A stretch of 32,000 bases of DNA from Promethearchaeota archaeon. Lineage in GTDB: Archaea > Asgardarchaeota > Lokiarchaeia > Sigyniarchaeales > SOKP01. Shown here one piece after another: positions 1 to 32,000 of the stretch. Both the position numbers and the translations under genes were made by a program. The notes beneath the pieces were generated by a model. The model saw nothing but the letters and a program-made list of their open reading frames with translations. It was not told the DNA's origin and made no database searches. Position 1 is the stretch's first letter. Every line of letters starts with the position of its first letter. Where the stretch lies: NCBI GenBank assembly GCA_030606485.1, contig JAUWGH010000008.1, positions 60,001 to 92,000 of the forward strand. Direction: 5' to 3'.

Positions 1-2
1 TC

Positions 3-611
3 AAGAGACAAAAGAGGATAAACATAAAATTATGTTTAATATGTTCAATATTCTCTATTATCGGAAGTTTAATCTCTACGATTTTATTTATCATATATCC
101 AATAGATAATTATCTATTGAGGTTGATTTTTGCGTGTGTAATGATATATGTATCAATTAATTTAATATTCAGAAAAGATCCAGCAAATAAAAATAAAAAC
201 TCAAATGAAAGTGAAAATACAAGCGAGAGTTTTTCCCTAGAGTTTAAAAATCATAAAAATTTTTTTAAAAAAGGGATACCCTTATTTATTTTGGCAGGAT
301 TTCTTGCAAATTTATTGGGAATTGGAGGAGGAATTGTTAATACACCAACTTTACATTATATATTTCAATTTCCAATTTATTATGCAACTGCAAATTCAAC
401 AGGAATTATCTTTTTTACTGCAATTTATAATGTAATAGTTAAATCAATGTTGGGAAAGGTTGATTTCATCATGGGAATTCTAATGGGGTCGGGAGGTCTA
501 ATTGGTGCATATTTTGGTGCAAAAATATCTCAAAAAATATCTCGTAAAAACCTTACAATAATATTAGCAATTGTCCTTTTAATGGGCTCAATAAGAATGT
601 TTTTTCCTTAG
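3..611 (+). CDS. Sulfite exporter TauE/SafE family membrane protein (5' partial)
   Basis: The frame of ORF 117..611 stays open to the window edge (KRQKRINIKLCLICSIFSIIGSLISTILF...), so the true start is upstream. Motifs LAGFLANLLGIGGGIVNTP and A.A.S...IFFTA, GGLIGAYFGAKI are typical of TauE/DUF81. Confidence 0.85.
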   Translation, partial: KRQKRINIKLCLICSIFSIIGSLISTILFIIYPIDNYLLRLIFACVMIYVSINLIFRKDPANKNKNSNESENTSESFSLEFKNHKNFFKKGIPLFILAGFLANLLGIGGGIVNTPTLHYIFQFPIYYATANSTGIIFFTAIYNVIVKSMLGKVDFIMGILMGSGGLIGAYFGAKISQKISRKNLTIILAIVLLMGSIRMFFP

Positions 612-693
612 GAATAGAGTTTTCTATATGAATACCATAAAGTACTAATAATATCATAGTTTAATTTCTAATTAAATATAAAAAGTGATTTAA

Positions 694-1524
694 ATGTCCC
701 GCAGGATTGATTTATTAAGACTTGATTACACTTTTTCGGTCATTGTTCCCCTTCTTATCGCAATTTTTATCAATAATTACCTAATTTGGAACCATATCGA
801 TATTATCGTAGGATTTGTAATGTTCGCAATTACGGGTAATACTTGGAATGATGTAGTGGATATGAGAGATCCCAATGAAATAGAGACACTTGAAAGAGTT
901 GAGGGGTATCATTGGAAGGAAATATTTACAATAGGTTTGGTTACATTTGTTATGGGCTTGACATTATTATTAAGGACATGTTTTGAAAAATGGGTCAATG
1001 GAATCCTTCTCATCGTAATAATCACCTTGGTTTTATTATACTGTGTAAAATATAAATCAGTTCCAATATTGAATCACATCTTACTCGGAGCTTCTCACAT
1101 CATATTACCATATTTTATGATAAAAATAGACCATATTGGAATTCCCTTAACCGAACCCCTTATGGGTGATTTTGAATGGTTTTTAATGTTTGCATTCTTT
1201 ACTTTCGCAATAACAGGTCAATTTGTTCATGAGGCAATAGATGGGGATAGTATTACCAGATTTTCTTTAAAAACTCAACAGAAAATAATATGGGTTTCAT
1301 CAATTCTTACACTTATAATAGCAGTCTGTACATTCATTGTTTATCCAATAATCTACTTTTTACCATTTATTCTTTTCCCAATCGGAACTATGTATACATT
1401 TAGACGCCCTACAAAATCCACAAGGGGTGTAAAAGATGTCGGGATATTAATGGGAAATTTCCTTCTTGTTTATTTCATTACCCTAATTATTATGCAAATG
1501 AATGGATTTGTTATTCTTCCCTAA
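694..1524 (+). CDS. UbiA-family prenyltransferase, divergent
   Basis: Polytopic membrane protein with the first Asp-rich motif GNTWNDVVDMRD and a degenerate second motif HEAIDGD. Confidence 0.7.
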   Translation: MSRRIDLLRLDYTFSVIVPLLIAIFINNYLIWNHIDIIVGFVMFAITGNTWNDVVDMRDPNEIETLERVEGYHWKEIFTIGLVTFVMGLTLLLRTCFEKWVNGILLIVIITLVLLYCVKYKSVPILNHILLGASHIILPYFMIKIDHIGIPLTEPLMGDFEWFLMFAFFTFAITGQFVHEAIDGDSITRFSLKTQQKIIWVSSILTLIIAVCTFIVYPIIYFLPFILFPIGTMYTFRRPTKSTRGVKDVGILMGNFLLVYFITLIIMQMNGFVILP

Positions 1525-1688
1525 AATCTATTAACAAGACAAATTAAATCCATTAAAAATAATTTAATTAAATTTATTACCAGAAAAGTGGTATTTTCTA
1601 ACAAATGTTTAAATATTCGAATTTTCATCATATGAATTCGACAGAAATAAAGACATATAAGTTAAAATAAAATGGTGTAAATTATAAA

Positions 1689-2525
1689 TTAGAATTCAAT
1701 CATACCTGATTTTTTTAATAATATTAAACCATCTAAAGTCCATATTGGTCTCCACCAAGGAAAGTTCTGATAGAATATTCTAAGACCACCATCGTCTTGA
1801 AGACCATTAAACCAATTATCTGCTTCATTTTCGATAAACTTTTTATCCACAATATCGAGAGCATAATACCAATGTCGACCAAATAATGGATAACGTTCTT
1901 TATTATTTTCAAAAATACTCGGGAGTTGGGAGATAATATGTTGTAGCATCTTTTTCTCCTCTTTATTTTCTCCTAAGTATTTCAGATATTTAAAAAAAAT
2001 GGAATATTCATAAAATGTAAATTCTTCAGGAAGAGAGCTGTTTGAATAAAAATCTTTAACTTTTTTAAAAAATTCAGCGTCTTTTAACCCCCACTTTTTA
2101 AGAAAGCTTGATAAAGCAAATATTCTTAGCTCATCAGGACCACTCCACCATTCTTGAAATGGATAATTATACATATTTTTAGGAGGATATCTAATATATC
2201 CTTCTTCATTCTGTTCTTTAATAATCCAGTTAAATAATTGATTTGTGATTTCATTATCTATATATTCCAAGAGATCAAGAATATACATTGCAGTTTCAGC
2301 ACCAATCGCAGTACTATCTGGACATAATAAATCTGGTTCAATTCCATTACCAAAGCCTCCATCCAAATTCTGATATGCCACTAAAGCCTTAATCACGTCA
2401 TCTTTATTTCCGTTTTCAAAAAAAAATGAAAATAATTTTCTTTCAAGAAGTCTTCCATTTTTAAAAATGAACTCTTTTATCTTTTTAATCTGTTTTTCAT
2501 CAATAGTTCTCATAAAAAACACCAT
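1689..2525 (-). CDS. Prenyltransferase/squalene-oxidase-repeat-like (alpha-alpha toroid) protein of unknown function
   Basis: QW-like motifs YQNLDGGFGNGIEPD and LQDDGG, plus GRLLER..F and a WW motif near the C-terminus. An alternative start is the ATG at 2513. Confidence 0.6.
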   Translation of the reverse strand: MVFFMRTIDEKQIKKIKEFIFKNGRLLERKLFSFFFENGNKDDVIKALVAYQNLDGGFGNGIEPDLLCPDSTAIGAETAMYILDLLEYIDNEITNQLFNWIIKEQNEEGYIRYPPKNMYNYPFQEWWSGPDELRIFALSSFLKKWGLKDAEFFKKVKDFYSNSSLPEEFTFYEYSIFFKYLKYLGENKEEKKMLQHIISQLPSIFENNKERYPLFGRHWYYALDIVDKKFIENEADNWFNGLQDDGGLRIFYQNFPWWRPIWTLDGLILLKKSGMIEF

Positions 2526-2832
2526 ATCAAATATGTAAAAAAATTAAAAGGGACTAATTAATTATTAATTTTTATTTACAATTCCAATTAAGTTTTTTTA
2601 CTTTTTTTTCTTATTTTTATTATAAAAAATTGGTATTTTTTCTGAGTATTTTCAATCATTAAATTTAGATTTTCGATAAAAAAAGAGATTAAAAGTTTTG
2701 TTTTTTGATCACAATTTAACGAAAAAAGATATACCAAGATTAGTGATAAATAAACAGAAAAAAATACCATAAAAATGGTAATTAAATACAATAATCTTTT
2801 TTAAAAATAATTTTATAATTATTATCATCAAA

Positions 2833-3870
2833 ATGAACTCAGAATTCATTAAAATAGGCAAATTTCAGAAGACAATAAATAATAGCATTACTCAATGTTT
2901 GACATGTGAACATCGATGTAAAATATCTGATGGAAATGTAGGTATATGTAGAACAAGAAAAAATATCAATGGTGAAATTTTCACCACCGTATATGGAAAG
3001 ATTTCATCCCTTTCTTATAACCCAATTGAAAAGAAACCATTTTTCCATTTTCATCCGGGAACCACTGCAATAACTATTGGAACCTTTAGTTGCAACTTTG
3101 ATTGTTTTTGGTGTCAAAATTGGGATATTTCAAAACAAAATCCTGACAATTTTAATTCAAAAAATCTCTTTATTTCTCCTGAGGAATTAATTAAATTAGC
3201 AAAATCACGATTAAGTGAAGGCACTTCAATTTCCTTTAATGAACCAACGTTATTATTTGAGTATTCTTTAGAAGTCTTTAAATTGGCTAAAAAAGAAGGT
3301 CTCTATAATACATATGTTACTAATGGATACATGACCGAAAAGGTTCTTAGATCACTTGCTGAAAATGGTTTAGACGCATTAAATATCGATATTAAGGGAA
3401 ATCAGGAATTTGTTAAGAAATATTGTAAAGTTGATGTTGAGAAAGTGTGGAGAAATGCAAAGTTAGCAAAAGATTTAGGAATGCATATAGAAATTACAAC
3501 ATTAGTTATTCCAGGGATGAATTCTGACCATAACACCTTCAAAGAGATTGCTGAAAGAATAAACAGAGATTTAGGTAATGAAACTCCTTGGCATATAAAT
3601 CGGTTCCTTCCTGCTTATAAATCACTCGAATATGGGGCAAGTAAAAAAACCCCATTGAAAGTGCTCGAAAGTGCATATGAAATAGGAAAAAAAGTCGGAT
3701 TAAATTATGTTTATGTTGGAAATGTTCCTAGTCATAAATATGAAAATACTTATTGTCCAAATTGCGGGAAAATGGTCATTAAAAGATATATATTTGATAT
3801 AAATAAGTTAAATTTAACGAAAGATGGAAAATGTGCTAATTGTAATTATGATCTAAAAATTAAATTATGA
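2833..3870 (+). CDS. amrS: AmmeMemoRadiSam system radical SAM enzyme
   Basis: N-terminal CxxCEHRC...G.CRTR, then PIEKKPFFHFHPG, rSAM motif CNFDCFWCQNWDISK, NEPT, YVYVGNVP, and C-terminal CPNCG...CANC. Confidence 0.92.
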   Translation: MNSEFIKIGKFQKTINNSITQCLTCEHRCKISDGNVGICRTRKNINGEIFTTVYGKISSLSYNPIEKKPFFHFHPGTTAITIGTFSCNFDCFWCQNWDISKQNPDNFNSKNLFISPEELIKLAKSRLSEGTSISFNEPTLLFEYSLEVFKLAKKEGLYNTYVTNGYMTEKVLRSLAENGLDALNIDIKGNQEFVKKYCKVDVEKVWRNAKLAKDLGMHIEITTLVIPGMNSDHNTFKEIAERINRDLGNETPWHINRFLPAYKSLEYGASKKTPLKVLESAYEIGKKVGLNYVYVGNVPSHKYENTYCPNCGKMVIKRYIFDINKLNLTKDGKCANCNYDLKIKL

Positions 3871-3977
3871 AAAATTAGAGAAAATTTAATTAACCCTTTT
3901 TGTGAATAAAGAATAGATTTATTTTAACGTAGGATGTAAGTCTCTATTTTTCTTAAATGAAAAGACTTAATTTAATA

Positions 3978-6173
3978 TTACACATTTTCAGGTTTTTTTC
4001 TCTTATTGTCTTTTAATAGTGTATCAGCTGAGATAAATGAAGTGCTAGTATCATAATACCTTTTCCCCTTTTTTTTCCTTGTTTCATATTCAATTGGAGT
4101 TGATTTAAACCGAACTTTTGATTTTAAATAATATTTGGGATTTAACTCAGATACAAATTGTGATAATCCTGCTGTTTTTTTTCCCTTGAACCCTGAAATA
4201 ACAGAAGGAGATATTAAAAATAACTGATCTTTTGCTCTAGTCATTGCTACATAAAATACTCTACGTTCTTCCTCTAAAGCATCCTCATCACCCACTACTC
4301 TATGAGACGGAAAATAATCTTCGGAGAGCATTGGAATAAAGACAATCCGCCATTCTAGACCTTTTGCACGATGAATAGTTGAAAGAATTAATTTTTTTTC
4401 GATAGTTTTTTTAGAACCCAATAATGTAGTTCTTGAATCTAATTCGGATACATTCAAACTCATTTGTTCCAAAAATTGTTGGATTGTTTTAAAATCAGTA
4501 ACATATAAACTAAGTTGTTTTAAATCATCTAAACGATCATACCAATCAGTATATTTAGATTTTAATGGATCTTCAAGTAATTCAGTAAGATTCAAGATTA
4601 CTTCAGAAGGTTTATCTTCGCGGGAAAGGGCGATTAACTGTTTTATATGAACTCTAAGGTTTCTTAGACCATCTTTTGGAATTCTTTGTCCTTTCAATTT
4701 TCCGGAAAAAAATGTTTTATTTAATATGGCTTCGATGGGACGCTCAGTCTGTGATATGGCACCAAAAATTTTTGAACCAGAGGTTGTGCCAAATCCTGGG
4801 ATCATAGAAAAAATTCGAGACCATGATAACTCATCATAAGGATTCTCAATTATTCTTAGGTGAGCAATCAAATCTTTAATATGCGCCCTTTCAAAAAATG
4901 ATACACCTGATCGTACTTCATACGGTATATTTTTTGCTTGGAGTTCTAATTCAATCTTCATAGAATGAAACCCAGCACGATAAAGGACAGCCATTTCATG
5001 TAATTTAAAACTTTTTGAACGCAATGTTAAAATTTGGTTGGCGATGAATTTTGCTTGATCTTCATCGTCTCCTACATTAACTTGATAAGGCTTTACTCCA
5101 TTACGTCGAGTGGCTCTCATATCTTTATTATATTGCTTTTTATTGTATTGAATTGAATTATTTGCTAGATCAAGAATTTCAGGAATGCTGCGATAATTAT
5201 AAGTGATTTTATAAACTTTACAATTACTTATCTTTTTTGAAAAATTTAAAATATTCTGAAAATTTGCTCCTCGGAATGCGTAAATACTTTGTGCATCATC
5301 TCCAACAGCCATAATATTATGTTCAGAATTTTGTGAAGCTATTTTGTGAATGATATCATCTTGGATATGATTTGTGTCTTGATATTCGTCAACTAAAATA
5401 TATTTTATATTTTTTGCAATTCGTTGAGCAAATGATCTTTCATTTAATAATAGATTCCAATAGACTAATAAATCATCGAAATCAACCAAATTATCTTTTG
5501 CTTTTTTCTTTTTGTATATCTCAAATGTATCATTTAATTTCGTGAGTATTTTATTACTATCAAATTGCTGATATTTCCAGAGTATAACTTCTTGAATAGA
5601 TTTATTACAATTAATCGAATATGATAAGATATTCTTACACATTTTTGAAGTTGGAAAACGTTTTTCAATTTCTTTCACATTTATTTCATCAATTGCCAAC
5701 TTCATAAGTGCATTTGCATCGGATTCATCCATTATTGTATAATTTGGTTTCAAGCTGAGTGTTTTGGTATATATTCGTATAAATCGATTAGCCATGGAAT
5801 GAAAAGTTCCAGCCCATATTCCTTTCGGTTTTTTGCCAAGTAATTTTTCCACACGTTTAATCATTTCTTTAGCTGCTTTATTAGTAAAGGTAACAAGCAT
5901 TATTTCAGAGGGGCGAACTCCATTTAATAATAATCTAGCTACAGAATAAACAATAGTTCTTGTCTTACCTGAACCCGCTCCAGCGATTACTAGCATTGGA
6001 CCTTTAATATTATTTACTATCTCAAGCTGTTCCTCATTTAGCTCTTGTTCAAAATTTATTGTATTGTATTTTTTTATTAGTTCCTTACCATTTACAGAAG
6101 TATCTTCAACCTCCTCGTAAAATTCAAATATGAATTCTTCTGAAAGATCTTTAGATTCCTTGTTTTTACTCAT
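3978..6173 (-). CDS. uvrD: ATP-dependent SF1A DNA helicase, UvrD/PcrA/Rep family
   Basis: Walker A AGAGSGKT, TFTNKAA, DEYQD, VGDDAQSIYAFRGA, NYRS, STIHRAKGLEW and EEERRVFYVAMTRAK. Confidence 0.95.
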   Translation of the reverse strand: MSKNKESKDLSEEFIFEFYEEVEDTSVNGKELIKKYNTINFEQELNEEQLEIVNNIKGPMLVIAGAGSGKTRTIVYSVARLLLNGVRPSEIMLVTFTNKAAKEMIKRVEKLLGKKPKGIWAGTFHSMANRFIRIYTKTLSLKPNYTIMDESDANALMKLAIDEINVKEIEKRFPTSKMCKNILSYSINCNKSIQEVILWKYQQFDSNKILTKLNDTFEIYKKKKAKDNLVDFDDLLVYWNLLLNERSFAQRIAKNIKYILVDEYQDTNHIQDDIIHKIASQNSEHNIMAVGDDAQSIYAFRGANFQNILNFSKKISNCKVYKITYNYRSIPEILDLANNSIQYNKKQYNKDMRATRRNGVKPYQVNVGDDEDQAKFIANQILTLRSKSFKLHEMAVLYRAGFHSMKIELELQAKNIPYEVRSGVSFFERAHIKDLIAHLRIIENPYDELSWSRIFSMIPGFGTTSGSKIFGAISQTERPIEAILNKTFFSGKLKGQRIPKDGLRNLRVHIKQLIALSREDKPSEVILNLTELLEDPLKSKYTDWYDRLDDLKQLSLYVTDFKTIQQFLEQMSLNVSELDSRTTLLGSKKTIEKKLILSTIHRAKGLEWRIVFIPMLSEDYFPSHRVVGDEDALEEERRVFYVAMTRAKDQLFLISPSVISGFKGKKTAGLSQFVSELNPKYYLKSKVRFKSTPIEYETRKKKGKRYYDTSTSFISADTLLKDNKRKKPENV

Positions 6174-6299
6174 TTTTATTTTTAATTAATGCGAAATTTT
6201 TTAATAAATTATTAGTCTGTGAAGATTTGTTAATCATATAATGTTTAATTTAATAAATAATTGGGTTTTATAAATATATTTGATAAGAGGTATTTAAAG

Positions 6300-8378
6300 A
6301 TGACAACAATTTCATTTTGGGGAGGTGTTGGGAAAATTGGAGGCAACAAAATTCTTGTTTCTTCTGAGAATATAAATAAAAAGTCTATTCTACTTGATTT
6401 TGGGAAAGATTTTAGTAAGGAATATCTTGATACATTCTTATCCCCTCGAAAATTCAATCTTATTGAGGATTATATAACTTTAGGGTTTATCCCGGAACCT
6501 AAACCAGGGTCACCGTTTCATGGTCTTTATAGAGAAGATTTATATTATTTTAAGCAAAAAGTAAGAGCTGCTAAAAAAGTAACGAAACTAGGAATAATTG
6601 AATCAGATAATAATAAATTTTTAAATATTCATATTCCTTGTAAAAATATAGAAGTTCTTGAGGCAAAATATTATGGAAATCCACAATTTGGCTACAATAT
6701 TAGTATAGTATTCAGTATTGAGTATGGAGGGATACGAGAAAAAATAAATCTAACACAAAAACATTTAGATAAATTTATTACATTTTTTAAAATTGATGAA
6801 GACAATTTATTTACTCTTATAAAGAAAGCGGGACTTGATGGTGCGGAGGAAATTAAGGAATCATTGAATACAATTATTAAAGCATTTGGAGATAAATTAA
6901 CCAAAATAGACTGTAGTTTTTTTAATGAAAAATGGTATATTTTCAATATTTCAGGTGAAGTTAATAAACAAAAATATGATTATAAGCAAAATTATCAGCG
7001 CAATTATGAAATTTGGAATAAAAGATTTGGTTATGATCCTATAGGTGAGCCCCAAATTAGTCATGTGTTAATAACTCACTCTCACTCTGATCATGTTTCG
7101 GACATAAAGATATTAGATCCCCGAGTGATTAATGTTAGTAGTAAAATCTCTAAGGAATTTCTCGATCATTTTGAATTTATTCAAAGTGATACTTTTACTG
7201 GAATTACTCAATATATGGAGAATTTTATTTTGGTTCCATATAGAGCAGATCTTACTAAACTTAGGAGAGGATATAAAAGAGATATCGAAATAAAAGAGAG
7301 GAGCTTTATTACTTTAAATTCAAATGAAGAATTAACTTTGGATTATTTTTTAGGTGAAAAAAAGGTTTTAGGGGCATTTAAAATAAAGTTTCATGAAGTA
7401 GATCATTCAACCTCTGGAGCTGGAGCATATTTAATTGAAGATATTGAAAATAATAAACGTATAATATATACAGGAGATATTAGAATACATGGGCCATCGA
7501 ATCTAAAACAAAAAACATTAAATTTTATAGAGATTGGAAGAAAATTCGAGTCAGATGTTCTAATATGTGAAGGAACTAATATTAGTAGCTCAAGAGAGAA
7601 GGGAGAGGTTGAAAGTGAGGATATATTAGAAGAGAAAATAACCAAAATAATTGAAGAAACAAATGGTTTAGTTATGTTTGCTTGTTCCTTAAGAGATTTA
7701 AGTCGAATTAATTCATTTTCTAAAGCAGCTAAAAATAATAGAAGAAAATTAGCAATTATGCCAAATACTTATAAATTAATTGAAAGATTAAATTTCGCCT
7801 TAAAAGATAAAAAATATAACATAAAGGGAGATTATTCGAATATTCCACCTTTAGATAAGGATTTAGTTCCTTACATCTCAAGGAAAGGTTGGGGACTATA
7901 TGAGAAAGAAGATTATACATATTCTCCTGCAAGTAAAAATATGTTTGAAGAGGAAACAAAACAAGATTTTGAAATAAATAATCAAGTTAAGCCAATTACC
8001 ATCGACGAAATCGCAAACAATCAAGGATTATACGTAATTTATTTACCTTTCTGGTCGCTTTTTAGTTTGATAGATTTACATCCCGTTCCAGGAAGTGTTT
8101 TCATTCACTCAAAATCGGAACCTTTTGAACCAGAAATGGAATTAGAACATGAAAAGCTAATGAACTGGTTGAAATTGGTCAAAATCGAAGAGAGAAACTT
8201 TTATCAAGTACATTGCTCCGGACATGCAAGAAAAAAAGATTTAGAATATATTATTAATCAAATTAATCCAAAAGTTGTTTTTCCAATTCACACACAATTT
8301 CCTAATTTATTTTTAACATTGAGACTAAATGATATAAAAATTATAATTCCAGAATATGGAAAAAAATATATTATATAA
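6300..8378 (+). CDS. MBL-fold beta-CASP ribonuclease, archaeal RNase J-like, with a large N-domain insertion
   Basis: Probable start is the ATG at 6300 (AAGAGGT upstream), giving MTTISFWGGVGKIGGNKI. Motifs: LLDFG, THSHSDH, DHS, YTGD, CEGT, HCSGHA, FPIH. Confidence 0.85.
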   Translation: MTTISFWGGVGKIGGNKILVSSENINKKSILLDFGKDFSKEYLDTFLSPRKFNLIEDYITLGFIPEPKPGSPFHGLYREDLYYFKQKVRAAKKVTKLGIIESDNNKFLNIHIPCKNIEVLEAKYYGNPQFGYNISIVFSIEYGGIREKINLTQKHLDKFITFFKIDEDNLFTLIKKAGLDGAEEIKESLNTIIKAFGDKLTKIDCSFFNEKWYIFNISGEVNKQKYDYKQNYQRNYEIWNKRFGYDPIGEPQISHVLITHSHSDHVSDIKILDPRVINVSSKISKEFLDHFEFIQSDTFTGITQYMENFILVPYRADLTKLRRGYKRDIEIKERSFITLNSNEELTLDYFLGEKKVLGAFKIKFHEVDHSTSGAGAYLIEDIENNKRIIYTGDIRIHGPSNLKQKTLNFIEIGRKFESDVLICEGTNISSSREKGEVESEDILEEKITKIIEETNGLVMFACSLRDLSRINSFSKAAKNNRRKLAIMPNTYKLIERLNFALKDKKYNIKGDYSNIPPLDKDLVPYISRKGWGLYEKEDYTYSPASKNMFEEETKQDFEINNQVKPITIDEIANNQGLYVIYLPFWSLFSLIDLHPVPGSVFIHSKSEPFEPEMELEHEKLMNWLKLVKIEERNFYQVHCSGHARKKDLEYIINQINPKVVFPIHTQFPNLFLTLRLNDIKIIIPEYGKKYII

Positions 8379-8392
8379 TGAAATTTTTATTT

Positions 8393-9361
8393 CTATTCCT
8401 TTTCTATTTCGAGTGTTTCAATTTTTTCGATTTTTGCTTGAAATCTTGATAAAATAATTGTCGCAATCATAATTGAGATTACTCCTAGAAAGAATAATAT
8501 GTAATTTTGAAAAGTTTGCTGAAATATAAATAATCCTGCAACTAAAGGGATAATCAGATTTATTGTATTTGATATGGGAAATACTAAAACTGCTTTACCT
8601 CTCTGTAATCCTGCTTGAACAAATGTAAATCCAATTATATTAAAAATAATTAATCCCCACCAGCCAATAAACGCCCATATATGGTAAACTTCAAACCAAA
8701 AGATGCCAAAAAAAATTTCAAGGATCCCTAATAGAGGAATTGTAAAAAATACGCCACTATTTAATGTTAATATTAAAGCACCCGAGAGTATTGAACCAAT
8801 TGCAGTTATCATCCCGCCAATTATCATAATTAAAACACTTTCGATACCTTTACCTTTATACTTTAAAGCAACAATGTATAAACATATTGAAATCCCAATT
8901 AATAGTAAGTTAAAAAGAATTAACGATAATGCTATGTTTAAAATCTCAATAAAAATATCAGAAACTTGCGCAAAAGCAATAAGAATTGTGCCCCCAATCA
9001 TTAAAGCAATTGAAGCGATTTCAGTATAACCAATTTTTTCATTCAACTTTTTATAAGCAAAATAAACTAATACAACTAAACCAACGCTTGTTACTGGTTG
9101 TGTAACAACAATTCCCACTAAATTCATAGAAATGAGATATGGTAAATATCCAATGACCCCTAAAAAAAACCCAATTGTCCAATCTCTATTTTTAAAAAAT
9201 GAAATAAATGATTTTACAACACTTTTTACTCCTTGATCAAAGTTGATATCAGGTAATCCTTGTAAAAGTCCTTTCTTATTTAAAATAATAGAATAATTAA
9301 AACAAAAAGCTGCTATAATTGACAAAGTAATTCCTGAAAATATGGTCAAAGGGTCGATCAT
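8393..9361 (-). CDS. DMT-superfamily transporter (EamA/NIPA-like)
   Basis: About 9-10 hydrophobic segments. Patterns: A.CFN..IIL.KKG, W..GF.L...G, VVTQP, L.EK, and AGLQRGKAVLVFPI. Confidence 0.7.
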   Translation of the reverse strand: MIDPLTIFSGITLSIIAAFCFNYSIILNKKGLLQGLPDINFDQGVKSVVKSFISFFKNRDWTIGFFLGVIGYLPYLISMNLVGIVVTQPVTSVGLVVLVYFAYKKLNEKIGYTEIASIALMIGGTILIAFAQVSDIFIEILNIALSLILFNLLLIGISICLYIVALKYKGKGIESVLIMIIGGMITAIGSILSGALILTLNSGVFFTIPLLGILEIFFGIFWFEVYHIWAFIGWWGLIIFNIIGFTFVQAGLQRGKAVLVFPISNTINLIIPLVAGLFIFQQTFQNYILFFLGVISIMIATIILSRFQAKIEKIETLEIEKE

Positions 9362-9466
9362 GATAATTGATAGGGTTGGAATGTTTAAAATATTTTATAA
9401 AAACTCTGAATTGAATAAAATAAAAAAATAGAAAATATTTTAAAATTGGTAAACAAAATATATTCA

Positions 9467-10270
9467 ATGGAAAACATAAGCGAAGAAAGAAAGGAAGCTG
9501 AACAAAAAGAACAAACAGTAGAATTACCAGTTTTAACATATTTTGGGTTAAATATGCTTAGTTTTGTAATTCCACTTTATCCTTGTATGGGGCTCTTTCT
9601 TTTATACCTCTTCATAACGAATATATTATCTGTAGAAATAATATGGATGTTTCTATTTATTCCTTCATTGTTTTTGTTGCTTCTTTATATTTATATCATT
9701 TTATTAATTGAATTTGCTGCAATTTTAGTTAGGAGATGGAATAAAAAAAGTCCCGCTCAAGAAGGAGTTTTTCCAAGAATGTTTATAGATAAAGAAACTC
9801 CTGAAACTCGTTTAATTAAATATTATCATTTAAGAGGATTTATAATTAAATTTCCTGTTTGGCTATCCGGGAAATCTCCATTTCCTTGGTTACTCAATAG
9901 GGCTTTAAGAAGAATCGGCCATAATAAAATTGGTAAAAATGTTATAATGGAAGATGTCTTTGTGGGATTAGAATTTACTGATATTCAAGATAATGTTTTT
10001 ATGTATCCTTCAACGGCAGTGTCGTCTCATTCAGTCAATTCAATTTTTGGCTGGCTTAATATGTTTGTAGTTAAAATCAATGAAAATTCAGTAATTTATC
10101 CAGGAAATATTTCAGGATGTGGAGCTTTAATTGATAAAAATTATGTAATTTTTCCAAATACGGTAATTCACAAGCATTGGAAAGGGAGACCGAATGAGCT
10201 CTTTTATCAAGGATCCCCCGGGAAGCCACTTACTGGAACCTATAAGGGAATAGAAGAAATAGAAAACTAA
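9467..10270 (+). CDS. Membrane-anchored left-handed beta-helix (hexapeptide-repeat) acyltransferase-like protein
   Basis: Two N-terminal hydrophobic segments followed by hexapeptide-like repeats (KIGKNV/DIQDNV/KINENS/LIDKNY). The ATG at 9467 is preferred over the TTG at 9446. Confidence 0.6.
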   Translation: MENISEERKEAEQKEQTVELPVLTYFGLNMLSFVIPLYPCMGLFLLYLFITNILSVEIIWMFLFIPSLFLLLLYIYIILLIEFAAILVRRWNKKSPAQEGVFPRMFIDKETPETRLIKYYHLRGFIIKFPVWLSGKSPFPWLLNRALRRIGHNKIGKNVIMEDVFVGLEFTDIQDNVFMYPSTAVSSHSVNSIFGWLNMFVVKINENSVIYPGNISGCGALIDKNYVIFPNTVIHKHWKGRPNELFYQGSPGKPLTGTYKGIEEIEN

Positions 10271-10299
10271 TGATTTTTTTTATGATATTTCGCAATAAT

Positions 10300-10683
10300 T
10301 CAATTTAAGTTAAGTTTATCTTTCACATAAGTTATTAATTGATTCCCAGAAAATGGTTTGACTAAATATCCGCAAGCACCTAATTTTTTAGCTTTTTGAA
10401 TATCCTCATTAAAATTTTTTATTGTAAAACAAATAACAGGGATGTTTTTAAATCGTTCATCATTTTTTAAATCCTCCAACACAGAAAAACCAGATTTTTC
10501 TGGCATCATAATATCTAAGAGGATCAAATCAATATCATTATATTTCTGTTCGATTATCTCTAGTGCTTCATTCCCATCATAGGAGGGTATAACATCGAAA
10601 TCCTCATCCTCGAGAATCTTTTTTGTCAGTCTTACGGTATCGCGTTCATCATCTACAACAAGTATTCTTTTCATATTGATCAA
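10300..10683 (-). CDS. Single-domain response regulator (receiver)
   Basis: ILVVDDE, phospho-acceptor LLDIMMP, conserved T (FT) and YLVKPF. No output domain. Confidence 0.95.
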   Translation of the reverse strand: MINMKRILVVDDERDTVRLTKKILEDEDFDVIPSYDGNEALEIIEQKYNDIDLILLDIMMPEKSGFSVLEDLKNDERFKNIPVICFTIKNFNEDIQKAKKLGACGYLVKPFSGNQLITYVKDKLNLN

Positions 10684-10816
10684 TAAACCTACTTAAATTT
10701 GAGTAATAATACATAAAAATTTAGTTACTTACGTTTATCTTAGCAGTATAAAATATTTAAATATATTAGAAAATCTGATTTTCCGTCTCAGTGTTTCAAT
10801 GAAATTATTTATCATT

Positions 10817-11596
10817 TTAAATTTCTTTTAATAATTTTATTAGGAGTCTAGGATTATCTGTAATAATTCCATCTACTCCCATTTTAATATACTTTTTAAA
10901 TGATTTTTTTCTATTTACTGTCCATATGCTGAATAAAATATTATTTTCATGAGCATAGTTAATCATTTCCTCATCAGCAAAAAAAAAATAAGGATGAATC
11001 GCATAAAATTTATGTCTAACTGCAAAATCAACTATTGCTTTCCGATATTTGGAGTCCAAAACCCAACCAGGCTTAGTTATTTGAAGTGGTTCGGATTTTA
11101 AATTAGGATTTAATTGTTCGAATAACCCTGGTTGCGGCGTATGAAGTGAAGCTAATTTAATATCAGTGTTTAAACGTTGTAATTTAATTAATTCTTCCAA
11201 TCTAAATGAACTTACAAATACTAAATCCATTAAATCATACTTTTTTAGAAGACTATATAATGGCTCAATCAATCCAAGGGAACATATTTCTATTTGCAGC
11301 TTTGTATTTCCCCTCTTGAGATTGATAACTTCTTCCAGTGTAGGAATTTCAGCATCTATTACTTCATTACCACAATTTAATTTTTTTAATTCACTGAGTG
11401 TCATATCTTTAATTAATCCATCATAACCTGTTGTTCTTTCAGTATTCTCATCATGCATTATGATAATTTCATTATCTTTGGTTAAACGAATATCAAATTC
11501 GATATAATCAGCCCCAATCTCCACAGCTTTAGAAAACGCAATTAAAGTATTTTCAGGTGCTTCACGACTTGCTCCTCTATGTGCAAATACCAACAT
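10817..11596 (-). CDS. Glycerophosphodiester phosphodiesterase (GDPD)
   Basis: AHRGAS..APENTL.AF, IEFDIRLTKD...IMHD, IPTLEEV, SSF, WTVN and GVDGIITD.P. Confidence 0.93.
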   Translation of the reverse strand: MLVFAHRGASREAPENTLIAFSKAVEIGADYIEFDIRLTKDNEIIIMHDENTERTTGYDGLIKDMTLSELKKLNCGNEVIDAEIPTLEEVINLKRGNTKLQIEICSLGLIEPLYSLLKKYDLMDLVFVSSFRLEELIKLQRLNTDIKLASLHTPQPGLFEQLNPNLKSEPLQITKPGWVLDSKYRKAIVDFAVRHKFYAIHPYFFFADEEMINYAHENNILFSIWTVNRKKSFKKYIKMGVDGIITDNPRLLIKLLKEI

Positions 11597-11761
11597 ATTT
11601 AATAATAATGAAAATTGAACTAAAAAACATTTTTAATATAGAATAAAGATTGATCGTTCATTAATAATAAAAAATAGCAAATTTTATATACCGGATTTGC
11701 TATAGAAATTTTTTAGGTTATAAATTTTATGGTTAGTATAGGATAAATTTAAAAACAATTA

Positions 11762-11840
11762 TTTATATAAAAAGTAAGTTAATTAAAATATTAACTGTGG
11801 ATAAAAAAAAGAATTCAAAATAGAAGACGTTAGGTGGAGA
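11762..11840 (+). promoter_or_regulatory. Putative TATA box and RBS for the TFS-like gene
   Basis: TTTATATAA at 11762-11770 after an A-rich BRE-like stretch, and AGGTGGAG just before the GTG at 11844. The AT-rich background lowers certainty for the TATA box. Confidence 0.4.
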
Positions 11841-11843
11841 CAA

Positions 11844-12098
11844 GTGCAGTTTTGTCAAAAGTGTAATAATATTTTGATTCCAATAAAAGGGAAAAAGATA
11901 TTATACTGTAGAGCCTGTGATTATGAATATAAATTTAAAAGCAAGGAAGAATATAAAATAATTAAAAAAATCCATCATTCAGAGAGTGAAATGGCTCCAA
12001 TTGTCGTGGAGAAATCTGAAATGCATAAAAAAATTTCTGAAGATGATAGAAAAGCCTATGAAGAATTCTTTGGTAAACCAGAGAACCCATCATACTAA
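11844..12098 (+). CDS. TFS/RpoM (Rpb9/A12.2/C11)-like protein with the N-terminal zinc ribbon only
   Basis: GTG start with AGGTGGAG RBS. MQFCQKCNNIL...LYCRACDY matches the N-terminal Zn ribbon of the family. The 84-aa protein has no second ribbon. Confidence 0.75.
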   Translation: MQFCQKCNNILIPIKGKKILYCRACDYEYKFKSKEEYKIIKKIHHSESEMAPIVVEKSEMHKKISEDDRKAYEEFFGKPENPSY

Positions 12099-12255
12099 AA
12101 ATTAATCTCCAAGTTGGATATTGCTATTAATTTACTTTTTCTTCATTTATTTTGTATAATTTTATTTCAATCTGAAATAAAAAGATTATTAAAATTATAA
12201 AATTTAATTCAAATAATTAATTATTAATATCTATTCATTTTATTTGTGATTTGAA

Positions 12256-12639
12256 ATGTCTGAGGAAAAACCTAAAAGAAAAAAAGGCTTTGCAGGAATA
12301 TTATGGAAAGAAGTTGAACCTTTAAATTCCAACGAAAAATTTAAAAAAGAATTTGCTGAGACTACGGTTAATGTATTAATTAATCCTAAAGATCAAAAAC
12401 GGGCAGCTTTATTAAAAATATATAAGGGCACTATAGACGTAGATGATGTTAAAAATGATAAAGAAACACTGAAAAGTTTGAAATATGATGCTTTATTCGA
12501 AGCTTCTACCGAACTTTTTTTAAAAATCTTTACCGAAGGATTATCTACAGGTGCATTATTAAAAAAATGGATAACTCGTAAGATTAAATTACGTGGAATA
12601 AGGAAATTAGCCATTTTTGGAAAACTTATGGCATTGTAG
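12256..12639 (+). CDS. SCP2 sterol/lipid-binding-domain-like protein
   Basis: 127 aa with the SCP2-type tail DALFEAS.ELF..I..G.S...L..WITRKIKLRG. Confidence 0.6.
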   Translation: MSEEKPKRKKGFAGILWKEVEPLNSNEKFKKEFAETTVNVLINPKDQKRAALLKIYKGTIDVDDVKNDKETLKSLKYDALFEASTELFLKIFTEGLSTGALLKKWITRKIKLRGIRKLAIFGKLMAL

Positions 12640-12716
12640 AAATTATAATCTCATCAATTTTTTTTTGTAAGTTTTTTATAAATTTTTTAATATCAAAAAT
12701 AATTTACAAGTGAAAT

Positions 12717-13136
12717 TTAAGCTTTAAATTTAAAAATTGACATCAAACTAGTCATTTGATCTCTAAGACTTTGCTCATTTAATTTTAAAAAAGATTGGAT
12801 CATCACTTTTTTATCTTGAGGGGATATATCTTCAAATGAATCTAAAAATTGTTGGATATAAATGGTTTTTTTATCAGGATTACTTTTAATTTGAGAAATG
12901 ATTCTCTCAAAAAGTTGGTCTTTTTCAAGTTTCATTATTGTTTTATTACTAATTTGAGTAAACTCTGAAAAAAAGTCGTTTTTCAATAGGATATTATTAT
13001 AAATATCTTCAATCAACGAATCTTTAGAAGGAATTACTAACTCATCTAAGGAAGTAAAAAAATCAGAATATTGACTATTGATATTCTTAATTTTAGAAAG
13101 AATTAATTTGATTTTTTTCGAAATATTATTTTCCAT
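12717..13136 (-). CDS. Hypothetical helical protein (139 aa)
   Basis: Stand-alone ORF filling the gap between genes, with plausible composition and no recognised motif. Confidence 0.6.
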   Translation of the reverse strand: MENNISKKIKLILSKIKNINSQYSDFFTSLDELVIPSKDSLIEDIYNNILLKNDFFSEFTQISNKTIMKLEKDQLFERIISQIKSNPDKKTIYIQQFLDSFEDISPQDKKVMIQSFLKLNEQSLRDQMTSLMSIFKFKA

Positions 13137-13243
13137 TTGCTTAGAAATATAGTATTTTTCTAATATAATTTTTACTTAATATAGAAATTTAACTATTGAA
13201 CAATTAAAAAAATAGAAAAAACGAGAAAAAAATTAGAAATTTC

Positions 13244-14266
13244 TTATTTAAGGTAATCTAATGTTTCACCTAGGGCAAGCCTACATAAATCACTTAATAG
13301 ATATAATTTCAAGCCATTTCTCTCAGCTAATGAGCCAATCATATTTTTACACATGGGGCAATTAAATACACAAGCTTCTGCTCCATAATCTACCATATCT
13401 TGGACATTTTTCTTTTGAGTTTCTCTACGTAATTTTTTCTTGTCTGGTATCGCCTCCATGCCGCCTCCACAACATAAAGCGTTTTCTCTATCGTATTTTC
13501 TTGCAACCCTCTCAACACCAATTAATTCGCATATTTTATCAACCCATTGATCGGTTTCAGGTATGAATCTATTTGAACAATTACGTAGGTAAGCAATTTT
13601 CATATTTAATTTATTTATTTCTGACTCATGATCCTTAAGATAATTATAGAGATATTCAAAAAGATGAATTGCTTTAAATGGTACTTCAATACCATTTCTT
13701 GGACAATACGATACAAAAAACCCATAACATTCATCATGCCAACAAATTAATTCTTTTACTCCGTGTCTTTTGAAATTATTAATAATAAGAGGAGCTCTCT
13801 CTTTAACTACGGAATCTCTTGCCATATGATGAAACATTAAATTACAGAAAAAGTCAGTACCGCTTAAGTATTGAAGATTATCGAACATTTGCCCTTGCAT
13901 CTCGTTTTTACTCATATTCCTAAAGGTACATTTGTCTAAAACTGGCTTCTCTGGGTCTATTTCTTTCATTCTTAATTCAGAGTGAGGAGCATATTGATTT
14001 ACTCCCCTTTCAATCATAGCGAGAGGTATATTCAATGAATTATATTTTTCTTGCAATTCTACAATCCTATCAAATGGTCTTGCGTTTAATTCACAGTATT
14101 CTTGACACGCAAAACATGTTATACATTCACTTAAAATACGTGAATTCTCTCCATTAACCATTTTCATGATCTCAACTTTTGCGTCTTCCTTACTTATATC
14201 AATATATTGACATTTAATTAAACAGCTCTGTGTATCACAACTTTCACATTTATCTCCTTCTAACAT
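13244..14266 (-). CDS. Fe-S-binding CCG-domain protein (HdrB/GlpC-like) with N-terminal 4Fe-4S motifs
   Basis: CESCDTQSCLIKC and CITCFACQEYC at the N-terminus. C-terminal CCG set: RNC...LCCGG...FNCPMC. Confidence 0.85.
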   Translation of the reverse strand: MLEGDKCESCDTQSCLIKCQYIDISKEDAKVEIMKMVNGENSRILSECITCFACQEYCELNARPFDRIVELQEKYNSLNIPLAMIERGVNQYAPHSELRMKEIDPEKPVLDKCTFRNMSKNEMQGQMFDNLQYLSGTDFFCNLMFHHMARDSVVKERAPLIINNFKRHGVKELICWHDECYGFFVSYCPRNGIEVPFKAIHLFEYLYNYLKDHESEINKLNMKIAYLRNCSNRFIPETDQWVDKICELIGVERVARKYDRENALCCGGGMEAIPDKKKLRRETQKKNVQDMVDYGAEACVFNCPMCKNMIGSLAERNGLKLYLLSDLCRLALGETLDYLK

Positions 14267-14457
14267 TTCCTAAATCACGCTACATTTCAATTTTTATAAT
14301 TTTTATTTTGAATTTTTATTAATTTTAATTAATTTTAATTTAACTTAACTATTATTTAATAATTTGTACATTATATTAACTAAAAATAAATATAAATTAA
14401 AGGTAATAAGCAAAAATAATAAATAGTAATTATATTATTATCCTTTTGTGATTTATT

Positions 14458-15312
14458 ATGAGTCTAAAAAATCCATTTACCGGTTTTAAAATTCGAATGG
14501 AAAAAATGCTATTTAAAGGAGAATTAGGAGAAAAAGCTCTATTTCTTGCGGTCGATCAAGGGTTTGAACATCGCTCGGATTTTACCATTCCAGAAGCGGC
14601 AAACCCAGATTATGTTATGACAGTTGCAGATAAAGCTGGAATTCCACTCATCTTACATAAAGGGTTATATATTAGATATGCAGATCGTCATCCAAATCTC
14701 CCAATGGTAATAAAAATCAATGGAAAAACTGAATTATATAGTGATAATCGTGCTCCAAGAGGAGGACTTGATTGTTCTGTTGATGAGGCTTTAGCCTTAT
14801 GTCCAACTTTATGTGCTGTAGGATATAGTCTTTATGTTGGAGGACAGGATGAGACTTCCCAATTAACTGAACTCGCGGATATCATAAGAGAAGCTAGGAT
14901 ATTTCAGGTTCCAGTAATTGTATGGGCTTATATAAGGCAACATCCCCGGAAAAAAGATGAGGAAGGTTATTGGGAAAATGTAAGATATGGTGCAAGAGTT
15001 GCGTTTGAACTTGGAGCAGATATGGTAAAACTTTACTATCCAAGAGGAGAGGATGGTCTTAAAAAAATAAAAGAATATGCTCAGGGGATGTATTGCTTGA
15101 TCGCTGGAGGAGCCAAATTGGATACTGTTGAACAGGCATATAAAACTGCAAGTGAAATTGTTCATGTTCTTGATGGAATGGCAATAGGTAGAAATATATT
15201 TCAAGATTCTAAGCCAATAAACAAAGCTCTGGGATATAAAGCCATATTTGAAGGAAAATCAGTAGAAGAAGCTCTCAGAATATATAATTCAGATAAAATT
15301 CCTGTTCTTTAA
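14458..15312 (+). CDS. Class I (DhnA/archaeal-type) fructose-bisphosphate aldolase family protein
   Basis: AVDQGFEH, KINGKT, WAY (catalytic Tyr position), ELGADMVK (Schiff-base Lys), AGG and AIGRNIFQ. Confidence 0.88.
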   Translation: MSLKNPFTGFKIRMEKMLFKGELGEKALFLAVDQGFEHRSDFTIPEAANPDYVMTVADKAGIPLILHKGLYIRYADRHPNLPMVIKINGKTELYSDNRAPRGGLDCSVDEALALCPTLCAVGYSLYVGGQDETSQLTELADIIREARIFQVPVIVWAYIRQHPRKKDEEGYWENVRYGARVAFELGADMVKLYYPRGEDGLKKIKEYAQGMYCLIAGGAKLDTVEQAYKTASEIVHVLDGMAIGRNIFQDSKPINKALGYKAIFEGKSVEEALRIYNSDKIPVL

Positions 15313-15519
15313 AAAAATTAATTATTACTTTTTCTTTTTTATCTTTTAAGCAAATTTTACTTCATTATTTGATTATTTATTTGCATAATTTTTATCAAAA
15401 AAAAATTCTAATTCTAATAGAATTATTAGAGATTTTAAAATAAAAATAAAATAAAAAAACTTTATAATAACAATTATTTTCATATTTTTAATAATTAAAG
15501 GGCTTTCATAAAGCAATTA

Positions 15520-15927
15520 CTATTTAACTGCTTGTTCTTTTTCAATTTCTTTAATTTCAGCATAAAGTTCCTTTACTTTGATATTTAGATATTTCAATTT
15601 CGCTTTTCTGTCATTTTGAATTTCTCTATGTTTATTTTTTAATACAGTGGCTTTTTCTTTTTCAATCATTTTTATGTCATTAGATATTTTTTTAACATTT
15701 TCTTTAGCATTTCCAAATTTAGTTCTTACCTCATCTAATAGTTTTTGAGTATTTTCAGCCTCTTCTTGTGCTATACTTAGTTGTCCCTTTAATTCTGAGA
15801 TTTTTGGATCAAAAGTAGAATTGATTTCAGACTCTGCAGCTGTAGTTTTAGTTAATACCTCAGCTTCAACCTTACCTTTTTCACTTTCTCTTTCTGCTAT
15901 TTTAGTTCTTAAATCTTCAATTGACAT
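15520..15927 (-). CDS. Hypothetical coiled-coil protein (135 aa)
   Basis: Glu/Lys-rich heptad pattern along almost the whole length, with a single Pro and few aromatic residues. Confidence 0.7.
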   Translation of the reverse strand: MSIEDLRTKIAERESEKGKVEAEVLTKTTAAESEINSTFDPKISELKGQLSIAQEEAENTQKLLDEVRTKFGNAKENVKKISNDIKMIEKEKATVLKNKHREIQNDRKAKLKYLNIKVKELYAEIKEIEKEQAVK

Positions 15928-16123
15928 GGAATTCTAACCTGCATTTATAATTTTCATAATATCATTTTATAATTTATATTAAAATGTTATGATTAAGGAA
16001 TTTATTGTTTAATTTATATAAAATTATTTTGATTTAGGAGTATTCAAATATTTGGAAAAAATGCATTTTATATATGAAAAATAAGATAGAAAATAAAGAA
16101 TATAATTTTAGGAAGATCATTTT

Positions 16124-17611
16124 ATGAATGCTAATCAATATGAAAAAACTCCAATTAAATTTGTAATGATAATTCCAAGTTTCTTCAATATTGATGAAGA
16201 TTATCAAAAACCAATTTATTATTATAATTTTCCTCTCGGACCATTGCAAATAATCGCTTTATTATTGAAGAGGAAATTAATAAAAGAAAAGATGCCAATG
16301 ATTATTGACATCCGACGCGAAGAAGAATTAAATCCTGATGGATATAAAATCTCCGAATATAAAAAAGAAGAATTTGAAAAGTTTTTCAATAAAATTATAA
16401 GTAAATATGGACTTCTTGAATATGATTTAATTGCACTAAGTTGCTATACTTCTGCCGCATATTTACAAACAAGATTGATAGCCTCTATTTTAAAGGAACT
16501 AAAACCAGGCATCAAAATAATTGTTGGTGGATATCATCCTTCTGCAGTTCCAAATGATTTTTTATTCCAAAATTCACCGTTTGATTTTGTAATAAGAGGT
16601 GAAGGAGAAAGATTTTTTTTAGATTTATTAAGGAATGGTAATATAATTAAAACTCCAAAGACGAGAGTTGTAATACCTGAACCAATAGACCTTAACTCCT
16701 TGCCATTCCCAGACTATCTTGGATATTTAGATATATATCCCGATTTTAGCTCAAAAATGAATTTTGAACTTTTTGTATCAAGAGGTTGTCCTGGAAATTG
16801 TTATTTCTGTGGTAGTAATTTTAGATTTAGAAATTTAGAATATATTAAAGCAAAATTGTTTTTTACGGAACTATATAATATTGCTCAAAAAAATGATGTA
16901 AAAAGATTTAATTTCTCAGATCAATGTTTTAATGCGCTAAAGTATAAATATAAATGGCTTGAATTAATAAAAAAGAACAAATTAAATGAGGATATGGAGT
17001 TCTCTTGTCAAGCAAGAATCGATTACTTTAGTAAAAAGATGTTAAAAAAATTTCAGGAAGCAAATATGGTTGTAGGATATGGACTTGAGTCTATTTCCAA
17101 AGAAATGTTGGTTGGAATGAATAAAATATCCATAAAAGATGTTAATTCTTATATAAAAAAAACTCATGAGATAATTGAATTTTACAAACAGCACGCTAAG
17201 GTAAGATGTAGATTGAATTTATTAATAGGTTATCCAGGAGAGACGAGAGAGACATTTTTTGAAACTGTGAATTATATAAATAATGATTCAATTCATAGTT
17301 TGATTGATATGGGGCCAACGCTTTATTCAATATACCCAAACTCATTTGTATATCAACATAAAGATGAATATGTTCAAAATTATGGAATTGAATTTATAGA
17401 TGAATATTGGAAAATTAAAGATTTGAACCCATTAAAGAGTTCAGTGATAAGACCTTCAAGAGATTACTCTAAAGAAGATATGATCCTAGATTATTTCACT
17501 GAATATAATAAAATTCTATATTTAAATGAGAGAGGGGGTAAGTTACTTAATAAAATTCAAAATCAAAAATGGAGAACTTTCTTTAAATCATGGTGTGATG
17601 AACTTCATTAA
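16124..17611 (+). CDS. Cobalamin-binding radical SAM protein (class B-like)
   Basis: B12-binding segment (LSCYT, IIVGGYHPS, DFVIRGEGE) followed by SRGCPGNCYFC, GLES and LLIGYPGET. Confidence 0.9.
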   Translation: MNANQYEKTPIKFVMIIPSFFNIDEDYQKPIYYYNFPLGPLQIIALLLKRKLIKEKMPMIIDIRREEELNPDGYKISEYKKEEFEKFFNKIISKYGLLEYDLIALSCYTSAAYLQTRLIASILKELKPGIKIIVGGYHPSAVPNDFLFQNSPFDFVIRGEGERFFLDLLRNGNIIKTPKTRVVIPEPIDLNSLPFPDYLGYLDIYPDFSSKMNFELFVSRGCPGNCYFCGSNFRFRNLEYIKAKLFFTELYNIAQKNDVKRFNFSDQCFNALKYKYKWLELIKKNKLNEDMEFSCQARIDYFSKKMLKKFQEANMVVGYGLESISKEMLVGMNKISIKDVNSYIKKTHEIIEFYKQHAKVRCRLNLLIGYPGETRETFFETVNYINNDSIHSLIDMGPTLYSIYPNSFVYQHKDEYVQNYGIEFIDEYWKIKDLNPLKSSVIRPSRDYSKEDMILDYFTEYNKILYLNERGGKLLNKIQNQKWRTFFKSWCDELH

Positions 17612-17831
17612 ATTTGTAAGGGTAAAATAAAATATTCTTGGATTTCAATCTTCAAGGTAATTCTATAATTCATTTTATTTATTCAATAAAAGCAGTTAGA
17701 TGGTTATAGAAAATAATAATAAACATTAAAAATTGAAAATTCATTTACAATATTGATTAACACAAATAATGCATATCAGTAAATAAACTCCTCAAATTTA
17801 ATCAAAATTAAAAGCAAAATAGTTATTTAAA

Positions 17832-20597
17832 ATGAAAGCAAAAGAGGAAATTTCATCAGAAAGAAGTTTAAAAATTGAAAGTAAAGATCTTGAAAGAATT
17901 GCAGAATTAGTTAAATCCGCAAATTATTGTTATGATTGCAATCGTTGTGTAAATGTGTGTCCAGTTTCTATATATGGACTTTTTTATCCAAGACAACTCG
18001 TTAGCGACTTTGCAAATTTTTCAATTGAAGAAACAATTAATAATTCTAATATTTGGAGTTGTTTAACTTGTGGACAATGTATCGAATACTGTCCAATGTC
18101 TAAAGAAAATATCGGAGTAAATTTTTTTGATATTATTTTGAATCTTCGGAAGATCGCTACGGAATCAGAAAAATTGAAAGAGGAGAAATTGGAATATACA
18201 ACACATGGTAGGTTATATGCAAATTTACCTTATTTAATGGCAAATAATCAAATAGAATTCGAGAACAAACTTGGCTATTTGGATGATACAAATTTAAAAA
18301 TTGCTGATAAGGGAGATATTGCATATTTCGTTGGTTGTATTCCATATATTGATAAAATATCTCCATGTAGAAGAGCGTGTCCAGCAGGTGTAGACATACA
18401 AGGTTATATCTCATTTATTAGAGAAGGAAAATTTCAAGAGTCACTTGATTTAATAAGAAAAAGGATTCCCTTTCCAGGGGTATGTGGTCGAATATGCCCT
18501 GCTCTTTGTGAAGATGTTTGTAATCGTGGGACTATAGATAAACCCGTTGCTATTAAAGCATTAAAAAGATTTGTTGCTGACTGGGAAATAAAAAATGCCC
18601 CTTTAAAGAATATTACACCAACTAAACAAACTAAAGAAAAGGTAGCAATTATTGGTTCAGGACCATCTGGTATGTCCGCAGCATATTATCTAGCAAAAAA
18701 GGGATATAAACCAACAGTATTTGAAGCATCACCATTTAAAGGTGGAATGTTAAGATTTGGTGTTCCAGAATACCGTTTGCCCCAAAGAATCTTAGATTAT
18801 GAAATTGAATATATTGAGAAGAGCGGTGTTGAAATTAAAACAAATACACCAATAGGACCAAAACTAACGTTTAAAGATTTAAAAAAAATGGGCTATGAAG
18901 CTATTTTTATTTCAATAGGACTTCAACATAGCAGAAGAATGAGTATAGAGGGAGATGATCTTAAAAATGTTATCGGAGGTATAGAATATCTTAAAAATTA
19001 TAAATTATCAGATAAAACCTCAAAAAAATTTGAAGTAAAAGTTAAAGATAAAATAGTTGGAGTTGTAGGTGGCGGAAATGTTGCTATGGATGCTGCAAGA
19101 ACATCTGTAAGATTAGGTGCAAAACAAGTAATCATAATTTATCGACGATCAGAAAAAGAAATGCCCGCATCAAAAGAAGAGATTGAGATGGCAAAAGAAG
19201 AAAATATTGAATTTCAATTTTTAACTAATCCAGTAAGAATTTTAGGGGATAAAAATAGTAATATTTCTGAAGTTGAATGCATCCGGATGAAACTTGGAGA
19301 ACCAGATAGTTCAGGTAGAAGAAGACCGATTCCTATTGAAGGTTCTGAAATCAAAATGAAAGTTAATGTTTTAATACTTGGAATAGGTCAGGCAGCTGAC
19401 CATGAACCTGTATTAGCTGCTGAACATAAATTAGCAATTGATAAAAGAGGTAGTATTCAAACTGATAAATTAATTTTAGAAACAAATATTCCTGGTGTTT
19501 TTGCTGGAGGAGATATAATAGGTGGTGAGGGAATAGTCATTAGAGCAATAGCGAATGGATATGAAGCAGCAATTTCAATTGATCGATATATCAGAGGTGT
19601 CGACCTAGAAGAAGATAGGTTCTTTAGAGAAGATTTAAGACCTGCTGCAATACCTAAAAAACAAATTGAAGTCACCCAAAGAAGAGAGATGCCAATAATT
19701 CCCGTAGAAGAAAGGATAAAATCTTTTAATGAATGTGAAATTGGACTTTCGGAAGAAGACGCAATTCAAGAAGCTCATAGATGTGTTTTATGTAATATGT
19801 GTTCTAATTGTGATTTACCTCATGAATTATTACAAGAAACAATTGAAAAAGGGCAAAAATTTAAATGTGTATATGGAAAACAATCTTTTTACGATTCTGC
19901 TGATAAAATAGATTATTTAAGAGTTCCAAAAACTGCAATAGGTATTTTAAATCAAAATGGAATAATTCCTGTAGTTTTAGAGGATGAAAAATGTTGTGGG
20001 CATGATAACTATTGGACAGGAGATATGGATACTTTTGAAAAACTTGCAAAATATAATATCCAATTGTTCAAAAATGCCGGAGTTAAAACAATAATTTGTA
20101 ATTGCGCAGAAGGATATTACATGTGGAAATTTGTATATAAAGATCTTCTTGAAGATAACAATGATTTTAATTTTGAAGTATATCATATTAGTGAATATAT
20201 CCAAAAAGAAGGATTATTAGATAATTTAAAACTCCCTAATTCTGATAAAATTTTAGTTACTTACCATGATCCTTGTAGACTTGGCAGAATGAGTAAAGTA
20301 TATGATGCTCCCCGTGAAATATTGAATAAAATTCCATTTGTCGAATTAATAGAAATGAAAAATAATAAAGAGGATGCTCTTTGTTGTGGTGTCGCTGCTA
20401 ATTTGTCTTGTAATATTTACTCAAAAATGATTCAAGGCGATAGAATTAATCAAGCTATTGAAACTGGAGCAAAATATATGATTCTTAATTGCCCAAAATG
20501 TTTAACTCACTTTAATTGCTATTTACATGAAAATCCAGCAATAGATCTTAAAGTTATGTGTTTAATCACTTTCCTTGGTATGTTATACCGTTATTAA
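17832..20597 (+). CDS. HdrD-like (2x4Fe-4S + 2 CCG) oxidoreductase with an inserted GltD/NfnB-like FAD/NAD(P)H module
   Basis: N-terminal CYDCNRCVNVCP and CLTCGQCIEYCP, then YFVGC. Insert: SPCRRACP, CGRICPALCEDVC, GSGPSG, GGGNVAMD, YRRS, GVFAGGD, EAHRCVLC. After the insert: EKCCGHD, HDPCRLGR, LCCG, NCPKC. Confidence 0.88.
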   Translation: MKAKEEISSERSLKIESKDLERIAELVKSANYCYDCNRCVNVCPVSIYGLFYPRQLVSDFANFSIEETINNSNIWSCLTCGQCIEYCPMSKENIGVNFFDIILNLRKIATESEKLKEEKLEYTTHGRLYANLPYLMANNQIEFENKLGYLDDTNLKIADKGDIAYFVGCIPYIDKISPCRRACPAGVDIQGYISFIREGKFQESLDLIRKRIPFPGVCGRICPALCEDVCNRGTIDKPVAIKALKRFVADWEIKNAPLKNITPTKQTKEKVAIIGSGPSGMSAAYYLAKKGYKPTVFEASPFKGGMLRFGVPEYRLPQRILDYEIEYIEKSGVEIKTNTPIGPKLTFKDLKKMGYEAIFISIGLQHSRRMSIEGDDLKNVIGGIEYLKNYKLSDKTSKKFEVKVKDKIVGVVGGGNVAMDAARTSVRLGAKQVIIIYRRSEKEMPASKEEIEMAKEENIEFQFLTNPVRILGDKNSNISEVECIRMKLGEPDSSGRRRPIPIEGSEIKMKVNVLILGIGQAADHEPVLAAEHKLAIDKRGSIQTDKLILETNIPGVFAGGDIIGGEGIVIRAIANGYEAAISIDRYIRGVDLEEDRFFREDLRPAAIPKKQIEVTQRREMPIIPVEERIKSFNECEIGLSEEDAIQEAHRCVLCNMCSNCDLPHELLQETIEKGQKFKCVYGKQSFYDSADKIDYLRVPKTAIGILNQNGIIPVVLEDEKCCGHDNYWTGDMDTFEKLAKYNIQLFKNAGVKTIICNCAEGYYMWKFVYKDLLEDNNDFNFEVYHISEYIQKEGLLDNLKLPNSDKILVTYHDPCRLGRMSKVYDAPREILNKIPFVELIEMKNNKEDALCCGVAANLSCNIYSKMIQGDRINQAIETGAKYMILNCPKCLTHFNCYLHENPAIDLKVMCLITFLGMLYRY
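18350..19910 (+). repeat. 10-bp in-frame direct repeat TGATAAAATA at both junctions of the GltD-like insert
   Basis: TGATAAAATA at 18350-18359 and 19901-19910, both encoding DKI in frame, 1551 nt apart. Confidence 0.6.
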
Positions 20598-20839
20598 TTA
20601 TTTCTCTATTTTCCTTTCTTAATATTTCCTATTAATCAATAATTTGCAAGGAAAAACCTTTTTTTACCATATAATTAACAAATTAGTCTTTTGTAAAAAT
20701 TAATTTAATTTAATAATGATTAACAATAAATCTTAATTATTATATATTTCAAATGTAAATTATTATCATACGACATTCTTCTATAGAGAAATGTCTAAGT
20801 TAATAACATTTGTTAAGAACATAAAAAAAGTGTAGAAAT

Positions 20840-22711
20840 ATGACTTTAGAAGGATATACACAAGAAAGAGTTAATATTCATTTAGATACTGGTAAAATTG
20901 AAAAAGGCTCGATTACGGAAGAATTTTGTACCAACTGGATTGGTGGATATGGTTTTGGCGCAAAGGTATTATGGGATGAATTAAAACCTGGAACTGACCC
21001 ATTAAGTCCTGATAATATTTTAGTATGGGCAATTGGACCATATCCCGGAACTTTTCTGCCCACAAGTTCAAAATATGGACTTTTTGCTAAATCGCCCCTT
21101 ACTGGATTGTTCGGATTATCAATATCTTCTGGAAGCATTGCCCAACAAGCAAGAAGAGCCGGTCATAATCTGATTGTATTTTATGGTAAAGCAGAAGAAC
21201 CTGTATATATCATGTTTGATGATGGAGATATCCAAATTCTCCCCTGTAAGGAGATTGATCTATGGGGAAAGGGTGCTTGGACATCTGATGAGATATTGAA
21301 GGAACATTTTCACGATTCAAGACTCTCCGTGGCTGCAATTGGGCCCGCAGGAGAAAAACTTTCCAAGATCGGATGCGTCACAAATGATAGAAACAGACAA
21401 GCAGGAAGAACCGGAATGGGTTGCGTGATGGGGTCAAAAAATCTTAAAGCCTTATGTTTTAGAGGAACAAAAAGCATTAAAGTTGCAGATCCAAAAAAAT
21501 TCTATGTATTAGGAAAAGATTTCGTTAAACGCGCTATTGGAACAGCTACTGCTAAATATAGAGATTATGGTACACCTAGTGGTTTGGCATCATATAACGA
21601 TATGGGAATGCTTGGAAATTATAACTTTAGAGAAGGCTATTTTGATAAAATGGATAAATTCACAGGACAATGGCTTGATGAAAATTTGGTTGTTAAAAAA
21701 GTAGCGTGTAGTCAATGTCCAATTGCATGTGATCATTTAGCAAAGGTTCCTAAGGATCATCCCTTATGGGCAGGAGCAGTTGGAAGTATGGATATCGAAA
21801 ATATATACTCATTAGGGTCAAATTGTGGTCATGATGATTGGTATGCGATAATTAAGGCTATAACGCTTTGTGATGACTTGGGAATGGATACTATTTCAGC
21901 TGGAACAACCGTAGCTTTTGCCATGGAATGTTTTGAAAAAGGAATCATCAAAAAAGAAGATGTTGGATACGATCTATCATTTGGAGATGGAGAAGCAGTA
22001 GTAAAAATGATTGAAGAAATGGGAAATAGAAGTAGCAAAATCGGGGATATCCTTTCCGATGGAAGTCGTGCTGCCGCTAAAAAACTTGGAGGAGATGCAA
22101 TGAAATATTCTATGCAAGTTAAAGGTCTTGAATTCCCGATGTTCGATATTCGTGGTATGTCATGTTTTGCTGTAGGAGCGAGCGTCTCTATAAGAGGAGC
22201 ATGCCACTTACGAAATGGTGCATATGGCTTGGACGCTAAAGGTAAATTCGATCGTTTTACATATGATAAACCATTAGAACGAGGCAAAGCAATTAAAGTT
22301 GTTGAAGATGAATATGGCGTAATCGATTCTCTTATAATCTGTAAATTCACCAGAGGCATTTATGCAGATAAACAGGACCATTGTGATATTTATAAAGCCG
22401 TAACTGGATATGATATGACTCCAAAAAAATTAATGCTTGATGGCGAAGCAATCCATAATTTGGCAAAGTGTTTCAACATTAGAGAAGGTGCAACTAAAGC
22501 GGATGATTACCCACCCGAAAGATTCTTTACTGAAGCACCAACAAGAGGTCCAGCAAAAGGTGTTACACTTAAAAAAGCAGGATATACTAAGGTTTTGGAA
22601 GGATATTATGAAGCAAGGGGTTGGGATAAGGAAGGAGTTCCTACTGATGAAACACTAAAACGATTGGGGTTAGATTTTGTAATTGGAAAACTCAAAGGAG
22701 GTAAAAAATAA
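20840..22711 (+). CDS. aor: Tungsten-containing aldehyde:ferredoxin oxidoreductase family, large subunit
   Basis: KSPLTG, AIGPAGE, AGRTGMGCVMGSKNLKA, CSQCPIAC, DDLGMDTIS, RGACH, DS..ICKF and YYEARGWD..GVP. Confidence 0.93.
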   Translation: MTLEGYTQERVNIHLDTGKIEKGSITEEFCTNWIGGYGFGAKVLWDELKPGTDPLSPDNILVWAIGPYPGTFLPTSSKYGLFAKSPLTGLFGLSISSGSIAQQARRAGHNLIVFYGKAEEPVYIMFDDGDIQILPCKEIDLWGKGAWTSDEILKEHFHDSRLSVAAIGPAGEKLSKIGCVTNDRNRQAGRTGMGCVMGSKNLKALCFRGTKSIKVADPKKFYVLGKDFVKRAIGTATAKYRDYGTPSGLASYNDMGMLGNYNFREGYFDKMDKFTGQWLDENLVVKKVACSQCPIACDHLAKVPKDHPLWAGAVGSMDIENIYSLGSNCGHDDWYAIIKAITLCDDLGMDTISAGTTVAFAMECFEKGIIKKEDVGYDLSFGDGEAVVKMIEEMGNRSSKIGDILSDGSRAAAKKLGGDAMKYSMQVKGLEFPMFDIRGMSCFAVGASVSIRGACHLRNGAYGLDAKGKFDRFTYDKPLERGKAIKVVEDEYGVIDSLIICKFTRGIYADKQDHCDIYKAVTGYDMTPKKLMLDGEAIHNLAKCFNIREGATKADDYPPERFFTEAPTRGPAKGVTLKKAGYTKVLEGYYEARGWDKEGVPTDETLKRLGLDFVIGKLKGGKK

Positions 22712-23208
22712 TGCCAAGACATGAATTTATTGTTGTTGATCCAGATAAATGTATTGGTTGCGAACTTTGCGAAACCGTTTGTTCATTTGTGCACGATGGA
22801 GAATTCAATCCACTTCATTCCAGAATTAAAAGAGTACGCATCGAACCGTTAATTAACATCGCTTTATCTTGCCAGAAATGCGAAGACCCTGATTGCGTTA
22901 ATGCTTGCCCACAAAAAGCACTGGAAAAGAGTGAAAAAGATGGATCAATTTTAGTTGATGAGGATAAATGCTCTGGCTGTGCTTTTTGTATTCGAGCTTG
23001 TCCTTTTGGAGCAATATCCATGAGTACTGAAACTGGGAAAGTTTTAATTTGTGATTTATGTGAATCTACTGAATATGAAGAGCCACAATGTATAGAGTTT
23101 TGCCCTAGAGAAGCAATTTCCTTAAGAACAGTTGATCAAGTGGGAGATGAAAAACGTATCGATGCAGTTAAGAGACTTTTAACAGAACTACTAGCAGGGT
23201 CAAAATAA
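22711..23208 (+). CDS. 4x[4Fe-4S] electron-transfer subunit (DmsB/CooF-like), partner of AOR
   Basis: Four Cys clusters (CIGCELCETVC, CQKCEDPDCVNACP, CSGCAFCIRACP, CDLC...CIEFCP). TAATG stop/start overlap with aor and a GGAGG RBS. Confidence 0.93.
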   Translation: MPRHEFIVVDPDKCIGCELCETVCSFVHDGEFNPLHSRIKRVRIEPLINIALSCQKCEDPDCVNACPQKALEKSEKDGSILVDEDKCSGCAFCIRACPFGAISMSTETGKVLICDLCESTEYEEPQCIEFCPREAISLRTVDQVGDEKRIDAVKRLLTELLAGSK

Positions 23209-23220
23209 TTTTTTTTTTTT
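23209..23220 (+). terminator. Putative archaeal T-run terminator after the aor-FeS pair
   Basis: T12 immediately follows the TAA at 23206-23208, with further T-rich sequence after it. Confidence 0.55.
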
Positions 23221-23380
23221 CCTTTTATTTTTTTTATTTTGAAATTAATTAGATTTGAATTCTTTTAAATAAAAAAGATCGATATCAAAATCTTTGTTTA
23301 TTATAAATTAAATTTAAAAAAAATTAAATTAAAAGTTATGAATTTTAGAAAAATTTCAAATTATAATTTTTTAGTGAAAT

Positions 23381-25072
23381 TTAATAAATTTCATCTTCTC
23401 CTCTCTTTTTGGCTTCCTCATCCTTTAAATCCTTTCGAAGTACCTTTCCTACTAATGTTTCAGGCAGTTCTTTTCTAAATTGGATGATTTTAGGGACTTT
23501 ATACGGAGATAGACTTTGTCTGCAGAATTCTCTTATGTCATTCACTAATTCATCACTTTCCTTGTAACCATCTTTTAATACAACATAGGCTTTTACCTTT
23601 TCACTACCAGGAATGTCTGGATTGGGTATTCCTATTGTAGCGGCGTTTGCAATGGCTTCATGTTCAAATAGGATATCTTCAACTTCTCTTGGATAAACTT
23701 TAAATCCACTAACGATAATCATATCTTTCTTTCTGTCTACTATATAAAAGTATCCCTCCTCGTCCATTTTTCCTATGTCTCCAGTTAAAAGCCAATCACC
23801 TTTTTTTTGATTAGCCGTTTCCTCGGGTTTATTCCAATATCCTTTCATAATTTGAGGTCCTTTCATCATTATCTCTCCCGATTCACCTATAGGTATAATC
23901 TTAGTATAATCATCAACATCTACAATTTTAACTTCAGTATCAGGAATTGGAAGTCCAACGGAACCAATTTTTCTTGTTCCCTGTATCGGATTAACATGCG
24001 TTACAGGCGAGGTTTCAGTCAATCCGTATCCTTCAATTATTTTACCTCCCGTTCTTTCTTCAAACTCTTTAAGAACTTCGGGTGGCATAGGTGCAGCACC
24101 TGTATTGCAGATTTTGATAGATTTTAGATCTTTAGCATAATCTTCTAGATCATCTCGTTCTAATAAGCGCATGTACATTGTTGGAACGCCAGGAAACATT
24201 GCTGGTTTAGTTAATCGAATTATTTCAAATAAAGATTTCTCATCACGAGGGTCAGGATTTAAAGCGATGGTACTTGCATTATATATTAAAGAATTCATAC
24301 AAACAGTCATTCCATAGACATGGAATAATGGCAAATTGGTGAGTGCCGTTCCTTTCCCCCTCTCTAGTTCTGAAATATTCCATCTATTGATAGCAACACA
24401 ATTTGATATTAGATTGTAGTGTGTAAGCATTGCACCTTTAGGTAAGCCAGTTGTTCCTCCAGTATATTGGAGCACACAAATATCCTCTTTAGCATTAGTC
24501 TCAAATTTTGGAAGGTTTGGTTTTGTATTATTTACTAATCTTACAAATTGTATAGTTCCAGCTATTTCTGGAGGGTTCCTCGGAGCGTTTGGAATATAAT
24601 CCATTGCATTAGTAATAATTACATGCCTAAGTCGTGTTCTATCTCTAATTTTATTAATTTTATCAAGTTGTCCATCCCATGCAATAATTATTTCTGCACC
24701 AGAATCATTTAATTGGTATGCCAATTCAGGTTCTGTATGGAGAACGCTACATGCTGTGACGATTCCACCTGCTTTTTTGATACCATAAAAACTAAAGAGA
24801 AATTGAGGAAAATTTGGAATCATAATTGCAACAACATCACCTTTCTTTACACCTAAATCAACCAGAGCAGTAGCAAGTCTATCAGCAATATCTTTAAACT
24901 CATTATATGTTATTTTTCTCTTCATGAACCAAATCGCAGTTTTTCGTCCGAAATCTTTAGCGGCATCATCAAGAAATTTATAAATATTATGCTCCGGGTA
25001 ATCTATATGGGAAGGGACATCTTTATCGTAAGATTTCAACCAGGGCTTCTCAGCATAAGGGTTTTCACTCAT
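23381..25072 (-). CDS. fadD: Long-chain-fatty-acid--CoA ligase (AMP-forming)
   Basis: QYTGGTTGLPKGA, GYGLTETSP, TGDIG.MD.EGYFYIVDRKKDMII and GKVLRK. Confidence 0.9.
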   Translation of the reverse strand: MSENPYAEKPWLKSYDKDVPSHIDYPEHNIYKFLDDAAKDFGRKTAIWFMKRKITYNEFKDIADRLATALVDLGVKKGDVVAIMIPNFPQFLFSFYGIKKAGGIVTACSVLHTEPELAYQLNDSGAEIIIAWDGQLDKINKIRDRTRLRHVIITNAMDYIPNAPRNPPEIAGTIQFVRLVNNTKPNLPKFETNAKEDICVLQYTGGTTGLPKGAMLTHYNLISNCVAINRWNISELERGKGTALTNLPLFHVYGMTVCMNSLIYNASTIALNPDPRDEKSLFEIIRLTKPAMFPGVPTMYMRLLERDDLEDYAKDLKSIKICNTGAAPMPPEVLKEFEERTGGKIIEGYGLTETSPVTHVNPIQGTRKIGSVGLPIPDTEVKIVDVDDYTKIIPIGESGEIMMKGPQIMKGYWNKPEETANQKKGDWLLTGDIGKMDEEGYFYIVDRKKDMIIVSGFKVYPREVEDILFEHEAIANAATIGIPNPDIPGSEKVKAYVVLKDGYKESDELVNDIREFCRQSLSPYKVPKIIQFRKELPETLVGKVLRKDLKDEEAKKRGEDEIY

Positions 25073-25174
25073 TTTTCTATTTATACCTCTTATATTGTTA
25101 TTTTATTTAAATGATAGATATTAATTTAATATTTAATTAAAAACACATAAATAGTTTTACTTAAATCAAAACAC

Positions 25175-25184
25175 AAAAAAAAAA
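25175..25184 (-). terminator. Putative T-run terminator ending livHMGF-HEAT
   Basis: A10 on the + strand gives T10 on the coding strand, about 40 nt downstream of the HEAT gene stop. Confidence 0.45.
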
Positions 25185-25223
25185 TGAATACATTTATATT
25201 TTATTTAAAATCAATAATTTTTT

Positions 25224-26564
25224 TTATTTTTCTGTAATATTATCAAGCGCATTTAAAGCAGATTCACTCACATAGTCGTATTTATCATGTTCTAAATTTT
25301 TTAATCCGGTGATGACTTCTGGATTATCAACACCAATTTTTCCTAAGGCTTCAGAAGCTCTCCATCTAACATCAGGTTTCTTATCTTTTAATGACTCAAT
25401 TAAAGCTGGAATTATTTTAGCAGCAGATGGACCAATATTCCCCAGAGAAAGTGCCGCTTCTCGTTTTACTATACTTTTTGAATCATTTAAAGCTTCTTGT
25501 AGAGCAATTATAGCATCTTCTGAATTTGTACCCACTTTTCCCAACGCTCTTGAAGCTTCTACCCGAACTGAACTTTTTGAATCCTTTAATGATTCAATCA
25601 GACTTGGGATTGCAGCTGTTGCATCAATACCTATTCCCCCAATTGCAGAAATAATAAGAATTCTCATTTCCTTATTTGTTACTTTAAGTTCTTTGATTAA
25701 AGCAGGAATTGCTTCTTTACCGATACTACGAAGTGCATCAGCAGCTTTTCCGCGAACATGTTCAACCTTGTCATATAGTAAAAATGATAATTTTTCAAGT
25801 ATTTCAGGATTAGCAAGTTTTAATTCTCCTAAAGCCTCAATTGCGCCCTTTCTAACGATAGGGTTTTTAGAATTTATAACTTCCAAAATGGATGGGACTG
25901 ATTCTTGACCTATCATTGCAAGAGAATCAATAACTCTATATCGTACCCTCCAATCTGGATCTTCAAGTGCCACTATAAGAGATGGAATTGCTCTTGTAGA
26001 ACCTTCACCAATTCTACTTATTGCTTGAGCAGATGCATTTCTAACAGTCCAACCTATATCTTTAAGGCTATTCATTAAGTCGGGAATAGCATTATAGGCA
26101 TCAGGACCTATTTTTCCAAGTGATTTAGCGGCTTCTGTTCGAATTTCTTCATTTTCATCATTTAGACTATTAATTAAATTAGATATTGATTCTTGACTTG
26201 CGAAACCTATTTTTCCAAGAGAAATCACAATTTCTTTTCGAATCGACATTTCTTTATTATTAATATACCTACATAACTCGGGGATGGCATCTTTTGCTGG
26301 AGCTCCTATTTTTCCTAATGATCGCGCAACTTCACGACATATACTCCAATCGTCATCTGCTAAACATTCCGCTAGATTGGATACTCCCAAGGTGGCTTTT
26401 GGACCAACTTCACCTAGTGCTAATACAGCGTTAAATCGAATTGATCTAATCTCACTTTTTAAATATCTGATTATATCATTTATAACTGATGGATCTTTTT
26501 CAACCCGTGCAACCACCAAATCAACTTTAGCATCTCTTAACAAGTTTTCTATAGGTGCTGACAT
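25224..26564 (-). CDS. HEAT/PBS-lyase-like repeat protein, about 13 tandem repeats
   Basis: Repeats of 30-33 aa with consensus AIP.LI..L.D....VR..AA.ALG.IG over the whole protein. AAGGAGG RBS overlaps the livF stop. Confidence 0.92.
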   Translation of the reverse strand: MSAPIENLLRDAKVDLVVARVEKDPSVINDIIRYLKSEIRSIRFNAVLALGEVGPKATLGVSNLAECLADDDWSICREVARSLGKIGAPAKDAIPELCRYINNKEMSIRKEIVISLGKIGFASQESISNLINSLNDENEEIRTEAAKSLGKIGPDAYNAIPDLMNSLKDIGWTVRNASAQAISRIGEGSTRAIPSLIVALEDPDWRVRYRVIDSLAMIGQESVPSILEVINSKNPIVRKGAIEALGELKLANPEILEKLSFLLYDKVEHVRGKAADALRSIGKEAIPALIKELKVTNKEMRILIISAIGGIGIDATAAIPSLIESLKDSKSSVRVEASRALGKVGTNSEDAIIALQEALNDSKSIVKREAALSLGNIGPSAAKIIPALIESLKDKKPDVRWRASEALGKIGVDNPEVITGLKNLEHDKYDYVSESALNALDNITEK

Positions 26565-26575
26565 TTTTAACCTCC

Positions 26576-27280
26576 TTATATTCCCAAATAAACCTTTTTT
26601 ATTCGTGGTTCTCTTTCAAGTTCTTCTTTAGTACCTCTAATTTCGATTTTTCCTTCTTCAAGAACATGAATATTATCGCTTACAGCCATAGCTAATACTG
26701 CGTCTTGTTCAACTAATAAAGTGGTTGTACCTTCATGTTTTATTTTTTCAATAGCTTCGAAAATCTTTGTTTTTACTTTTGGAGCCAATCCTAAAGAAGG
26801 TTCATCCATTAAAAGAAGCTTTGGATTAGCCATCAATGCGCGACCTATTGCAAGCATTTGTTGTTCTCCCCCACTGAGGGTTCCTGCTCGCTGTTTCTGG
26901 CGTTCTTTAAGAAGTGGGAATATTTCGAATATAAAATTTAGTAGTTCATGATATTTTTTCTTATCTTTAAGTGAAAGAGCCCCCATTTCAAGGTTTTCAA
27001 GAACGGACATATCATAAAATAATCTTCGACGCTCTGGACAATGTGCTATGCCCTTTCTAGCAATCTGATAAGCTTCCAACTCATCAATCCTTTCACCCAG
27101 AAATATAACTTTCCCCCTATCAGGTTCCTCCAAACGGGATATAACTCGGAGCAGAGTTGATTTTCCTGCACCATTTGGACCAATAACAGCATCTAATGAT
27201 CCTTCTTCAACTGTTAAGTTAATCTCTTCAAGGGCTTTTGCTTTATCATAATAATGGTAAATTTTTCTGATCTCAAGCAA
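26576..27280 (-). CDS. livF: HAAT (branched-chain amino acid-type) ABC transporter ATPase
   Basis: GPNGAGKST, LSGGEQQMLAIGRAL, LLMDEPSLGLAP and LLVEQ. TTG start overlaps the livG stop. Confidence 0.93.
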   Translation of the reverse strand: MLEIRKIYHYYDKAKALEEINLTVEEGSLDAVIGPNGAGKSTLLRVISRLEEPDRGKVIFLGERIDELEAYQIARKGIAHCPERRRLFYDMSVLENLEMGALSLKDKKKYHELLNFIFEIFPLLKERQKQRAGTLSGGEQQMLAIGRALMANPKLLLMDEPSLGLAPKVKTKIFEAIEKIKHEGTTTLLVEQDAVLAMAVSDNIHVLEEGKIEIRGTKEELEREPRIKKVYLGI

Positions 27281-28013
27281 TTACACCACCTCTACCTAAA
27301 TATGCTTCCAGTACAAGTTTATGATTGGCAACCTCCTGAGGGGTGCCATCAGTGATGAATTTACCTTGATGCATAGCAATCACTCTCGGAACTAAATTCA
27401 TTAATTCGCGTAATACATGCCCTGTAATAAAAATTGTAACACCTTCATTACTTAATCGTCTTATTAACGCATGTATATGTTCCTGTTCTTCATAAGAGAG
27501 ACCACTAAATGGTTCATCAAGAAGAAGTATCTGGGGATTAGTACCAGCAGCTTTACCAATCTCAAGTCTTCTCAAATCACCGTGAGGTAATATAACTGGT
27601 GGGAACCTAGCTTTATCTATAAGTCCCACTTCGGAAAGAATTCTACTCGCGTACTGGTCAATTCCTACTTTCTCAGCAGCCTTCTTACCTCTTGGTGAAA
27701 GACATGCAACAGAAACATTATCAAGCACTGACATATAATGAAATGATCTAACTAACTGAAATGTTCTCACAAGACCCAAATTTACAATTTGAAAAGGTTT
27801 TAACCCAGTAATATCCATCCCATCAAATCTGATTGAGCCCGAGTTAGGTTTTTCAAATCCAGAAATTAAATTAAAAACAGTAGTTTTGCCAGCACCATTT
27901 GGACCAATAAGCCCTACAAATTCTCCTCTTTGTATTTCAAAACTGAAGTCGTTAACAGCTGTTAATCCTCCAAACTTTTTCGTTAAATTTTTTATTTCCA
28001 AAATTACTCCCAT
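27273..28013 (-). CDS. livG: HAAT ABC transporter ATPase
   Basis: FGGLTAV, GPNGAGKTT, RTFQ, LLLDEP and AYLG. Confidence 0.93.
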   Translation of the reverse strand: MGVILEIKNLTKKFGGLTAVNDFSFEIQRGEFVGLIGPNGAGKTTVFNLISGFEKPNSGSIRFDGMDITGLKPFQIVNLGLVRTFQLVRSFHYMSVLDNVSVACLSPRGKKAAEKVGIDQYASRILSEVGLIDKARFPPVILPHGDLRRLEIGKAAGTNPQILLLDEPFSGLSYEEQEHIHALIRRLSNEGVTIFITGHVLRELMNLVPRVIAMHQGKFITDGTPQEVANHKLVLEAYLGRGGVIA

Positions 28014-28057
28014 TTTCTAAATCAACTTTTTCTTTTTTTTTTTTATATAATACCTTT

Positions 28058-29155
28058 TTATCTTCCTAATAAGAAATCATAAAATTCTCTTAGATGCTCT
28101 AAAGCTGGTTTTAATATTCCTTGTTCAGCAAAACGGATCATAATTATTAAGATGATAGCGGAAATTAATGTTGGAAAAAACAGAAAAACTGTACCAAACA
28201 TTCCCAAAGGTTTAAATAATTCATTAAATATAACCCAATAGACAAAAGCTCCTAAAACAGAACCAGATATTGTAGCGAGCCCACCTAGTGCTACCATAAC
28301 AATTGCATAAAATGAGTAGAGGGCTAGAAAAACCGAAGGATTTACAGCTCTTGAATTCATCGAAAAAAGTGAGCCTGCAATCCCTGCAAAAAAACCACTA
28401 ATCATAAATGCAATTAATTTATATTTCGTTGTATTAATACCTGAGGCATCCGCAGCCGATTCATCATCACGGATTGCTTTAAATATAGTTCCAACATTTG
28501 ATTTAATAATAATGATTAAAATAACAAAAGAGATTATCATAATAATCAAAATATAGAGGAAAGTTATAATAAGGTCTTCTGACATTGCGGGAAGTCCTGA
28601 GATTCCTTCTGTGCTTCCAAGAATGTCCTTTAATTCCCCCGACATAAATAAATTAAACATAATTAAACTAAATGCCATGGTTCCTAATGCCAAATATGGT
28701 CCTTTTAACCTAAGACAGGGAATGCCAACAAGCAAACCAACTAATACAGCCACAACAGCCCCAATGATCATAGAAAAAAACCAAGGTAATCCAGCCATTT
28801 TAACAAAAGCTGCTGCGACATAAGCCCCTACTCCGAAAAAAACGGAATGCCCAAAACTGACCTGTCCCGTAAATCCCGCCAAGAGATCCCAACTGGCAGC
28901 AAAAATTGAAAAAATCAAGAAAGAAATTAAAATAGTTGTAATGTAATCATCCATAGTAATAAGTGGAATAAGAATCGTGCCAATTATACATAATATAGTT
29001 AAGCTTCCTCTGAAAGTAAAAATCCACGCTTTAAAACTTTTTACTTGATGAGGAATTTCTTTATAAAAATTTCTAGTCGCTCTTGGTATCCCTAGAAAAA
29101 AATTTTTAGAACCCGCTACAGCATTAGAAAGTTTCCTTCTAATTTTTTTAGGCAA
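28058..29155 (-). CDS. livM: HAAT ABC transporter permease
   Basis: GQVSFGHSVFFGVGAY, LRLKGPYLAL, AIRDDE.AA..SGIN and LGGL..ISG. Start placed at the TTG at 29155 because GGAGGTG lies just upstream, overlapping the livH end; the ORF track begins at 29182. Confidence 0.9.
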   Translation of the reverse strand: MPKKIRRKLSNAVAGSKNFFLGIPRATRNFYKEIPHQVKSFKAWIFTFRGSLTILCIIGTILIPLITMDDYITTILISFLIFSIFAASWDLLAGFTGQVSFGHSVFFGVGAYVAAAFVKMAGLPWFFSMIIGAVVAVLVGLLVGIPCLRLKGPYLALGTMAFSLIMFNLFMSGELKDILGSTEGISGLPAMSEDLIITFLYILIIMIISFVILIIIIKSNVGTIFKAIRDDESAADASGINTTKYKLIAFMISGFFAGIAGSLFSMNSRAVNPSVFLALYSFYAIVMVALGGLATISGSVLGAFVYWVIFNELFKPLGMFGTVFLFFPTLISAIILIIMIRFAEQGILKPALEHLREFYDFLLGR

Positions 29156-29162
29156 TTTTTTA

Positions 29163-30026
29163 TTACACCTCCTTCTTTCCAAGCAAACCTTGAGGTCTAA
29201 CTAAAAGCATAACTACGATAACTAAAAGTGGAAATACTGTAGCTAAAGTTGGACTAATAAAAACACTGCAAAAAGTTTTTGCATATCCCATAATAAAGGC
29301 TCCAAGGACACATCCTGAGGTACTTCCCATACCTCCAAAAACAGTAACTGCAAAAGCGCTTAATAGAAAACTCCATCCCATATCAACTGTTATAGCAGAA
29401 GTGGGAGCATATAAAATTGCAGCCATACCCGCTAGAAAAGCAGAGATCATAACAGTTATCATAAGGATTCTATCTGCATTAACGCCCATAAGCAACGCTG
29501 CCTCACGATCTTGGGAAACTGCACGAATTGATTTACCAATCTTTGTTTTGCTAATAAATAATCCAACTAGAAATACAAGAATTAAAGATCCAATTATTAC
29601 AAAAATGAACTGAATTGGGAATGTAACTCCTAAAAACTCTACGCTACCGAAAATAAAAGGAGAAATATAATGTGGTTTAATTCCAGCTATTACTTTTACA
29701 AACTCCTGCATGAAAACGGCAAATGCAAATGTAACAATCACAACTCCTATGTGAGAGTCTTGTAAAGGTTTTATCAAAGCTAGATATACAACACCTCCTA
29801 TACTTATTGCAATAATTAATGAGAGTATTATACTAATTATAAGATTAATATATAAAACCCTAGAGGTTATGTAAAATACATAACAAGTAATTAAATAAAA
29901 AGCACCGTGACCTAAATTTAAAACACCCCCTACACCATACACCAGAGAAAAACCTAAAGCAAGCAGTGCTAATACTGACCCTTGCACTGTTCCAAAAATT
30001 AATACATTCTCAATTTGAAATATCAT
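29163..30026 (-). CDS. livH: HAAT ABC transporter permease
   Basis: ALGFSLVYGV..VLNLGHG, KIGKSIRAVSQDREAA.LMGVN and FGGMGS. Confidence 0.92.
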   Translation of the reverse strand: MIFQIENVLIFGTVQGSVLALLALGFSLVYGVGGVLNLGHGAFYLITCYVFYITSRVLYINLIISIILSLIIAISIGGVVYLALIKPLQDSHIGVVIVTFAFAVFMQEFVKVIAGIKPHYISPFIFGSVEFLGVTFPIQFIFVIIGSLILVFLVGLFISKTKIGKSIRAVSQDREAALLMGVNADRILMITVMISAFLAGMAAILYAPTSAITVDMGWSFLLSAFAVTVFGGMGSTSGCVLGAFIMGYAKTFCSVFISPTLATVFPLLVIVVMLLVRPQGLLGKKEV

Positions 30027-30410
30027 ATCAATTCATGCTCATTTAATCGTTATCTATGGTAAAATTTGATATTATTTTTATTACTTTTTATTCAACTTAA
30101 TTCTTTAAAAACGTTTTCTTTTTCTAATTCGATTATTAAGTTATTAATTTATTAACTTTATAAGCTAATTCTTTTAGAGGTTTGTTTATTTTTCTTAATA
30201 ACACTCTTACTTTTCATAAAAATTATTTTAAATCGTTAAATAAATAATTTTAAGGATATAAAAAAGTTAAACAATAAATTCTAATAAGATAATGAAATTT
30301 CATTTCTTTTGAGATCATCTAATTTTTTTAAAAATTTGAACCTAAATTCTGATTTTAAGATAGATAAATTAATAAAAATGGGTAAAAAGAATAGTTGATA
30401 TTATTAATTT

Positions 30411-30420
30411 AAAAAAAAAA
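30411..30420 (-). terminator. Putative T-run terminator after livK
   Basis: A10 on the + strand gives T10 on the coding strand, about 30 nt downstream of the livK stop. Confidence 0.45.
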
Positions 30421-30449
30421 TAGAGTTAAATTTGTTTTTCTTGTTAAAT

Positions 30450-31835
30450 TTAATCGTTTATACCCCAAGATGGAAATGTAATTGGTGCTGTTACAATAGT
30501 GTCTGGATAAAGAGCACCACCAGTTGTTATGCACTCTTTTGCTCCGCCCGCTTGCCATTGCACGAATAAGGTGACTCCATATGGCCAACCTGCCATTACA
30601 TCATGAGATTTTGTCCATCCAAATTCTAGTGTCGATACTGAAGTTAGACTTGGGTTTTCAGGAGTGATTGTCTCCATTTGAGCCACAAGGTCATCAGAAT
30701 CAATGGAATCACATGCTTCAATCACGTCTCTCATCATATATACGGTGTCATAGGAACCTACAGCCGTATAAAGGGGTGATTCACCGAAATTATCTATCCA
30801 TCTATCCCAAAATGCAATTGATTTTGGTGTTTTAGCGGTACGACATAATGTTTGCATTATAATTTCGTGTTCGCAACCTCCATTCGTATCAAACCAGTAA
30901 GAATCCAACTGTGCTTGAACATCAATTCCAGCAATAAGACATTTTGCTTGAATTTGTGCATATTGAGTGGTAAAAGTAATCCCTGTCGTTCCGGATATTA
31001 CGGGAATAACTAATTGGGCTCCAAGATCTTGTATGCTTTGCCATATTGTAGCGAAATCTTCGGATGTAGCAGTGATTGGATAGGCTATATCATCCAAGAT
31101 CTCATAACCGAATAAAGGTAAGTAAGCGTTTAGAGCAGCGTCCATTGGAAGTGTCCAGTCAAGATCCTCTCTTACAATCACAACTTTATTAACTGGTTTA
31201 TCTAACATTACTGGCAAAACCGCTGCAAATGCGGCAAAAAGAGTAATACATTGTCCTCCTAAGCTTGTAGAGTTGATAGGCATCGTTCTGAACATATATT
31301 TATATGTGTCGTAGTCATCAAGAACCTGTTGGGCGAAACAATCTGTAGACGCACCTGTATTAATAAAGACAATTTCTTCATCCATTACAATTTCTTGGTA
31401 TGCTAATAACGATTCCGTTCTGAATCCACCAATGATAAAGTGGGGTGTATGTTGTGTCATCATTTTCGTTGCGGCAGTCGTTCCCTTGGTTATATCGAGC
31501 TGGGCATCGGATTCAAAGGTATCCTCACCTACGATTCCAAAATAATACGTGTCAGTGCCGATTTTAAAGCCACCTGCAGTATTTATCTCATCTGCTGCCA
31601 TATATACTCCATTCCATTGACCTTCACCTTGTATATCAGTTAATGAGCCAAGAACTCCGATTTTAATTATTCGATTGCTTGCAACATCTTCTGGAGCTCC
31701 GGGAGTAAGAAGGATGCCTGGTTGAACTGCTCCATATTTAGGTACCAAAAAAATGATTCCGAGTGGAATACCTACTCCGGCAATTATAGCAATTATCACA
31801 ACGACAATAATTATATTTCTAGTTTTTGTTTCCAT
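30450..31835 (-). CDS. livK: Membrane-anchored ABC substrate-binding protein, LivK/PBP type I family
   Basis: N-terminal TM helix, then IKIGVLG, A.DEIN.AGG, IIGGFRTE, FR..P.N and SYD.VY. Lies upstream of livHMGF. Confidence 0.85.
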   Translation of the reverse strand: METKTRNIIIVVVIIAIIAGVGIPLGIIFLVPKYGAVQPGILLTPGAPEDVASNRIIKIGVLGSLTDIQGEGQWNGVYMAADEINTAGGFKIGTDTYYFGIVGEDTFESDAQLDITKGTTAATKMMTQHTPHFIIGGFRTESLLAYQEIVMDEEIVFINTGASTDCFAQQVLDDYDTYKYMFRTMPINSTSLGGQCITLFAAFAAVLPVMLDKPVNKVVIVREDLDWTLPMDAALNAYLPLFGYEILDDIAYPITATSEDFATIWQSIQDLGAQLVIPVISGTTGITFTTQYAQIQAKCLIAGIDVQAQLDSYWFDTNGGCEHEIIMQTLCRTAKTPKSIAFWDRWIDNFGESPLYTAVGSYDTVYMMRDVIEACDSIDSDDLVAQMETITPENPSLTSVSTLEFGWTKSHDVMAGWPYGVTLFVQWQAGGAKECITTGGALYPDTIVTAPITFPSWGIND

Positions 31836-32000
31836 ATTTCATATCACTTTTTAAAAAAATTTTTATTGTTATATCGATTTAATATTCATTTTATCTCTAT
31901 TTAAATATTATTACATTTTAATCAAAAAACCATATTTTTGTCTAAAAATCGTCAAAAATTTTTAACATTTATGAGAATATAAAAAAGTTTAATTAAATTT

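Follow-up and report, generated by a model that had tools for sequence, protein, structure and literature searches.

A conserved single-ribbon TFS paralogue of TFS2-type build in Lokiarchaeia and other Asgard archaea

Introduction

Is a gene that encodes only the N-terminal half of a TFS-type transcription factor a broken copy, or does it specify a factor in its own right, and what would such a factor do at RNA polymerase? This question is raised by an 84-aa open frame on the forward strand of the window, by which we mean the whole stretch of 32,000 nucleotides that was analysed. An earlier note, made from the letters alone, had described the product as a protein with the N-terminal ribbon of the TFS/Rpb9 family only, followed by a linker and an acidic, aromatic helical tail, and encoded behind a strong ribosome-binding site without a frameshifted continuation. 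It had proposed profile searches, a tree with the TFS paralogues, an analysis of tail conservation and a search for a separate full-length TFS in the genome, and had considered that its reading would fail if the orthologues were full length or if the ribbon belonged to an unrelated zinc-finger family. The note had also supposed that the host might be an Asgard archaeon; it is indeed a Lokiarchaeia-type archaeon, with a genome of 3.75 Mb in 13 contigs, of which contig C12 carries the gene.

The build of one N-terminal ribbon has been described before, as crenarchaeal TFS2, which is without the C-terminal ribbon and has a Glu-rich predicted helix in its place (Fouqueau et al. 2017; PMC5715097); the novelty of the present case is therefore lower. 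In a supplementary table of the same study, Loki-, Thor- and Heimdallarchaeota are entered with two TFS factors each, which are not described (PMC5715097). A tfs2 knockout was not obtained in S. islandicus (PMC6249222), and the level of the TFS2 protein (Saci_1587) goes up after heat shock in S. acidocaldarius (PMC10653856). A biochemical characterisation of TFS2 was not found in the literature.

Results

Half-TFS has one ribbon, a linker and a tail helix

The open frame was confirmed, and both stretches quoted in the earlier note, FCQKCNNIL...CRACDY and SEDDRKAYEEFF, are present in its translation. We refer to the product as half-TFS. The gene and the parts of the protein are as follows (evidence in brackets).

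11844..12098, + strand: half-TFS coding sequence, 84 aa, GTG start, TAA stop (ORF list, PF02150, orthologues, pN/pS)
11844..11936, + strand: N-terminal Cys4 zinc ribbon, residues 1-31, Cys 4, 7, 22 and 25 (PF02150, A2 alignment, AlphaFold, Foldseek)
11937..12023, + strand: linker, residues 32-60, motif Y-K-I-x-K-x-I-x-H ... P-I-V-V (RPB9 alignment, TFS_arch, hhalign)
12033..12071, + strand: predicted tail helix ISEDDRKAYEEFF, residues 64-76, at the place of the C-terminal ribbon (AlphaFold, orthologues, selection)
12072..12095, + strand: short acidic C-terminal end GKPENPSY, last residue aromatic (comparison of Loki-type sequences)

We analysed which parts of the TFS family are retained in half-TFS. 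As the earlier note had it, only the N-terminal ribbon is recognized: in Pfam, residues 1-31 match PF02150 (Zn_ribbon_RPB9) with 39.7 bits against a gathering cut-off of 25.2, and no match is found to PF01096, the TFIIS-type C-terminal ribbon. Indeed, half-TFS contains only two CxxC pairs, that is, one ribbon, and their cysteines (C4, C7, C22 and C25) are invariant in a 56-sequence alignment, A2. The NCBIfam model of archaeal TFS (TIGR01384, TFS_arch) aligns over profile positions 1-59 of 101 only, with 40.3 bits, under the equivalog cut-off of 64.75. Over these positions the ribbon and linker of canonical TFS/TFS1 are homologous to those of half-TFS, but canonical TFS/TFS1 continues into a C-terminal TFIIS-type ribbon with an acidic DE hairpin, and half-TFS is without both. 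The QTRSADE-type sequence of this hairpin is missing from the 84 residues, whereas both full-length paralogues of the same genome have the QTRSADE loop. The TFS4 model (NF047723, TransFacS4) gives 21.3 bits, under its cut-off of 120.

AlphaFold2, run with the 56-sequence alignment, predicts three strands within residues 10-30 and a helix at residues 66-76, joined by a floppy linker, in line with the linker and helical tail of the earlier note. The confidence of the monomer model is moderate (mean pLDDT 72, pTM 0.35), and the placement of the tail in it is not informative. In Foldseek, the top PDB matches are chain I of Pol II, III, I, IV and V (Rpb9, C11, A12.2) and TFS4 (7OQY); their E-values are weak (at least 0.04) because the domain is tiny, about 30 residues, and only the uniform identity of the matches is informative.

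The comparisons above show that half-TFS retains the docking parts of the family without the family's catalytic parts. Without the C-terminal ribbon and the DE hairpin, half-TFS is not able to stimulate the cleavage of transcripts by the mechanism that is known.

Half-TFS is a real gene under purifying selection

An absent C-terminal ribbon might mean that half-TFS is what is left of a full-length TFS, be it a truncated pseudogene or a product of misassembly or frameshift; the absence is, however, the sole support for such an origin. We looked for CxxC in all frames between the half-TFS stop and the gene that follows and found none, so that no frameshifted C-ribbon is hidden there, as had been read from the letters before. 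The pN/pS ratio within the genus is 0.10-0.24, the short length is kept in well over a hundred genomes, and the tail motif is conserved. The tail, in fact, is near-invariant in close orthologues and is under constraint when taken alone, with pN of 0.08 against pS of 0.87 in the most distant pair. On these grounds the frameshift or pseudogene explanation was rejected, and we give it practically no chance of being right; half-TFS is a real gene under purifying selection, more than a chance open frame.

The separate full-length TFS that the earlier note had proposed to look for is represented by two complete genes. One, TFS-A on contig C5 (111 aa), is of the canonical type and ends in TWREY; the other, TFS-B on contig C10 (about 119-122 aa), ends in KIGS. 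Both ribbons and the acidic QTRSADE loop are present in each.

Several observations on these two loci can be recorded here. In TFS-B (L002:1486-1854 (+) = G000:C10:277932-278300) the QTRSADEG loop is intact and the end of the C-ribbon reads ...CLKCGKMIKIGS, compared with the canonical TWREY. TFS-B is present in most genomes of the window's family and missing from the sister family f2. TFS-A adjoins a 77-aa zinc ribbon similar to ribosomal protein S27e, with the pattern CxxC...CxxC, and a 111-aa protein lies directly upstream of TFS-A on the same (minus) strand (L003:1029-1262 (+) and 1681-2016 (-) = G000:C5).

The gene appears monocistronic and sits in a conserved order

The following features surround the half-TFS gene.

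11762..11769, + strand: TTTATATA, possible TATA box about 75 nt 5' of the start codon (sequence reading, inference only)
11833..11839, + strand: GGTGGAG, putative Shine-Dalgarno-like motif, 4 nt 5' of the GTG (sequence reading)
12136..12153, + strand: T-rich stretch 3' of the stop, T5 then TTTATTTT (sequence reading)
10817-11596, - strand: conserved GDPD neighbour
12256-12639, + strand: 127-aa neighbour
12717-13136, - strand: 139-aa neighbour

The GGTGGAG agrees with the strong ribosome-binding site that had been noted. The TATA-box candidate is weak because the genome is AT-rich (G+C of the window, 30%). Half-TFS is followed by a 157-nt AT-rich spacer with T-runs, and its 5' neighbour is divergent; the gene appears to be monocistronic. 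The T5 and TTTATTTT stretch is a possible archaeal oligo-T terminator, and the flanking spacers gave no Rfam match, hairpin terminator or structured RNA.

The order GDPD (-), half-TFS (+), 127-aa protein (+), 139-aa protein (-) is the usual one in most of 80 Lokiarchaeial loci (L023-L102). In most of them one to three GDPD genes lie 5' of half-TFS on the opposite strand, the gene for the 127-aa protein starts about 155 nt 3' of half-TFS on the same strand, and that for the 139-aa protein is convergent. An RNase III-like gene (+) comes next after the 139-aa gene in 52 of the 80 loci; in the window its position is occupied by an HdrD/CCG-like gene. Neither the 127-aa nor the 139-aa neighbour has a Pfam match. 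We saw no functional link between half-TFS and its neighbours; the gene order may simply be inherited.

The short form is spread across Asgard archaea and Thermoproteota

We next consider how far the short form extends. A word-indexed search, limited to proteins of 46-147 aa, gave five relatives at 71-94% identity (four of 84-88 aa, one of 74 aa), and the tail KKISEDDRKA[YF]EEFF is invariant in all five. With the whole protein as query, 38 of 41 related genomes had a match; matches of the own family covered at least query positions 1-77 of 84, in open frames of 83-110 aa, with the tail present. Among 1.84 billion representatives, searched exhaustively with HMMER and without a length filter, 75 clusters reached E <=1e-3. 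Their lengths span 60-122 aa, and no cluster has an intact second ribbon; the single cluster with a third CxxC resembles a broken canonical TFS. The orthologues are, thus, not full length but short everywhere.

Beyond Lokiarchaeia, a profile built from Loki-type members (alignment A3) gave matches at E <=1e-6 in 111 of the 121 Asgard genomes sampled. All 20 of the Asgard matches that were extracted, from 17 GTDB families, are 85-100 aa long, have only two CxxC pairs, a linker of the type Y-x-[IV]...H-[ST]-x-[KR]-[ED] and an acidic, aromatic, helical-looking tail. The named members of the clusters with distant matches belong to Thorarchaeota, Thermoprotei and Methanomethylicia/Verstraetearchaeota, and the NCBI pipeline calls the distant short members "DNA-directed RNA polymerase subunit M". 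Short proteins of the same build (77-100 aa) thus occur across Asgard archaea, and also in Thermoprotei and Methanomethylicia. The nearest look-alikes in a protein-language-model atlas, which serve as a lead only, are clusters of 83-84 aa with PF02150 alone, from Promethearchaeota and Thermoproteota. A Thermoprotei member, P0089, used as query in a word-based search, gave one further relative only, and the A4 profile search reached no named Sulfolobales proteins. The locus scan was done with the closer alignment A3; in 84 of 86 loci the protein is 77-87 aa long, and length was not part of the scan pattern. On the level of sequence comparison, these results show the short proteins to be an old lineage across Asgard archaea and in Thermoproteota.

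The half-TFS of one locus labelled Candidatus Hodarchaeota at NCBI (L042) is the same, residue for residue, as that of L022, from G020, a genome of the window's own GTDB family. For some MAGs (Hod-, Hermod-, Thorarchaeota) the class labels at NCBI are therefore unreliable, and the distribution was accordingly tallied by GTDB codes.

The linker is shared among the short proteins, and the tails do not align

The linker is kept across the Loki-type and the TACK/Thor-type short proteins (hhalign columns 4-63, probability 98.7%). The tails of the two types, in contrast, do not align, and hhalign stops at column 63. The Loki-type tail follows the motif [IV]-[ST]-x-[ED]-D-R-[KE]-A-[YFH]-E-[ED]-[FY]-F and is predicted to form an acidic, aromatic helix of about 13 residues, followed by a short acidic end with Tyr, Phe or Trp usually last; in the TACK/Thor type the tail is a longer helix, rich in E and with Y and F residues. 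As they cannot be aligned, the two kinds of tail may not share a function. The pattern of the genome-collection scan (A3) equals the tail motif, so that conservation of the tail in the 80 loci L023-L102 would be a circular argument and was not used. The last residue lies outside the search pattern, and it is Y, F or W in 60 of 75 distinct Loki-type sequences.

The conserved tail raises the possibility that half-TFS is a tethering adaptor, whose ribbon and linker dock on RNA polymerase while the tail recruits a third protein as a short linear motif, consisting of the DRKA[YF]EEFF helix and the terminal aromatic residue. Besides the frequency of this aromatic residue, it is consistent with such a role that, when orthologues are collected with the whole protein as query, the tail helix and the ribbon are equally conserved. 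A further point in its favour comes from a genome of the same family, where a 716-aa XPD-type helicase (L172:318-2468 (+) = G019:C42; DEAD_2, HBB and Helicase_C_2 in Pfam) bears the same kind of ribbon and linker at its N-terminus, matching the A3 half-TFS profile over positions 1-63 with E 1.4e-12. The fusion shows the module in use, in these archaea, for attaching other activities. However, the tail differs between the Asgard classes and TACK, and between half-TFS and its conserved neighbours (GDPD, RNase III and the two small proteins) no link is apparent. We consider an adaptor role rather unlikely.

Half-TFS is the most Rpb9-like of the three paralogues

For a comparison of half-TFS with its full-length paralogues, 101 sequences, none of them eukaryotic, were cut to their first 66 residues and placed in an unrooted maximum-likelihood tree; the resolution is limited because the alignment has 68 columns only. 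The window protein falls within a 24-member clade of Loki-type short forms (support 96/92), apart from TFS-A and TFS-B, each of which forms one clade (95/97 and 100/99, respectively). The N-terminal half of TFS-B groups among the short forms, away from TFS-A. Since the short forms make up a distinct clade across many genera, half-TFS is no recent truncation of either resident full-length gene, and this origin was rejected from the position of the window protein. The tree cannot tell a single loss of the C-ribbon from repeated losses.

In searches against solved structures, the best relative of half-TFS is metazoan RPB9 (E 2e-5 over query residues 2-59, which include the linker), followed by RPC10 and TFS4. 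The N-terminal half of TFS-A, on the other hand, is closest to TFS4 (5e-5), with RPB9 at only 0.06-0.6, and that of TFS-B to RPC10 (8e-4), with RPB9 at 0.013. The alignment of half-TFS with the eukaryotic Rpb9, C11 and A12.2 spans the ribbon and the linker motif K-I-x-H-E...I-I. Like half-TFS, with its build without cleavage parts, Rpb9 is cleavage-poor. Judged by these profile scores, half-TFS is the most Rpb9-like of the three paralogues of its genome over ribbon and linker, in a ranking of similarity and not a phylogeny.

Might half-TFS, then, be a stably bound, Rpb9-like subunit of the Asgard/TACK polymerase and an archaeal precursor to the N-terminal halves of Rpb9, A12.2 and C11? The above E-values, reached via the linker, point in this direction. 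The distribution of the short form in Asgard archaea and Thermoproteota, moreover, parallels that of Rpo8, a subunit restricted to these two groups (PMC13257274). The same 2026 review, however, still has Rpb9 as the only eukaryote-specific polymerase subunit (PMC13257274). Rpb9, C11 and A12.2 are stable polymerase subunits that keep the second ribbon, in contrast to the one ribbon of half-TFS, and a tree without eukaryotic sequences lends such a descent no phylogenetic support. We know of no structure of purified Sulfolobus RNA polymerase that contains TFS2, which argues against tight stoichiometric binding. A stable Rpb9-like subunit thus seems to us very unlikely.

The ribbon belongs to the TFS/Rpb9 family

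Small Cys4 ribbons are promiscuous, and it is conceivable that half-TFS has a role unrelated to RNA polymerase, such as nucleic-acid binding or an Elf1-like function, and merely resembles the TFS ribbon. TACK-type short proteins do match the archaeal Elf1 model weakly (E 8e-5 to 0.02, below the model's cut-off of 109 bits). Half-TFS itself, however, gives no Elf1 match in Pfam or NCBIfam, and a different gene of the genome, on contig C6, encodes an Elf1 domain; an identity with Elf1 (PF05129) was rejected on these two grounds. Furthermore, short relatives of all sub-types tested pass the PF02150 cut-off, and the similarity reaches past the ribbon into the TFS/Rpb9 linker. We therefore regard an unrelated role as highly improbable. 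The ribbon is not that of an unrelated zinc-finger family, the second point on which the earlier note had made its reading depend: it falls in PF02150 and, among solved structures, is closest to Rpb9, C11 and TFS4.

As a separate observation, the Elf1 zinc-ribbon profile gives two successive matches, of 36.5 and 25.7 bits, in one 261-aa open frame, with the Elf1-domain matches at L170/L171 (= G000:C6:131012-131386 (-)). This points to an Elf1-domain protein in which the ribbon region is tandem or extended.

Discussion

By its sequence, half-TFS is an Asgard member of the known TFS2-type architecture. TFS2 (Sso0605 / Saci_1587), compared here by its description, has the same build of N-terminal ribbon and acidic predicted helix. 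It coexists with canonical TFS1, as half-TFS does with two full-length TFS genes, and the short proteins of Thermoprotei and Methanomethylicia are homologous to half-TFS over ribbon and linker at E <1e-3. The tails differ: that of the Loki half-TFS would be a short helix with a DRKA[YF]EEFF core, and that of TFS2 a long Glu-rich helix.

Two relatives indicate what the N-terminal ribbon and linker may do. TFS4 of Sulfolobales, an RNA polymerase inhibitor, has an N-terminal ribbon (PDB 7OQY chain Y) related to the half-TFS family profile at E 7.5e-5, and the N-terminal ribbon of TFS4 binds between the polymerase's lobe and its upper jaw (PMC9501531). Both TFS4 and, as predicted, half-TFS are non-cleaving TFS paralogues. 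TFS4, however, has both ribbons and inhibits via a shortened, basic tip of the C-ribbon inside the NTP channel, whereas half-TFS has no C-ribbon and an acidic tail. For C11, one study reports that the N-terminal-and-linker domain performs an independent, essential function in the termination and reinitiation of Pol III, and that the isolated N-terminal domain stimulates termination (PMC8501072).

Taken with a probability of roughly 0.6, our reading is that half-TFS is a conserved, non-cleaving TFS paralogue of TFS2 build that would dock on RNA polymerase. Its ribbon and linker would bind between the lobe and the jaw, at the site of TFS1, TFS4 and Rpb9. The docked protein may compete with the cleavage-competent TFS paralogues; alternatively, its acidic, aromatic tail helix may come to lie at the NTP-entry funnel's rim. 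In both cases, elongation, backtracking or initiation would be tuned without catalysis.

A broader possibility, which we regard as quite unlikely, is that half-TFS represents an ancient, docking-only module of ribbon and linker that is the closest archaeal kin of the N-terminal half of Rpb9, A12.2 and C11, and that acts as a semi-stable subunit or as an adaptor recruiting partners through its tail. The module would be common to Asgard archaea and Thermoproteota, with a distribution like that of Rpo8 and Elf1, and the XPD fusion would be an instance of the same docking trick.

The gain over what was known is modest, as the architecture had been described before and the function of half-TFS is inferred. 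What the analysis adds is that a protein of this type is nearly universal in the sampled Asgard genomes, and that the Loki-type member, searched alone or as a family profile, has eukaryotic Rpb9 as its best solved relative. Half-TFS is, thus, a concrete candidate for work on how polymerase-docking ribbons diversified before eukaryotes, and the question of what TFS2 does now concerns, beyond Sulfolobales, the archaea most closely related to eukaryotes.

Follow-up and report, generated by a model that had tools for sequence, protein, structure and literature searches.

An HdrD-like protein of a Lokiarchaeial genome with an NfnL/GltD-type flavoprotein cassette inside its first CCG domain

Is the first CCG domain of an HdrD-like protein from a Promethearchaeota archaeon really divided by an NAD(P)H flavoprotein module, and what could such a single chain do in the cell? 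The question is raised by one gene in the window, a stretch of 32,000 nucleotides from contig JAUWGH010000008.1 (class Lokiarchaeia). The gene, the parts of its product (P0001, residues as aa) and two genes behind it are as follows.

17832..20597, + strand, HdrD-like protein with an inserted NfnL/GltD-type cassette, 921 aa, ATG start
17904..18206, + strand, HdrC-like ferredoxin domain, aa 25-125 (Fer4_10/Fer4_8 at 27-89; TIGR03290 HdrC at 31-119)
18309..18359, + strand, CCG domain 1, N-terminal piece, aa 160-176 (first beta-strand and first Cys ligand, C169)
18360..19898, + strand, inserted cassette, aa 177-689 (NF009410 at 169-661), judged by its sequence a circularly permuted NAD(P)H-FAD-2x[4Fe-4S] module
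18360..18596, + strand, cluster-binding part of the cassette, aa 177-255 (Fer4_20; invariant C179, C183, C218, C222, C226, C230)
18639..19598, + strand, FAD and NAD(P)H Rossmann domains, aa 270-589 (Pyr_redox_2 at 270-575; alignment with NfnA/NfnB)
19704..19814, + strand, permuted element (by alignment) at the C-terminal end of the cassette, aa 625-661 (invariant C651, C654, C657)
19899..20216, + strand, CCG domain 1, C-terminal remainder, aa 690-795 (invariant C721, C722, C758)
20250..20576, + strand, CCG domain 2, aa 807-915 (Pfam CCG at 809-894; C815, C851, C852, C887, C890, and also C860, C896)
20840..22711, + strand, tungsten aldehyde:ferredoxin oxidoreductase (AOR) family protein, WorL/AorB-like, 623 aa (AFOR_N, AFOR_C)
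22711..23208, + strand, four-cluster polyferredoxin, WorS/AorA-like, 165 aa (Fer4_11)

The insertion in CCG domain 1

The motifs quoted in the original prediction were all found in the translation at definite residues: two CxxCxxCxxxCP motifs (C33-P44 and C77-P88), IAYFVGC (163-169), SPCRRACP (177-184) followed by C218/C222/C226/C230, GSGPSG (275-280), GGGNVAMD (413-420), YRRS (436-439), EAHRCVLC (647-654), CCGHD (721-725) and a second CCG at 851-853. The Pfam scan that had been proposed returned a Fer4 dicluster domain (27-89), Fer4_20 (177-255), Pyr_redox_2 (270-575) and CCG in two stretches. The protein has the N-terminal ferredoxin-like domain with two CxxCxxCxxxCP motifs that is a feature of HdrD/HdrBC, and the eight Cys of this domain (C33, 36, 39, 43, 77, 80, 83 and 87) were invariant in 102 homologs. 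It is like HdrD/HdrBC (PF02754; HdrB 8rvu/5odc) in that the double motif is followed by two CCG domains, but differs in that CCG domain 1 is interrupted by a flavoprotein cassette of ~510 aa and has four conserved Cys. Unlike HdrD, it has no HdrE or membrane partner. No hydrophobic 19-aa window exceeded 1.35, which leaves the protein without a transmembrane segment and rules out membrane anchoring.

An HMM of 384 positions was built from 43 contiguous HdrD-like proteins, and it matched the protein in two collinear pieces: positions 7-149 on aa 25-176 (120.6 bits) and positions 152-376 on aa 690-915 (274.5 bits), with only two profile positions skipped between them. When aa 175-684 were removed in silico, a single match over positions 6-376 was obtained with 412 bits, so excision rebuilds a contiguous CCG domain as had been claimed. 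MAFFT alignment with eight contiguous paralogs from the same genome showed one run private to this protein, again aa 175-684. An insert of 517 aa had been predicted; the insertion itself was borne out by both the HMM and the alignment, while its length was measured as about 510-514 aa. The cassette enters directly after C169, the first Cys of CCG domain 1. The CCG domain of HdrD/HdrBC type has the signature CX31-39CCX35-36CXXC with five Cys. After excision, the spacing from C169 to CC721/722 is 34-41 residues, depending on the boundary chosen, and overlaps the canonical 31-39. CCG domain 2 carries the full five-Cys signature (C815, C851/852, C887, C890). In CCG domain 1 only four Cys are conserved (C169, C721, C722, C758) and the fifth is not: in the final CxxC, C758 is conserved alone and the second position is an invariant G761. 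The cassette inside CCG domain 1 is a true domain insertion.

The AlphaFold2 model of the protein was confident (pLDDT 87.5, pTM 0.86), and in it the split CCG domain 1 folds as one domain and the HdrD body forms again around the cassette, which answers the structural question posed earlier. Strand 163-166, ahead of the cassette, had a pLDDT of about 94. The CCG pair of the model has an HdrB-like fold: HdrB 8rvu_B matched with Z 20.6 and rmsd 2.7 over 234 aligned residues (model 161..921, chain 1..270), and EtfD 9ojn_A matched with Z 24.5 over 358 aligned residues (model 16..921). The cassette reached Z 40-47 in the VIA structural comparison. In the Foldseek pdb search with the whole model the matches listed were those of the cassette, and the HdrD body surfaced in the VIA wide search only.

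More than 100 full-length clusters share the architecture with 47-93% identity and identical junctions, and every named one is from Asgard archaea; this is the result of the search for the same architecture that had been suggested. Cys ligands and nucleotide motifs were invariant in the 102 homologs. In a phylum sample of 301 genomes, the split family was found only in the GTDB family of the window's own genome. The cassettes of the split family formed one group in the tree (support 85/88), and GC3 was uniform between host and insert, which rules out recent horizontal acquisition of the cassette. Contigs of DNA from two other studies cross the N-terminal junction; at the C-terminal junction, none of the listed contig pieces crossed with 31 letters on both sides. 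An assembly chimera or a decaying functionless fusion is hardly credible and already refuted. The junctions recur in over 100 independent clusters and at 79 genome loci, neither Cys ligands nor nucleotide motifs vary, contigs of other studies bridge the N-terminal junction, the frame is intact and the composition is uniform.

Among 1.84 billion representatives searched with aa 1-200, no split architecture was found outside the family; one long N-terminal match was the family itself, and the remaining long matches were linear fusions only (cassette-HdrD, MvhD-HdrD and polyferredoxin-HdrD). The window genome has two copies of the split form, the second being a paralog with 69% identity. There are also about a dozen contiguous HdrD-like genes and several selenocysteine (Sec) HdrAs in this genome.

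The cassette and its relatives

By alignment, NfnL and the cassette are circular permutants of each other, the cassette having the order of NfnA/StnC. Its best PDB matches were 9n5u_A (NfnA of NfnABC, E 4e-124, 40% identity) and 4ylf_B (E 2.5e-103), and it was collinear with NfnA and StnC. The Fer4_20 match covers profile positions 30-111 only, and residues 13-42 of 4ylf_B and 11-46 of 5jca_L align to aa 620-655, behind the Rossmann domains. The N-terminal 'EAxRCLxC' element of NfnL is the homolog of the C-terminal element of the cassette, which does not follow the canonical NfnL/GltD order with 'EAxRCLxC' ahead of the cluster domain. The NfnL/GltD motifs themselves (FAD GxGxxG, NADPH GxGxxA with an Arg pair in IYRRSEKEMPA, GGD in FAGGD at 557-561) are present and aligned to those of NfnA and NfnB. 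The suggestion that YRR points to NADPH agrees with this, as the YRR/GxGxxA signature matches the NADPH-binding NfnL and NfnA. Within the split family, YRR is found in clade A and is lost in clade B, which has VDLVDIL there.

NfnL/NfnB and GltD (4ylf_B, 5jca_L, 6s6s_G) are similar to the cassette in their Rossmann domains and in having a two-cluster N-domain (E 2.5e-103 to 9e-65), but they are unpermuted and form subunits of their own, partnered by NfnS or GltB. No DHODB_Fe-S_bind protein, the NfnS partner that marks NfnSL, was found among the window neighbours; at 18 related loci an NfnS gene was found, but ahead of another gene, FrhB::NfnL, rather than of the split gene. NfnA and StnC (PDB 9n5u, 9bov, 8oh5; PMC12018979, PMC11829005, PMC10482914) have the permuted order and the NADPH motifs of our cassette, and there the cassette is likewise flanked by other domains and serves for NADPH entry, its FAD being non-bifurcating. 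These flanking domains comprise a [2Fe-2S] N-domain and, feeding the BfuBC core, a NuoG/Fdh-like scaffold, whereas the flanks here are an HdrD body.

It had been stated that similar cassettes occur inside HdrA-type proteins, and this is documented for type III HdrA (PMC12054007) and for HdrA-NfnB of ANME-1 (PMC9012536). Type III HdrA, HdrL and HdrA-NfnB hold the same permuted cassette (52-57% identical) as an internal insertion in a protein of the Hdr system, where it presumably brings in NAD(P)H. However, the host in type III HdrA is the ferredoxin domain of HdrA, and here it is an HdrD-type CCG domain. The HdrA domains and the TrxR-like FAD domain that mark type III HdrA/HdrL were not found in our protein, and the true HdrA-inserted relatives are separate proteins (P0113-P0121). 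Linear fusions of an NfnL cassette to HdrD were found in Methanophagales/ANME-1 (P0111, P0112, P0120; annotated 'FAD-dependent oxidoreductase', uncharacterised). They are alike in cassette type, in HdrD subclade (CCGHD and CAEG/CAEC motifs) and in length (about 920 aa), but the cassette is N-terminal, CCG domain 1 is uninterrupted, identity is 36-45% and no AOR is nearby. We found no published description of a cassette in an HdrD CCG domain in the open-access literature.

Neighbouring genes and possible function

The AOR behind the split gene matched 1aor over its full length (E 3e-105), 8c0z_A (E 1e-97) and BamB 4z3w_A (E 3e-54, residues 12-424); on these E-values, the reading of this W-enzyme as BamB or a class II BCR was rejected. 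The polyferredoxin, whose start codon overlaps the AOR stop codon, matched 9mqx_E (E 5e-30) and also 6x1o_B and 8c0z_C. Their closest counterparts are WorL/WorS and AorB/AorA of multi-subunit WORs, and the window locus has genes of WorL and WorS type beside a candidate third module. AOR was found within 8 kb of the split gene at 52 of 79 loci, and the polyferredoxin at 47. Among 50 loci with at least 3 kb flank on each side, 41 had both within 8 kb. Of the AORs, 34 are no more than 500 bp from the split gene, 24 of them downstream on its strand and 10 upstream in divergent orientation. Neither the permutation of the cassette nor this conserved neighbourhood figured in the original prediction. 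The upstream B12/radical-SAM gene, SNF2 helicase, Ras-like GTPases and 287-aa protein reflected close relatives only or housekeeping synteny.

The best reading is that the protein is an NAD(P)(H)-linked HdrD-type end module, which probably serves the adjacent tungsten AOR and polyferredoxin; we hold this whole reading as moderately probable. Architecture, conservation, fold and synteny are shown by the data above; what we infer beyond them, for cofactor content, direction of electron flow, physical complex and substrate, is the following. The protein would be a soluble one of HdrD type, with an HdrC-like cubane pair and two CCG domains predicted to hold non-cubane [4Fe-4S] clusters. A ready-made permuted cassette (NAD(P)H site, FAD and two [4Fe-4S]) would have been inserted once, in the loop behind the first Cys ligand of CCG domain 1. 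Owing to the permutation, the ends of the cassette are expected to meet at one of its own clusters, so that a loop could accommodate it and the CCG domain could still close. The putative wire would run NAD(P)H <-> FAD <-> cassette cubanes <-> HdrC-like cubanes and non-cubane clusters <-> final acceptor or donor, with a thiol/disulfide or a protein carrier as candidates for its end. CoM-S-S-CoB is an unlikely substrate, because the host organism is not a methanogen.

Such a role may be functionally analogous to that of AorC or WorABC in bacterial WORs. Bacterial WorSL units are capped by NAD-linked modules, and the N and BF types of multi-subunit WOR are reported from Bacteria only (PMC10413684, PMC12318220). 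Our protein resembles the AorC/WorABC plugs by its WorL/WorS-type neighbours and its predicted flavin and pyridine-nucleotide site, but it is archaeal, has no detectable sequence relationship to AorC/BfuABC and would carry extra HdrD-type clusters. Homology with AorC/BfuABC was rejected, as no 8c0z/9mqx chain beyond WorL/WorS was among the PDB sequence matches. In BamD, an HdrD-like module exchanges electrons with its protein partner ETF (bioRxiv 10.64898/2026.04.10.717634). What BamD and EtfD/EMO share with our protein is an HdrD-like module that goes with a W-enzyme of the AOR family (BamBC) and with an HdrA-type subunit, and their exchange with ETF means that CCG clusters need not reduce a heterodisulfide. 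However, BamD is without a flavoprotein insert, and the W-enzyme beside our protein is much nearer to true AORs than to BamB. ETF genes are present in the window genome and not adjacent to the split gene.

Alternatively, the protein might be a stand-alone soluble NAD(P)H:disulfide reductase acting on heterodisulfide, polysulfide or persulfide, with the AOR synteny due to shared regulation or chance. One chain already has every part of a linear NAD(P)H-to-CCG wire, and the ANME-1 (Methanophagales) fusion of the same cassette and HdrD subclade stands without AOR nearby. AOR is missing at 9 of the 50 well-flanked loci and beside the 69% paralog of the same genome, which adjoins an FrhB-like gene and a Sec-HdrA. 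In the window, a 243-bp AT-rich gap with a T7 run lies between the split gene and AOR, so co-transcription is not evident here. Short contigs with 99% identity to the split gene, AOR and polyferredoxin came from two runs labelled RNA-Seq (X19, X20) that were rated 'probably DNA', and none of the listed sequence holders was recorded as RNA. A complex prediction of aa 17-800 (CCG domain 2 omitted) with the polyferredoxin scored 0.16 against a mark of 0.32, which speaks neither for nor against an interaction. Against a stand-alone enzyme, the adjacency of AOR and polyferredoxin holds in both deep clades (47-95% identity) and in two gene orientations, which inertia alone hardly explains. CCG domain 1 lacks the fifth Cys, and a thiol cofactor is not known from Asgard archaea. 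We consider the stand-alone reductase unlikely, and the end module for AOR is still preferred.

A further reading is a BCRII-like flavin-based bifurcating or confurcating complex centred on HdrA, with our protein as its HdrD-like arm, and we regard it as quite improbable: W-AOR and polyferredoxin would make up the arm of low potential (acid/aldehyde, about -580 mV), the HdrD::NfnL protein the high-potential arm ending at NAD(P)+/NAD(P)H, and a selenocysteine HdrA would carry the bifurcating flavin. The inventory of modules parallels BamBC / BamE(F) / BamD plus an NAD(P)H module (bioRxiv 10.64898/2026.04.10.717634), and relatives hold the same cassette within HdrA itself. A Sec-HdrA and an FrhB-like gene occur within 8 kb at 23 of 79 loci, 21 of them with AOR; the paralog of the window genome lies 2 kb from a Sec-HdrA, and on the contig of the window, 24 kb separate the split gene from an ortholog of this HdrA with 67% identity. 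But no HdrA is adjacent in the window, the neighbouring AOR is of bona fide AOR type and not BamB-like, and the closest solved cassette relative, NfnA of NfnABC, carries a non-bifurcating FAD (PMC12018979). Aldehyde oxidation is already below the ferredoxin potential, which makes the need for bifurcation doubtful.

Meaning for Lokiarchaeia

If the BCRII-like machine were true, it would couple acid/aldehyde, NAD(P)(H) and ferredoxin with two arms and be a new type of 'plug' for WorSL nanowires, by which syntrophic Lokiarchaeia would re-oxidise NAD(P)H to the ferredoxin level via aldehyde oxidation. With the end module that we prefer, the pairing with WorL/WorS, if it is a functional unit, would give archaea an equivalent of the NAD-linked 'plugs', which have so far been reported from bacteria alone (PMC12318220). 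Asgard archaea have many Hdr-like proteins yet no methanogenesis, and what their Hdr systems act on is given as 'an unidentified heterodisulfide' (PMC11291895). A single-chain NAD(P)H-to-HdrD protein is the simplest of the Asgard Hdr set to express and assay, and could open the substrate question to experiment. It is also a clean case of a circularly permuted redox cassette put to use again as an insertion, with HdrD now joining NfnA/StnC and HdrA as hosts. The rearranged NAD(P)H flavoprotein module in this Lokiarchaeial HdrD-type protein may represent a new NAD(P)H route into Hdr-type and tungsten-enzyme chemistry.

Split CCG domain and its inserted cassette

The ORF at 17832-20597 (+) was intact and encoded a 921-aa HdrD-like protein, P0001, which carried, in the stated places, all motifs quoted in the original prediction. 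The domain scan that had been proposed for it matched the ferredoxin, Fer4_20, Pyr_redox_2 and CCG domains in Pfam, with three further matches in NCBIfam:

aa 27-89, ferredoxin dicluster domain (Pfam)
aa 177-255, Fer4_20, profile positions 30-111 only (Pfam)
aa 270-575, Pyr_redox_2 (Pfam)
two stretches, CCG (Pfam)
aa 31-119, HdrC (NCBIfam)
aa 169-661, PRK12771 'NAD(P)-binding protein' subfamily (NCBIfam)
aa 698-917, TfrB/LdhH/GlpC-type CCG proteins (NCBIfam)

The first CCG domain (CCG1) is truly split by the insert, on which three independent tests (MAFFT, HMM and AlphaFold2 model) agreed. When P0001 was aligned by MAFFT with eight contiguous HdrD-like paralogs (about 400 aa) of the same genome and the HdrD part of a linear fusion, aa 175-684 was the single run unique to P0001, and its flanks paired with the first strand and its Cys and with the rest of CCG1. 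An HMM of 384 positions was built from 43 contiguous HdrD-like proteins. Its positions 7-149 matched aa 25-176 of P0001 (120.6 bits) and its positions 152-376 matched aa 690-915 (274.5 bits); the two pieces were collinear, with just two profile positions skipped between them. Excision of aa 175-684 in silico gave one match (HMM 6-376, 412 bits), and the claim that removal of the cassette rebuilds a contiguous CCG domain was borne out.

The AlphaFold2 model, resting on 102 homologs, had a mean pLDDT of 87.5 (about 94 for strand 163-166) and pTM of 0.86. A structural search of the all-against-representatives kind matched it to HdrB (8rvu_B; Z 20.6, rmsd 2.7 Å, 234 residues, model 161..921, chain 1..270) and the contiguous HdrD-like EtfD (9ojn_A; Z 24.5, 358 residues over 16..921). 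Because these aligned lengths come close to that of the HdrD body less the insert, the model re-forms the CCG domain around the cassette. In this confident model the split CCG folds as one domain, which was the structural question raised by the original prediction.

An assembly chimera, a possibility also raised there, is contradicted by the many independent assemblies, and DNA contigs of two other studies (17631-18442 with one mismatch, and 18314-18714) bridged the N-junction; the split is not an artefact.

The closest solved relatives of the cassette were the NfnA subunit of NfnABC from Thermococcus sibiricus (E 4e-124, identity about 40%), Caldicellulosiruptor NfnA and Sporomusa StnC, and then NfnB/NfnL and GltD. 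Residue-level alignments showed that the cassette is circularly permuted relative to NfnB/NfnL: NfnB 45-461 corresponded to aa 177-589, and the N-terminal element that ends in 'EAxRCLxC' (13-42 in T. maritima NfnB, 11-46 in P. furiosus NfnL) corresponded to aa 620-655 at the C-terminal end of the cassette. The insert was collinear with NfnA and StnC. The Cys pair of this element lies, in NfnL, four residues ahead of the next pair, so C179/C183 and C651/C654 at the two cassette ends should meet at one cluster, which would explain the tolerance of the module for insertion in loops. The GGGNVAMD ... IYRRSEKEMPA motif was the same, residue for residue, as in the NADPH-binding NfnA and NfnB. The corresponding FAD in NfnABC has been described as one that does not bifurcate and simply lets NADPH electrons in (PMC12018979).

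Distribution and origin of the split family

Among 5.8 billion proteins searched, over 100 clusters were full-length (about 900-927 aa), at 47-93% identity. Their names, where given, were limited to 'FAD-dependent oxidoreductase' or 'heterodisulfide reductase-related iron-sulfur binding cluster'; the named ones were all from Asgard MAGs. A scan of GTDB species genomes gave 273 relatives, of which the best 80 were all Asgard records. In 301 genomes sampled evenly across the phylum (E <= 1e-150), matches were confined to the GTDB family of the window (52 of 68 genomes, about 37-41 with the full-length form; 0 of 232 genomes in 29 other families), a tally not reconciled with the Hermod-, Hod-, Odin- or Thorarchaeota labels given by submitters to some NCBI records. 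With aa 1-200 as query, no other split form was found among 1.84 billion representatives; the fusions found there were all linear, joining an HdrD of this subclade to the cassette (Methanophagales/ANME-1), to MvhD or to polyferredoxins. An architecture search had been proposed earlier, and this one returned no split form outside this family.

Among the linear fusions, uncharacterised proteins of Methanophagales (ANME-1) joined the permuted cassette to an uninterrupted HdrD of this subclade (P0111, P0112, P0120, P0140 and P0182; loci L002-L005), and P0138 was an MvhD::HdrD fusion of the subclade. In 12 genomes, among them G258 (C42:15145-16626), ORFs of some 1,650 aa contained the same cassette at 53-58% identity; these are probably HdrL-type HdrA/cassette/HdrA/MvhD mega-fusions.

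In the genome itself (3.75 Mb, 100% complete), P0001 had a 69% paralog (C10:151712-154471), and HdrD-like genes of the contiguous type numbered about a dozen. In the maximum-likelihood tree the cassettes of the split family grouped together (support 85/88, 88% of bootstrap trees) and apart from unpermuted FrhB::NfnL cassettes (100/100); the branching order of split-family, HdrA-inserted and linear cassettes was not settled. The junction sequences were kept across the family, and GC3 was equal in host part and insert. Conserved junctions, grouped cassettes and equal GC3 fit one old insertion.

The family has two clades. Clade A, including P0001, keeps the YRR/EMPA NADPH motif. In clade B (47-51% identity), whose cassette lies on a long derived branch, GGGAVAVD ... 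VDLVDIL replaces GGGNVAMD...IYRRSxxEMPA (columns of aa 404-450 in the family alignment). This sequence change points to either the use of NADH instead or a lost nucleotide site.

Gene neighbourhood

Two genes follow the split gene in the window:

20840-22711, AOR-family tungsten enzyme (AOR), directly downstream of the P0001 gene
22711-23208, four-cluster polyferredoxin of 165 aa, downstream of the AOR

The AOR matched best with P. furiosus AOR (3e-105), A. mobile WorL (9.5e-105) and A. aromaticum AorB (1e-97); its assignment as BamB was rejected on a distant, partial match (3e-54). The polyferredoxin was closest to A. mobile WorS, the WOR5 small subunit and AorA. Its C-terminal tail was conserved (last 20 alignment columns). 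A C-terminal helix reportedly mediates filament formation in AorA, and by analogy the Asgard protein might also polymerise. The AOR stop codon overlaps the polyferredoxin start at 22711. A 243-bp AT-rich spacer (20597-20840) separates the split gene from the AOR, and its T7 run about 60 nt past the stop is a possible archaeal terminator. Two cold-seep runs labelled RNA-Seq (X19, X20), rated as probably DNA, gave short contigs (at least 99%) on all three genes (17600-23300).

An AOR was located within 8 kb of the split gene in 52 of 79 related loci, and in 41 of the 50 having at least 3 kb on both sides. Within 500 bp it was directly downstream on the same strand in 24 of the 79 loci and divergent upstream in 10. 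The association was present in both clades.

A recurrent HdrA neighbour became intact when two in-frame TGAs were read as U. This selenocysteine HdrA (Sec-HdrA), followed by an FrhB-like protein, lay within 8 kb in 23 of 79 loci. The paralog of P0001 is 2 kb from a Sec-HdrA; the best ortholog of that Sec-HdrA, at 67%, lies 24 kb from the split gene of the window. Examples with two or three in-frame TGAs were L054:6849-8780 (+) and, among at least four such genes in the genome itself, C12:104348-106252 and C10:156625-158535.

An NfnS and FrhB::NfnL pair was near the split gene in 18 of 79 loci, among them L013:13726-17278 (+). In these loci a gene like PyrK/NfnS preceded a fusion of about 907 aa (ferredoxin, FrhB_N/C, unpermuted NfnL); this pair, often adjoining the HdrD::NfnL gene, is possibly an F420- or flavin-linked Nfn variant. 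Elsewhere in the window, 13244-14266 (-) encoded a 340-aa protein with just one CCG domain (27.9 bits) besides a weak ferredoxin motif, which looks like a reduced HdrD-like paralog and was conserved in the closest genomes only.

Possible role of the split protein

HdrD, the permuted NfnL cassette and its insertion into Hdr proteins are already known. We found no description in the open-access literature of an HdrD CCG domain that contains a flavoprotein cassette; what is new is the way these elements are combined, the place of insertion and the link to the AOR.

WorSL/AorAB units are polyferredoxin 'nanowires' with an NAD-linked cap module, which is either AorC (N type) or WorABC (BF type, bifurcating); both have so far been reported in Bacteria only (PMC10413684, PMC12318220). 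GltD/NfnB cassettes within HdrA have been proposed as NAD(P)H entry points (PMC12054007, PMC9012536). HdrD-like BamD of class II benzoyl-CoA reductase binds no heterodisulfide, and its high-potential electrons pass to ETF (bioRxiv 10.64898/2026.04.10.717634); two EtfAB pairs were present in the genome itself.

Two rival explanations are that P0001 is a stand-alone NAD(P)H:disulfide reductase or part of an HdrA-centred, Bam-like bifurcating assembly. In our best reading, P0001 would contain an internal wire, from NAD(P)H through FAD and the cassette cubanes to the HdrC-like cubanes and non-cubane clusters, with a CCG site that would serve some acceptor, a thiol/disulfide or a protein carrier, and the neighbouring AOR and polyferredoxin would have in P0001 their NAD(P)(H)-linked end module.
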